This document shows, in pieces, positions 1 to 64,000 of a stretch of 64,000 bases of DNA; the stretch's first letter is position 1, and the number at the start of each line of letters is the position of its first letter. Under the pieces are notes generated by a model that did no database searches, was not told the DNA's origin, and worked only from the letters and a program-made list of their open reading frames with translations. The stretch spans positions 235,538,001-235,602,000 of the forward strand of contig NC_091978.1 of the NCBI RefSeq assembly GCF_044704955.1, written 5' to 3'. This stretch comes from Pristiophorus japonicus. Lineage: Eukaryota. A program made the translations under genes and the position numbers.

Positions 1-90
1 GTAGTGCTTAGAATTGGACACGATACTCCAGCTGGGGTTGAACTAATGTTTTATACAGGTTTAGCATAACTTTCTGGCTTTTGTACTCCA
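1..90 (-). mobile_element. CR1 LINE RT C-terminal fragment
   Basis: Minus strand reads approximately EYKS.EVMLNLYKTLVQPQLEYRVQF*, homologous to LLQLYRALVRPHLEYCVQFW in the CR1 ORF2 copies in this window. Confidence 0.75.
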
Positions 91-660
91 TGGCACCGCT
101 GGTAGTGCTCAGAGCTGCTGTGCCGCCGATGATGATGTCATCGCCGTATGCAGCGACCTGTTTTCACCCTGTGGAGGCAATTGGGCAGTGCCCCATGAGG
201 CCACCGTGGGCGATGTCAGCACCAGCCTTGTGGGTGGGGCACCAGGCCCCACTCTGCTCACAGGGCAAAAACTAAAGGGGGAGGTGCGCAGCTTACCGGT
301 CTGGCCTTTCATGATGTATTTCTCAGGGTCCATGCCGCGACAGTCCACTTCTGTGCTGGGCTGCAGCCACGGAACCCCGCATCCCCAGTGGCATAGTGGA
401 GTTCCCTTGCCCCACTGAAGAGTTTGCAGCATGCCCTCCACTTCCATTAAGAGAGGCCGCGTAGCGCTGGAAAATTCGCATGCTTACCATCCTGGTCCTG
501 CCCCAAGAGGAAGTAGAGCGCTCAACATTGCACTCCACTTCCTCTCGGGAGCGGTACCCCCTATTTTTTGGCTGGGGCGGAACTTTGGCGCCGGGTGCAG
601 GAAGTCCCGCCTCGCCTCGATTACCGCCCCCAAACGGGATGATACCGAATTTTAACCCCC
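91..660. mobile_element. Right part of a Harbinger-type MITE or non-autonomous DNA transposon
   Basis: Ends in GAATTTTAACCCCC (647-660), reverse complement GGGGGTTAAAATTC, matching the GGG..AAATT TIR type of the other Harbingers here. GC-rich and non-coding; left end not seen. Confidence 0.45.
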
Positions 661-1810
661 TAGAGTCTCCCATGCAGCACGCCAGCTTTGTGCAGGGGGT
701 CAACACTGGAAGAGAGCTCCTCTACCCACAGAGAACAAGGAGGTCCTCCAGAAAGAATGATGTGGGAACAGATCGCCGAGGGTGTCACTGCCAGCACCGC
801 CAGTCGTTCCCACGACTTGGCTTCAGTGCGCAAAGAGGTTTCATGACTTCAGATGAATGGTCAAGGTCAAAAACCATCTCCTACCAACTGCACCACTAGC
901 CTCACACACTGCTCAATGCACGACCTTCCCCCCGCTAAATCACTCACCTACCAACAAGGTTTACCACACACGAGAAACACCTCACATTCCTAGCTTTATT
1001 TCACCCCCTTGGAGGAGATGGTGCTGGCCATACTTGGCAGGGGCATGGCTGAACCTTTGTCCAGCGGCAAGGCTGAAAGAGTACAAGATGCTCAGATGTT
1101 ATCCACCTTCTCACATCTCACTTCCCCCTCATCTCACAATATCTTCTGATGTACAAGCTGTGCATGGTGTAAGCATGCAGCTCTTGATTTCCCGCCCTAC
1201 CCTCACCATAACCCTACAATCCTTGTGCCTTCCTCATTTCAGAGACCCAAGAAATACAGTTTGCCCAGCCAATGGTTGACCAAGAAGAGGGAGAAGAGAG
1301 TGAAGCAGAAGAAGAAACATCGTCACCCAATTTCACACTTCCGACCATCAGCTCCTCGAGGTCGTCCTGTAAGGCCATATGCAGTGTCCCCCATTGAAAG
1401 TCAGCAACCTTCCACCAGCCATGCTGCAGCCACTGGCGTGACAACACTAGGATAGGCAAAGGCACACTAAGGGAATGCACAGGGGTAATTAGTTGATTTT
1501 TTGATGAAATAGTGGATGCATATATGAGTGAAGTTGGATTGGAAAGTTTGCTTTGCGGTAGCTTTTATCTCAGCATTGTGGCCATGCGGATATTGTGATG
1601 ATGGTCAGTGATAAAGGGAAGGTAAGGTGTGGGATTAATGTTGAAAGGGTTGAGGTCACTGATACCACAGGCGGGTGCTTCGATCCTTGATATCCCAGCC
1701 AGAAAGGGGCTTCCTTCCATTTATTCCTCTTCTATATCATCCTCTTCCGCTTCTTCCTCTTCCCTCTGCGAGCAACTTGTCCCCTTTGCTGCCTCTGCTT
1801 CATCTCCATG
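661..1810 (+). pseudogene. Degenerate Harbinger remnant: Myb/SANT-like gene exons plus acidic transposase C-terminus on the minus strand
   Basis: Broken frames give ..RELLYP..MWEQIAEGVTA..TWLQCAKRFHDF.MVK (Myb/SANT trihelix), then an acidic exon and a QQPSTSHAAATG motif. The intron is similar to that of the copy near 10.0-10.6 kb. Confidence 0.7.
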
Positions 1811-1814
1811 TGAT

Positions 1815-2040
1815 GTTGGGGTACGCCACTGTATATCTCCCTCCAGACCAAAAACCAGCCATTCACCACAACTCTCAGTTTTCTATTGCTACAATTACGT
1901 ATCCATGATGCTGCTGCCTCTTTTATCCCATGGGTGTCAATTTTTCTAACAAGCCTAGTATGTGGTACTTTACTAAACACCTTTTGAAAGTCCATATTCA
2001 CAACATCAACTGCACTGCTCTCATCCACCCTCTCTGTTAT
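1815..2040 (-). mobile_element. CR1 RT fragment (old)
   Basis: ORF 1732-2028 contains VDVVNMDFQKVFSKVPH..WIRN..RKLRVVVNG..SGVPQ (RT motifs). Confidence 0.8.
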
Positions 2041-3804
2041 CTGACCATTTGTACCTCAAAATTGCAATCAGTGCCCTATGGATGTCACAGGATCCTGATT
2101 TGAATATTAAAAGGGGCCTCCTGCCTGAAACAGGTGAACACTGTGGCCTGCCATCTAAAGGCCACTAACAAAATGGTTGCAACTGGAGCACTATGTAAAT
2201 GGGGCATTAAGTGATCCAACACAATTTTCAGGTGAATACCACTCTGTTTACACTGGCCAGCCACAGTTAATTGGCTCCCTTGAAATTCAAATTTTCTTTG
2301 TATAAAAGCACAGCATCTCTTTCAACTTATACAAATTATTAATGCCATCAACACTCATTTTGTCATTTTTTCCAAAATAATATCATACATTCCACTAGCA
2401 AATATGATGAAACTAAACAGAAAACATAGTTAGGTTCACATTAGAATGATCCCCAGTACAAAATATATAGAGATTACACCTTCCTCAGGTGCTGTGCAGT
2501 CTCTTAAATCAAACGGGCTAAAAACAGAAACATTTGGGACAGTCCCCCAGTGAATGGACCAATATTCTTGCACTGAGCAAAACTTCATCATAGGTACGAA
2601 GGACAAAACATAATTCTGTGGCCTTCCTCAGGCTAAAATATATCGTGTTTAGGGTTTAGATATGGAATAATTTGAGAGGAACCTCATAAGTAGCTAAATA
2701 TCAATTAACTTTTATTGCCTCGTTTGCAATCTGCAGCCCAGGGGGACATGATGCTGTTGATTAATGAAAGATTCCATGGAGATAAGTTACATAAAATTCA
2801 TCAATTTTTCAGGTTTATAAGAATGGATATTTTTTTCCCAAGTAGCTTCTATTCAATGCCATTTATTTGAATTTTAACAGTTTTCATTTTCTTTCCAGTA
2901 AAGGATGCTTCTTATTTGTAATATGGCATTGAATCACAGTTGCTCGAGGTGGAATGGTTACCAGGTAACCTGTCCCCACAGTACTTGAACCATCACCTTG
3001 AATCAATCCCTTGCAAATGAGGGAATTTTGGAAGCAGATTAGTAATAAGCCAAATATCCCAGGAAGCAAAGTTTGTATATCTACACCTGGATTTATCTTT
3101 TTCTGCCCGTGGAGAATCGAAGTGTGACTTTCACCTGTTCTTTCAACTCCACTGTGCCCTTGACACATTTTCCTGGATCGGGGATTTTTACTCATGCAGG
3201 GCAGATTCCTAGTGGGATTACGTCAGAAGGCGGAAGCCTGCCGCAGCTGCCCCACACAAAATTCTGATAGTGCTGCAGCGGGATTTACAATGCAACATCG
3301 AAAGGGGCAGAAGAGCCCTGAAGATCAAGGTAGGCTTGCAGCTAAAAGTTCAGGTTCTGAGGCTTAGAGGAAGGGACAGGTGGCCAACATTGGACCTTCT
3401 CCCTCCAAAAGGGGCATCAGGAAGTCTTTCACTATCACCCCTCTCCTAGCAGTCCTGAGGTGGTGGAATCAGCAGTGGAAGGCAAAGACATAGGGCTGTT
3501 TGCCGAGCCCCGCTGTCATTTACATATGACGGGCAGGGAACAGGCAGCCAGCAGCCAATTTGACAAAGAAAGAGGGAAGGAATTTCAGCTTCATCGTCCA
3601 ATATTCTTGCCTTTTCCTCCTGCTCAGCAGGGGAAATCCAGACCCTCATCAAACAGAGCCCAACTTAGCACAGTTTAATGAACAGGGGTTTGAGTAATAA
3701 TATCAGAGATTTCACTTGGGAAGTCAGAAAATAATTTTCAGGATGAAGAAGTCTGAGTTCTTCCTAAAAATCCTAAAAAATTCTTTCCATTAGAAAAAAA
3801 CTAT

Positions 3805-4490
3805 CCGCAGCATAACTAAGACCACTTATTTCCAGCTCCGTACCATCGCCCGTTTCCACACTTTCCTCAGCTCATCCACTGCTGAAGCCCTCATCCATGC
3901 CTTTGCTACCTCTAGACTTGACTATTCCAACGCACTCCTGGCTGGCCTCCCACATTCTACGCTACGTAAACTAGAGGTGATCCAAAACTCGGCTGCCCGT
4001 GTCCTAACTCGCACCTAGTCCCATTTACCCATCAGCCCTGTGCTCGCTGATCCACATTGGCTCCCAGTTAAGCAATGCCAACATTTTAAAATTCTCGTCC
4101 TTGTTTTCAAATCCCTCCATGGCTTCGCCCCTCCCTATCTCTGTAATCTCCTCCAGCCCCACAACCCCCTGAGATATCTGCGCTCCACTAATTCTGCCCT
4201 CTTGAGTATCCTTGATTATAATCACTCAACCATTGGTGGCCGTGCCTTCTGTTGCCTAGGCCCGCAGTTCTAGAATTCCCTGCCTAAACCTCTCTGTCTC
4301 TCTAACACTCTTTCCTCCTTCAAGACGCTCCTTAAAACCTACCTTTTTGACCAAACTTTTGGTCACCTGCCCTAATTTCTCCTTATGTGCCTCGGTGTCA
4401 ACTTTTTTGTCTCATCATACTCCAGTGACATGCCTTGGGACATTTCACTACGTTAAAAGCGCTATATAAATACAAGTTGTTGTTGTTGTT
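3805..4490 (+). mobile_element. L2-clade LINE 3' end
   Basis: AEALIHAFATSRLDYSNALLAGLP..LADPHWLPVKQ..FKILVLVFKSLHG..GGRAF; 3' UTR ends GCTATATAAATACAAG(TTG)n. Confidence 0.9.
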
Positions 4491-4499
4491 TATGTTGAC

Positions 4500-5010
4500 A
4501 CAGTGTTGACCCGGCACAGTGTTATTCCCCTGTGCACATATGGGGAGGTCTGAGGAACTCCAGATATCATCGTGAAGACGGCGCTTAATTAGGGATTGGA
4601 ATCTTCATCTGTGACTGGGGTCTCAGATTCAGCATCGGGGGCCATGAAGAGGAATTGAGAGTCGGGAGGCCTGGAGGCCGGGGTCAGGGTGCCCGGTTGT
4701 CAGGGCTGGCAGTGGTGGATGGGGGTGGTGGGGGGGTGCGGGTGAAGATCGGAAGTCGGGGCTGGGGTCTGGCGGCTAGGGGTCTTGGGACCGAGAGCAG
4801 CGGCGATTGTGATATTTATTTGTTTTTTTACTTATGTGATGTTTGGAGTTGGTTTTCTCCAAGGCAGCTGTCTTGGGGCGAACGAACGTTGCAACAGGAC
4901 CATGGGTAAAGGACGCCTCTTTTTTGTCCTTTCCCAATATGGTGGGTGGCACATTTCCGGTCGGAAGTATATGCAAGCTTTGTCCCCCATTTTGGCCCAA
5001 TTTAACCCCC
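4500..5010. mobile_element. Decayed Harbinger-type MITE, right portion
   Basis: Terminates in CAATTTAACCCCC (reverse complement GGGGGTTAAATTG); GC-rich, non-coding. Confidence 0.35.
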
Positions 5011-6051
5011 TTGAAGTTTGTTATAAATAGCTTCCTTAAATGGGTTGTGCACAACTTAATTTGCTGAACAATCTGTAAATTGACTCAATAGCTTGGTTTC
5101 CTGGCTTTCTGATGGATGGGGAGGTGGGCGGGGAACAGATGGAAACAGAAAATATGCCTCCACTGTCTTTCCTGCCAATTCCTTTCTTTCAAACCTGGAA
5201 ACCACGGTTTCCTATTATGCCCTGGCATTTAGTGTTTAATGGCAGATGGAGAGGATCTTGAAGGTTAAACATGAAATGGTCTGTGGAATTACTCTTTGGG
5301 TGTGGCTCCAGGAGCAAGAGGAAGATGTTTTATGAAAAATTTAATTCTTCAGGCAGCTCAGCAGCTGCCTTTCTCCTCTTGCAGATTTGAAGAGGAAGAT
5401 CTCATGAGAGCTGAAAGGGAGCTCATTTTTCACCCCAATTATCTAAGTGGTTCTGCTGTGAAAACAAGAAGCCATGAAGCTAAGATGGGAACTTGTATTG
5501 AAACTAAAATCTCAAACATGACTCAATTGTCAGAAGGGGAAAAATTTGTATTTGCCAGCAAAGTTGACAGTACGAAACGAATTTAAGGAGCTAGGAGCTA
5601 AATTAAAAAGTAGGACCTCAAAAGTAGTAATCTCGGGATTGCTACCAGTGCCACGTGATAGTCAGAGTAGGAATCGCAGGACAGCGCAGATGAATACGTG
5701 GCTTGAGCAGTGGTGCAGCAGGGAGGGATTCAAATTCCTGAGGCATTGGAACCGGTTCTGGGGGAGGTGGGACCAGTACAAACCGGACGGTCTGCACCTG
5801 GGTAGGACCGGAACCAATGTCCTAGGGGGAGTGTTTGCTAGTGCTGTTGGGGAGAATTTAAACTAATATGGCAGGGGGATGGGAACCAATGCAGGGAGAC
5901 AGAGGGAAACAAAAAGGAGGCAAAAGCAAAAGACAGAAAGGAGATGAGGAAAAGTGGAGGGTAGAGAAACCCAAGGCAAAGAACAAAAAGGGCCACTGTA
6001 CAGCAAAATTCAAAAAGGACAAAGGGTGTTAAAAAAACAAGCCTGAAGGCT

Positions 6052-7031
6052 TTGTGTCTTAATGCAAGGAGTATCCACAATAAGGCTGATGAATTAACTG
6101 TGGAAATAGATGTTAACAAATATGATGTGATTGGGATTACGGAGACGTGGCTCCAGGATGATCAGGGCTGGGAACTCAACATCCAGGGGTATTCAACATT
6201 CAGGAAAGATAGAATAAAAGGAAAAGGAGGTGGGGTAGCATTGCTGGTTAAGGAGCAAATTAAGGCAATAGTTCGGAAGGACATTAGCTTGGATGATGTG
6301 GAATCTATATGGGTAGAGCTGCAGAATACCAAAGGGCAAAAAACATTAGTGGGAGTTGTGTACAGACCTCCAAACAGTAGTAGGGATGTTGGGGAGGGCA
6401 TCAAACAGGAAATTAGGGGTGCGTGCAATAAAGGTGCAGCAGTTATAATGGGTGACTTTAATATGCACATAGGTTGGCTTAACCAAACTGGAAGCAATAC
6501 GGTGGAGGAGGATTTCCTGGAGTGCATAAGGGATGTTTTTTAGACCAATATGTCGAGGAACCAACTAGGGGGGAGGCCATCTTAGACTGGGTGTTGTGTA
6601 ATGAGAGAGGATTAATTAGCAATCTCGTTGTGCGAGACCCCTTGGGGAAGAGTGACCATAATATGGTGGAATTCTGCATTAGGATGGAGAATGAAACAGT
6701 TAATTCAGAGAGCATGGTCCAGAACTTAAAGAAGGGTAACTTTGAAGGTATGAGGCGTGAATTGGCTAGGATAGATTGGTGAATGATACTGAAGGGGTTG
6801 ACTGTGGATGGGCAATGGCAGACATTTAGAGACCGCATGGATGAACTACAACAATTGTACATTCCTGTCTGGCGTAAAAATAAAAAAGGGAAGGTGGCTC
6901 AACCGTGGCTATCAAGGGAAATCAGGGATAGTATTAAAGCCAAGGAAGTGGCATACAAATTGGCCAGAAATAGCAGCGAACCCGGGACTGGGAGAAATTT
7001 AGAACTCAGCAGAGGAGGACAAAGGGTTTGA
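6052..7031 (+). pseudogene. CR1 ORF2 APE endonuclease region (frameshifted)
   Basis: Consecutive ORFs 6052-6543, 6522-6782 and 6783-7031 carry successive endonuclease and linker motifs. Confidence 0.92.
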
Positions 7032-8848
7032 TTAGGGCAGGGAAAATGGAGTACGAGAAGAAGCTTGCAGGGAACATTAAGACGGATTGCAAAAGTTTCT
7101 ATAGATATGTAAAGAGAAAAAGGTTAGTAAAGACAAACGTAGGTCCCTTGCAGTCAGAATCAGGGGAAGTCATAACGGGGAACAAAGAAATGGCGGACCA
7201 ATTGAACAAGTACTTTGGTTCGGTATTCACTGAGGAGGACACAAACAACCTTCCGGATATAAAAGGGGTCGGAGGGTGTAGTAAGGAGGAGGAACTGAGG
7301 GAAATCCTTATTAGTCGGGAAATTGTGTTGGGGAAATTGATGGGATTGAAGGCCGATAAATCCCCAGGGCCTGATGGACTGCATCCCAGAGTACTTAAGG
7401 AGGTGGCCTTGGAAATAGTGGATGCATTGACAGTCATTTTCCAACATTCCATTGACTCTGGATCAGTTCCTATGGAGTGGAGGGTAGCCAATGTAACCCC
7501 ACTTTTTAAAAAAGGAGGGAGAGAGATAACAGGGAATTATAGACCGGTCAGCCTGACATCGGTAGTGGGTAAAATGATGGAATCAATTATTAAGGATGTC
7601 ATAGCAGTGCATTTGGAAAGAGGTGATATGATAGGTCCAAGTCAGCATGGATTTGTGAAAGGGAAATCATGCTTGACAAATCTTCTGGAATTTTTTGAGG
7701 ATGTTTCCAGTAGAGTGGACAAGGGAGAACCAGTTGATGTGGTATATTTGGACTTTCAGAAGGCTTTCGACAAGGTCCCACACAAGAGATTAATGTGCAA
7801 AGTTAAAGCACATGGGATTGGGTGTAGTGTGCTGACGTGGATTGAGAACTGGTTGTCAGACAGGAAGCAAAGAGTAGGAGTAAATGGGTACTTTTCAAAA
7901 TGGCAGGCAGTGACTAGTGGGGTACCGCAAGGTTCTGTGCTGGGGCCCCAGCTGTTTACACTGTATATTAATGATTTAGACGAGGGGATTAAATGTAGTA
8001 TCTCCAAATTTGCGGATGACACTAAGTTGGGTGGCAGTGTGAGCTGCGAGGAGGATGCTATGAGGCTGCAGAGCGACTTGGATAGGTTAGGTGAGTGGGC
8101 AAATGCATGGCAGATGAAGTATAATGTGGATAAATGTGAGGTTATTCACTTTGGTGGTAAAAACAGAGAGACAGACTATTATCTGAATGGTGACAGATTA
8201 GGAAAAGGGGAGGTGCAACGAGACCTGGGTGTCATGGTACATCAGTCATTGAAGGTTGACATGCAGGTACAGCAGGCGGTTAAGAAAGCAAATGACATGT
8301 TGGCCTTCATAGCGAGGGGATTTGAGTACAGGGGCAGGGAGGTGTTGCTACAGTTGTCCAGGGCCTTGGTGAGGCCACACCTGAAGTATTGTGTACAGTT
8401 TTGGTCTCCTAACCTGAGGAAGGACATTCTTGCTATTGAGGGAGTGCAGCGAAGGTTCACCAGACTGATTCCCGGGATGGCGGGACTGACCTATCAAGAA
8501 AGACTGGATCAACTGGGCTTGTATTCACTGGAGTTCAGAAGAATGAGAGGAGACCTCATAGAAACGTTTAAAATTCTGACGGGGTTAGACAGGTTAGATG
8601 CAGGAAGAATGTTCCCAATGTTGGGGAAGTCCAGAACCAGGGGACACAGTCTAAGGACAAGGGGTAAGCCATTTAGGACCGAGATGAGGAGGAATTTCTT
8701 CACCCAGAGAGTGGTGAACCTGTGGAATTCTCTACCACAGAAAGTTGTTGAGGCCAATTCACTAAATATATTCAAAAAGGAGTTAGATGAAGTCCTTACT
8801 ACTAGGGGAATCAAGCGGTATGGTGAGAAAGCAGGAATGGGGCACTGA
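7028..8848 (+). CDS. CR1 ORF2 reverse transcriptase portion (open 606 aa; part of a broken ORF2)
   Basis: [49 protein letters not shown], and C-terminal FFTQRVVNLWNSLP. Confidence 0.93.
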   Translation: MIRAGKMEYEKKLAGNIKTDCKSFYRYVKRKRLVKTNVGPLQSESGEVITGNKEMADQLNKYFGSVFTEEDTNNLPDIKGVGGCSKEEELREILISREIVLGKLMGLKADKSPGPDGLHPRVLKEVALEIVDALTVIFQHSIDSGSVPMEWRVANVTPLFKKGGREITGNYRPVSLTSVVGKMMESIIKDVIAVHLERGDMIGPSQHGFVKGKSCLTNLLEFFEDVSSRVDKGEPVDVVYLDFQKAFDKVPHKRLMCKVKAHGIGCSVLTWIENWLSDRKQRVGVNGYFSKWQAVTSGVPQGSVLGPQLFTLYINDLDEGIKCSISKFADDTKLGGSVSCEEDAMRLQSDLDRLGEWANAWQMKYNVDKCEVIHFGGKNRETDYYLNGDRLGKGEVQRDLGVMVHQSLKVDMQVQQAVKKANDMLAFIARGFEYRGREVLLQLSRALVRPHLKYCVQFWSPNLRKDILAIEGVQRRFTRLIPGMAGLTYQERLDQLGLYSLEFRRMRGDLIETFKILTGLDRLDAGRMFPMLGKSRTRGHSLRTRGKPFRTEMRRNFFTQRVVNLWNSLPQKVVEANSLNIFKKELDEVLTTRGIKRYGEKAGMGH

Positions 8849-9359
8849 AGTTGCATGTTCAGTCATGAACTCATTGAATGGCGGTGCAGGCTAGAAGGGC
8901 CGAATGGCCTACTTCTGCACCTATTTTCTTGTTTCTATGTTTCTATGTCACCGGAAATTGCAGTTAACGGCCGCTGGAAATGGTCGCAATGCTCACCGAG
9001 TGAAATTGGTCTGGCGGAGTGGGGCGGGGGGCATGGAGATAGGTGGTGCAGTGCTCACCTTCCATGCATCACCTTCGTGGTGGTGTTGCTGAAGGGATCC
9101 GACTTGAATTCCTGTCCAGGTGCGGCGTTGGAGCTTCCCACAGCCTCTGAGAGCGAAACTATGGAGCTCACAAGGAACTGTGGTTAACGAAGAGGTCTGT
9201 GATTTAAAGGGGCCATGCACACTGAAGCAATACAAAATAAAATGCAGTGAATCAATACATTTTTCAGCCCTTTCTGCCTTTTAAGAAATATTCAATATTT
9301 TAAAAAAATTCCCAAAGTGAATATTCAGCAGTTAAAGCTGAATTATCTTCCTAACCCAG

Positions 9360-9968
9360 GTTGCCGTTTGGAGCATGGGCAGGAGCATCGATGGGGCCCT
9401 GATACAGCAGGGGAGCGGGAAGGTCATGGTGGACTTGCGACATGTATTCGGGGCGGAGGAGGGATGAAGGATCGTGGCTGAGATTTGATAGGTAAGCGTG
9501 GCGGAGGTTCGCCGAATGTTTGGTGCAGAAGTGCGGCGAGAGATCATGGCAGAGGTGCGGCAAATGTTTTTGTGGCGGAGGTGCGGCGAGAGATCATGGC
9601 GGAGGTGTGGCGAATGTTTGTGGCGGAGGAGCAGCGCGAGATCGTGGCGAAGGTGTGGCGAATGAAGGTACGGGACCCAGAAGAGATGAGATCCCAGGGA
9701 TAGCACGGGCCTGCCCACACTGCAATATGTGTGCGCATTATGTCCATGCAGCAGAGCAGGTCTCCAGTCTTCCTGGTTAACCCTTGCCACTGGATAAAGA
9801 CCTAGCTCTGTCAAGCCTGTGTGGTGGCTGATGTGCAACGGTCACCACACGTTAAAAAAATTCACGCACAGGCATCTTCCACCCTTCAATTGGAGTTTAT
9901 TGGAAACATCTGTGAACTCACATGGAAGCAAGTCATCCTCCTCCGAGGGACCGCTGATGATGATGATC
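9360..9968 (+). mobile_element. Non-autonomous RTE-derived (bipartite) retroposon or SINE
   Basis: 3' end TGGAAGCAAGTCATCCTC..GAGGGACCGC(TGA)n closely matches the RTE LINE tail at 51850-51898; no RT coding; internal tandem repeats. Confidence 0.7.
9470..9670 (+). repeat. Imperfect GC-rich tandem repeat (alternating about 24-bp units, GTGGCGGAGGTGCGGCGA core)
   Basis: Recurrent GGCGGAGGTG(C/T)GGCGA with AGATCATGGC or ATGTTT spacers. Confidence 0.85.
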
Positions 9969-10009
9969 TTCCTAACCTCAACAAATGGTAAAACTGCTTC
10001 AGCACTATC

Positions 10010-10650
10010 ACAAATGGCTCAGCAAGCCAGGGAAGGGGCAACAAGGGTCTCACACGCAGCACTCCAAATTTGTGCAGAGGGGTCAATGCTGCAAGTGCAG
10101 CCTTCCAACCACAGTGGCCAGGAGGCTCTCCAGAAAGAACGATGTGGAAGTACATCACTAAGTCTGTCTTCCTCTACCACCTGGCTCCAGTACCCAAAGA
10201 TACTTCATGACCTCAGATCACTGGTCAAGGTCAGTGAATGCATCTTCAAAAGCTGTCTCCTACCAAGTGCACTACTAGCCTCACACACTGCTCAATGAAC
10301 AACCCCCAATCACTCACCTACCAACAATCTGCATCAATGACAAGGCACATCTCCATTCCTAGCCTCACCTTGCCCTCTTGGAGAAGATGGTGCAGACCAT
10401 TCTTGGCAGGGGCAAGGTTGAGCCCCTGGCAGCGGCGGGGTTGAAAGGATACAAGATACAGGTATCCTCACACGTTATCCTCCTTCTGGCAAGCACCTCT
10501 TGCTTTCCTGACCTCCTGTCAGCACAACTCCACAGCTTGTGCCTTCCTCATTTCACACACCCAAGAGATGTAGCCTGCCCAGCCAGTGGGTCAACAAAAA
10601 GAAACAGCCTGCCCAGCCAGTGGGACTGCAGAAAGAGGATTCCATCCCGG
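10010..10650 (+). pseudogene. Harbinger Myb/SANT-like gene remnant
   Basis: MAQQAREG..TWLQYPKILHDLRSLVK|gtcagt, then an exon PLEKMVQTILGRGKVEPLAA; paralogous to 661-1490. Confidence 0.65.
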
Positions 10651-10751
10651 ATTTCCCAGCCACATAGGGGCTATCTGGGATGCATCCTTCTGTCTGATTC
10701 CTCCTCTGCTGCATCTTCCTCTTCTGCGTCTTCCGCTTCCCTCTGCAAGCA

Positions 10752-10880
10752 AATGCTGTAAATGTGAAATGACTGGAAATACTCAGTTAGTCAGGCAGCA
10801 TGTCGACCTGAGACGTGCACTCTGTTTTTCTCTCCATGGATATTGCATGACCTGCTGAATATTTGCAGAATGTTCTGGCT
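10752..10880. repeat. Short palindromic interspersed element
   Basis: CTGGAAATACTCAG..GTCAGGCAGCAT is an imperfect inverted repeat of ATTGCATGACCTGCTGAATATTTGCAG. Confidence 0.55.
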
Positions 10881-11420
10881 TCTCAAAGGCCTTCATTTAC
10901 CACCTGAGCCCTTACAAGCATCCAGCAGCACTCCCAACATACTTAAAAAAAACTTTTCACATCTATTGCAGCAAGTCACCACTTCAATAAAATTAAAAAG
11001 AATCTGGTCCAAACCCTTAAATTCAAACTTAACTAAATGATGTGTGTGTTCTCTTAAGAGCGGCAGACATTGCCACTGTCAGCCTGCTTGCACCCAGCGA
11101 TGAATTAAACTCTAGGGTTGAAGTTCGTGTTGGTGACGTTAAGTTATCATTGCACATCGATTGACGTCACCACGCCACCATTTTTGTTTGCAGGGCGTTG
11201 TCAGTTATTGGCAGCGCAAAGAGGAAGAGGAATATGGTGGCAGCCGCAGGAACTGCCACCAGCTGGCGAAAGAGTAGCGGCCACCATTGTATCGGCATTT
11301 CACAGTGTCTTGGAGTGGCGGTGAGTACATGAATTTCAAGCCCAAAGAGTGGACAATAAAAAATATTCATGAACACTGCATTATTCTTCCAGAATATTTC
11401 CATAGTTTTTAGACATCATG

Positions 11421-11962
11421 ACAACAACTTACAATGCTTTTAACATGGTAAAACATCCCAAGGCGCTTCAAACAAAATTTGACACCGAGCCACATAAGGA
11501 GGTATTAGGACAAGTGACCTAAAACTTAATCAAAGAGGTAGATTTTAAGAGGTATATTAAAGGTGGAGAGTGAAGAAGAGAGTAAGAGAGGTTTAGGGAG
11601 GGAATTCCAGAGTTTAGGAAGCTGAAGGCACGGCCACCACTGGTGAAGTGATGAAAATCAGGAATGCGCAAGTGGCCAGAATTGGATTGTGTGCAGAGAT
11701 CTTGAAGGGTTGTAGCGCTGGAGGAGGTTACAAAATAGGGAGGGATGACACCATGGAGAGATTTGAAAGCAAGGATGAGAATTTTAAAATCGAGGTGTTG
11801 CTGGACCGGGAGCCAATATAGGTCAGCGAGCACAGGGGTGATGGATGGTGCGAGTTTGGATACGGGCAGCAGAGTTTTGGATGAGCTCAAGTTTACAGTG
11901 GGTGGAAGGTGAGAGGCTTGCCAGGAGAACATTGGAAAAGTTGATTTTGGAGGTAACAACAT
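11421..11962 (-). mobile_element. L2-clade LINE 3' end
   Basis: ORF 11519-11962 contains ITPVLADLYWLPVQQHLDFKILILAFKSLHG..GGRAFS; tail appears as ACAACAAC on +. Confidence 0.88.
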
Positions 11963-12773
11963 ACAGAATTAACAGTGCAGATTCTGTAATACTGTGTTCC
12001 CAGAAGGAAGCTGTACTTGCAAGAAGCAAATTGTTGGAAACCATGGGCTTGGAGCCCAAGGTGTGCTCCCAGAGTTGGCTCCCCCCTGGGATTTAGGATC
12101 ATGGTCACACTGTAAAGGAAATCCATTACTTCATAATATAATTTTACAATATCAAACAAAAACAAGCATCATAATAGGTACTTGGTAGTATTTGTACCTG
12201 TCAGGGTGACATTTGCAATTAAAAAATGATTATTTAGAATGTTTATCAGCTTTTATACCTCCTCTTCTGTAAATATTGCAGCAAATAATATCATTATGAA
12301 ATGATAGAAAACAATTGCAGAAACTGACCTCATTTTGAATCCTACTTTTCCATGACTCTCTCTCCTTCCCCCTTCCAGCTTGCACACCTCCAAGGTTCCA
12401 TGTTTCCATACTATCTTCCTTGGTTGAAAATGCAGAATTGTTCAATATGAGGACTTTTCTTCAGACACTTAGGGGACGAAATTCAGCAGTGCCGTGTTTG
12501 GGGCACTAACTTTTAACATTTTGGAAGGATAGCGCCCGGTGAGATGGGCTGCAAAATTATGGAAAATTGGACATTTTCGCCTCAGAAATTAAGGGAGGTA
12601 GTATCTGAGGCGCAAATGGCTTCAGTGCAGCTGCACCCAATTTCAGGTGACTTTTATTCAGCAATCATCAGCCTCCTGCTCATCCCAGTTCTTAAAGGGA
12701 ATGTCATTTCAGGCAGCACTTGATCATTTTCATCAATCCTGGACTTCACTGAGAGCTGGAAGGAAGTTCTGAG

Positions 12774-14618
12774 ATGGCTGCTGCAAATCCTCTTAGAAGG
12801 GCCACTCAGTTCAATGATCTGCCTTTGGAGACATTGGTGGCGGAAGTGGAGAGAAGGAGGATTTTAGGACCATGCGGGCAGAGATGGCCGCGGAAGTGTC
12901 GGCTAGCACCATGGTCGACAGAAGCTTAACACGGTGCCGGAAAAATTCAATGACCTCAGTCGGGTGGTCAAGGTGAGTACAAAGTTGCAAAACTTTGACA
13001 TACCAGCCTCTGAGCCTCTGTCTGTGCACACTCTGCAAACCAGCATTTAACCCAACAGGCAACCACCAAGCATCTGTACCTACTCGCAATCACATCCTCA
13101 TTTCACGCCTTGCCTACATTCACTGCCATCTGGCATATCTTTCACATACATAGCTGGATTCCTACTCACGTAGTTTTCTATCTTTTGCAGGCTAAGATGG
13201 CACACAACAGAATATGGCAGCAGCAGACTGGAGGGGGAGAAGCTGAACTGCGGCAGCTGACTGACCTGGAGGAGCGAGTGCTGCGGCTTATTGGCCTGTA
13301 GGTGGTGGGTGCCATGGCCGGCAGAGACGTCGAGCCCACTGGGGTCAACGATGGTATCTTTATCCCCTCTTCCCATCCCACTTCCCCGATAAACCAGAGA
13401 GCCTAATCAATTTCTAGCTCTTCATACTGTCTGCATTCTTCGCTCCATTCCTGCCCCGTACCTTAACGTGACTCTTGTGCCATGTATGCTTTCAAATAAC
13501 CATGCAGAAGATGACCAGCCTGCCCCTGAGCACCCCCCACCCCCCCAACGGAGTCATGAGGGGGAAGAGGGAGAAGGATGAGGAGGAGGAGGAGCCAAGC
13601 AATGCGTCACTGCTTCTCTCACCCTCAGGCACCAGCTCAGATTCTGGCACTATGCGCTCTTTAGCGGTTAGGTTAATAGAGGGGTCTACACAGCGTGATG
13701 CACTGGGGCTTAGTGGGCTGCAGCTTGGTCAAGTGGAAAGGGAACCTCGGGTGTCATCTCCTCAGAGGCCGAGTTCACACGCGAGTTCTGCTGCACAGGA
13801 TTCAGAGGCGTTCACACAAAGAGTGATGGCCATGCATTCTGACATGATAGGTGCAATGGCAAGGGTGCCCGAGAGTTTGTCGGCAGTGGTAAGGAGCGTG
13901 GAGGTGTCTGCCTCCCGCATTGCATAAAGTTCTGCACACACCATGGAGCCCATCACAGCCAGGGTGTAGACGATGATGGACTCCCAGATAGACCGTGCGG
14001 ATCCAGACCTCATGACCCGTGTCATGGGCGATGTGGCAGCTTCTATTGTGGCACAGGCAGAAGCAAAGTCTGTCAATGGTTGCTCGCATGGAAGCTCAGA
14101 CTGTTCTCATACAGTCTCAGCTGCATGCCACGCAATGTCTTGGTGCTATCGTGCAGTCTCAGCTGGATGCCATGCAAGCTCTGACTGCTGCCATCACCAC
14201 TGGGTCCACCACAGTCGACCTGGGATCTCACGGAGTCGCAGCAGCCCAGCAATTTTTCCTGCAGCAGATTGGTGGGGATGCTGAGGGGCTGCCCCGGTGG
14301 GAATGGTAGTGGGTCAGTGGAGCAGAAATCTGCTGTCCTCAGGATGACAGCATTCCTGATCCTACCACTGCCACTCCACCAGTGCACTTGTCGTTGTTTG
14401 GCACCCAGCTAGTCGCCGCCCAGTCGAGGATGCCCTTGACCAAGTCCAGGCCCAGACTTGGTCAAGGGCATCCTACAAGGCCACCTATAGTCTCTGACCC
14501 TGACACACAGCAGCCTTCCATCTGCCATGCTGCAGCCACAGAGGACACACTGCAGAGGAGCGTTAGAATAGGTGAACAAAAGAGGAGATATAAGGAAATG
14601 CACAAGGATGATGAATAA
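12774..14618 (+). pseudogene. H1 Myb/SANT-like DNA-binding gene, three exons, disrupted
   Basis: Exon 1 MAAANPLRRATQFNDLPLETLVAEVERRR..CRK.FNDLSRVVK|GTGAGT; TTTTGCAG|exon 2 AKMAHNRIWQQQTGGG..LEERVL; exon 3 acidic plus coiled-coil-like; AATAAA at the end. Confidence 0.85.
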
Positions 14619-14771
14619 ATACACATTTATAAATGTTATTGTTTTATAAATGTTGATTTGATTGTTTAATGTTTGCTGTTATCTCTCATTTCAGTTTTGG
14701 GGCTTTGGTATGGAAGGGCAAATTGATGTGGTGATGGGGACATCCAGAGGAACCGGGAAATGGGATAGAAA

Positions 14772-17175
14772 TCAGTGGAAATGAGCTCTGATGAGACAGT
14801 TGAGGACCTCCCTTACAGGATCGTGATGGAGTCACTGCCTCCTCCATTGCGGGTGTTGCTGCTCCTGCTCCTCCTGGTCCTGCTCCTCCTCCTGAGGTGG
14901 TGTGGCAATGCCTGGTGGCAGTGGGTGTGCCTGCATGATGGCCAGGTTGTGCAGCATGCAGCAGACGACGATGAATAGGGACACCCGCTCAGACAAGTAC
15001 TGCAGGACTCCTCCTGAGCGGTCAAGGCAGCAGAACCGTTGCTTGAGCATTCCAATGGTCTGCTCAATGATGTTCCTGGTGGCGGCATGGCTTTCATTAT
15101 ATGAGAGCAGGAGTGGTGGCAGTCATGATCTAGGTAGAAAGCAGATATCCATTGTCTGTGAGCAGTCAGCCATGGGCTTGATGTGGTGGCTGGCGCAGGA
15201 TGAAGGCAGTGTGGCCACTTCCAGGATAGCGGGTGAGGATACGGCATGTGTGGTCGCACACCAACTGCACATTCAGTGAGTGGTAGCCTTTACGGTTACG
15301 TAAGATCTCAGGATTGTGATGTGGTGCCCTCAAAGCGACGTGGGTGTAGTCAATGGTGCCCTGCACCATGGGGGAACCCGCTATTTGAATGAACACCCAT
15401 GCTGCTTCTCTCTGCTTATGGGGGAGGAAATGTAGTCCCTTCTCCCCTCTGAGTCATGGATGGAGCAATGGACAGAAAACTGGGAGATGTTGGAGATGTC
15501 TCCTGTTGCACACTGATAGGATCCATTGGCGTAGAAATTAAGAGCGATGGTGAGCTTGATTGCCACTGAGAGAGCTGTCCTCACCCTGTTCTGAGACTTG
15601 AGGTCTGGTTGTAAGAGATGGCAGAGCTCTGTGACCCCATCCTTGCTGAAGTGCAGTCTTCGAACACAGTGCTCCTCAGTGAAATTGATGAAGGAGAACT
15701 GCTGCTGGAACACTCAGGGAGGTTAAGGTGTCCTGTTGCGCCTTCACGAGGTTGGGGTAATATATGAGCATGGATAGTGGATTGGCTAACTAACAGCAAA
15801 CATAGAGTCGGGATAAATGGTTCATTCTCGGGTTGGCAATCAGTAGCTAGTGGGGTGCCACAGGGATCAGTGCTGGGACCCCAACTATTTACAATCTATA
15901 TTAACGACTTGGATGAAGGGACCGAGTGTAACGTAGCCAAGTTTGCTGACAATACAAAGATGGGAGGAAACGCAAAGTGTGAGGAGGACACAAAAAACCT
16001 GCAAAAGGACATAGAGAGGCTAAGTGAGTGGGCAAAAATTTGGCAGATGAAGTATAATGTAGGAAAGTGAGGTTATGCAGTTTGGTAGAAAAAAATCGAA
16101 GAGTACATTATTATTTAAATGGAGAAAAATTGCGAAGTGCTGCAGTACAGCGGGACCTGGGGATCCTGGTGCATGAAACACAAAAGGTTAGTATACAGAT
16201 ACAGCAAGTGATCAGGAAGGCCAATGGAATCTTGGCCTTTGTTGGAAAGGGGATGGAGTATAAAAGCAGGGAAGACTTGCTACAGTTATACAGGGTCTTG
16301 GTGAGGCCACACCTGGAATACTGCGTGCAGTTTTGGTTTCCATATTTAAGAAAGGATATACTTGCTTTGGAGGAAGTTCAGAGAAGGTTCACTAGATCGA
16401 TTCTGGAGATGAGGGGGTTGACTTATGAGGAAAGGTTGAGTAGATTGGGCCTCTACTCATTGGAATTCAGAAGCATGAAAGGTGATCTTATCGAAACATA
16501 TAAGATTATGAGGGGGCTTGACAAGGTGGATGCAGAGAGAATGTTTCCAATGATAGGGGAGACTAGAACTAGGAGGCATAATCTTAGAATAAGGGGCCAC
16601 TCATTTAAAACTGAGACGAGGAGGAATTTCTTCTATCAGAGGGTTGTAAATCTGTGGAATTCGCTGCCTCAGAGAGCTGTGGAAGCTGGGACATTGAATA
16701 AATTTAAGATAGAGATAGACAGTTTCTTAAGGGAATAAGGGGTTAAGGGGTTACGGGGAATGGACAGGGAAGTGGACCTGAGTCCATGATCGGATCAGCC
16801 ATGATCATATTAAATGACGGAGCAGGCTCGAGGGGCCGTATGGCCTACTCCTGCTCCTATTTCTTATGTTCCTTTGTTCTCCCTCTGGCCACATCTTGCT
16901 GTCCTTGTACCTGTCTTTCGTCCTCTTGCTCTCTTTGCCTTTGTCCTTGTCTTTCTCTCTCTCTCTTTGTTCCTTTCTCCCTCTCTCTCTCTGCTTTTCT
17001 CCCTTTCTCTCTCTCTCTGCCTTTCTCCTTGCATTGCTGCATCTCCTTCTCCCTGTCTTTCTCTTTGTATTGCTACCTCTCTTTCTCTCTGCCTTTGTCT
17101 CTGCATTTGTCTCGGCCTAAGTAACCTCCGACGGTGACATCGCAGCAGGATATTGAGTGCCGATACAGCCTCCAT
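14772..17175 (-). pseudogene. H1 HARBI1-like DDE transposase (split by CR1, frameshifted)
   Basis: FTEEHCVRRLHFSK..ALNFYANGSYQ; VQGTIDYTHVALRAP..NRKGYHSLNVQLVCDH..YPGSGH; LKQRFCCLDRSGGVLQY..CCMLHN; acidic tail; Q/R/E-rich N-terminus at 16880-17175. Confidence 0.9.
15751..16880 (+). mobile_element. CR1 LINE 3' fragment (different subfamily) nested in the H1 transposase
   Basis: ORFs 15777-16070 and 16067-16738 ([21 protein letters not shown]); tail TTTCTTATGTTCC. Confidence 0.93.
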
Positions 17176-17759
17176 GAAACGAGATGAATGTTGCAGTGTC
17201 AATTCTGACCGGAATTAAACAAAGCAATGCATAAGAGCCAGAATAGTCCTTAATGTAAAAACCACTACAATCCTTGCAACAGGCACTCTGTTTATCTGTT
17301 AGCAAGCTGGAAATAATAATGGCTGACTGAAACGTTTTCGACAAGATGGCGCCTTTAAATAGCGCTTCTCCAGCCACCTCCCACCTGCTGAAGTTGGCGT
17401 TGTCAGTGGCAAGCGATACCTGAGGGAGAGAGTCTGAATTTATGGGGGGGAGGAGTGGTAATGAGGCGGTGAGCATGGCGATGATGTTATGATTTCCGGG
17501 CACACCCGAGTGGGGTGCGACCGGCATGAAAGGGGCGATACCTGGTAGGCCTCCAAAAAACCCGAGGCCAATTTTGTTAGGAGTGATCGTCTGGGCGAAA
17601 ACTGATTTGCGCCCCATTAGTAGTGCCTCGGAGGCACTAACAGGAGGCCAATTTTGACCCCTTAATTGTTCTCCATGATCAAACTGCCAAGAGGTATGTT
17701 TCAGTATGCAGTTAATGGCTTTTCAGTTGCCCCATTATTTCCTTCCTACAAATGACAAT

Positions 17760-17870
17760 GGGGGTAATTTAGACTTTGTGAGATAGCGTAAAACGGGCAA
17801 TAGCATATTAGCAGCAGATTTTTAGCAGCACGTTTTACATCACTGTCGTTTCTCATTTCCATTGGCCCCC
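17760..17870. mobile_element. Mini-MITE of about 110 bp, Harbinger-like
   Basis: AAT|GGGGGTAATT...ATTGGCCCCC|AAT: short imperfect TIRs with a 3-bp AAT duplication. Confidence 0.5.
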
Positions 17871-18056
17871 AATAGAACATTGTTCATGCTTGCTAGTTTA
17901 ATCAGAAAAGATTACAATAGAATTTTAGCGCATGAGTGCTTAACACATTTGAGTGACAATCCTCGATATGCCATTTTTTTGATCAATTGAACCATCATTT
18001 AGAGCGTATTAACATCTTTGTTAAAATAGCAAACAGAAGAATTTGTATGCTAATAT

Positions 18057-18246
18057 TGTTACGCTCATAATAAAGGATACAACTGAGTACTGTATGCAAT
18101 GAGTAAATGTGATCTTAGCGCCTTTAATTAAACTCCAGAGTGCTTATATACCGTGCTCCCAAGGGATGCTGGGATCCCTTGGGACTCCAACAGATAGGCC
18201 CTCTGGTGGTGGTGTGATACAGGTTGCCAAGGGTACATAAATAACA
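18057..18246 (-). repeat. G1 3' LTR
   Basis: Direct repeat of 22303-22515; lacks about 22 bp between TGCT micro-repeats. Confidence 0.95.
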
Positions 18247-18278
18247 TCACTCCCTCCCAAAGTCAATAGTACACTTAT

Positions 18279-21200
18279 TTACAGGGTGAGACGATCTGGG
18301 GCTTCTCGCACCCTTGTCAATCGTCTCGGTACAAATGCAGGTGTGGGTGAGTTGGTTGGTTCTTCGCTGGGCTGCTGGGCAGCTGGCCTTGCTGGGCTGC
18401 TTGGGATGGTGAGTTCAGCTTCGTGGCTAACCGTGATGTCGGTTGCCACTTGTGTGTGTGTTGGAGGGTCGAAGTTGTGGTGTCCTCTTCCGGTTTCTCG
18501 TGGCTGTTTGTGAACTGCAATTTGGTTTGGTCCAAATGCTTTCTCCACGTTAGTCCATTGGCCAATTGAACCTGAAACACCCTACTCCCTTCTTTGGCTA
18601 TGACAGTGCCAGCAAGCCATTTGGGACTATGTCCATAGTTGAGTACAAATACAGGATCATTGACTTCAATATCGCGTGACTGATTTGCACGATCATGGTA
18701 CATGCTTTGTTGATGCCGCCTGCCCTCGACGTGATCATGGAGATCAGGGTGGATAAGAGAGAGCCTTGTTTTGAGTGCCCTTTTCATGAGCTGGTCAGCT
18801 GGGGGAACCCCGGTGAGCGAGTTGGGTCTGGTATGTAGTAGCTGAGCAGGACTCGGGACAGGCGGATCTGCAGGGAGCCTTCCGACACAAGTTTCAAGCT
18901 TTTCTTGATGATTTGTACTGCCCGTTCTCCCCGGCCATTGGATGCGGGCTTGAACAGGGCAGATGTGACGTGCTTGATCCCATTGCGGGTCATGAATTCC
19001 TTGAATTCAGCACTAGTGAAACACGGCCCATTGTCGCTGACAAGGACATCCAGCAGGCCGTGTGTGGAAAACATGGCTTGTAGGCTTTCACTGGTGGCGG
19101 TGGACGTGCTTACAGACATTATTGCACATTTAATACATTTTGAATAAGCATCCACAACAATCAAGAACATTTTGCCGAGAAATGGGCCCGCAAAGTCAAC
19201 GTGGATCATAGAGCATGGTTTGGAGGGCCACAACCACAAACTTAGCGGTGCCTCTCTAGGTGCATTGCTCAGTTGAGAGCAAGTGTTGCATTGGTGCACG
19301 CATGACTCTAAGTCTGAGTCAATGCCAGGCCACCACACATGGGATCTGGCCATAGCTTTCTTCATTACTATGACTGGGTGGGTACTGTGTAGGTCACTTA
19401 TGAATGTTTCCCTGCCTTTCTTAGGCAAAACCACGTGATTACCCCACAAAAGACAGTCCGCCTGTAAGGACATTTCGACGATGCGCCTCTGGAACGGCTT
19501 GATCTCTTCCTACATCTCCGCTGGGACGTTGGACCAGCTCCCATGGAGGACACAGTTTTTTTACCAGGGACAGTAAAGGATCCTGGCTCGTCCAGGTCCT
19601 GATCTGGTGGGCCATAACAGGTAACTTGACATTTTCGAATGCATCCATCACCAAGAGCAAGTCTGCAGGCTGTGCCATTTCCACCCCGGTGGTGGGCAAT
19701 GGTAGCTGACTGAGAGCATCAGCGCAGTTCTCTGTGCCTGGTCTGTGGCAGATTACATAGTTGTATGCCGACAGCGTGAGCGCCCATCTTTGAATGCGGG
19801 CAGAGACATTGGTGTTAATCCCTTTGCTCTCTGAGAATAGCGATTTGATCGGCTTATGGTCAGTTTCTAGCTCAAACTTAAGACCAAACAGATACTGGTG
19901 CATTTTTTTTACCCCGTAAACGCACGCCAGAGCTTCTTTTTCAATCATACTGTAAGCCCTTTCGGCCTTGGACAAACTCTTGGATGCATAGGCGACCGGT
20001 TGCAATGTTCCTGATTCGTTGGCCTGTTGTAACACACACCCGACCCCGTATGATGATGCATCGCAAGCTAGCACTAATCGTTTACATAGGTTATACAGAA
20101 CAAGCAGTCTGTTTGAACATAACATATTTCTGGCTTTCTCAAAAGCAGCCTTTGTGATTTCCCCCATACCCAGTCGTCTCCCTTACGTAGTAGCACATGT
20201 AGGGCTTCTAGCAAGGTGCTTAACCCGGGTAGGAAATTACCGAAATAGTTGAGGAGTTCCAGGAACGACCGCAGCTCCGTCACGTTCTGTGGTCTTGGCG
20301 CGTTCTTGATGGCCTCCGTCTTGGCGTCGATGGGTCTGATGCCATCTGCCGTGATTCTTCTTCCTAAGAACTCAACCTCTGGCGCCAGGAAAACACACTT
20401 CGAGCATTTCAACCTGAGTCTCATGCGATCTAGCCGACTTAGAACCTCTTCCAGATTCTTCAAGTGTTCGATGGTGTCCTGACCTGTGACCAGTATGTCA
20501 TCCAGGAAAACCATGGTCCGTGGAACTGACTTTAGCAGGCTCTTCATGTTCCATTGGAAAATTGCCGTGGCCGAACGAATCCCAAACGGGCATCTGTTAT
20601 AGATGAACAGACCTTTGTGTGTGTTGATACAGGTGAGGCCTTTCGAAGATTCCTCCAGCTCCTGTGTCATGGAGGCTGAGGTCAGGTCCAACTTGGTGAA
20701 CATTTTTCCTCCAGCCAGGGTTGCAAATAGGTCGTCTGCCTTGGATAGCGAGTACTGATCCTGTAGCGAAAAATGGTTAATCGTTACTTTATAGTCCCCA
20801 CAAATTCTGACCATGCCGTCGCCTTTGAGAACCGGAACAATTGGACTGGCCCACTCATTGAACTCAACCGGCGTGATGAGGCCTTCTCGCTGCAGCCTGT
20901 TCAGCTCAATTTCCATTTTCTCTCGCATCATATATGATACCGCCCCAGTCTTGTGATGGATGGGTCATGTACAGGGAACCAAGTGGATCTGCACCTTCGC
21001 CCCCGAGAAACTTCTAATGCCTGGCTCAAATAATGACGGGAATCTGCTCAGAACCTGGGCACATGAGGTGTCGTCGACGGATGAAAGCGCTCAGATGTCG
21101 TCCCAGTTCCAGCGGATTTTTCCCAGCCAGCTTCTGCCAAACAGTGTTCGTGCACTGCTCCATCATAGGAGACTTTTACTTCTGCGCTGCCAATAACAGG

Positions 21201-22270
21201 GATCAGCTCTTTGGCGTAAGTTCTTAGCTTGGTGTGAATGGGGCTAAGCTTGGGCCTGTGTGCCTTGTTGCTCCACAGCCTGTCGAAGGCCCTTTTGCTC
21301 ATTATAGACTGACTCGCACCCATGTCCAGTTCTATGGATACTGGAATTCCATTCAGTTCAACTTTTAACATGATCGGTGGACATTTCGTGGTGAAGGTGT
21401 GTACCCTGTACACTTCTGTCTCCTTGGTTCGAGTCTCTAGTTCAGCCTGATCCACCATGGATCGATCGTCCTCTGTAACGTGGTGGTTTGCAGGGTTTGC
21501 AGTTCGTCTGCACATTCGCTGGAGTTGTCCCATTGTTCTACACCCTAGCACGCATAGTGTTTGAAGCATAATTGATGGGCCCGATGATCACCTCCACAGC
21601 ACCAACAAGGTGTTAACTGCCTCGCATTAATGATTGATGGCTGATTCTGGGTCATCTGAGGTCGTGCAGCTGCCAGAGTGTACATTCTGTCATTTGCATT
21701 CCTGCTTAAAAATGACGTTACTTTGTGTACAGTACTGGCCGAAACCTCTTTATGCTGCAAAATTTGTTTGGTGTTATCGCTGGTGGACATAAATGCCTGG
21801 GCTATCGTTAAGGCTTTGCTCAGGTTCAGTGTTTCAACAGTCAATAGTTTGCGAAGGATAACCTCATGGCCAATGCCAAGTACAAAAAAGTTTCTGAGCA
21901 TTTGTTCAAGGAATCCAGCAAATTCGCTTTTGTCCTGCAAGACGCCTTAGTTCGGCAGCGTGGTTCGCCACTTCCTGGCCTTCTGATCATTGACATGTGT
22001 AGAATCGATACCTCGCCATCAAAACTTTTTCCTTCGGATTTAGGTGCTCCCGGACCAGCGTACACAATTCTTCATAGGATTTGGTTGTTGGTTTCATCGG
22101 AGCCATAGGTTGTTGCCCCACAGACGGTAAGGAGGATCGCCCTTCATTTGGCAGCGTTCTCGTCCCCTTCCAGCTCGTTGGCCACAAAGTATTGGTCAAG
22201 TCACTCCACGAAGGCCTCCCAATCATCTCCTTCTGAGAATTTCTCCAGGATACCAACAGTTCTTTTCATT
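18279..22270 (-). pseudogene. G1 gag-pol (frameshifted)
   Basis: gag (FSEGDDWEAFVE; CWCCGGDH knuckle), protease (ELDMGAS), RT (WASPIVPV, FLDDIL), RNase H (LACDAS, ETDHKP), integrase (HVWWPGI, HVDFAGP, SDNGP). Confidence 0.95.
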
Positions 22271-22302
22271 TCCGTGTGGTTGTTCGTTACCTCGTCGCCA
22301 AT

Positions 22303-22515
22303 TGTTACACTCATAGTAAAGGATACAACTGAGCACTGAATGAAATGAGTAAATGTGACCTTTGCTCCTTTAATTAAACTCCAGAATGCTGGTACAGCAT
22401 GGGAGACCTGCTTATATACCGTGCTCCCAAGGGATGCTGGGATCCCTTGGGACTCCAACAGGAATGCCCTCTGGTGGTGGTGTGATACAGGTTGCCACAG
22501 GTTACATACATAACA
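22303..22515 (-). repeat. G1 5' LTR
   Basis: Adjacent to the PBS; contains TATATAA on the minus strand. Confidence 0.95.
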
Positions 22516-22891
22516 AATATCACAGTCCAGAATAAGTTATAGTGAAATGAAAAAAATAAATGTGAATAATTGTTGAGTTCAAGTATAAACAAACTTCAGT
22601 AAATTTCTTAGCTAGTTTTCTGTCAGCATATTGCATGGTTTTGAAGCAGTACAAATGAAATTATTGTGCAATGAAGTTACTTTTCTAAATTTTAGTTCTA
22701 TTAATAAATGTAATTAAGGATCAGTAATGTGAGTTTTCATTGCTAATTTAAAATTATATTGTCTTCAACTTTTGCACTTTTTACTTTTAGTATAAAAAAA
22801 GGAAAAAATCATTAAAAAAACAATAGACATCCAGATACATTCAGTGAGAATCAGTGAACAAAAAACTTTTTTTAACATCGCTTAAACCAAG

Positions 22892-23930
22892 GAAACATAG
22901 CAATATAGAAAATAGGTGCAGGAGTAGGCCATTCGGCCCTTTGAGCCTGTACCGCCATTCAATGAGTTCATGGCTGAACATGCAACTTCAGTACCCCATT
23001 CCTGCTTTCTCGCCATACCCCTTGATCCCCCTAGTAGTAAGGACTACATCTGACTCCTTTTTGAATATATTTAATGAATTGGCCTCAACAACTTTCTGTG
23101 GTAGAGAATTCCACAGGTTCACCACTCTCTGAGTGAAGAAGTTTCTCCTCATCTCGGTCCTAAATGGCTTACCCCTTATCCTTAGACTGTGACCCCTGGT
23201 TTTGGACTTCCCCAACATTGGGAACATTCTTCCTGCATCTAACCTGTCTAAACCCATCAGAATTTTAAACGTTTCTATGAGATCCCCTCTCATTCTTCTG
23301 AACTCCAGTGAATACAAGCCCAGTTGATCCAGTCTTTCTTGATATGTCAGTCCCACCATCCCGGGAATCAGTCTGGTGAGCCTTCGCTGCACTCCCTCAA
23401 TAGCAAGAACGTCCTTCCTCAAGTTAGGAGACCAAAACTGTACACAATACTCCAGGTGTGGTCTCACCAAGGCCCTGTACAACTGTAGTAACACCTCCAT
23501 GCCCCTGTACTCAAATCCCCTCGCTATGAAGGCCAACATGCCATTTGCTTTCTTAACCGCCTGCTGTACTTGCATGCCAACCTTCAATGACTGATGTACC
23601 ATGACACCCAGGTCTTGTTGCACCTCCCCTTTTCCTAATCTGTCACCATTCAGATAATAGTCTGTCTCTCTGTTTTTACCACCAAAGTGGATAACCTCAC
23701 ATTTATCCACATTATACTTCATCTGCCATGCATTTGCCCACTCACCTAACCTATCCAAGTCACTCTGCAGCCTCATAGCATCCTCCTCGCAGCTCACACT
23801 GCCACCCAACTTAGTGTCATCCGCAAATTTGGAGATACTGCATTTAATCTCCTCGTCTAAATCATTAATATACAATGTAAACAGCTATGGCCCCAGCACA
23901 GAACCTTGCGGTACCCCACTAGTCACTGCC
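22892..23930 (-). mobile_element. CR1 subfamily A, 5'-truncated
   Basis: ORF 22988-23875 is nearly identical to the C-terminal half of 7028-8848; degenerate (TTTCTATG)n tail. Confidence 0.96.
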
Positions 23931-23992
23931 AGAAACAAGCAAAGAAATTAAATAAAAGTCAGTCCACAATTATTTACATAGTTCGCGGACAT

Positions 23993-24997
23993 AGGCCAGG
24001 ATTTGCCGCTTTTGCAAGCCCTGGCCTACAATTTTCCGCCCATTTATTTTCACGGGCAGAAAATCACAGACTGGAGAGTCACAGAAGCAGAAAATCCCGA
24101 CCACTACTTTTATGGGACTCGCTATCAGGCTCTCACTTAACCCTTAGTTTTATGAAATTAAAAGTAAAATGGAAGAACCTAACCTAGAAATGTTGGGGCG
24201 AGGGAGGCCGGTTACACCGAAGTAGGAATGTCTGGCCTTGAAGTTGATCTGTTCGCAATTCCAGGAGTCGGCTCATTTGCAAAATCACAGACTTGCAAGG
24301 ACTACAAGTCCTGGTGACAGCATATCCACCCATTGGCCAAATTTCTTGGCCACTGACGAGTCCCAGGCTGCTTCTGAGGTGACAGTGACAGCTGGTCACA
24401 GATTCCAGTGAAGCTGCCACAAAATCCATTGATGCCTGCAATGAAGAAAAAGCTTCCTCGATTTCCCCACAAATGAGGACTGTGGACTACAGAGCCACAC
24501 CTGTCAATTACCACACATCCTCAGTGACTGATGTAAGAGCCTGTACCTGGATATGAAGTTCCTTCAATATTCTTCTTTTCAGGTGCATACTGAGAGATCT
24601 GGGTCTGATGACTCCAAAGCCATGGAGATACCTTCTTCTTAGTCTCCCCTGGGAAGGTGGCAGTCCTTTAAATGACTGTGCAACAGTTGAATTTAATGTC
24701 AAACAGACAAGGAAGCAGTGAAACGGCACTTATCTGACAGCTGCGACTCATTATGATTCCTTTAAGTAGCGCCCCTGGAACTGGCATCCAGCTGCTTGAC
24801 GCCTCCTCTCCCTGTCGCTGTCGGGACGATGCACGAAAGCAGGGGGCGACAATGAATTTGTAGCGGCGGCGCTACGGATGGGCCGGATTTGGCATGCGTC
24901 GCTGGATTCACTCCACCATGGCGCTACTGCCTCATCATCCCGTTTGCATTCCCATCAGGCACTAACTGGAGGTACTATGGTACCGAATCTTTCCCCC
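23993..24997. mobile_element. Heavily decayed Harbinger-derived element
   Basis: TIR-like ends AGGCCAGGATTT and GAATCTTTCCCCC; weak transposase N-terminus-like remnant on the minus strand at about 24510-24660. Confidence 0.3.
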
Positions 24998-25363
24998 TTT
25001 ATAACATTGTTAGATAAATTAAATCTTACGAAGCCACTCAGAGTCCTGGTTTGCTCAGCACTGTTCAGTGCTAGCCAGGAATTTAAACAGCAAAGCAGCT
25101 CAGCTGAGTGCTGAAAAAGTAATCATTAGGTGAGCATAAAATGGGACATCCTAAACTCAGAGTGCCAGCTTGTACAGAACTCAGATGTTCAGATTGCCAG
25201 CTAGTGTTGAGTAGTCCTGCAGGGCATCACAGGAGTCCAACACAAACGGATCAAAACAACCAAAGAAAAATCTGCAAAAAGGCACACCATGGTTTTGGGA
25301 AACAGGATTTGAACCTTATACCCACAGTTGGTGATCATTACAACTGGATTCTACTGTACATAT

Positions 25364-26359
25364 GGCCGGAATCTTTACTTGATGTCCGGGGGGGGGGCGG
25401 TGGGGGGGCTGCATATGGGCTGTGTAGCAGGTGGTCATCTGAAACGTTTCAACAGCACATTATACACTGCATTTAACTCAATTACTTCAATTGAAACAGT
25501 CATGCAGGTTTCCTAGCCGAATTAAATGGAATGGGTATGCTGATGTCACCGATGAATTATTTTCAGCACAGATATTTAAAGCAGCCTTGCACGCATCCAA
25601 GTTGAAGGTTGTTGGAGGAGAGATAAAGGTGTTTGGCAGAGCTACACATTGCTGCATATTTGTGTGAGACATGGAGTCACACAGACAGAAGGTTGCACCA
25701 AGATTTCCTGATGCCTCCCTGGAAGTATTGATCCAGGAAGACACCAACAGGGCATGGCTGGAGATCATGGACAGATCCCTGGAAGTAGCCTGAGGTGAAG
25801 AAGTTGAGGGCAGTGGTGAATTTGACAGACACGAGTAAGGCATGTCCACTAGGTCCTCCAAGCTGCAGGTCTTGCTCCAGCAATGTGCAAATGTCTGTCA
25901 ACGGCGAGGTTCAACATTGCCTCCAGTGCGCCAGCGCATTCTTCGGCCTCCTGAGGAAGAGAGTGTTCGAAGATCAGGCCTCAAATCTGGCACCAAGCTT
26001 TTGGTCTACAGAGCTGTGGTGATACCCGCCTTCCTGTATGGCTCAGATATGTGGACCATACACCTCAAATTGCTGGAGAAATACCAACTGGAGAAATAGC
26101 CTGAGCCTCTTTTGGCATTGCTGCTCAGTCATGTCCAGGAAACTAATCCTCTGCCTGTATACACTGTGTTGGGGGTACTGCCTCTGGCGAAGTGCATCCG
26201 TGCTGACCCCCTCTCTCCTGTAAAGCATCAAGTCGGTGAGGAGAAGGCTGTTGTTATTGTTGCTGCTGCTGGTGGTGTGGCTGGTGTGCTTGGTGCTGGT
26301 GCTGGGGTTCCTCTTGGCCTGATTGAGGTCCAAGGTGAGGCAGCATAAGCAGCACCCAT
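25364..26359. mobile_element. Internally deleted Harbinger (Myb 5' end abutting transposase 5' part)
   Basis: Plus strand from about 25672: MESHRQKVAPRFPDASLEVL..AWLEI. Minus strand: RQYPQHSVYRQRISFLDMTEQQCQKRLRL..TDICTLLEQDL..TTALNFFTSGYFQGS. Confidence 0.75.
25900..26088 (+). mobile_element. Internal RTE LINE fragment without tail
   Basis: EVQHCLQCASAFFGLLRKRVFEDQ..KSGTKLLVYRAVVIPAFLYGSDMWT; homologous to 51221-51360. Confidence 0.85.
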
Positions 26360-27223
26360 GCTGAACTCCACCAAGTAAAGACCCAGTCTACTCAATCTAT
26401 CATCATAAGGTAACCCCCTCATCTCCGGAATCAGCCGAGTGAATCGTCTCTGTACCCCCTCCAAAACCAGTATATCCTTCCTTAAGTAAGGTGACCAAAA
26501 CTGCACGCAGTACTCCAGGTGCGGCCTTACCAATACCCTAAACAGTTGCAGCAGGACCTCCCTGCTTTTGTACTCCATCCCTCTCGCAATGAAGGCCAAC
26601 ATTCCATTCGCCTTCCTGATTACCTGCTGCACCTGCAAACTAACTTTTTGGGATTCATGCACAAGGACCCCCAGGTCCCTCTGCACCACAGCATATTGTA
26701 ATTTCACCCCATTCAAATAATATTCCTTTTGACTGTTTTTTTTTCCAAGTTGGATGACCACACATTTTCCGACATTGTATTCCATCTGCCAAACCTTAGC
26801 CCATTCGCTTAACCTATCTAAATCTCTTTGCAGCCTCTCTGTGTCCTCTACACAACCCGCTTTCCCACTAATCTTTGTTACACTACACTCTGTCCCCTCT
26901 TCCAGGTCATCTATGTATATTGTAAACAGTTGTGATCCCAGCACCGATCCATGTGGCACACCACTAACCACCGATTTCCAATCCGAAAAGGACCCATTTA
27001 TCCCGACTCTCTGCTTTCTGTTAGCCAGCCAATTCTCGATCCATGCTAATGCATTTCTCTGACTCCGCGTACCTTTATCTTTTGCAGTAACCTTTTGTGT
27101 GGCACCTTATCGAATGCCTTTTGGAAATCTAAATACACCACATCCATCGGTACACCTCTATCCACCATGCTCGTTATATCCTCAAAGAATTCCAGTAAAT
27201 TAGTTAAACATGATTTCCCCTTC

Positions 27224-28707
27224 ATAGAAACATAGAAACATAGAAAATAGGTCCAGGAGCAGGCCATTCAGCCCTTCTAGCCTGCACCGCCATTCAATGA
27301 GTTCATGGCTGAACATGAAACTTCAGTACCCCCTTCCTGCTTTCACGCCATACCCCTTGATCCCCGAGTAGTAAGGACTTCATCTAACTCCCTTTTGAAT
27401 ATATTTAGTGAATTGGCCTCAACTACTTTCTGTGGCAGAGAATTCCACAGGTTCACCACTCTCTGGGTGAAGAAGTTTCTCCTCATCTCGGTCCTAAATG
27501 GCTTACCCCTTATCCTTAGACTGTGACCCCTGGTTCTGGACTTCCCCAACATTGGGAACATTCTTCCTGCATCCAACCTGTCCAAACCGTCAGAATTTTA
27601 AACGTTTCTATGAGGTCCCCTCTCATTCTTCTGAACTCCAGTGAATACAAGCCCAGTTGATCTTGATAGGTCAGTCCCACCATCCCGGGAATCAGTCTGG
27701 TGAATCTTCGCTGCACTCCTTCAATAGCAAGAATGTCCTTCCTCAAGTTAGGAGACCAAAACTGTACACAATACTCCAGGTGTGGCCTCACCAAGGCCCT
27801 GTACAACTGTAGCAACACCTCCCTGCCCCTGTACTCAAATCCCCTCGCTATGAAGGCCAACATGCCATTTGCTTTCTTAACCGCCTGCTGTACCTGCATG
27901 CCAACCTTCAATGACTGATGTACCATGACACCCAGGTCTCGTTGCACCTTCCCTTTTCCTAATCTGTCACCATTCAGATAATAGTCTGTCTCTCTGTTTT
28001 TACCACCAAAGTGGATAACCTCACATTTATCCACATTATACTTCATCTGCCACGCATTTGCCCACTCACCTAACCTATCCAAGACACTCTGCAGCCTCAT
28101 AGCATCCTCCTCGCAGCTCACACTGCCACCCAACTTAGTGTCATCCGCAAATTTGGAGATACTACATTTAATCCCCTCGTCTAAATCATTAATATACAAT
28201 GTAAACAGCTGGGGCCCCAGCACAGAACCTTGCGGTACCCCACTAGTCACTGCCTGCCATTCTGAAAAGTACCCATTTACTCCTACTCTTTGCTCACTGT
28301 CTGACAACCAGTTCTCAATCCACGTCAGCACAATACCCCCAATCCCATGTGCTTTAACTTTGCACATTAATCTCTTGTGTGGGACCTTGTCGAAAGCCTT
28401 CTGAAAGTCCAAATATACCACATCAACTGGTTCTCCTTTGTCCACTTTACTGGAAACATCCTCAAAAAATTCCAGAAGATATGTCAAGCATGATCTCCCT
28501 TTCACAAATCCATGCTGACTTGGACCTATCATGTCACCATTTTCCAAATGCGCTGCTATGACATCCTTAATAATTGATTCCATCATTTTACCCACTACTG
28601 AGGTCAGGCTGACCGGTCTATAATTCCCTGCTTTCTCTCTCCCTCCTTTTTTAAAAAGTGGGGTTACATTGGCTACCCTCCACTCGATAGGAACTGATCC
28701 AGAGTCA
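27224..28707 (-). mobile_element. CR1 subfamily A nested inside the B-type RT
   Basis: ORF 27516-28595; (TTTCTATG)3 tail. The host QHGFM|KGKSC sequence is split, with ATGA shared at both junctions. Confidence 0.95.
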
Positions 28708-30734
28708 TGAATCCATGTTGCGTCTGCTTGATTGCTATTCTATCTAGATGTTCCGCTATTTCTTCCTTAATGATAGCTTCAAGCATTTTCCCCACTACAG
28801 ATGTTAAACTAACCGGCCTATAGTTATCTGCCTTTTGTCTGCCCCCTTTTTTAAACAGTGGTGTTACATTAGCTGCTTTCCAATCCGATGGTACCTCCCC
28901 AGAGTCCAGAGAATATTGGTAGATTGTAACGAATGCATCTGCTATAACTTCCGCCGTCTCTTTTAATACCCTGGGATGCATTTCATCAGGACCAGGAGAC
29001 TTTTCTACCTTGAGTCCCATTAGCCTATCCAGCACTGCCCCCCCTAGTGATAGTGATTGTCTCAAGGTCCTCCCTTCCCACATTCCTGTGACCAGCAATT
29101 TTTGGCATGGTTTTTGTGTCTTCCACTGTGAAGACCGAAGCAAAATAATTGTTTAAGGTCTCAGCCATTTCCACATTTCCCATTATTAAATCCTCCTTCT
29201 CATCTTCTAAGGGACCGACATTTACTTTAATCACTCTTTTCCGTTTTATATATCGGTAAAAGCTTTTACTATCTGTTTTTATGTTTTGCACAAGTTAACT
29301 TTCGTAATCCATCTTTCCTTTCTTTATTGCTTTCTTCGTCATTCTTTGCTGTCGTTTAAAATTTTCCCAATCTTCTCGTTTCCCACTAACCTTGGCAACC
29401 TTATACGCATTGGTTTTTAATTTGATACTCTCCTTTATTTCCTTGGTTATCCACGGCTGGTTATCCCTTCTCTTACCGTCCTTCTTTTTCACTGAAATAT
29501 ATTTTTGTTGAGTACTATGAAAGAGCTCCTTAAAAGTCCTCCACTGTTCCTCAATTGTGCCACTGTTTAGTCTGTGTTTCCAGTCTACTTTAGCCAACTC
29601 TGCCCTCATCCCACTGTAGTCCCCTTTGTTTAAGCATAGTACGCTCGGTTGAGACACTAATTCCTCACCCTCAATCTGTATTACAAATTCTGTGATCACT
29701 CATTCCAAGAGGATCTTTTACTGGGAGATCGTTTATTATTCCTGTCTCATTACACAGGACCAGATCTAAGATAGCTTGCTCCCTTGTAGGTTCTGTAACA
29801 TACTGTTCTAAGAAACAATCCCGCATGCATTCTATGAATTCCTCCTCAAGGCTACCCCGTGCAATTTGATTTGACCAATCGACATGTAGATTAAAATTCC
29901 CTATGATTACTGCCGTTCCTTTTTCACATGCCTCCATTATTCCCTTGATTATTGCCCGCCCCACCATGAAATTATTATTTGGGGGCCTATAAACTCCGCC
30001 CACCAGTGACTTTTTCCCCTTACTATCTCTAAACTCCACCCACAATGATTCAACATTTTGTTCATTAGAGCCAATATCGTCTCTCACAACTGCCCTGATA
30101 TCATCCTTTATTAACAGAGCTACCCCACCTCCTTTCCCTTCTTGTCTATCTTTCTAAATTGTCAGATACTCCTGTATGTTTAATTCCCAGTCTTGGCCAC
30201 CCTGCAATCACGTTTCTGTAATGGCCACCAAATCATACCCATTTGGAATGATTTGTGCTGTCAACTCATTTACTTTATTTCAAATGCTGCGTGCGTTTAG
30301 GTAGAGTGTTTTAATGCTAGTTTTTAAATCATGATTTTTAGTTTTGACCCCTCCTACAGCTCCTTTATATTCATACATATTGTCCCTTCCTATCACCTTG
30401 TGGTTTACACTTACCCCAGTGCTGCTCTGCTCTGTTGCCTCCTGCCTTTTGCATTCTTTCTTGGGGTCCTGTTCATCTGAGTTCTCACCCACTCTAACGA
30501 GATCAGAGCCCTCTCCTGGGTTCCGAATACTCCTTGCATTGAGGCACCGAGCTTTCATGCTTGCCTTTTTATTACACTTTGACCCTTTAGAATTTTGCTG
30601 TACAGTGGCCCTTTTTGTTTTTTGTCTTGGGTTTCTCTGCCCTCCAATTTTACTCATCTCCTTTCCGTCATTTGCTTTTGTCTCCATTTTGTTTCCCTCT
30701 GTCTCCCTGCATTGGTTCCCATCCCCCTGCCATA

Positions 30735-31661
30735 TTAGTTTAACTCCTCCCCAAAAGCACTAGCAAACACTCCCCCGAAGACATTGGTTCCGGTCCTGCC
30801 CAGGTGCAGACCGTCCGGTTTGTACTGGTCCCATCTCCCCCAGAACCGGTTCCAATGCCCCAGGAATTTGAATCCCTCCCTGCTGCACCACTGCTCAAGC
30901 CACGTATACATCTGCGCTATCCTGCGATTCCTACTCTGACTAGCTCGTGGCACTGGTAGCAATCCCGAGATTACTACTTTTGAGGTCCTACTTTTTAATT
31001 TAGCTCCTAGCTGCTTAAATTCGTCTCGTAGGACCTCATCCATTTTTTTACCTATATCGTTGGTACCAATGTGCACCACGACAACTGGCTCTTTACCTTC
31101 CCTTTTCAGAATGTACTGCATCTGCTCCGACACATCCTTGACCCTTGCACCAGGGAGGCAATATACCATCCTGGAGTCTCGGTTGCGGCCGCAGAAACAC
31201 CTATCTATTCCCCTTACAATTGAATCCCCTATCACTATCGCTCTCCCATTCTTTTTCCTGCCCTGCTGTGCAGCAGGGCCAGCCACGGTGCCATGAACTT
31301 GGCTGCTGCTGCCCTCCCCTGATGAGTCATCCCCCTCAACAGTACTCAAAGCGATGTATCTGTTTTGCAGGGGGATGACCGCAGGGGACCCCTGCACTAC
31401 CTTCCTTGCACTGCTCTTCCTGCTGGTCTTCCATTCCCTATCTGGCTGTGGACCCTTCAACTGCGGTAAGAGCAACTCGCTACACGTGCTACTCACGTCA
31501 TTCTCAGCATCATGGATGCTCCAGAGTAAATCCATCCTCAGCTCCAATTCCGCAACGCGGACCGTCGGGAGCTGGAGGCGGATACACTTCCCGCACACGT
31601 AGTCGTCAGGGACACCGGAAGTGTCCCTGAGCTCCCACATGATACAGGAGGAGCATATCAC
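30735..31661 (-). CDS. CR1 ORF1p: zinc-finger/leucine-zipper plus SGNH (GDSL) esterase domain
   Basis: CSSC..CGKC, heptad VAELELRMDLL, IVIGDSIVRG, HIGTNDI, DGLHL. The natural start is probably about 20 nt upstream and mutated. Confidence 0.92.
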   Translation of the reverse strand: MICSSCIMWELRDTSGVPDDYVCGKCIRLQLPTVRVAELELRMDLLWSIHDAENDVSSTCSELLLPQLKGPQPDREWKTSRKSSARKVVQGSPAVIPLQNRYIALSTVEGDDSSGEGSSSQVHGTVAGPAAQQGRKKNGRAIVIGDSIVRGIDRCFCGRNRDSRMVYCLPGARVKDVSEQMQYILKREGKEPVVVVHIGTNDIGKKMDEVLRDEFKQLGAKLKSRTSKVVISGLLPVPRASQSRNRRIAQMYTWLEQWCSREGFKFLGHWNRFWGRWDQYKPDGLHLGRTGTNVFGGVFASAFGEELN

Positions 31662-31868
31662 GTGACTGAGCTCTCCTGCAATGACTTAACCCTTAGATAC
31701 ACTTAAATTGGCAACAACAATCATAAAGTTTACTCACTGTTATAGAAGAGAAAAAAGAAAAACTACTCACCAATCACCAGCCAATCACTTATCCCCAAGG
31801 CTGTGACGTCACCTTTTTGTTTCTTTCTACTTCTTTTTTGCCTTCTCCCTGTAGCTGCACAAGCTGGG

Positions 31869-32025
31869 CTCTCGCCGAACTCACGCTGTTCCTGGTCTCA
31901 CTGGCCTTTTGTAAGCCTCTCCGATCCCCAGAACTCCCGCCTCTCACCGAACTCGCGCTGCTTCTGGTCTCAGTGGCCTTTTGTAGGCCTCTCCGATCCC
32001 CAGAACTCCCGCCTCTTGCCAAACT
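31869..32025 (-). repeat. 72-bp tandem monomers in the CR1 5'UTR (2 copies plus a partial)
   Basis: Units start at 31869, 31941 and 32013 (CTCTCGCCGAACTC...CAGAACTCCCGC). Confidence 0.9.
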
Positions 32026-33055
32026 GTCACAAAACCATCAGGTACAGGCCTTGTTTGTTCTTTCTTTTAGGACCTCAGAAATGAAACTACTAATGTTACA
32101 TTTTTTTTAACCTTAATATTAATCTTAATTGTGCTAGGTAAGGTGAACAAATATCACTGAGTCTTTGGCAATGCTTGATCTATTCCTCTCATCGTCTTGG
32201 GATACATTTTTCTTCTGTATTCACAGACACACATGCAGGCCCACAGTTGTACAAATAGGCCCCCATGCACACTTCTAATTAAGAAACAGTTCTGGCCGTG
32301 CACACAATATGCACTGTGATGGAGCCAATATCATTTATTTAAACTAATACCATGTATGCTGCCTGTCATAAGTGCCATCACCAGCAGTTAAGGGGATGTC
32401 CTCCACTGTCTAATTTTATTTGTTGCATTTTGCTTAAAAAATTTTCATCAGGTTCAGTGCTCTTGTTCTGCCACAGACATGAGTGAGTTTCTTTTCTTGT
32501 TTTAAATATAATTTGATCCCCTAGCAATGTGCATACTTTAGTCCCAGGCTCACCTAAGTCTGAACTGTGTACACAGTAAGCCTTGGAGAAAATTTGGCTC
32601 AGGAGATGAACCCGCCCCTTTCCTTATTTGATCTTTACACCCACTGCCTTGTGCTCTCGTGCATATGTATAAATCTCAGCCAAAATACATGGGCGTAGGG
32701 AAAACAGTAGAGATCCAAAAGTATAGTATGAAACATTACTCTTTTACACAGATTAAACCTTTGTTTTCTAAAGTGACAAATATGAATAGAATACCAAACA
32801 GCACCTGTGAGCTGTGTACCCTTTCTGCCAGTGCGCAAAACAGTTCTTTTGTATGAAAATTAGGATTTTTACTTCTCTGAACAGAAGCAGGACTGTTATT
32901 GTTCAACTGAAGTGTCAAAAAATGTGAGTCTACATCCAAAATAATGCAAAGTGCAATATCTACAGCAGGCAATAAATGTCAGATTTTGCACCTGATTGCC
33001 AAATGGCCCAATTTTTAAAACGTTTGCTTAGTCTTTACTTCAACTACAATTCAGC

Positions 33056-33220
33056 AAAAGAAAGACATGCATTTATATCGCACCTTTCATGACCACCAGA
33101 CGTTCCAAAGTGCTTTACAGCCAATTAAGTAGAAAACGCGGCAGCCAATTTGCGCACAGCAAGCTCCCACAAACAGCAATGTGATCATGACCAGTTAATC
33201 TGTTATGGTGATGTTGATAA
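33056..33220 (-). mobile_element. DeuSINE/SacSINE1-like SINE 3' fragment
   Basis: Homologous to 61535-61730 (GCAGCCAATTTGCGCACAGCAAGCTCCCACA). Confidence 0.85.
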
Positions 33221-34084
33221 AAGATAATAATCATCTTCTAAAATCTAAAATACAACTTTTAAATCAAGTATACCACAGAGAAAGGGTTCTCATACCAGCT
33301 ATTAGCCAAACGAACAGGTTACTAGAAAGCTCTGCATTAAAAGAAAGCACAGGTAGCACCAAAGTATCTTTATTTACTGCATCTTATCTGGAATTTTTCT
33401 ATAAATAAACATGCTGAAAGAAATAAGTTCTTCCATAATAAACGCAAGCAAATTAGAAAATTATAAAGCCAAGTGCATTATATAAATGAGTTGACAAAAA
33501 AATGGAGCTTCCAAAGCATTTTCAAAAGCAAATTTATTTTAATATGTAAAAATTCAGAATCTATTTAATAATTCCGTATTAAAAATTGTGTAAATTTGAT
33601 TAATTTCAACATTTTTTAATATTTTTGTTCTAATAGGACAAATATGCAAAGGACCCAGGTCCGGTGAACTCTAACCAAAACAGTTAAACTCTAATATTGA
33701 GTACACTGTATAAGGTTCTGTGGCTTCATCATTTGATTAAGACATAATGAAAGAACAGGCACAATAGTGTACAAGACTAGCGGATGATCAGAGATTAAGG
33801 TAAATTAGACATACGAAATAAAATAGGGAATAAATATCAATTGGAAGAAAATCCATAACCTTGTGTGATGTTAGCAAAATGGTTTTTGAGCATGCTACCC
33901 TGTACAATGTATTGAAAGAAAGGGAAGAAATGGAGCGGAGTGGATGCAATATCAGGCTCGATCTTTCCATAGCACAGCAGCACAAGGGTCAGAAGCATTT
34001 GGTAGAGAATTGTGAGTTAGCAATTGAAAGTTGTGGTTTTAAAAGTCAGGCAACATTCTCCTTATAACTAAAAATACACGATTC

Positions 34085-34380
34085 AACTGTTTAAAATGTT
34101 GAAAGGTAGAGAGACTGTAGATATAAGCAATTTATTTAATTTAAAATGTGATTTTAATCATAGAAAACATCACAAACGTATAAAATTGATAAGTCTGGAA
34201 TCAGATGAAAAATTAGAGGAATGTATTGCTTCTGTCCCTTCCAGACTGGTAGATCAAGTGAATATGTGAAAGAGATTCAGAACAAAACAAGTATAAGGGA
34301 ATAAATTACTCTCTTCAATTTTCAGCCATTCATTTTAATAGAAGATCAGGGGGGGCTATGTGCCTGAATTCCCGATATGC
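34085..34380 (+). mobile_element. Possible ancient CR1 3' remnant
   Basis: Weak FKMLKG.E.VD...LF similarity, decaying into a 3'UTR-like stretch. Confidence 0.3.
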
Positions 34381-35748
34381 AGTCTCGGCAGGCAATCGCC
34401 ATTCCGATTGCAAACTCATAAAATTACTCCTTACATCTTTGCTCTGTTGCTAATCAAAAGAGTGTAAATGACATAGGGGCTGGCTGAATGTAACCATCTT
34501 TTCAAGGTGTAAGCATACATGTGAGTTTATATGTATGGAAACTACAGTGTCTAGAATTTATTAAATTTATCATCAGTACTGCAAAAAGTTATTCTATATT
34601 GATCAGATGTGACAAAATCTCAGCAAGAAATTTAAATAAGGAGTGTTTAGGTGGTAGTTATAGGCAACTCTTAGATATTCACTGTAATATGCCGATATGA
34701 GACAGAGGAAGATTAAAATAATGAACCTGGCAGGCCTACTAATTAAATAGTACTTTCCTAAAAATGCTAAATGTTGTGCTTCAGGATGCAATTTTGCAAC
34801 CTCTGATCTTATGCCAAATGTAATAATTTGTTCCATAATTCTGGTGTGCCAAACTTTAGTAAACCACAGTTACGTTTCTTATAGGCCAGGGCACAAGCTG
34901 TTTTCAACCTAGAAGTTTTTCTAGCAGAATCTTCAAACCTCCGTAGTTCATTTATTCTTGTTTTTTTTGTATGTGCACTTCCCTGCTAAAAAAAAACTAA
35001 AATGAACAAAACCCCAAGTTTAAATCTAGGTATCTACAGAACAAGCTACCTAGTTGATCTTGAATCAGGACCAAATTACTAAATTTTTCCAGTGACGTTA
35101 GAATTAAACTTCAAGAGGTTAAATATTACCTTTGATGCTGAAGCCACCAAAGAAGCTTTTAAGGAATAAAGTGTATTTCAATACTTGGGAGCTGCGATAC
35201 TGTATTTGCATTGCATTGAGTGTTCTCTGTTCATTTATTTGATTTTTTTTTGTCTTTAGCTTTTTAGATGAAACACAGGCCTCCGAAGCAGTACTGAGTT
35301 TCAAAAGTAGAAATTGTTACTATAAATGAAATAATATATTGGTTCTCCCTTAGGCCGAGATTTTGGTCATTCCTTCTAATCTTTTCATCTTTGGTTTAGC
35401 ATCAATGTTTTTCTTTACACATATATAAAGTGCCTTGGGATATTCTCTACATTAAAGACACTGGGCCGTAAATTGCGGCCAAAGAGCGAAGCGCATGCAC
35501 CTAAATCCAGCACTTGTGATTTGTCAAAATTATTTTGACAAGATCGCGTGCCTCCCCGGGAGAAGGGCTTCCCGGTGAAGATTTGGCCTATTTGCCCAAC
35601 TCCTGCCCACGAAGGTCTTAAAACTCTTATGCCTGGTAAAAGCATAAGAGGTTTAAAAGATAGAATAATTTAATGTTATCACTAAATTTTGTATCAAAAA
35701 CTCTATCCATTAAGGTAAGTTTATTTTTACCCCTATTAAAACATATTC

Positions 35749-36527
35749 GGCCCAGAAATTCCGGCCTCCCCGGTTCCATACGGAGTTTCTACGGACCCGG
35801 GAAGGTATCGGAAAAGCCGGTTTTCAGCGCACAAAGTGCATGCGCTGAAAACCAGCTTTTCCGATCTGTCAAGTTTCTGGCTTGACAGATCTCGCGCATA
35901 TCGGGAATGAAAACATTTGCAAGGGCAAGGTTGCAGGATTTACCCATATCTTGCCCAGCACATGTCCTCAAAACTCTTGCGCCTGATAAAAGCAGGCGCA
36001 TAGCCTACTTTTACAGGCGTAAGAGTTTTAAAACACACAAAAACATTGTAAAATAAAATTTTTAAAACACGTTATTGTTAAAAACCCTCCCCACTACAGT
36101 AAGTTTATTTTAAACCATAATTAAAAAAACGTTTTAAAAAATCGTAAAAATATATAAAAGGTATTTTTTAACTACATAAATAATTTTAATTTAAATTAAT
36201 AAAAATACGTTGTGCATTTTTTCTATCTTTTATTATTGCATATTAGTGTTTCGGGGGCTGTTTCTCATTCATAATAATGGGAACTCCAACTTATGGAGTT
36301 CCCATTATTATGAATGAGAATATATTATACCTCATTGGCTGCCCAGAGGCAGGTGACTCCAGCTCCAGAGCTGCGCACATCCCAACGTGGACGCGCTCCG
36401 TTGCGCAAGAAGAGGAGGCCTCAACTCTGGGATCTCTGGCGAACATTCGACCAAAAGGTAAGTGCGCATCTTCTGTCCTACTTTTAGTCGAACGCCCGCA
36501 GGAAGAAGAAACCGGGATTTCTGGGCC
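35749..36527. mobile_element. Harbinger-type MITE M2 nested in M1
   Basis: TIRs GGCCCAGAAATTCCGG and CCGGGATTTCTGGGCC; ATT flanks, with a one-base ambiguity on the left. Confidence 0.85.
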
Positions 36528-37145
36528 ATTAAAAAATGTTTAAAAAAAACAATTTTTTCAACAACATTTAGGGGCCGAAATTGCCCCTCCTGAAAAGGCC
36601 TCTGGCCGCCTGAAAGCAGCGGCCATGGGGCAGCGTGAAATGGCAGCCGACTCTCCGCGGAGGGGTCGCCATTTTGCAAATTGCCCTTCATCAAGTGCGG
36701 AGCAGTGTATGGGACTGCTCTGACAGATTTTCCGCTGTGGCATACACGTGCCGACCCCTTACTGACCGGCGGTGACTACTTCCCAAAATTGCCCCATGGG
36801 AAATATCCCTTTTGTGGAATTGCCCTGTGGGAGCGGAGCCACCGCCGGCCGGTTTCTCCGACAGCTTTTTGTGTTGGTGCACTCCCTGTTGGTCCTTATT
36901 GGTCTGCGGCATGGCCATTCTTAAAGGGAAGGTGGCACTGCCGGTGACACCATTTTATTTTTTATTGTCGGTCGACTGCCAGGACGGCCCGACAATTATG
37001 TCCCCGGGTTCGGCCGGGCCGCCAACTCGCAGCCTGACGCCCCCTCTTGGGTGGCAGGCCGCTGGCCCATCCGAAATCCTCCCTGGTTTCCCAGTGGGCC
37101 TAACTGAAAAATATGCTGAGCTCGCAGCTGAAGGGGAGAGACATT

Positions 37146-38497
37146 GGGCCCAAGTTTCCACACGCGCCTAGAACGGCGCAGTCCCGACCTGGACGCCCGT
37201 TTTTCGCGCCACAAAGTGCGCCTAAAAAAATCCTCGGTATTCTCCACCTACCTGCAGGTCCTCTGGCCCTTGGCGCAGCCAGCACGAGCTGTGGGGGGGG
37301 CGGAGTCAGGTCCCTGCGCTGAAAACAGTGCCGGGACCTCTGCACATGCGCGCTACAGTGGGCACGCAAATGCAGTAGCTCCAGGCGCCGAACTGTGTGG
37401 GAGGGGCCCGAAGCATGCAGCCCCTAGCCCTGGCTGAATGGCCTCACTGGGCTGCATGAATAAGGCTCCTCCTACGGCCAGCTCCTGCTCCCCCCCCGGC
37501 CCGACTCGACTCCCACTCCCCGCCCCCCGCCTCTGCCTCCGGACCAGACCCGACACCCGCTCCCTGCCCCCCCCTGCCTCCGGACCAGACCCGACACCTG
37601 CGCCCCTCCCCCCCGACTGACCCGACCCTACCCGCGCTCCTGTTCCCGCTCCCCGCCTCCCCGACTGGACCCGACCCGACCCGCGCTCCTGTTTCCGCTC
37701 CCCGACTGGACCCGACCCGCCCCGCACTCCTGTTCCCGCTCCCCGCCCCCCCGACTGGACCCAACCCGACCCGCGCTCCCGCTCCCGGACTGGATCCGAC
37801 CTGACCTCCCTCCCTCCCTCCCTCTCTCTCTCTCACTCCCTCTCTCTCCCTCTCTCCCCCTCTCTCCCCCTCTCCCCCTCTCCCCCTCTCTCCCTCTCTC
37901 CCCCCTGACCTGACCCGAACCTCCCCGACCCAACCCAACCCAACGCCACCTACCTGTAAATCTGGTGCTGGGGACGGGCCCTGCCCGAAGTCTCGGGCCG
38001 GCCCCAGCCTTCGGTCCCGAAAGGCCTGCCTGAAGCACTTTCACACAGGTAGGAAGATGGTTTATTTAATCTTTTCTTTGCTTATAAATGTTTATTCAGG
38101 TTGGATTTATTTGTATAATACTTGTATAAGTATAAATAAGGATTTATTATAGAATTTAATGACTTCCCTTCCCTCCCCACCTCGTTCTGGACGCCTAATT
38201 TGTAATCTGCGCCTGATTTTTTAATGTGTAGAACAGGTTTTTTCAGTTCTACAAAAATCTTCACTTGCTCCATTCTACTTTAGTTTGGAGTACGTTTTCA
38301 CTGTGGAAACTTTCAAATCAAGCGTCAATGGCCGGACACGCCCCCTTTTGAAGAAAAAATTCTGTTCCAAAGTAGAACTGTTCTACCTGACTAGAACTGC
38401 AGAAAAAAAAATGTGGAGAATTGCGATTTCTAAGATAGTCCGTTCTCCACCAGTTGCTCCTAAAAATCAGGCGCAAACCATGTGGAAACTTGGGCCC
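37146..38497. mobile_element. Young Harbinger-type MITE M4 nested in M3
   Basis: Perfect 17-bp TIRs GGGCCCAAGTTTCCACA and TGTGGAAACTTGGGCCC; perfect ATT TSD. Confidence 0.95.
37480..37945. repeat. C-rich minisatellite plus CT-rich tract inside M4
   Basis: Repeated CCCCGACTGGACCCGACCCGACCCGCGCTCCTGTTCCCGCT units followed by (CTCTCCCC)n. Confidence 0.9.
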
Positions 38498-40340
38498 ATT
38501 GTGACACGTCAGCACGACACGTTAGGTCATTAGCGCGGCGCTGATGAGTGATCGGAGTGGCCGAGCCGCTGCAAGGGCACTTCTGTCCCTTTGCCGCGAC
38601 TACATCTGCCCCGAGCAAAACAAAACGTCCAAGTGCACCTCCGCCGCAACCCATGTCAGGTGAGCCCAGTTTCGGGCGGAGGTAAATTTCTACCCCTTCA
38701 TTTAATTCAATTTCAATTCATTTTAAATATGTGAGGTGTTTTTTTTAATATATGTTTTGTGTTTCTGTGTTTTTGAGGGTATTCTCATTGATAGTAATGG
38801 GAGCTTGTACAAATGGCAAGCACCATTATTATCAATGAGAATATTCCATGTTCATTGGTGGTCCAGAAACACGTGATCCCAGGTATGCTCCTGGGATGCA
38901 TGGGCCTCTGCACTGGGCTGCATATCTAGGCCTTGGAGCCGAAGTGCTAGGTCCTCCGGGACCACCAGGTACTTTTGTTAAAAAAAAATTTGGTCGGAGG
39001 CATTTGTCTCCAACCGCAATTTCTAGCCCCCGATATAAATGCAAGTTGTTGTCCTTTATTAAACAAAATCTGTAAGATTCATAAATGGCCCAGCAGTTAT
39101 GAAATTGTTTAACAACAGATATCTGGTATTACATATGCCAACGTTTTATTTATTAACATCTTGTACCTTCACCTCCCACCTGGTAGCTGACCAAATGGAC
39201 ACCCTGGCCAGCGGGTGACAGGGAACACTAGTGGCAGGAGGCCGCAGCCAGGGACACAAGTAAATGGTCCCCAGAAATGGGGAGGGGTTTGGAAGCTCCG
39301 GTCAGCAATTGGTTGTTCTGGGAGAGTGGAGAGGCTGAAGATTGGAGCTGGGGCAGGCCAAAGGTTACTTGAGGGGCCTATGGGGAGTATTCTTGCTTCT
39401 CCTAGTTCACAAGGAGTGCTGACGGAGCAACTTACCTCGAACCCCCGGAAACCAGTGCAGCAGCAGTTAATTGCACTGCAGGAGCCCAATTTAAATACGT
39501 TATAAAGCGTCCAACCTCTCCATGGTAGCAGTGAAAATGGCAGAGGGTGCGGTGTGTTGGGATCGAATTACACGGATTCCGCCTGTCTTGGGGAGGTTAA
39601 TATCGAAGCCTCTGTTTTAATTTACTTGGTGAGCAATATTTTCTTTTGCATGTGTTCGCTTGCCTTACTTTAATATTTGCAATCTTTTTCCCCTTTCTTT
39701 CAGTACACCTGTATCTCAAATCATTCCTTTACCGTGAGGGTGGATAGGCTGTTTTGTAATCAGTGCTGTTTTCCAGGTGTGCAAGAGAGTTCCTGGTTGA
39801 CATTCCTTTCTTTCCTCTTTCCTTGTGTGACAGCATCTTGACTTAATTATTTCGCTCTTTTACTTTCCAGTGATGGACAGGTCAAGATTAAGAAATCAGT
39901 AGGTGGGAACCCAGGATTACAAATCTCTGTGTTCCATGGAATGGCACCTTGGAAGGGATTTGAGTTTATTTTTTGCTATTCGGAGTTGAATGCAGAAGTT
40001 TGATCAGACAGTGGGTTGGATTTTGGGCTTTTTGGATTTCAGGACATTAATTGCGTGGGCCGTTAAAATTAGCACCTGAAAATAGTTTGTGGCTTCGACT
40101 GCAAGTTTCACCGAAAAAGAACGTTGGAGGAGCGTTGGCGTTAAGTCAGGCGTTACACAATGGATTTTGTGCACCCGAGCCAAAACTTGCGGCATTAAAG
40201 GAGACAGTCATTTTGTGCATGCGCAGTTTATTTATTTATTTATTTGGATTTTTCCTCGGTCGCAAACGCTAATGCAAGGCACAGCAGCTTCCTGCACACA
40301 TGCACATATAAACCGCCCCACATCAGCCACTTCTGCAGAG

Positions 40341-42360
40341 ATGGAGGAGCAGTAGGGAAGGCAGCATGTCAGGCGCTTCAGCAATGAGGCGAGTGAGGCC
40401 TTAGTCAATGCAGTGGAGAGGAGATGGTCCTCATTCCAGCTTGCTTGGGGAGCCAGACCACTCCCACCTATTTTTAAGAGACTGTGGAGGGACATTGTAC
40501 AGGAGGTGTCTGCTGCAGACACTGTGCCCAGAACTGCCACACAGTGTCAAAAAAAGTCCAACAACCTTACCAGAGTCGTCAGCGAGAGTACCATTTGCAT
40601 TTATGTATGGCTCCATGACTTCTAACATAAATCTCACACACTGTGAAGTTTTTCATGCCAATGGTCCCTCTCAATAGTCTGGGGTGGGTTTCACAATGCA
40701 TAAGAAAGATGAAGGCTTACTTCTACACCCATTGGCTTCTGATGATAGAAACATAGAAACATGATCCATGCACATAAACTCAATCATTTACATTCTTCCT
40801 CGCAATACACTCCCATTGCTGTTATGCCTTTCAGAAAGATCACCTACAGCCCCCATGTTAGATCCCACTAACCTCCTAACAATTCCTCATGAAGCACATG
40901 CAACATCCAAACTAGAACATTCACACAGTATCACCAATTGTACTATGGTAGGCATATGTACCACAACAGCAGAGAAACACTTACTGAACCCTTCCTATTT
41001 TTCTCTTTGCAGACGAAGCACTCCCACAACAGGAGGGAGCAGCTGTGCACAGGCGGAGGGCCACCCTAATTATTGCCACTCACAGATGTCGAGGAATGGG
41101 TGTCGGCCCTCATAAGTATACCAGCTCGGGCAGTTGCCGGGGACGATGCTGAGCCCCCTTCGGGTACTGAGGGTATGTAAAAGGATAGAGTGACTGAAGA
41201 GACTGCATTGAGACATATGATGAAGCGGCAGCGGGCCTTCAAATGAACATGTGCAATGCCACCTTCCTCCTATCACCCTGCCCCCTTCCCTGCTGCTAAC
41301 CACATGTCTGTTGTTTTCTGCTTGCAGATGACCAGCCACAATCGCAACATCCTTCAATGGAGCCACCTACATCTGACCATGAGGGAGACAATGAGGGACA
41401 GGAAGAGAGTGTTCTGCCTGAGCCTCAGAGCCCACCGATTTCCCCATCTGGCCTCACTACATCTGGGGCAACGTCGATTTCCCGGGGTTTGAGGAGTTAG
41501 AGATCCTGGCCCCAGTCTCCGACAGCAATGCAATGCAAGAGGGGAATCTCGCAGGCTAGCTCTCCTGGGGGTGAGTCGGCAAAGTTGGTCTGCTCAGCGA
41601 CAGACAGATATGGAACTGGACTTGGTGGAAATGTCCAGGGAAAACACAGGAATGCACTGTGAGCTTATGGATGCATTGGGATGGATTCCTGAGAGCATCG
41701 ACAAGCTTAGTGCAACTGTTGCGGAGGCAATGTTATAGATTGTCAGTATGACTCGGGAGTCCAGCGAGGCCATCATTCCCCACACACAGAGGCTGGTGAC
41801 TTCGAGCAGCAACAGTAGCGTTCCACAGTGTGTGTCGTGTGCCCTTGATCACATCGCAGCCTCGGCGCATTGCAGGCACAAGCTACGCTTCAGCTTGGTA
41901 ATGTGGTCAGTTTCCGCTGCCATACTCTCTGCATTCTCCATTGTCCAGGGACAGTGCTGAAGCAGACCAGTAAGTTGTGGAGACACATTGTACTCTGGAT
42001 GCTGAGGCCCAGTCCCGTCGGAGAGTCAGTGGCTCCCAGGAAATGGAAGGTGCTGTCCTTCCTCAGGATGATAGCATTCCGGCTCCCTCCACTGACTCGC
42101 CAACCATGCACCATAAATAGTTGACAACCCAGCCACCAGTGATTGCTCCTGCTGATGATGAGGCACAGCAGTCTGCAGTCAGGCCTTCCAGGCCAAGAGC
42201 TGGTCCAGGGCATCCTCAGACGGCATCTGCATTGTCTGGCCCCCTAACACAGCAGCCCTCAAGCAGCCTTGCTGTAGGCACTGAGGCCTCATTGAGAAGG
42301 AGTAGCAGGCGCGGGAGGGTGTTGGGAGGGGCGGGTACAAGTGTGGCTAAGAGCCATTAA
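40341..42360 (+). pseudogene. H5 Myb/SANT-like gene, three exons
   Basis: RRFSNEASEALVNAVERRW..LWRDIVQEVSA..PRTATQCQKKSNNLTRVV; acceptors at about 41012 and 41327; C-terminus QQPSSSLAVGTEASLRRS. Confidence 0.85.
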
Positions 42361-42436
42361 GGGCTGGTACGTTTGTGCTTATGGATGTATATTATAAATA
42401 GTTGTGTGATAACAATTGACTAATTTTGAATTGTCT

Positions 42437-42585
42437 TGCTGGAGGAAGCAGTTGACTGTTTATTAACGTTTTGTTGACTGCATGAAACAGTTTTGTCTTT
42501 ATTTATGTTTTGTTGACTGGAGGATGCAGATTAGTGTTTATTTACATTTTGTTCACTGCAGGAAGCAGTTTTGTGTTTATTTACT
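42437..42585 (+). repeat. About 40-bp T-rich tandem repeat (about 4 copies) in the H5 intergenic 3'UTR
   Basis: Recurrent ACTG(G/C)AGGAAGCAGTTTTGTGTTTATTTA..TTTTGTTG. Confidence 0.75.
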
Positions 42586-42809
42586 CTTACTTTAACCATT
42601 GTATCATTTTGGGTTTTTGCGGGGCGAACATTGTTAATTATTCATCTTTATAAAAATGTTTGTTTGACCTTTGCCATTGATGCCTTGTGTCTCATTGCAG
42701 AATTCAGTGCAGATTAGCCATCATGGTGGCATAGAGTAGTGAGTCAACGCTGCAAACCCACCTTCCTCATTCAAGAAAATGATGAGTTGCCAATATAAGG
42801 CTCTTGCTA

Positions 42810-43269
42810 CGGCCATATCTCCTCGCTGACCTGCATTGGCTCCAGGTTAATGCCTCGATTTCAAAATTCTCATCCTTGTTTACAAATCCATCCATGGCCT
42901 CGCCTCTCCCTATCTCTGTAATCTCTTTCAGCCTCACAACCCCACGAGATGTCTGCGTTTATCAAATTCTGCCTCTTGAGCGTCCCTGATTATAACTGCT
43001 CAACCATCGGTGACCGTGCCTTCAGCTGCTTGGGCCCTAAGCTCAGGAACTCCCTCCCTAAACCTCTCCGCTTCTCTACCTCTCTTTCCTCTTTTAAGAC
43101 GCTCGTTAAAATTTACCTCTTTAACCAAGCTTTCTGTCATCTACCGTGATTTCTTCTTATGTGGCTCGGTGTCAAATTTATTTGTTTTTATCTTATAACA
43201 CTGTTGTGAAGCGCCTTGGGACGTTTTACTACGTTAAAGGTGCTATATAAATAAAAGTTGTTGTTGTTG
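42810..43269 (+). mobile_element. L2 LINE 3' end nested in H5
   Basis: LADLHWL..; STIGDRAFSCLGPKLRNSLP; (TTG)n tail. Confidence 0.9.
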
Positions 43270-44351
43270 CCTCCCCTGTGGTTGATGTGGCACCGCAATG
43301 GGTTCCTCACCAGGCTCCTCTTCCTCGTCCTCCTCCTCCTGAGGTGGTCCTGCAATTCCCACTGGCAATGCATGGCCCCTCTTGATGGCTAAGTTGTGTA
43401 GTATGCAACATCTGACAAGGAATTCGGAGACATGTTGAGGGGAGTATTGCAGGCTGCCTCCAGAGCGGTCCAGGCATTGGAAGTGCGGCTTGAGCATGCC
43501 AATTGTCTGTTCGATTATGTTGTGGGTGGCTGCATGGCTGTCATTGTAGTGCTGTTCAGCTTCTGTGGCAAGGTTCCGGAGGGGGGGTCATGAGCCAGGT
43601 GACCAGGTCATATCCTTTGTCCCCGTTCAGCCAGCCATGGCCTTGTCTTTGTCACTGAAACATTTGTGAGACACTGCTTTCACGCAAGATGCAAGCATCA
43701 TGTGTGCTCCCTGGATAGCAGGCATTCACTGTGAGGATGAGCTGCATGTGGTCGCAGACCAGCTGTACGTTTAGGGAGTGGTATCCCTTTTGGTTACTGA
43801 AGACCTCTGATTTGTGTAATGGTGCTCTCAAGGTGATGTGTGTGCAGCCAATGGCTCCTTGAACCTTGGGGAAGCCTGCAAATCGTCCAAACCCTAGAGC
43901 CCTCTGACTCCGGTGTCCTTGTTCATTGGGAACTTTATGAAGTCCATTCTGCATGCGCATAATGCCCTTGTAACCTGGCGAATGCAGCCAGTGTGCTGAG
44001 AGATGTTGCATATGTCCCCTACTGTTGCCTAGAAGGAGCTGGAGGTAAAGAAGGCCATCGCCACAGTCACTTTCATCTCGACGGGCAGCACAATCCTGTT
44101 GGCACTGGTCAGCTGTAGGTATGCCTGTAGGAGCTGGCATATCTGTCAGCATTTCTTTTCGGAAGTGCAGCCTTCTCATGCCCTGCGCCTCAGAGATGTG
44201 GAGATACAAGCGATATTTCCTGTAAACCTGTTGGCCATGTGGGGGGGTAAGGCCTCCTCCCCATACATCTGTGATCTCTTCGAATCCGTGGCCCAACATG
44301 GCCAAGAACCCTTCCAGCTTGAAACCGCCGACTAACTAATATTGCCCCCAT
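43270..44351 (-). pseudogene. H5 HARBI1-like DDE transposase
   Basis: GFPKVQGAIGCTHI (catalytic D changed to G), KGYHSLNVQLVCDH, YPGSTHD, GDKGY, IEQTIGMLKPHFQCLDRSGGSLQYSP, acidic tail. Confidence 0.92.
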
Positions 44352-44904
44352 TGAAATCTCTTACTGACCTTGTAAGCAAAGTGTCACAGCACATAAAAGT
44401 ACTGTTTGCAACTCGGGGCCTCACGCAGCGTTTTGCGTGCAACCATAGCAGTCACTGACAACTGCGATATAAGATCCTCTAGCCTCCATTTAAATATGTC
44501 GCCAGGGGATCAAATTAGATGACATTTTTTACAACTGAAAACTTAACTTGAATTTTGCCTTGTGGATACCACGCATTAGCACTGTGATGAGGGCTTCTGT
44601 TCTTACAGGGTCTCAATTTTATCACAGCTTCCCCTACCTTAGGTGGACAGCTACATGGAAAACTCCTGCACATATTACTGAGGAAATCTGTCTCCCACTA
44701 ATTTCACTCTTCATGAAAAATATGGAAGAGCCCTTAACCCAGATCCAAACATTAATCCACAGGTCAGAATCAAACATTCAGCACAGTTTCCCTGCTGAAG
44801 CAGAACTTACAAAGATAGTTTTCTTCGGATGTTTGCAGGTAGGTGTGCCTGGATTAATACACATAGCTGTGTGGGTAGGCAAGTTAATTTGAAACAAAAA
44901 AAGT

Positions 44905-45080
44905 AGGGTAGCCCATTAGTTATGGCTCTGGACAATCAGAGGTGATGAGTTGAAATCCCACCATGGGAAGTTGAAGAAATTGAATTCAATAAATCTGGTA
45001 ATTTGTGGGTTTATACTAGATAAAATGACCTTCAAAACTGCTGTCCTTCAGGAAAGGGACCTACCACCCCTACTTAGGTT
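44905..45080 (+). mobile_element. Possible decayed tRNA-derived SINE fragment
   Basis: B-box-like GAGTTGAAATCCC followed by ACCATGG..GAATTCAATAAATCTGG; recognised by pattern only. Confidence 0.3.
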
Positions 45081-45397
45081 TCAATATTGATTCTTTTACA
45101 AAGAAAATCATAATATAAAAAAGATACAAGAATGGATATTAAAAGTCCAAGGGGTGGAAATTCGGTCTGGCCTCTGTTGCAGCGTTAATCAAATCGGAGC
45201 AGTAATTTTAATGCCTTGACAAAGTTTGTGCCTACCTCCGAGAAATTTGTCGTAATCGGACAAAGAGCTGATGGGAGTGCTAAATGAGCCGTTACACACC
45301 TAAACTGGGGGGGCGCTAATAAAAATGCTGCCGCTAAATTTTGCCGAACCATAGCATATGCGCAACTCCACCTCCTCACTGACCTTAGAGCAGGAAA

Positions 45398-48300
45398 ATG
45401 GAGGGGCAGGAAGGGAGGCAGAGAGTGCACCACTTCTTGGTTACGGCCCTTGGGGCCTTGTTTGAGGCTGTAGAGAGGCACAACAATGCCCTACATCCTG
45501 GAGGGGGACGAAGGCCATTGCCAAGGGTGTTCAGGAGGTTGTGGAGGGAGGTGGACCAGCAATTTTCTGTCCACGACATGGTGGTCAGGACAGCGACATA
45601 ATGTTGCAAAAAATATCATGACCTCACTAGAGTCATCAGGGTGAGTAGCCCTTACATTAACCTTGCAATGCGTTCATGTGAGCCTCACTATCTTGCACAA
45701 TTTAAAGGTGTTACATTGCCCACCTCTTCTCTACGTGTACCAGGTTATGTACCTCATTGCTGTAGACACCCTCAAAGCTCGCTAACATCTCACCAGACGT
45801 GCCCCGCCCATATAAGTGTCTCTCACCTTCTAGCTCCCGACTCAGCCCGAGGACAGCCACCAATACCTTTTAACTCTCCATATGCGGTCACAGGCCTTCA
45901 GCCTCATACTTACTTGTAGCTCTTTGTCCCCAAATCCTACCTTTGACACATCCAATTCACACCTCATGACATTAGCATCAAGTCACTTACTACAGACACA
46001 TGTGACACACGAGTAGCTATAGATCCAGTGACAACTTTTTGCTTTGGTCATTGCAGGCCAAACTCGCCCACAACACGTGAGAGCAGGAGCGGATGAGAGG
46101 ACAGGAGCCAGATCTCCAAGACCTTATTGCTATTGAGGAGCAAGTGTCCGCCCTCATGGATGCTCAAATTGGGGTGGTGACGGCCGGCGAGGCAGAAGCC
46201 CCGCTCGACAGTGACGGTTTGCTAATGAGATGTCCATTTTCTATAAGAGTCCTGACCCTTGTGCCCACATGCTTTACAACGTGTAGCTCCAAATTAACAT
46301 TTCCCCCTCCTTCCTGCCTTCCTCCCCACTCCCCAACTGCTACCCACACTTGTGTTGGTTGTGCTTACAGATGATGCGCCAGATGAGCCATCATCAAATG
46401 AAGGGGAGGACGAGGAGGCCATGGAGATGTGTGTAGTCTCAGAGCGGGACCCGTCCTCAGTGCCAGCGAGTGGGGAGACCAGCTCGGTGGAGGAGCCGAC
46501 GTTCCTGGGGTTCCCAGATTCTGACGTTCCTGGCCCCAGTGGCCTGCAGCAACGTGCAGCACAAGAGGAAGCTCGGGGGCCAGCTCTCTGGAGTGTAAGT
46601 CAGCCCAGGAGTCCTGCTCAGAGTCAGGCAGATGAGGACCTGGATTGGGAGGCTATGTCCAGGGAGTCCATGCCGATGCACCGTGAAATGATGGGTGCCT
46701 TGGTGAAGGTGCCACAGAGTGTGGATGCACTTGCAGTGAGAGTGGCAGATGTTGCCTCGGGCATTGCCCAAACCTCTCAGCAGTCCACTGAGCTCATTCG
46801 TGCCTGGCTAAACTGGGCTCAATGAGTGACAGCGGGGTTACATAGGTGATAGTGCCATGGTTGATGTGGCAGCAGCCAGGCCACGCAAGGGCTTCTATAG
46901 ATATGTGAAGAGAAAAAGATTAGTGAAGACAAACGTAGGTCCCTTGCAGTCGGATTCAGATGAATTTATAGTGGAGAACAAAGAAATGGCAGACCAATTG
47001 AACAAATACTTCGGTTCTGTCTTCATGAAGGAAGACACAAATAACCTTCCGGAAGTATTAGGGGACTGAGGGTCGAGTGAGGAGGAACTGAAGGATATCC
47101 TTATTAGGCAGGAAATTGTGTTAGGGAAATTGATGGGATTGAAGGCTGATAAATCCCCGGGGCCTGATAGTCTGCATCCCAGAGTACTTAAGGAAGTGGC
47201 CCTCGAAATAGTGGATGCATTGGTGATCATTTTCCAACAGTCTATCGACTCTGGATCAGTTCTTATGGACTGGAGGGTAGCTAATGTAACACCACTTTTT
47301 AAAAATGGAGGGAGAGAGAAAGTGGGTAATTATAGACCGGTTAGCCTGACATCAGTAGTGGGGAAAATGTTGGAATCAATTATTAAGGATGAAATAGCAG
47401 CGCATTTGGAAAGCAGTGACAGGATCAGTCCAAGTCACCATGGATTTATGAAAGTGAAATCATGCTTGACAAATCTTCTGTAATTTTTTGAGGATGTAAC
47501 TAGTAGAATTGACAAGGGAGAACCAGTGGATGTGGTGTATTTGGACTTTCAAAAGGCTTTTGACAAGGTCCCACACAAGAGATTGGTGTGCAAAATCAAA
47601 GCACATGGTATTGGGGGTAATATACTGATGTGGATCGAGAACTGGTTGGCAGACAGAAAGTAGAGAGTCGGGATAAACGGGTCCTTTTCAGAATGGCAGG
47701 CAGTGACTAGTGGAGTGCTGCAGGGCTCAGTGCTGGGACCCCAGCTCTTTACAATGTACATCAATGATTTGGATGAAGGAATTGAGTGTAATATCTCCAA
47801 GTTTGCAGATGACACTAAACTGGGTGGCGGTGTGAGCTGTGAGGGGGACGCTATGAGGCTGCCGGGTGACTTGGACAGGTTAGGTGAGTGGGCAAATGCA
47901 TGGTAGATGAAGTATACCGTGGATAACTGTGAGGTTATCCACTTTGGGGGCAAAAACGCGAAGACAGAATATTATCTGAATGGCGGCAGATTAGGAAAAG
48001 GGGAGGTGCAATGAGACCTGGGTGTCATGGTTGATCAGTCATTGAAAGTTGGCATACAGGTACAGCAGGCGGTGAAGAAGGCAAATGGTATGTTGGCCTT
48101 CATAGCTAGGGAATTTGAGTATAGGAGCAGGGAGGTCTTACTGCAGTTGTACAGGGCCTTGGTGAGGCTTTACCTGGAATATTGTGTTCAGTTTTGGTCT
48201 CCTAATCTGAGGAAAGACATTCTTGCTATTGAGGGAGTGCAGCGAAGGTTCACCAGACTGATTCCCGGGATGGCTGGACTGACATATGAGGAGAGACTGG

Positions 48301-49235
48301 ATCAACTGGGCCTTTATACATTGGAGTTTAGAAGGATGAGAGGGAATCTCATAGAAACATATAAGATTCTGACGGGATGGGACAGGTTAGATGCGGGTAG
48401 AATGTTCCCGATATTGGAGAAGTTCAGAATCAGGGGACACAGTCTTAGGATAAGGGGTCGGCCATTTAGAACTGAGATGAGGAGAAACTTCTTCACTCAG
48501 AGAGTTGTTAACCTGTGGAATTCCCTGCCGCAGAAAGTTGTTGATGCCAGTTCATTGGATATATTCAAGAGGGAGTTAGATATGGCCCTTATGGCTAAGG
48601 GGATCAAGGGGTATGGAGAGAAAGCAGGAAAGGGGTACTGAGGGAATGATCAGCCATGATCTTATTGAATGGTGGTGCAGGCTCGAAGGGCCGAAGGGAT
48701 TACTCCTGCACCTATTTTCTATGTTTCTATATTTCTATGTGATGTCATGCAGACTCTGGTTGTTGGCATGCAACCTCAGACTGCAGCGTTTCAAGCGCAG
48801 GCTGCGCTTATGAAGTCTCAGAGTGATGCCATGCAAGCTGTATCTTCCGCTATCCTTTCTGTTATCTCCACAGTCAAACAGGGAACAGATGGTGCTGCAG
48901 CAGGTCAACAATTTGTGGTTGCACATATTGCTCCTGATGCTCTGGCACTGCTCCGGAGGAGTGGAAATGTGCCGCTGGAAATGGAAGGTGCTGTCCTTTC
49001 TCACGATGACAGTATTCTGGCTCACACCACTGCCAGTCCACCTCTGCACCCGCCATGGCCATCCAACACTGCTGCCGCTTATCCTAAGGCATTGCAGTCA
49101 GCAGTCGGGCCTTCCACGCCCACAGCTGGTCCAGGACGTCAGCATAGGCCATCTGCCTTGATTCCCTCAAATACACGGCAGGCCTCAAGCGGTCTTGCTG
49201 CAGGCACTGAGGCCACATTGAGGAGAGGTGTGTAA
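45398..49235 (+). pseudogene. H6 Myb/SANT-like gene, three exons, exon 3 split by CR1
   Basis: ALFEAVERH..LWREVDQQ..VRTAT*CCKKYHDLTRVIR|GTGAGT; TTGCAG|AKLAHN; CTTACAG|DDAPDEP..; ends EMEGAVLSHDDSIL..AAGTEATLRRGV*. Confidence 0.87.
46891..48739 (+). mobile_element. CR1 subfamily A, 5'-truncated, several stops
   Basis: FYRYVKRKRLVKTNVGPL through GYGEKAGKGY; (TTTCTATG)-type tail. Confidence 0.96.
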
Positions 49236-49486
49236 AGTAGACATGGGAGGGGGGTGAGGCAGAGGGGTGTGTAATGCCAGTGCAAGACACACTGAGCAAA
49301 TATCTCCCCATGGGACCTCTGTAGATATGTTATGAAATTTCATCATCTTTTGTGTTCTTTGAAGGGTTGGGTGCTCCATTTTGTTTTATTTGAGAGTCTG
49401 GCACCTTTGTCGATATGTAATGAAATATCATCATCTTTTGTGTTCTTTGAAGGGGCGGGTGCTCCATTTTGTTTTATTTGCTGGTG

Positions 49487-49654
49487 TGAGATGTATAGAG
49501 CTCCACCTAGTGGACTACTGCTCCACCTGTTGGACTACTGTGGTAATATAATTGCTGTTGTAAATACAATAAAAGCATGACGTGACAAGGTCACCTGACA
49601 AGTTCTTGCAGAGCTATCTTGGTGTGTTTGTGATGTCATAGAGAAGATATCACA
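49487..49654 (+). repeat. G2 5' LTR
   Basis: Direct repeat of 54556-54727; followed by a degenerate PBS TTGGCAATG. Confidence 0.88.
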
Positions 49655-50641
49655 TTGGCAATGTAGGATAGGATAATCAGACACCCTAGCTGAAATTTAT
49701 GTTGGATAATTCTGCCAAACAAAAATGAGAATTTGAGAGATTCTTTGTTTTGCAGCATAGCTAAAAATCCAAGCTAAATTTCAAGCACACTTGGCTGAAC
49801 TGAAGAGTCCAGATAGCTGCGCCTATGGGAATAATAGGGCACTTGCGTGATTTCCATCATGATCGAGAGACTTTTGGAGTTGTATGTGCAGTGGCTAAAA
49901 ATGTTTTTTAGCGCGAATAGTATCGTCGAAGTCCCCAATAATGAAAACCATAACCGGGTGGTTTTAGAAAGAAAACGGGCTATTTACTTGACTGAAGCAG
50001 GCCCCGAGGTGTATGAAACCCTGAAAAATTAGCCCATGGAAATTGCTGAAAATTATCGTTTTGGAATATGAGATCAATTAACTGTGGAAAGTGTCAATGA
50101 GTATTGTAGCATTAAAAAAGCTGTCCATTCACTGTCATTTTGGAAACTTTCAGGACCGAGCATTGCGTGACTGCTTTGTTTGTGGGATGAAAAATGAAGC
50201 AATCAGAAGAAAGTTGTTGACAACCCCTAACTTGAATTTTTATTTAGCTTGTCAGACAGCTATGTCAATGGATACGGTGGACCAATACTTCTGAGATTTT
50301 CGTGCCATTTTCAGTCATCAGCCAACCAAGGCGAATCGCCTGCAGGTTAAAAGCAAAAGGCAGTTGGACCCCAAATCCTCAGCCACTGGCCAAGGTAACA
50401 ATACATTGACGTCATACTATCAGTGCCTGGGACAACACATTGCTCAAAGCTGCCCATGTGTAAAAGCAGAGTGTTTCTTCTGCAAGAAAACTTGGCATCT
50501 TGCAAAGGCGTGCTGACTGAAGAGTAAACCAACTTACAAGGCTATAAGTAGAAATCGCCAGAAACTACATAGCATTGAAGAGATGCAACAGGACGAGTAT
50601 GTTCTGGAGATGCATGTCATCAGGAGCACAAGGGTACCTAA

Positions 50642-51898
50642 TAGTTTAGTTCCACTCCAGTGGGGAGCTTGTTGAGTGTGAGGTGCAGCATTGCAGCGAG
50701 GAAGATTGAGAAGAAGGTTGGCGTGATGACACAGCCCTGCTTGACCCCAGTCTGGATGTGGATTGGGTCTGTGGTAGATCCGTTGGTCAGGATCACGACT
50801 TGCATGTCGTTGTGGAGCAGGTGAAGGATGATGACAAACTTTTGGGGGTAGCTGGAACAGAGGAGGACGTTCCATAGTCCCCTGCGGTTAACAGTGTCAA
50901 AGGCCTTTGTAAGGTCAAAGAAGGCCATGTACAAGGGTTGGTGCTGGTACCTGCATTTCTCTTGCAGTTGTCGTACCATAAAGATCATGTCCGTTGTACC
51001 CCGTAGTGGACGGAATCCGCACTATGACTCTGGGAGGAGCACCTCAGACACAGGGAGAAGACGATTGAGGAGGATTCTAGCAATGACGTTTGCGTTTGCG
51101 CACATTCAGAGGCTGAACTCCAAGTCATAGTCAACATCTTTACCGAGGCGTACGAAAGCATGGGCCTTACACTAAACATCCGTAAGACAAAGGTCCTCCA
51201 CTAACCTGACCCCGCTACACGAGAGTATTCGAAGATCAGGCCCTCAAACCTGGCATTAAGCATATGGTCTACAGGGCTGTAGTGATACCTGCCCTCCTGT
51301 ATGGTTAAGAGACATGGACCATATACAGCAGATACCTCAAATCGCTAGAGAAATACCACCAATGATGTCTCTGCAAGATCTTTCAAATCCCCTGGGAGGA
51401 CAGACACACCGATGTGAATGTCCTCTGTTAGGCCAACATCCCCAGCTTCGAAGCACTGACCACACTCGACCAGCTCCATTGGGCGGGCCACATTGTTCGC
51501 ATGCCTGACACAAGACTCCCAAAGCAAGCGCTCTACTCGGAACTCATACATGGCAAGCGAGCCCCAGGTGGGTAGAGGAAACATTTCAAGGACTCCCTCA
51601 AAGCCTCCTTGATAAAATGCAACTTCCCCACTGACACCTGGGACTCCCTGGCCAAAGACCGCCTTAAGTGGAGGAAGAGCATCCGGGAGGGCGCTGAGCA
51701 CTTCGAGTCTCGTCGCCGAGAGCATGCAGAAAGCAAGCACAGACAGTGGAATGAATGTGTGGCAAACCAGACTCCCCGCCCACCCTTTCTTTCAACAACT
51801 GTAATTCCCATATTGGACTGTTCAGTTACCTAAGAACTCACTTTTAGAGTGGAAGCAATTCTTCCTCGATTTCAAGGGACTGCCTATGATATGATGAT
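50642..51898 (+). mobile_element. RTE-clade LINE with inverted 5' segment
   Basis: Minus-strand RT part at 50642-51087 (DLTKAFDTV, GVKQGC, GVELNY); plus-strand continuation CAHSEAELQ.. to a (TGA)n tail; TSD GGTACCTAA at 50633-50641 and 51899-51907. Confidence 0.93.
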
Positions 51899-53198
51899 GG
51901 TACCTAACAACAATTAACGAAGTATCGTCATCCAACCAGACGGAACCAGGATACCCAGCGAAATCGACACTGGCGCATCCGTTAGCATAGTACCGGAATC
52001 TCTATATCTCGACAAAGTGAGTGATTTTCCGATGGAGAAAGCGAAGATCGACCTGCAAGGCTACTCAGGCGAGCAAATCCCTGTGGTAGGACATATAACT
52101 GTACCGGTGAAATACAAGGATCCGTTTCAGAGCTTGCCTCTCTTTGTAGTGGCAGGAAGCAAGCCTGCGTTGACAGGGAGAAATTGATTGGGATCACTGA
52201 AGCTGGATTATAATGAGATTTTTCGTGTTGAAATGAGATTTGTATTGAAAGATAACGTCATCAAGAAGTATCTGAAGGTGTTCTGCGAAACAGGCAGTCC
52301 GATCCAAGACTTCAAGGCGAATGTCAGATTACAGAAGGACACTAGACCAGTTTACTGCAAGCCACGTTCCGTACCATATGTACACAAGGAGCAAGTTGAG
52401 CAAGAACTCAAAATATTAGAGACTGAGAACATTATCTCTAAGGTAGATCTAAGTAATTGGGCTACACCCATTGTTGTTGTACATAAGTCAGATGGTAAGG
52501 TAAGGTTTGTGTGGTGATTATAACGTAACCGTAAACCAGGTTCGAGAGGGTAATCAACCCAATATATTGCCAAATGTAGAAGATTTGTTCACAACACTGA
52601 CAGGTGGTCAGATCTTCTCAAAGTTAGATCTGACAAATGCCTATTTACAACTTGAACTAGATGAAGAGTCCAAGTCATGCTTGACTGTAAATACTCAGCT
52701 AGACATCTATCAATTTAATAGGCTACCATTTGGAGTGTCTTCCGCCCCGCTACATTCCAAGGGGTGATGAACCAGATTTTGTAAGGCATTTAAGGGGTGT
52801 ATGTTATTTAGATGACATACTCATTTCAGCACCAAACAGGAAAATCCATAATCGTGTATTGAATGAAGTGCTGAAATGGCTAGTAAAAGTACGAGTGACT
52901 TCTCGCAAGTGTGAGTTATTTCAAAACTCAGTGGAGTGCATAGGGCACAGAGTAGACAAAAATGGTTTACATCTAACCAAGGGAAAGCTGGATGCAATGC
53001 ACCCATTCCCAAGAATGTTACTGAACTTCGATCATTTTGGGGTCTTTTGAACTATTATAAGAAGTTCCGACCAAATTTGACTACAGTATTACATCCACTG
53101 AATGAACTATTGAAAAAACAGGTTTATTGGATGTGGTCAGAAGAATGCGATGCAGCATTCAAAGAGTGTAAAAGCCAGTTGATAGAGAGCACCATGTT

Positions 53199-53482
53199 GT
53201 TTTTTTAATCTTTTTTTAAAATTTTTTAAATTTTTTATCCAACTCTAACGCCAAAGATCACTTTGCGCCAATGTGTTTGATCTTAGGCCAAAAGGCCGAG
53301 AGGCGAAGTTGCACCGTTCCTGGAAATATTGCAATACCAGGTCGGTGCATGGAGTGGATGGGGCATGCCCCTGATCCAGCTCCTTGTCCAAAAATCAATT
53401 CAATATCATGTCCCCATAGGGGATATTAAACTGATAAGAACAGATACTACACTTGATCTTAGCCAAAAGGCCGAGAAGCGAT
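53199..53482 (-). mobile_element. U2-snRNA-headed retroposon (candidate SINEU-like element)
   Basis: Full U2, second U2 5' fragment, 40-nt unique segment and A-rich tail; splits the Gypsy ESTM|LVHYD sequence with an ATGTT duplication. Confidence 0.85.
53308..53482 (-). ncRNA. RNU2: U2 spliceosomal snRNA-derived sequence (retrocopy, probably non-functional)
   Basis: ATCGCTTCTCGGCCTTTTGGCTAAGATCAAGTGTAGTATCTGTTCTTATCAGTTTAATATC matches the vertebrate U2 5' end; Sm site GATTTTTGG; stem-loop IV CCTGGTATTGCA..CCAGG; about 9 nt of stem IIa/IIb missing. Confidence 0.95.
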
Positions 53483-54555
53483 GTTAGTTCACTATGACGT
53501 ATCTAAGGAGATCAAGCGAGCATATGACACCTCTCCGTATGGAGTTGGAGCAGTGATCTTTCCTGTCCTAGTTAGTAGGGAGGAGAGACCAATTGCTTTT
53601 GCTTCATGCACTCTCAGTGCCAGTGAGCATAATTATGCGCAGATCAAAAAAGAAGCTTTGGCATTCATTTTTGGGGTCAAGAAGTTCCACAAATTCTTGT
53701 ATGGTCATAAGTTTACCATTGTTACTGACCATCAACCCCTGTCAGCAATTCTCCATCCAAAGTCCCCAGTTCCAACCTTAGCCGCAGCCCGAATACAGAG
53801 ATGGGCTTTGATTTTATCAGCCTATACGTATGACATTGAGATCAGCAAATCACAGTAATGTTGATGCTATGTCCAGATTGCCATCCCCATCACTAGTTAC
53901 ACCCAATAGGAAAGCCAAATTTGTCACAGTTAATAGAAGAGAAACAATTAAGATAGAAAGAGAATCATGATAGAGGTAGAGTAAGAGAGAGAAGTGTGAA
54001 ATTGAATCAGGAGTTTAGAGTGAAGAAACATCCCCATAAATGGTTAAAGTCATTCCCAGGAAGAGTAGTGAAGATATGTGGTCCTTGCACATATTTGGTC
54101 AAGATGTCTGATCATGGAATGGTTAGGTTTGTTCACATTAATCATATTTTACCTACAGATGTGGAAGGAGTTGAAAGTTAGAATGATTCTATTATTTCTG
54201 ATACAAGCCAGTAGCAAATCCTACATCATGTGTAATAGAAACAAATCCAAGAGGAAGTCAGAATTTAAGTCTGAGTCCGAGTCAGGCAGATAAACCTGAA
54301 TTTGTAGAGAGTCAAAATGTTGCCCTTGGAGGAAAAACTCTTCTCAGGCTCAGCCTGGAATGAGTCTACGTTCATCACCAAGTTGCGAAAGTTCTGTTCG
54401 AGAGCGAAGGTATCCTCTTCGAATCAGAAAACCAGTGGTTAAGTTTGATTTGTAAATATGGCAAAATAAGTCCATATCTTTTGTTGTGTATAACCATGCA
54501 AGTTACATTTGCTGATTATTTTGTTGTGATTACTTCTTCAATGTGGAGGGAAAAG

Positions 54556-54727
54556 TGCAATATAGAGGTCCACCTAGTGGACTACTGCTCCACCTAGTGG
54601 ACTATGGTGGTAATGCAACTGCTGATGTAAATACAATAAAAGCATCATGTGACAAGGTCACCTGATAAATTCCTGTAGAGCTATCATGTGTGCAGTGTGT
54701 TTGTGATGTTGTACTGAAGAAATCAAA
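54556..54727 (+). repeat. G2 3' LTR
   Basis: Follows the PPT; repeats 49487-49654. Confidence 0.88.
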
Positions 54728-55201
54728 TGGGGTTTTTGGGGATGTTTGAGGGATGGTTAAATAATAAATTGTTATTTTGACCATCTCCTTCAGCCTCTGG
54801 TGTATGACTGTGGACTTGTGATGGAGATGTGGCATTATTGTGGCACGATGCTCGGTCATTATTAGCTACATCCTTCAGCTCCCTCCATTTAAGCAAATTG
54901 ATCCCTTATGAGCCGCCGCCGAATAGCGCTGGCACTGCCAACATTAGCACGCAACCTCCTCCGTGGCTGTTGCTGCTCCTTGTCGTCTTGCTGGACATTT
55001 GGTGCATCGCCAGGCTCCTGTTCCTCTTCCACCTCCTCCTCCCCCTCCACCTCCTCCTCCTGAGGTGGGCCTGCGATCCCTACTGGCCAAGTTGTGCAGC
55101 ATGCGCCACATCACAATGAATAGTGAGACCGGTTGAGGTGAGCATTGAAGGCTGCCTCCAGAGCAGTCCAGGCATCGGAATGGCTGCTTTAGCACACCTA
55201 T

Positions 55202-55495
55202 TGTCATGTATCTAGACATGTTACTGCCTGTACTATTACATGTGATGTGCCACCAGAGGGCACTACTATGGGAAACTTGTACACCAGCTGTATGGTCACG
55301 AAGGTGTGCCACCAGAGGGCACTGCAGTGGGAGACTTGTAGGTTATCTGTACAGGTGGGCCAGGCCTAGTATAAAAGATAGGCCACCATGTGTGATCCTC
55401 ACTCTGGAGTTATATTAAATGGACTAAGGTCACTACAGTTCAAGTGCAATATATTGCCGTGTGGAGTCATTATCAGAGCATCTAAAGGCATAACA
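55202..55495 (+). repeat. G3 5' LTR
   Basis: TGTC...AACA; internal 59-bp duplication; TATAAAA at about 55370. Confidence 0.95.
55250..55322 (+). promoter_or_regulatory. Two CTCF core consensus matches in the G3 LTR (also 58394-58407 and 58453-58466)
   Basis: CCACCAGAGGGCAC at 55250 and 55309 fits CCASYAGRKGGCRS exactly; binding not demonstrated. Confidence 0.6.
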
Positions 55496-55528
55496 AATGG
55501 CAACGAGATTACGAACTTTCACACGAAA

Positions 55529-58017
55529 GTGGCTAACCTTGGCATGTTGCAGCAATTCGCCGATGGAGATGGTTGGGACGCCTTTGTGGAGAGGCTCGAC
55601 CATTTCTTCACAGCAAACAACCTGGCAGGCGACAACCCGGCCACACTGACTGATAAGCGCAGAGCTATCCTGCTAACCATTTGTGGGGCCATCGTCTATG
55701 GCCTCATCAGGGACTTGCTGGCACCAGCGAAGACAATGACCAAGATATATGAGGAGCTTGTAACACTGATTCAAGAACAACTCAAGCCCAAAGAGAGCAT
55801 CCTCTCAGCCAGACACCGGTTTTATCACCACCGACAGCCCAAAGGCCAGGAAATCATGAAATATGCTGCAGACTTCAGGAGGCTGGCGGCACCATGTGAT
55901 TTCAGCGACCACCTCACCGAAGTGCTGCGGGATATCTTTGTCACCGGAGTCTGTCACGAGGGCCTTTTTCATAGGCTACTGTCTGCGGATACCACAGTCA
56001 CACTGCAGAAGGCCATCACCATGAGCCAGGCATTCATGACCTCGACCTGTGGCTCTAGGCGGATGACTCATCCTCAGGACTCAAACCCGGCAAGTACCAC
56101 ACACAGAATGGCGCCTTTTAGAGGCTGGATTGTAGAACGTGAATCTCCTCAGGAGAGAGAACAGGCCCCCGAGTCCTTTAACAGGGTCTGCCAAGGGGGG
56201 CTAATCAAGTAGCACCATGCTGTCGTTGTGGAGGGAATCACAGGGCTCACCATTGCTGTTTTCAGGACTATGAGTGTAAAGGCTGCAGCACAAAGGGCCA
56301 CCTCCAGCGAATGTGTAAAAGAAATATGACTCACTGTGTTGATGAAGAGTCTGCAGATGGCCATGAATCCAGCATGGATTATGAAGCGATAGCCAGAGAG
56401 GCAGCTCAGCCCCACGATGAGGTGTATGGCATATTTACCTGCACCACAGAATGTTCCCCGCTGAGGATGGAAGTCGAGAAAAACAGCGTTCCAGTCTTCA
56501 TGGAAGTGGACATGGGGGCGAGCCAGTCAGTAATGAATCAAGAAGCCTTTGAGAGGCTATGGGACAATCAAGCTGAACAACTCAAGTTGGTCCTGGTTCA
56601 GGTAAAGCTGCGCACCTGCACCAATGAACTTATCCCAGTCGTTGGTAGTGTGGATGTAAAGGTACTCCATGATGGCGCAGTGCACAAGTTACCACTGTGG
56701 ATTGTTGCAGGTAATGGACCAACGCTACTCGGTAGAAAGTGGATGAAGAAGATCCATTGGAGCTGGGAAGATTTCACCCCTCCAGCAATCGACATCCCCC
56801 GCGCTCAGAGGCAAAGCAAGCTCCCACCGGAGGTTGGATCCGGCACCAGCGAGCAGACCAGCACAGCACACGAGGCATAGACCACTCAGCACAACTGTGT
56901 GGAGATGATCCAGCTGAGACAACCCGAACGCACTTTTCAGGCTCGAGTGGCAGGACTCCGGTGGAAGAAAATCGGATCCAAATGCGACTTCCCAGCCTTG
57001 GTGGCAGAACCCAGAGAGAAGAGGATCACAGCAGTCGACATCGTGGATGGAAGAAAGATGGCGCCCAAACCACGAGGTGATGCGCTAAAGAAAAAGATGG
57101 CGGCGGCCAGACCACGAGGTGCAGCGCTAATGGAGCAACACGTGGTACCAAGCGAAGAAGAGGATTGGGGTAAAGATAGCAAGGCCCTCTCAAAAGAGAC
57201 CAGCAACCCACCACACCTAAAGGGACAGTTCCACATTCTCAATCAATGTAATAGCAACTGTGAGTCAAATGTAAAGCTTGTAATTGATGATTAGAGTATT
57301 ATATACGTAATAAGCAAAGAAAAGTCGTGCGATTCCAATCGGAGATACAGTATATCTACAATGAGTAATGAAATGTTGTGCGATGTAGTATTTCAACTGT
57401 ATTCTGATTATGCAGCGGGCAAACACCCATCGGGAGCACACAGGTCCAGTGAGCTTCCCGATGTTGTAGCCTGCATCCCTGGGACCAGAGTGATGCATCA
57501 CGGAGTGTGGCCACAAGCAACTAAAATAGACAAGCTGCAGAGCAAGCGATCTCAGGAGGGCAACGGCACCGGTATTGATACCCTGCCCCTGATCGGCTCC
57601 ACCTCTCAGGCACCCAATGGCACCAACCGCCACGAGCCTGAAAGAGCAAACCACGCTAAGGCGCAGCTCCCAGACCCTATCGCCACCAAGACTACACCTG
57701 GGAATGAAGGGTCCCCCACAACGGTCCTCCCAAATGGGACCGGGACGAGTCAGGATCCCAACCCAAAGAACGCCCAGGCAAGCAAGTCAGCAGTTCCCTG
57801 CGCACTACCAGATGACTGCCCCTCAGGGACCAGCAGCGACCCAGGTCACAAGGAAAGGATAGGGAGGTCACAGGCATCTGTGAACCTGCCCAACGCTAGG
57901 AGCAACGACAAGGGCCCCAAGAGCAGGCAACTTGAACCAACCGAGTTCCCACTGCCAGCACTGGGCACCGCGCCACCACCAGACTACGTGGACACCACCC
58001 AGCAGTTCTGGAACTAG
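55529..58017 (+). pseudogene. G3 gag-protease-X polyprotein (one frameshift, two in-frame stops)
   Basis: gag WDAFVERLDHFF..RRAILLTICG; two CCHC knuckles; protease MEVDMGAS..LLGR. ORFs at 56311, 56899 and 57361 share one frame. Confidence 0.8.
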
Positions 58018-58345
58018 CTTGTCCTCATGCCCAGGTGCTGACACCAGCACTGACTCCAAGTATGTATCAAGAATGTACCTCACCAGTCAAATGTACTTGC
58101 CTCACAACTGTACCACAAATGTATATGAATGTAACTAGCCACCGGCATAATCTATATGTGGGAGGGGGAGAGAATGGAGTGGTCATGGACTCACAAACAG
58201 AAACTACCAGCACCTCTACTGCCAACGAAACACCTCCTACTCACCCAAGATGGAAACGACCCCCAAGGGTCAACCAGACAGAGCTAAGCCCAGAGCACAG
58301 TCAATGCATGAAGGCAATTTGCACTAAGGACTTGGGGGAGAGTGA

Positions 58346-58640
58346 CGTCATATATCTAGACATGTTACTGCCTGTACTATTACATATGATATGCCACCAG
58401 AGGGCACTACTATGGGAAACTTATACACCAGCTGTATGGTCACTAAGGTGTGCCACCAGAGGGCACTGCAGTGGGAGACTTGTAGGTTACCTGTACAAGT
58501 GTGCCAGGCCTAGTATAAAAAGGCAGACCACCATGTGTGATCCTCACTCTGCAGTTACATTAAATGGACTAAGGCCACTACAGTTCAAGTGCAATACATT
58601 GCCTTGTGGAGTCATTATCAGAGCATCTAAAGACATAATA
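58346..58640 (+). repeat. G3 3' LTR
   Basis: Direct repeat of 55202-55495. Confidence 0.95.
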
Positions 58641-61534
58641 CCTATAGTCTGCTCTATGATGTTGCGGGTGGCAGCATGGCTCTCATTGTAGAGTTCCTCC
58701 AGCTCTGTGGGGAATTTGTGGAGGGGAGTCATTAGCCAGGTGGCCAGGCCATATGCCTTGTTCCCGAGCAGACAGCTTCGGCCTTCCCGTGGTGGCTGAA
58801 ATAGTCGAATCACAGTGCTCTCCTGGAGGATAAACGCATCATGTGTGCTTCCAGGATAGCGAGCAGTGACTGCAAGGATGAGCTGCGTGTGGTCGCACAC
58901 CAGCTGCACATTTAGGGAGTGGGTTCCCTTTCTGTTTCTGAAGATCTCTGCATTCTGAAATGGTGCTCGCAAGGCCACATGCATGCAGTCAATTCACCTT
59001 ACACCCTCGGGAAGCCCGCTATCCTGGCAAACCCACATGTGCGCTCATCCTGTTTCTCCTTGGTCATCGGGAAGGCAATGAAGTCCATTCTACATCTGTA
59101 GAGAGCCTGTGTGACATCGCGGATGCAGCGATGTGCAGCGAATTGTGAGACGTTGCATATGTCTCCTGATGCAGCCTGGAAGGAGCTGGAGGCATAGAAG
59201 GTGAGTGCCACCATGACCTTCACTACGATGGGCAGCGCTTCGCAGGTCTTCCTGCAAGAGATGGCATATCTCTGTAATTACCTGCTTTCGGAAGCGCAGC
59301 CTTCTGACACACTGCTCCTCAGAGAGGTCCAGGTATGAGCGTTGCCTCCGTTAAAGCCGTGGGGGTAAGGCCTCTTGCGCCGACCTCTAGGGGCTCTCCA
59401 CCTTCAGCCGCCAACATGGCTTTCTCTCTTCACGACGCCTTGCTAGAGTATTTAAAATGCGACTCTGCTGGCATAGTAATGCACCCATTAAAGTTTTCAA
59501 AATGACTTTTTCTCAAGCTGAACTGTTATGTCTGTCTGCCACTGCAAACTCGGAGGCTCACGTACCATGCTCTATGTAAACATTGCACTGACTGTGACCT
59601 TCGAGGGAAGTGCTTTCTCATCCCTTTAAGTAGCCACCAGTTAATGACTCTGGAAGTCTGCACTGACTGTTTTTTCAGACATGATTATTGGCGGTCGCTA
59701 AGTGAGGCGGCTGCACCTAATTTAGTGAGCATGGGAACTGCACCAGGACTGACGTTATGATCGGACTGATAGTTAGCAACCAGGCGCGAACGTTTTGTGC
59801 TCCCGGTAAACCTCTACTGAATTTTCCATCGGGGCGCTAAAAGCTGCATGCCCGGTCGGTAAGCTATTACGCTTGCATTAATGCAATAGCTTTGGCTGCT
59901 AACTGAGGCCATAAACTACCGAACATCCAGCCCTATATACCAGACAAAAAACATTTCCTAATAATCAGCTGCAGATCAATTTGTTATAAATCTGATGTAA
60001 TATCAAAGTTGTTAATCCTCATGTGGGAATGTTGGTTTGTATGAGGAACAGGAAGCCCACTGATGTCTGGGTGGAAAAGTGCTGCAAGCACAAAAGATAA
60101 CCAAAAATTAAATTAAGTCCCATTTAAAACAAACATCACAGACCACAGATAGCAAAGGCATGATTTCAAGGCAGTGATCAGCTTTAGTATTCAGCTGACA
60201 GTTAGAAACCAAATGACATTATTTGAACTGAATTAGACAATTGGCCTTTATTAACTCCCAGGAATCCAGTCTCACAATAAACTAGATGATACTACTATTT
60301 GATTGCCCCAAAGATGTGTATTTTAAAATGTGTAATGGACATATGAAGCTTCTGTTTAAAAATATTTTTTATAAATATGAAAATAGCTACAATGTTACTT
60401 CATAATATTTACATTCTTTACTACAAGAACCACCAAACATTATTTGAAATACCTGCTTCTGTCACAAGTGAGAAAAAATGTTCAGAAAGTGGAAGGCTAT
60501 GCACAAACCCGCATTACTAAACATTACATAAAAGTGTTTCCACTGCTGTTGATGGCAGAGGATTTCAATAGGCCAACACATCAACTTTAAAACGGCACTG
60601 TAGAGTATATGTTATTTTAGTGGGTGGTCTTAGGTATCCTTATTGAAAAAACATTAACTTCTATTATGTGAACTGAAAGATACAGCGTGAAAGAAAATGT
60701 ATTTGGGGTTTATAACACAGGTGCACTGTCTGGGTTTGTTGAAATGCTGAAACATCTGCACAGCTTACATTACATTTCTCTTTCTCCCCCTGCCACCTGA
60801 TCCAAAGCAGCAGGACATCTCTTCTTAAGTGAGGTTATTTGCATTTGCTGTAAAAACATTGTCATAGACTTAGCTAAATCTATAACATACAATGGTCATT
60901 AAACAATCAATCAAGTCCCTCTTCCTTACAGATAAAAAATTTAAAGTTCATCATCACGAGCAGTCACACACTTATATGCAACTGCAGTGTATAAATATGA
61001 GAGTAGCATGGATTTAAATGGAGTTTTAGCACAAAGACTCCTTTCTGCAGTATATTCTCTTTCCCACCATAGCATATATAAAGTAATTTGCATTACCTTC
61101 TACTACTTTACTCATCACATCCTTGGAAATGTTTTCTGCGTGAAGACAGAGTTCAGGTTTTCAAGTTCACTGCCTGAGCAGTAACTTGGCAGAGTGAATT
61201 GTCAACCCATTGTAGAACCCCCACTTTAATCCCATTGAAATCAATGTGATGCAGCAAGACAAGTTCTACAAAGGGCAGGTGAGCAATCCGCTCCATCAGG
61301 TTACCACCTGCGCAGTAAAGGTGAAAATGACTCTCAGTGCTTTTGTATATCATCAGTAATTTCTGTGGAGGTTCTTTTGGTGAACAATTGTCAGAAATTC
61401 TGAGAGAGGATTGTTTACGTTGTTTCTCTGGGATTTCCACCAATCTTCTACCAAATTTACAGTGGACGAATGATGAATGCCTGCAGAAATTCTATGCTTA
61501 TAATAAAACCTATTTTCCTTCATATTTATAACTC

Positions 61535-61992
61535 AAGAAAGATTGACATTTATATAGCCCCTTTCATGATTACCGGATGTCCCAGAGCGTGTTACAGCCA
61601 ATGAAGTACATTTTTTAAGTGTAGTCACTGTTGTAATGTAAGAAATGCGACAGCCAAATTGCACACAGCAAGCTCCCACAGACAGCAAGGTGAGAATGAC
61701 CAGATAATCTGCTTTAGTGATGTTGGTTGAGGGATAAATTGGCCAGGATACTGGGAATAACTACCCTGCTCTTCTTCGAAATAGTGTCATGGGATCTTTT
61801 GCGTCCAACTGAGACAGGGCCTCGGTTTAGCGTCTCATCCGAAAGACAGCCACTCCAACAATGCAGCGCTCCCTCAGCACTGCACAGGATTGTCAGCCCA
61901 GACTTTTGCACTCAAGTCCTGGAGTGGGACTTGAACCCACAACCTTCTGAATCAGAGGCGAGGGTGCTACCAACTGAGCCACTGGCTGACAC
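61535..61992 (-). mobile_element. Full-length tRNA-derived DeuSINE (SacSINE1/AmnSINE-like)
   Basis: A box TGGCTCAGTTGG, B box GGTTCAAGTCCC, central CTTTCGGATGAGACG.TAAACCGAGGCCC..AAAGATCCCATG block, L2-like tail GCTATATAAATG. Confidence 0.88.
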
Positions 61993-62130
61993 TTGCATAT
62001 GTCCAGTCTGTTATTATACTGTAATATTCATGTTTTGCCCTTGTTAGACTTTTTAAAGTCATGAAACTTTTTTGAGCTTCTTGTCAATTCCTCACAATGA
62101 TCAACACTGTGCCTGCTCCTGGCTTCCTAA

Positions 62131-64000
62131 ATTCAACATTTAGGAAGGATAGGCAGAGAAGAAAAGGAGGCAGGGTGGTGTTGCTGGTTAAAGAGGAAAT
62201 TAATGCAATAATAAGGAGGGACATTAGCGTGGATGATGTGGAATCGGTATGGGTGGAGCTCCGGAATATCAAAGGGCAGAAAACGTTAGTGGAAGTTGTG
62301 TACAGACCACCAAACAGTAGTACTGAGGTTGGGGACAGCATCAAACAAGAAATAAGGGATGTGTGCAATAAAGGTACAGCAGTTATTATGGGTGACTTTA
62401 ATCTACATATTGATTGGGCTAACCAAACTGGTAGCAATACAGTCGAGGAGGATTTCCTGGAGTGTATTAGGGATGGTTTTCTAGACCAATATATCGAGGA
62501 ACCAACGAGAGAGTTGGCCATCCGAGACTGGGTGATGTGTAATGAGAAGGGACTAATTAGCAATCTTGTAGTGCGAGGCCTCTTGGGGAAGAGTGATCAT
62601 AATATGGTAGAATTCTTTATTAAGATGGAGAGTGACACAGTTAATTTGGAAACTAGGGTCCTGAATTTAAGGAAAGGTAACTTCGACGGTATGAGGTGTG
62701 AATTGGCTAGAATAGATGGGCAAAGGATACTTAAAGGGTTGACGTTGGATAAGCAATGGCAAACATTTAAATATCACATGGATGAACTTCAACAATTGTT
62801 AATCCCTGTCTGGATTAAAAATAAAACGGGGAAGGTGGCTCAATCAAGGCGAACAAGGGAAATTAAGAATGGTGTTAAAGCCAAGGAAGAGGGATATAAA
62901 TTGGCTAGAAACAGCAACAAACCTGAGGACTGGGGGAAATTTAGAATTCAACAGAGGAGGACTAAGGGTTTAATTAAGAGGGGGAAAATAGAGTATGAGA
63001 GGAAGCTTGCAGGGAACATAAAAACTGACTGCAAAAGCTTCTATAAATATGTGAAGAGAAAAAGATTAGTGAAGACAAACGTAGGTCCCTTGCAGGCAGA
63101 TTCAGGTGAATTTATAATGGGGAACAAAGAAATGGCAGACCAATTGAACAAATATTTCGGTTCTGTCTTCATGAAGGAAGACACAAATAACCTCCGAATG
63201 TACTAGGGGATAGTGGGTCTAGTGAGAAGGAGGAACTGAAGGATATCCTTATTAGGCGGGAAATTGTGTTAGGGAAATTGATGGGATTGAAGGCCGATAA
63301 ATCCCCGGGGCCTGATAGTCTGCATCCCAGAGTACTTACGGAAGTGGTCCTAGAAATAGTGGATGCATTGGTGATCATTTTCCAACAGTCTATCGACTCT
63401 GGATCAGTTCCTATGGACTGGAGGGTAGCTAATGTAACACCACTTTTTAAAAAAGGAGGGAGAGAGAAAACGGATAATTATAGACCGGTTAGCCTGACAT
63501 CAGTAGTGGGGAAAATGTTGGAATCAATCATTAAGGATGAAATAGCAGTGCATTTGGAAAGCAGTGACAGGATCGGACCAAGTCAGCGTGGATTTATGAA
63601 AGGGAAATCATGCTTGACGAATCTTTTGGAATTTTTTGAGGATGTAATTAGCAGAGTGGACAAGGGAGAACCAGTGGATGTGGTGTATTTGGACTTTCAA
63701 AAGGCTTTTGACAAGGTCCCACACAAGAGATTGATGTGCAAAATCAAAGCGCATGGTATTGGGAGTAATGTACTGACGTGGATAGAGAACTGGTTGGCAG
63801 ACAGGAAGCAGGGAGTCGGGATAATCGGGTCCTTTTCAGAATGGCAGGCAGTGACTAGTGGGTTGCCGCAGGGCTCAGTGCTGGGACCCCAGCTATTTAC
63901 AATACACATTAATGATTTAGATGAAGGAATTGATTTTAATATCTCCAAGTTTGCAGATGACACTAAGCTGGGTGGCGGTGTGAGCTGTGAAGGGGACGCT
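62131..64000 (+). mobile_element. CR1 subfamily A ORF2 (endonuclease and RT), runs off the window
   Basis: STFRKDR..MGDFN..SDHN..; frameshift near 63190; [23 protein letters not shown]. Confidence 0.96.

What the first reader, a model, noticed from the sequence alone, without database searches (positions are those of the whole stretch)
53194..53485. U2 snRNA-headed, partly dimeric retroposon with its own tail: candidate SINEU-like family
Seen: the minus strand carries U2 from nucleotide 1 to its 3' end (53482-53308). It is followed directly by a diverged second U2 5' end (TTCGCCTCTCGGCCTTTTGGCCTAAGATCAA, 53307-53277), a non-U2 40-nt segment with a stem-loop (GCG-CAAAG TGAT CTTTG-G-CG), and a patterned A-rich tail. 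It splits a Gypsy pol frame (ESTM|LVHYD) with an ATGTT duplication, so it arrived by retroposition. Known: simple U2 retropseudogenes are usually 3'-truncated or U2 plus polyA; SINEU elements of crocodilians have U1/U2 heads; Keno (Tx1 clade) and Utopia LINEs target U2 genes near the 5' end. Inference: this composite is a master-element-derived SINE mobilised by an L1/Tx1-type LINE. The second U2 stub plus tail may be the relic of a U2-targeting LINE. The branch-point pairing sequence GTAGTA and the Sm site are retained while stem IIa is disrupted.
Basis: partly seen in the sequence, partly recalled or inferred. Interest (0 to 1): 0.8.

Follow-up and report, generated by a model that had tools for sequence, protein, structure and literature searches.

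The report
U2 snRNA-derived SINE homing into U2-genes
This is one copy of a young family of short jumping genes built from the splicing RNA U2, a kind so far described only in crocodilians; copies of it and its sister family also insert into the animal's own U2 genes at one fixed position, which suggests how such promoter-less elements get transcribed.

Summary
Confirmed and extended. The element is one copy of a dispersed SINE (family A): near-full U2 with a shared 9-nt stem IIa deletion, a second U2 stub, a ~45-nt non-U2 tail and poly(A). An exact junction 30-mer occurs 287 times. Subfamilies descend stepwise from the host's own tandem-array U2 gene, and in the oldest the stub ends exactly at U2 nt 38. 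A sister family (B: U2-U1-U2-stub-tail) has 3,642 exact tail matches. The host's U2 arrays hold an intact APE-type Tx1 LINE inserted at nt 38/39, the published Keno site. SINE copies share that 3' junction; B copies sit directly behind the U2 upstream region (5 of 17 units in one array). Best model: the Keno-type LINE mobilises the SINEs, and copies that land in U2 genes borrow the external U2 promoter, an answer to an open question about SINEU. Against: no RNA evidence; no family-A copy found directly behind an upstream region; the main array lacks a canonical PSE/octamer; only 2 of 45 dispersed B2 copies carry the array-specific state. The tail is not a remnant of this LINE. Works like crocodilian SINEU but is probably an independent origin in a probable shark. 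Repbase/Dfam not checked.

The parts
53299..53482 (-). U2-derived head/body: gene nt 1-196 of the tandem-array (C19-type) U2, with the family-wide 9-nt deletion of the stem IIa 3' strand (between 53424 and 53423) and 2-nt and 1-nt deletions; subfamily A1
53445..53450 (-). U2 branch-point-pairing hexamer (nt 33-38), retained; the Keno cut site (nt 38/39) follows it, so family-A copies remain targets
53389..53395 (-). Sm-binding site, retained in A1 (changed in the A2 consensus)
53269..53304 (-). Second U2 5' stub (U2 nt ~4-38; last 8 nt degenerate in A1, gene-like in A0), joined to the first U2's 3' flank by microhomology at about 53304-53299
53237..53268 (-). Non-U2 family tail starting at the nt-38 equivalent, with a small hairpin; this copy lacks 16 nt between 53241 and 53240; origin unidentified
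53199..53236 (-). Patterned A-rich tail
53194..53198 (+). Target-site duplication, copy at the element's 3' end
53481..53485 (+). Target-site duplication, copy at the element's 5' end (overlaps U2 nt 1-2)
52915..53198 (+). Host Gypsy-type pol frame up to the insertion (no Pfam hit on its own; 87% DNA identity to an uninterrupted paralogue)
53481..53858 (+). Host Gypsy-type pol frame after the insertion (RT_RNaseH, E 1.5e-29)

Best explanation
The element is a copy of a young SINEU-type retroposon lineage (A0 > A2 > A1; sister family B) that parasitises a Keno-type Tx1 LINE and the U2 gene arrays. SHOWN: dispersed family from a master lineage; descent from the host's tandem-array U2 gene; second stub ending at nt 38; an intact APE-RT LINE and SINE copies sharing the poly(A)|U2 nt 38/39 junction inside genuine U2 genes; B2 copies flush behind U2 upstream regions; one B subfamily whose head is exactly U2 nt 1-38. 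INFERRED: (1) the LINE's proteins reverse-transcribe the SINE RNA in trans by target-primed RT, recognising poly(A) rather than a shared tail; (2) most insertions land at relaxed sites or hot spots and are promoter-less, like the window copy in Gypsy pol; (3) the few that hit a U2 gene, with the U2 head forming the 5' junction, are transcribed from the gene's external Pol II snRNA promoter from +1 and act as masters; a 5'-truncated copy landing there gains nt 1-38 as a new head; (4) the dimer arose when a full U2 gene was fused to a neighbouring gene carrying the 45-nt insert, by spacer deletion in the array or by template switch; (5) family A keeps the target site, so its array copies are overwritten by later LINE/SINE insertions. 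Step estimates: family real 0.97; Keno-type partner 0.8; U2-promoter borrowing 0.55-0.6.
For: Family. TSD of 7 bp or more in 62 of 106 copies. A0 consensus differs from the C19-type gene at 1 of 151 sites versus 7 of 151 for the C9-type gene; A2 9 and A1 12 of 148. A0 stub matches the gene at nt 37 and 38 in 27 of 27 copies and at nt 39 in 0 of 27 (copies were picked on the tail start). LINE: Exo_endo_phos + RVT_1 + zf-RVT ORF2 and CCHC ORF1; 15 open 1147-codon ORF2 frames in ~120 kb of the C19 array; published Keno 3' target is the same site (PMC6136364 passage; PMC4640811 section 6). C19 array: of 17 upstream-bearing units, 1 intact, 5 with B2 directly behind the upstream region, 11 with the LINE. 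C1832: 5 of 29 units with B2, interspersed; C1868 first 10 kb: 1 of 12; a B2 copy also behind a C9-type upstream region. A-family tail joined to U2 nt 38: 6 pattern hits, all in C9 U2 repeats. In 148 dispersed loci, 7 of 9 poly(A)|internal-U2 junctions are at nt 39 (3 of them in 2 loci not picked for it). Duplications at this site are of similar length for the LINE (16 bp, C1003) and a SINE (18 bp, L022). 5' ends: 17 of 30 A1 copies start within nt 1-10; 10 of 45 B2 copies start at +1 and 0 of 45 carry upstream-region sequence. Heads of L099, L100 and one copy in L208 match U2 exactly to nt 38.
Against: No family-A copy was found directly behind a U2 upstream region; the C9 A copies follow LINE 3' ends, and 190 of 290 C19-type junctions were not listed. 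The C19-type upstream region has no octamer within 300 nt and no match to the host's U1 PSE at -70..-55 (13 of 40, background mean 10); the C9 type has a PSE-like match in U1's register (18 of 40) but no octamer. Only 2 of 45 dispersed B2 copies carry the C19-array-specific state, and the C9 array copy has a private change, so most dispersed B2 came from masters not seen. 0 of 45 carry U2 nt 39+ as a 3' transduction. Dispersed SINE sites resemble the U2 target only weakly (mean 2.06 vs 1.59 of 6 matches, p=0.0014). Dispersed LINE-type 3' ends show a different first-base bias (G 25, T 18, C 14 of 57, against T 34 of 53 for SINEs), are mostly about 10-20% diverged from the array LINE, and only 3 of 57 share a site with a SINE (controls 0-1 in 20 draws). 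Array copies could have multiplied by unequal crossover rather than by homing.
Confidence: 0.58

Rival explanations
1. The family is real and Tx1-mobilised, but masters are transcribed from other flanking promoters (for example the Gypsy pol hot spot or host genes) or from an unrecognised internal promoter; copies in U2 arrays are only victims of the endonuclease's preference and spread there by array turnover.
For: No canonical PSE/octamer in the main array; no A master seen in arrays; 43 of 45 dispersed B2 copies lack the C19-array state; 12 of 148 dispersed loci sit at one Gypsy pol site. Kojima proposed flanking-sequence transcription for crocodilian SINEU (PMC4494074).
Against: 5' ends pile up at U2 +1 with no shared 5' extension; heads ending exactly at nt 38 are what transcription from a U2 gene after truncated insertion would give; internal T4-T5 runs would stop Pol III (sequence; established knowledge).
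Confidence: 0.27
2. The SINEs are mobilised by a different LINE: an RLE-type Utopia element (same nt 39 junction) or another Tx1/L1 family, possibly the donor of the tail.
For: Utopia's 3' junction is identical to Keno's; the tail has no similarity to the array LINE; dispersed target bias differs between the LINE-type ends and the SINEs.
Against: Every long insertion seen in the array stretches examined matched the APE-type LINE; LINE and SINE alternate and stack at one site, one B copy sits in the LINE's own head with a TSD, and one LINE-type end shares a TSD with an A0 copy (L175). A genome-wide Utopia search was not run.
Confidence: 0.12
3. The copies are independent U2 retropseudogenes or read-through retrocopies, or a variant U2 gene, not a SINE family.
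For: The head is nearly full-length U2 and carries a few nt of gene 3' flank.
Against: Shared 9-nt deletion, shared stub/tail junction and cumulative diagnostic changes across subfamilies; tail unlike either gene's flank; hundreds to thousands of exact matches.
Confidence: 0.02
4. The family is homologous to crocodilian SINEU (shared ancestry or horizontal transfer) rather than independently born.
For: Same building blocks (U2, U1, short unique tail of ~40-45 nt) and a Keno-related partner (PMC4494074).
Against: A0 differs from this genome's own U2 gene at 1 of 151 sites and includes its 3' flank; the B middle aligns to the host's U1 including a host-type stem. Crocodilian consensus sequences could not be seen.
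Confidence: 0.05

Closest known systems
SINEU-1/-2/-3 of crocodilians (Kojima 2015, PMC4494074; main text parts 1-4 of 5 read, supplements not available)
   Same: Under 500 bp; U2/U1-derived heads; poly(A); recurrent addition of U1/U2 pieces; shared internal deletion of U2 plus a short unique 3' part (as SINEU-3); no LINE sharing the tail; tandem insertions sandwiching a TSD; preference for particular transposons; Keno-related Tx1 partner.
   Different: The paper found SINEU only in crocodilians; this genome is 5.9 Gb and probably a shark (inferred). Here the lineage derives from the host's own U2 array, the partner is an intact U2-targeting LINE rather than Tx1-Mar, and SINE copies sit inside genuine U2 genes behind the upstream region, which the text read does not report. 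U2-U2 dimer layout.
Keno (Tx1 clade, APE endonuclease, U2-specific)
   Same: The array LINE has APE-RT-zinc finger ORF2, CCHC ORF1 and the published 3' target at U2 nt 38/39.
   Different: The finding is non-autonomous and shares no tail with it. No tree with labelled Keno references was built; best named protein hits are amphibian and teleost Tx1-type ORF2s at 35-49% identity.
Utopia (RLE, U2-specific; PMC4640811, section 6 and passages read)
   Same: Same 3' junction at nt 39; tandem insertions; loss of the 5' U2 fragment at the 5' junction.
   Different: Restriction-like endonuclease; not seen in the array stretches examined.
R2 / SIDE-type elements in rDNA (recalled, not tested; R2 co-transcription is mentioned in PMC4494074)
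   Same: Promoter-less element relying on transcription from its target gene in a tandem array.
   Different: Pol II snRNA gene instead of Pol I rDNA; most copies here are dispersed outside the array.
U2 retropseudogenes and snRNA-L1 chimeras
   Same: U2 sequence, poly(A), TSD.
   Different: Those are one-off events; this is a master-derived family with subfamilies.

Membership tests
SINEU (class) | 5' head derived from U1 or U2 snRNA | tested here: met
SINEU (class) | Short (<500 bp), non-coding, 3' poly(A) | tested here: met
   A about 270 nt, B2 340 nt plus A tail
SINEU (class) | Multi-copy family from master elements (shared junctions/deletions), not independent chimeras | tested here: met
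SINEU (class) | TSD or target truncation, frequent 5' truncation | tested here: met
   TSD of 7 bp or more in 62 of 106 copies; truncated starts
SINEU (class) | Recurrent 5' addition of U1/U2 pieces | tested here: met
   B = U2(1-28/29) + U1(3-57) + U2 3' half; variants with a U2(1-38) head
SINEU (class) | Target preference shared with a Tx1 LINE | tested here: met
   Shared nt 38/39 junction in U2 arrays; only weak sharing at dispersed sites, 3 of 57
SINEU-1/-2/-3 (named crocodilian families) | Sequence homology to the named consensus sequences | not testable with these tools
   Supplements not held; no Repbase access
SINEU-1/-2/-3 (named crocodilian families) | Descent from a crocodilian U2/U1-derived ancestor | tested here: not met
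   A0 is 1 of 151 from this genome's own U2 gene and carries its flank
Classical SINE (Pol III) | Internal Pol III promoter, no internal oligo-T | tested here: inconclusive
   Internal T4-T5 runs are present; A/B boxes were not scanned
Keno (for the partner LINE) | APE endonuclease + RT, Tx1-type | tested here: met
Keno (for the partner LINE) | Insertion ~37 nt into U2 genes with the published 3' target | tested here: met
Keno (for the partner LINE) | Phylogenetic grouping with named Keno elements | not tested
   No hit carried a Keno label
Utopia (for the partner LINE) | Restriction-like endonuclease | tested here: not met
   ORF2 has Exo_endo_phos; no such domain among its 4 Pfam hits
U2 read-through retrocopy | Tail equals the gene's 3' flank | tested here: not met
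   (both gene types)

The most novel reading that the evidence does not exclude
A second, independent birth of snRNA-headed SINEs, in a probable shark, with a homing life cycle: the U2 head works as a landing arm that lets the SINE, using an intact Keno LINE, replace the 5' end of a U2 gene, capture its external promoter and become a master that array turnover can multiply; new heads (U2 nt 1-38) come from the target gene without template switching; LINE and B heads lose or alter the cut site while family A stays vulnerable and is overwritten. The youngest subfamily may be active now, and its RNA (U2 stem I, U1 5' piece or an intact branch-point/Sm site with broken stem IIa) could meet the spliceosome.
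Probability: 0.42. Interest if true: 0.85.

Novelty: new variant of a known kind. Interest (0 to 1): 0.7.

Why it matters
The SINEU paper states that no SINEU was detected outside crocodilians and calls their transcription an open question, because U1/U2 promoters lie outside the transcribed region. This genome offers a young system in which the source gene, a graded series of subfamilies, an intact partner LINE (copies mostly >99% alike) and candidate master loci inside U2 genes are all present, so the promoter-borrowing model can be tested directly. It would show how a non-autonomous element can live without an internal promoter, how SINE heads can be donated by the target gene, and that a vertebrate's U2 arrays can be heavily occupied by mobile elements (16 of 17 units in one stretch).

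Tried and rejected
RNA evidence: no RNA holder listed (3 runs of one study, kind unknown), which is no evidence either way; no reads were laid, so expression, start sites and insertion polymorphism remain open. Tail as LINE relic: A0, A1 and B tails against the LINE (both strands, 5' and 3' UTR) scored within 100 shuffles in all 16 comparisons; a resemblance of the B stub region to a hairpin in the LINE 5' UTR scored 34 against mean 22.4, max 40, not significant. Tail from another known RNA: Rfam at E up to 10 on one A+B locus gave no hit in the tails; a recalled resemblance to U6/U4 was not tested against the host's genes. Tail hairpin as a conserved signal: perfect in A variants, but carries an A-C mismatch in the common B variants. 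Literature: searches listed no paper reporting SINEU outside crocodilians (listings and abstract starts only, except PMC4494074 parts 1-4, PMC4640811 section 6 and passages, and passages of PMC5753468, PMC6136364, PMC5381603). A review I recalled on TE diversity was not held. Earlier scan findings: none.

Full report
1. Observation. The window is G000:C2:235538001-235602000 of a 5.92-Gb genome. The only Rfam hit in the window is U2 at 53482-53304 (-), 140.6 bits. Mapped on the host's own U2 gene, the element runs from gene nt 1 to nt 196 (a few nt into the 3' flank) with 16 mismatches and deletions of 9 nt (nt 60-68, the 3' strand of stem IIa), 2 nt and 1 nt. The branch-point hexamer and Sm site are intact. 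A second U2 5' stub, a non-U2 segment and a patterned A-rich tail follow. The 5-bp duplication is real: an 87%-identical Gypsy paralogue has the 5-mer once in an uninterrupted frame. The window copy lacks 16 nt of the family tail and otherwise differs from copy L026 at 2 of 242 sites.

2. It is a family. A 101-nt junction query gave 782 candidates; 40 were scored, and besides the window 39 were 100% identical over 86 nt, spread over C1-C6. An exact junction 30-mer occurs 287 times (reversed control 0), an older tail 26-mer 168 times. These are lower bounds. A TSD core of 7 bp or more adjoins the 5' boundary in 62 of 106 copies examined; 53 clean cases have 7-18 bp cores. Genuine U2 genes fall in two types among the 48 scored: a ~770-bp tandem array (C19 and unplaced contigs; 290 upstream/U2 junctions) and ~20-kb units on C9 (21 junctions). 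Neither 3' flank resembles the tail. Subfamily consensus rows form a series: A0 differs from the C19-type gene at 1 of 151 sites (7 of 151 from the C9 type) plus the 9-nt deletion; A2 at 9 and A1 at 12 of 148. Divergence of copies from their own consensus outside the query is 2.3% (A0, 18 copies), 3.0% (A2, 15) and 1.2% (A1, 19; picked as best hits, so biased low). The window copy is A1.

3. Anatomy. In A0 the first U2 continues into the C19-type flank and joins the second U2 5' end by microhomology. The stub follows the gene to nt 38 and stops: 27 of 27 copies match at nt 37 and 38, 0 of 27 at nt 39. The ~45-nt tail that follows has no Rfam match and no similarity to the LINE described below; its source is unidentified. 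A sister family B shares stub and tail start but reads U2(1-28/29), U1(3-57), U2 3' half, stub, longer tail; the U1 piece aligns to the host's U1 at scores 56-67 against shuffled maxima of 32-40. A B tail 19-mer occurs 3,642 times. Some B copies have a head that is U2 to exactly nt 38.

4. The partner. One unit of the C1003 array holds a 5.7-kb two-ORF LINE between U2 nt 1-53 and nt 38-191 (16-bp duplication, plus 34 extra nt at the 5' side). ORF2 (1147 codons stop to stop) has Exo_endo_phos, RVT_1 and zf-RVT; ORF1 has zf-CCHC and two ZCCHC3-type RNA-binding domains. Its 3' junction is the published Keno target (PMC6136364 passage); Utopia uses the same junction but has a restriction-like nuclease (PMC4640811 section 6). 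The LINE carries its own U2(1-44) head with two changes beside the cut site. Best named full-length relatives are amphibian and teleost Tx1-type ORF2s; short pieces at 71-81% lie in shark gene models, which is the basis for calling the host a probable shark. In C19:69.615-69.726 Mb, of 17 units with an upstream region, 11 carry the LINE (several in tandem; full-length copies 98.7-99.8% identical to the C1003 copy), 5 carry a B variant (B2) flush behind the upstream region and 1 is intact; 3' junctions are at nt 38, and 15 ORF2 frames are open. B2 also occupies 5 of 29 units in C1832 and 1 of 12 in the first 10 kb of C1868 by exact junction (6 and 2 B2 tails by another count), interspersed and with A runs of 36-60 nt, and one C9-type gene. 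Family-A variants are joined to U2 nt 38 in C9 U2 repeats (6 pattern hits), stacked behind LINE 3' ends. In dispersed loci, later copies insert at nt 39 inside earlier A copies (7 of 9 such junctions in 148 loci; 3 in loci not picked for it).

5. Dispersed insertion. B2 has 203 exact tail matches; of the first 100 listed one lies in the C9 U2 cluster. In 45 copies from 40 loci (5 loci picked as pairs) differences from the C19 array copy are almost all shared diagnostics, so the subfamily is very young; 10 start at +1, none carries upstream-region sequence or U2 nt 39+ downstream, and 2 share the array-specific state. Dispersed sites resemble the U2 target weakly (first base T 34 of 53 vs 35% background; p=0.0014 for mean matches). 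There are hot spots: 12 of 148 loci sit at one site in a Gypsy pol RNase H region, and tandem copies sandwich a TSD, as reported for SINEU-3. A LINE 3'-end 24-mer occurs 1,826 times; the first 60 fetched are mostly about 10-20% diverged relatives, none of 57 usable flanks is U2, their first-base bias differs, and 3 of 57 share a site with a SINE (controls 0-1). So the link to the LINE is strong inside U2 genes and weak outside.

6. Mechanism. Shown: family, source gene, stub boundary, shared cut site, array-resident copies. Inferred: trans-mobilisation through poly(A) by the Keno-type proteins; transcription of array-resident copies from the U2 gene's external promoter from +1; donation of nt 1-38 heads by the target gene; birth of the dimer by spacer deletion or template switch; overwriting of family-A masters because A keeps the cut site. 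The window copy is then a promoter-less off-target insertion. The main weakness is the promoter: the host's U1 genes have an octamer at -204/-206 and a shared PSE-like motif at -65, the C9-type U2 has a PSE-like match at -65 but no octamer within 300 nt, and the C19-type has neither (motif names recalled). No RNA data were obtained, no A master was found, and most dispersed B2 copies derive from masters not seen. I put the whole model at 0.58 and flanking or internal transcription at 0.27.

7. Comparison and novelty. It works like SINEU and meets the class features testable here (PMC4494074), but A0's near identity to the host's own gene argues for an independent origin; homology to the named crocodilian families could not be tested because the supplements are not held. 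That paper reports no SINEU outside crocodilians and leaves transcription open. Nine searches of the held library listed no report of SINEU elsewhere; subscription journals, Repbase and Dfam are not covered, so prior cataloguing is possible. Verdict: new variant of a known kind, interest 0.7.

Noticed in passing
G000:C19:69615000-69726000 (L141-L150, L066, L067): U2 tandem array in which 16 of 17 upstream-bearing units are interrupted by the LINE or the B2 SINE, with 15 open ORF2 frames; unplaced array contigs are mostly intact.
   Followed up: yes
L031 upstream region (C19-type U2): The main U2 array has no octamer and no PSE-like match at the U1 position; its best match to the U1 motif lies at -24. 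Either an atypical snRNA promoter or a silent array.
   Followed up: partly
L063:7250-7370 (-), LINE 5' UTR: An exact octamer lies just behind the LINE's U2-like head, followed by a second stem-I-like hairpin (similarity to the SINE stub not significant).
   Followed up: partly
L063:5508-7250 (-): LINE ORF1 matches both Pfam ZCCHC3 RNA-binding domains (E 2.9e-20, 1.3e-14) and zf-CCHC, hinting at a link between Tx1 ORF1 and the host gene ZCCHC3.
   Followed up: no
L013, L015, L026, L126, L130, L165, L208, L212, L215, L218, L221, L226: Recurrent SINE insertion site in a Gypsy pol RNase H region; L027/L029 share a site in a frame that looks like a Harbinger-type transposase (label recalled).
   Followed up: partly
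L197 (G000:C14:76772660) and L198 (G000:C17:74994133): Orphan C19-type U2 units away from the array; the C14 one holds a truncated B copy inside the LINE's own head with a 12-bp duplication.
   Followed up: partly
G000:C9:111015000-111154000: ~20-kb units in which the U2 3' flank is fused to a LINE 3' fragment followed by A-family copies and a second U2 remnant.
   Followed up: partly
L249: A LINE-type 3' end is followed by U1-like sequence.
   Followed up: no
L172/L173 and L184/L185: Pairs of near-identical A0 insertions with the same flanks, one pair inverted about 1 kb apart; probably local duplications.
   Followed up: no
window 50534-51830 (-) and 55382-57294 (+): Broken RTE-like LINE frames and a second Gypsy-like gag/pol fragment near the finding (labels recalled from the translations).
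   Followed up: no

Follow-up and report, generated by a model that had tools for sequence, protein, structure and literature searches.

The window analysed here is a 64,000-nt stretch of the genome of the sawshark Pristiophorus japonicus (NC_091978.1, positions 235,538,001 to 235,602,000 of the forward strand). Positions 55202-58640 (3,439 nt) of this window hold a real LTR-retrotransposon insertion with LTRs, a primer-binding site (PBS), a polypurine tract (PPT) and a CCTAT duplication, in agreement with the original prediction of a 3.4-kb element. The element lies inside a minus-strand Harbinger-type DDE_Tnp_4 transposase gene (window about 55140-55201 and 58641-59400), whose reading is back in register across the CCTAT duplication. 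The termini of the 3' LTR have both drifted (CG...TA in place of TG...CA), and PBS sites of the type found here occur twice in the window against 0.08 expected. In the following list, X denotes the in-frame extension behind the protease, family A the genomic family of this element, and G2 a pol-bearing Gypsy clade of the same genome; the basis of each assignment is given in brackets.

55197-55201, no strand: left copy of the 5-bp target-site duplication CCTAT (sequence)
55202-55495, plus strand: 5' LTR, TG...CA (93.8% identity with the 3' LTR)
55498-55507, plus strand: primer-binding site TGGCAACGAG (motif count)
55529-56436, plus strand: gag, comprising capsid, CCHC zinc-knuckle region (about 56218-56316) and linker (alignment to intact Gypsy polyproteins; dN/dS)
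56437-56766, plus strand: aspartic protease (weak Pfam gag-asp_proteas match, E=0.012; catalytic Asp; dN/dS)
56767-56895, plus strand: X piece 1, remnant of the protease-RT linker, with ~176 codons deleted behind it (nhmmer against G2 pol)
56909-57210, plus strand: X piece 2, remnant of the C-terminal half of RT, thumb/connection (nhmmer, hhalign)
57340-57815, plus strand: X piece 3, remnant of RNase H and of the linker towards integrase (nhmmer)
57816-58017, plus strand: X tail, ending at the family stop codon (family A gives no direct match to pol)
58018-58333, plus strand: 3' untranslated region, whose final part corresponds to the end of the pol frame in G2, with the integrase core deleted (nhmmer)
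about 58334-58342, plus strand: polypurine tract (sequence)
58346-58640, plus strand: 3' LTR (93.8% identity with the 5' LTR)
58641-58645, no strand: right copy of the CCTAT target-site duplication (sequence)

Upstream of the element, an RNase H-like fragment of another Gypsy is found at window about 53500-53900, adjoining a stretch near 53400-53480 that is presumably U2 snRNA-like. Within the element, the gag frame is broken near 56150-56185, a lesion that the original prediction had overlooked, and the frame after the protease is open to 58017 except for two TAG codons (56878 and 57292), just as had been noticed from the sequence. Behind the protease, Pfam detected neither RT nor RNase H nor integrase, and the six-frame scan of X was blank. 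The earlier claim that X lacks pol motifs is correct, but nhmmer and hhalign show X to be pol-derived nonetheless (see below).

The lesions of the window copy are largely not those of its family. Exact matches of a 21-nt X motif count at least 1,494 genomic copies of family A. A DNA search yielded 7,587 first-look candidates, 40 of which were scored; 19 of 29 other top copies were colinear from the beginning of the fetched stretch, which lies within the 5' LTR, and on into the 3' LTR; the remaining 10 were partial. X was also present in all 20 copies chosen for the similarity of their protease (out of 150 listed, from among top matches and long open frames). The stop at 56878 recurs in 1/29 of the other copies and that at 57292 in 0/29, while the terminal stop at 58015 is common to 26/29; the two X stops and the gag frame break are essentially private to the window copy. 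When 48 family A rows were aligned (the window copy and 47 of 49 loci, two being left out for large inserts), no stop was shared across the ~830 codons of gag-protease-X, so the consensus is a single open frame, as had been proposed, and the catalytic Asp of the protease was kept in 44/48 rows. The colinear copies, the constant presence of X and the 1,494 motif matches show that the family amplified without an RT or integrase of its own, and they bear out the prediction of a high-copy non-autonomous Gypsy family that spread in its present form. The window element is a dead copy of this family.

The same gag-protease-X layout is found in three sister families. B and C comprise 30 loci each, with 16 and 19 in their alignments; D comprises 15 of the 20 loci to which a gag DNA motif led, with 10 in the alignment. 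What led to A, B and C was X, its open frame or a protein clue; D alone was sampled independently of X. The four families are about 71-78% identical (to A or to one another, where compared) and form one clade (100/100) separate from the pol-bearing types G1 and G2. Their Gypsy descent follows from gag and protease, which match intact Gypsy polyproteins, and from X, which is colinear with pol. The X frames end in a similar C-terminus (...WN), and the X segment at about 57240-57340 grows by short in-frame tandem duplications in several subfamilies (L042, L046, L049, L093 and L099). Families A-D may already be catalogued in Repbase or Dfam.

The origin of X was traced through clade G2, which we located by a pattern combining an A-like protease end with an RT motif (249 matches). 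A DNA profile of family A (nhmmer) matches G2 pol colinearly, the reversed control giving 1 match at E=0.7; for X piece 3, E values went down to 1e-18 for A and 1e-83 for D, with 0-1 weak matches in the reversed controls. In G2 codons, X corresponds to 322-373 (linker) and, after a gap from 374 to 549, to 550 up to about 855-887. The gap contains the RT catalytic core including FQDD, and from codon 550 onwards X spans what were the RT thumb, the connection and RNase H. No integrase core is left, and the 3' untranslated region holds the last stretch of the pol frame. Both flanks of the first deletion were matched in A, C and D, while in B only the post-gap piece was. At the protein level, hhalign of X against the pol frame gave a probability of 94% for A (E=1.1e-7), 97% for C and 99.8% for D (E=3.5e-28), no significant pol match for the X of family B, and none for any of 8 off-frames. 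An X profile run against seven distant intact database pols gave nothing above controls, which explains why Pfam is blank for X; the alignments indicate that its homology to pol is revealed by the close genomic G2 clade only. Judged by these comparisons, X is best described as the element's own pol, twice deleted (RT core and integrase) and decayed. Two other sources were considered and rejected: the RT N-terminus for one X stretch, which matches the RT thumb instead, and host-gene capture, given the blank six-frame Pfam scan and the mapping of X to pol. Alignment to a degenerate pol, which the original prediction had named as a finding that would speak against a new protein, is thus what we observed, colinearly and in frame.

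To compare selection along the frame, we used net dN/dS between families, with within-family decay subtracted, for six family pairs that are not independent of one another. The values were 0.21-0.36 for gag and 0.18-0.49 for the protease; both are under purifying selection within the one gag-protease-X frame, which agrees with the claim that the element encoded its own gag and protease. For X, the same measure, for which a value near 1 had been named beforehand as speaking against the prediction, was indeed near 1 (0.76-1.17, with 1 inside all six intervals), and A versus G2 gave 1.14. Together with the in-frame pol alignment, this does not bear out a novel cargo protein. Meanwhile, individual regions of X deviate in both directions: dN/dS was 0.63 (0.43-0.94) in the first 150 codons for C versus D, 1.81 (1.13-3.04) in the X2 sub-region for A versus B, and 0.87-2.6 with wide intervals in the tail, and within family A the pN/pS of X was 0.75 versus 0.96-0.98 off-frame. 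Moreover, dS is lower in X (0.25-0.35) than in gag (0.36-0.68), so that a dN/dS of 1 could mask constraint on both kinds of site or a mosaic history. The amino acids of X are near-neutral, though not cleanly neutral everywhere. An AlphaFold model of protease plus X had a pLDDT of 27 throughout, protease included, and is therefore no guide to disorder in X.

The reading frame of X behaves differently from its residues. There are 0 shared stops in 417 (A), 395 (B), 371 (C) and 414 (D) codons of X, and each off-frame has 13-20; from the net divergence (branch lengths), ~26 stops would be expected in X versus the 0 observed. With a nucleotide-only aligner, 35/40 X blocks of at least 30 nt were in phase between families. 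One of the five exceptions, the block at 57849-57899 (45-51 nt, in the X tail), is translated in one frame in A and D but in a different one in B and C: A and C are 74% identical there at the DNA level and their peptides differ, and the other frame has a shared stop in A. This is a clear compensated frameshift. The other four out-of-phase blocks show 44-55% identity and may stem from noise in the alignment. Private indels in X that arose after insertion are in frame in 24/79 cases (A) and 12/42 cases (B). Families A-D therefore keep an open frame while the encoded sequence changes freely, as judged from evolutionary evidence, and since the frame is kept while the residues drift, selection seems to act on translation through X and not on its sequence.

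How such selection might arise can be put as follows. Active founders would have made their own capsid and protease, and their RNA would have been packaged in this capsid, with RT and integrase borrowed in trans from pol-bearing relatives of clade G2 or G1. Ribosomes running to near the 3' end would have spared the RNA from nonsense-mediated decay (NMD); founders with early stops would have had less RNA and left no descendant families, and X itself would ride along as a tail that the protease probably removes. With a stop directly behind the protease, 1,874 nt would lie between it and the end of the element, compared with 623 nt now. Long 3' UTRs are able to provoke NMD, and premature stops in RSV gag set off UPF1-dependent decay of unspliced RNA (PMC2925335, PMC7566565). 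At 1.9 kb, the 3' region would be long, not extreme, and frame-keeping alone does not single out NMD. From the sequence evidence we lean, by a little, towards this explanation, in which X, the decayed pol of the element itself, would be kept stop-free because a near-3'-end ribosome run lets the RNA escape NMD.

The alternative that survives best, possible but in our view improbable, is that the X polypeptide performs a task that tolerates sequence change, for instance as a disordered spacer or tail tuning protease activation, assembly or polyprotein stability, so that stops are harmful and substitutions harmless. The low hydrophobicity of X (0.17 in aligned codons versus 0.30 in pol), the mild constraint on its first 150 codons in some pairs and the similar C-terminal residues across families fit this idea. 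The composition of X is nevertheless close to that of its own off-frames, and the loss of T at codon position 2 goes only down to the position 3 level; selection for a soluble composition, indistinguishable from relaxation, was accordingly rejected. The block read in two frames and the tail dN/dS also count against a polypeptide with a job. We consider it distinctly unlikely that the element requires ribosomes to traverse X in cis for some purpose unrelated to NMD, such as RNA remodelling or a coupling of translation to packaging; models of this kind are discussed for DI RNAs in a passage of PMC4395149, they predict identical frame-keeping with neutral residues, and the low dS in X hints at constraint on the RNA. 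Very little probability remains for the absence of any selection, with the X frame inherited from pol and its apparent preservation due to ascertainment of open-frame families: X does derive from a coding frame, and A, B and C were found via protein or open-frame clues, but ~26 expected stops against none observed, and the equally open frames of D, sampled by a gag DNA motif, contradict it. A captured or newly evolved cargo protein is the least credible reading of X and is largely refuted, since most of X is in frame with pol and its sole database relatives are UniRef gene models of Pristiophorus japonicus containing pieces of these elements, even though X has no Pfam match and, in family A, neither its final 60-70 codons nor a short insert near 57220-57340 could be matched directly to pol.

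The pol-bearing relatives offer a counterpart to this architecture. The original prediction had likened the LTR termini to those of G1, which held only to the extent of a single 34-nt match; the LTRs of family A are about 70-75% identical to those of G2 over long stretches. G1 is more distant from family A than G2, and it was rejected as the closest partner. The G1 copy itself (window 18058-22516, minus strand) is a Gypsy copy that is complete, with full gag and pol, yet broken. Among 20 G2 loci (L141-L160), 2 have a full gag, 10 share a capsid deletion that keeps the frame (G2a), 6 are damaged in gag in some other way (G2b), and the last 2 are truncated, so that 16/20 sampled pol-bearing copies are gag-damaged; the G2a junction motif has 220 matches. 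In G2b, the frame of the gag stump is apparently shifted and still open into pol (L148, L155 and L160). The pol of G2a versus G2b has a dN/dS of 0.16, which marks both as pol-conserving and capsid-defective: they are the mirror image of the window element, with capsid lost and pol conserved. LTR-pair identities are mostly 88-96% for A, 89-96% for G2a/G2b and 89-95% for D, and these ranges overlap.

These observations raise the doubtful prospect of a two-part retrotransposon, in which A-D would give capsid and protease, G2a/G2b would give RT and integrase, and the two would complete each other. The low pol dN/dS of G2a/G2b despite capsid loss, the prevalence of gag damage, the related LTRs and their overlapping ages (about 88-96% identity) are in keeping with it. 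On the other side, complete elements (2/20 in the G2 sample, 3/20 in another sample, and the G1 type) could serve both parts, and because they exist, mutual complementation is possible but not required. If the two-part arrangement did hold, A-D would keep a translated ghost of pol and G2a/G2b only a capsid stump, somewhat in the manner of the segments of bipartite viruses.

Several known systems resemble parts of this picture, as far as the text portions cited here describe them. The TR-GAG elements of plants (Chaparro et al. 2015, PMC4350172) are likewise shorter than 4 kb, multicopy, equipped with LTR, PBS and PPT, limited to a single gag frame and devoid of working RT, RNase H or integrase. 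However, the gag of TR-GAG1 is described as Copia-type, and the family screen left out elements with an aspartic protease, whereas the window element has a vertebrate host, a Gypsy-type gag (it aligns with Gypsy polyproteins, and a Pfam search gave no UBN2 match for a Copia-type gag), a conserved protease and ~400 in-frame codons of decayed pol. The element works like a TR-GAG but, with its protease, pol remnant and Gypsy-type gag, falls outside that group. BARE-2 of barley (PMC4350172) and Tos17 of rice (PMC3977881) are described as gag-defective and pol-bearing, like G2a/G2b; they are plant Copia elements, and the window element has the opposite defect. In LTR-mediated retrocopies (Tan et al. 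2016, PMC5131818), an internal coding region has given way to other sequence between intact LTRs, as is the case here, but those carry host mRNA, and X, its short tail and insert aside, is the element's own pol. A further parallel comes from coronavirus DI RNAs, which are reported to need translation although what it yields may not matter (van der Most et al. 1995, as cited in PMC4395149 and PMC8255065). They too are helper-dependent genomes keeping a long frame of seemingly irrelevant sequence; unlike the present case, a germ-line retrotransposon with evolutionary evidence, they are RNA-virus replicons tested in culture. The literature titles and abstract openings covered, a scope that most subscription papers fall outside, mention no non-autonomous LTR element whose pol drifts neutrally with its frame kept.

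Pieces of these elements also occur in frame in sawshark gene models named TRIM25-like, sialyltransferase-like, FSIP1 and tetraspanin-4-like (P0002, P0008, P0010, P0014 and P0015). They are probably annotation artefacts, and gene models that absorb element pieces are an annotation hazard.

Taken together, the four families amount to an experiment of nature, replicated in evolution, in which selection for translation can be told apart from selection for the encoded protein: ~400 codons drift near-neutrally in each, and no stop has become fixed. This is also a route by which long, expressed open frames of low hydrophobicity may arise from dead enzymes as raw material. If the NMD explanation is true, the way parasitic retrotransposons are built would be shaped by host RNA surveillance, and a long open frame in an element of this kind should not be mistaken for a new gene.
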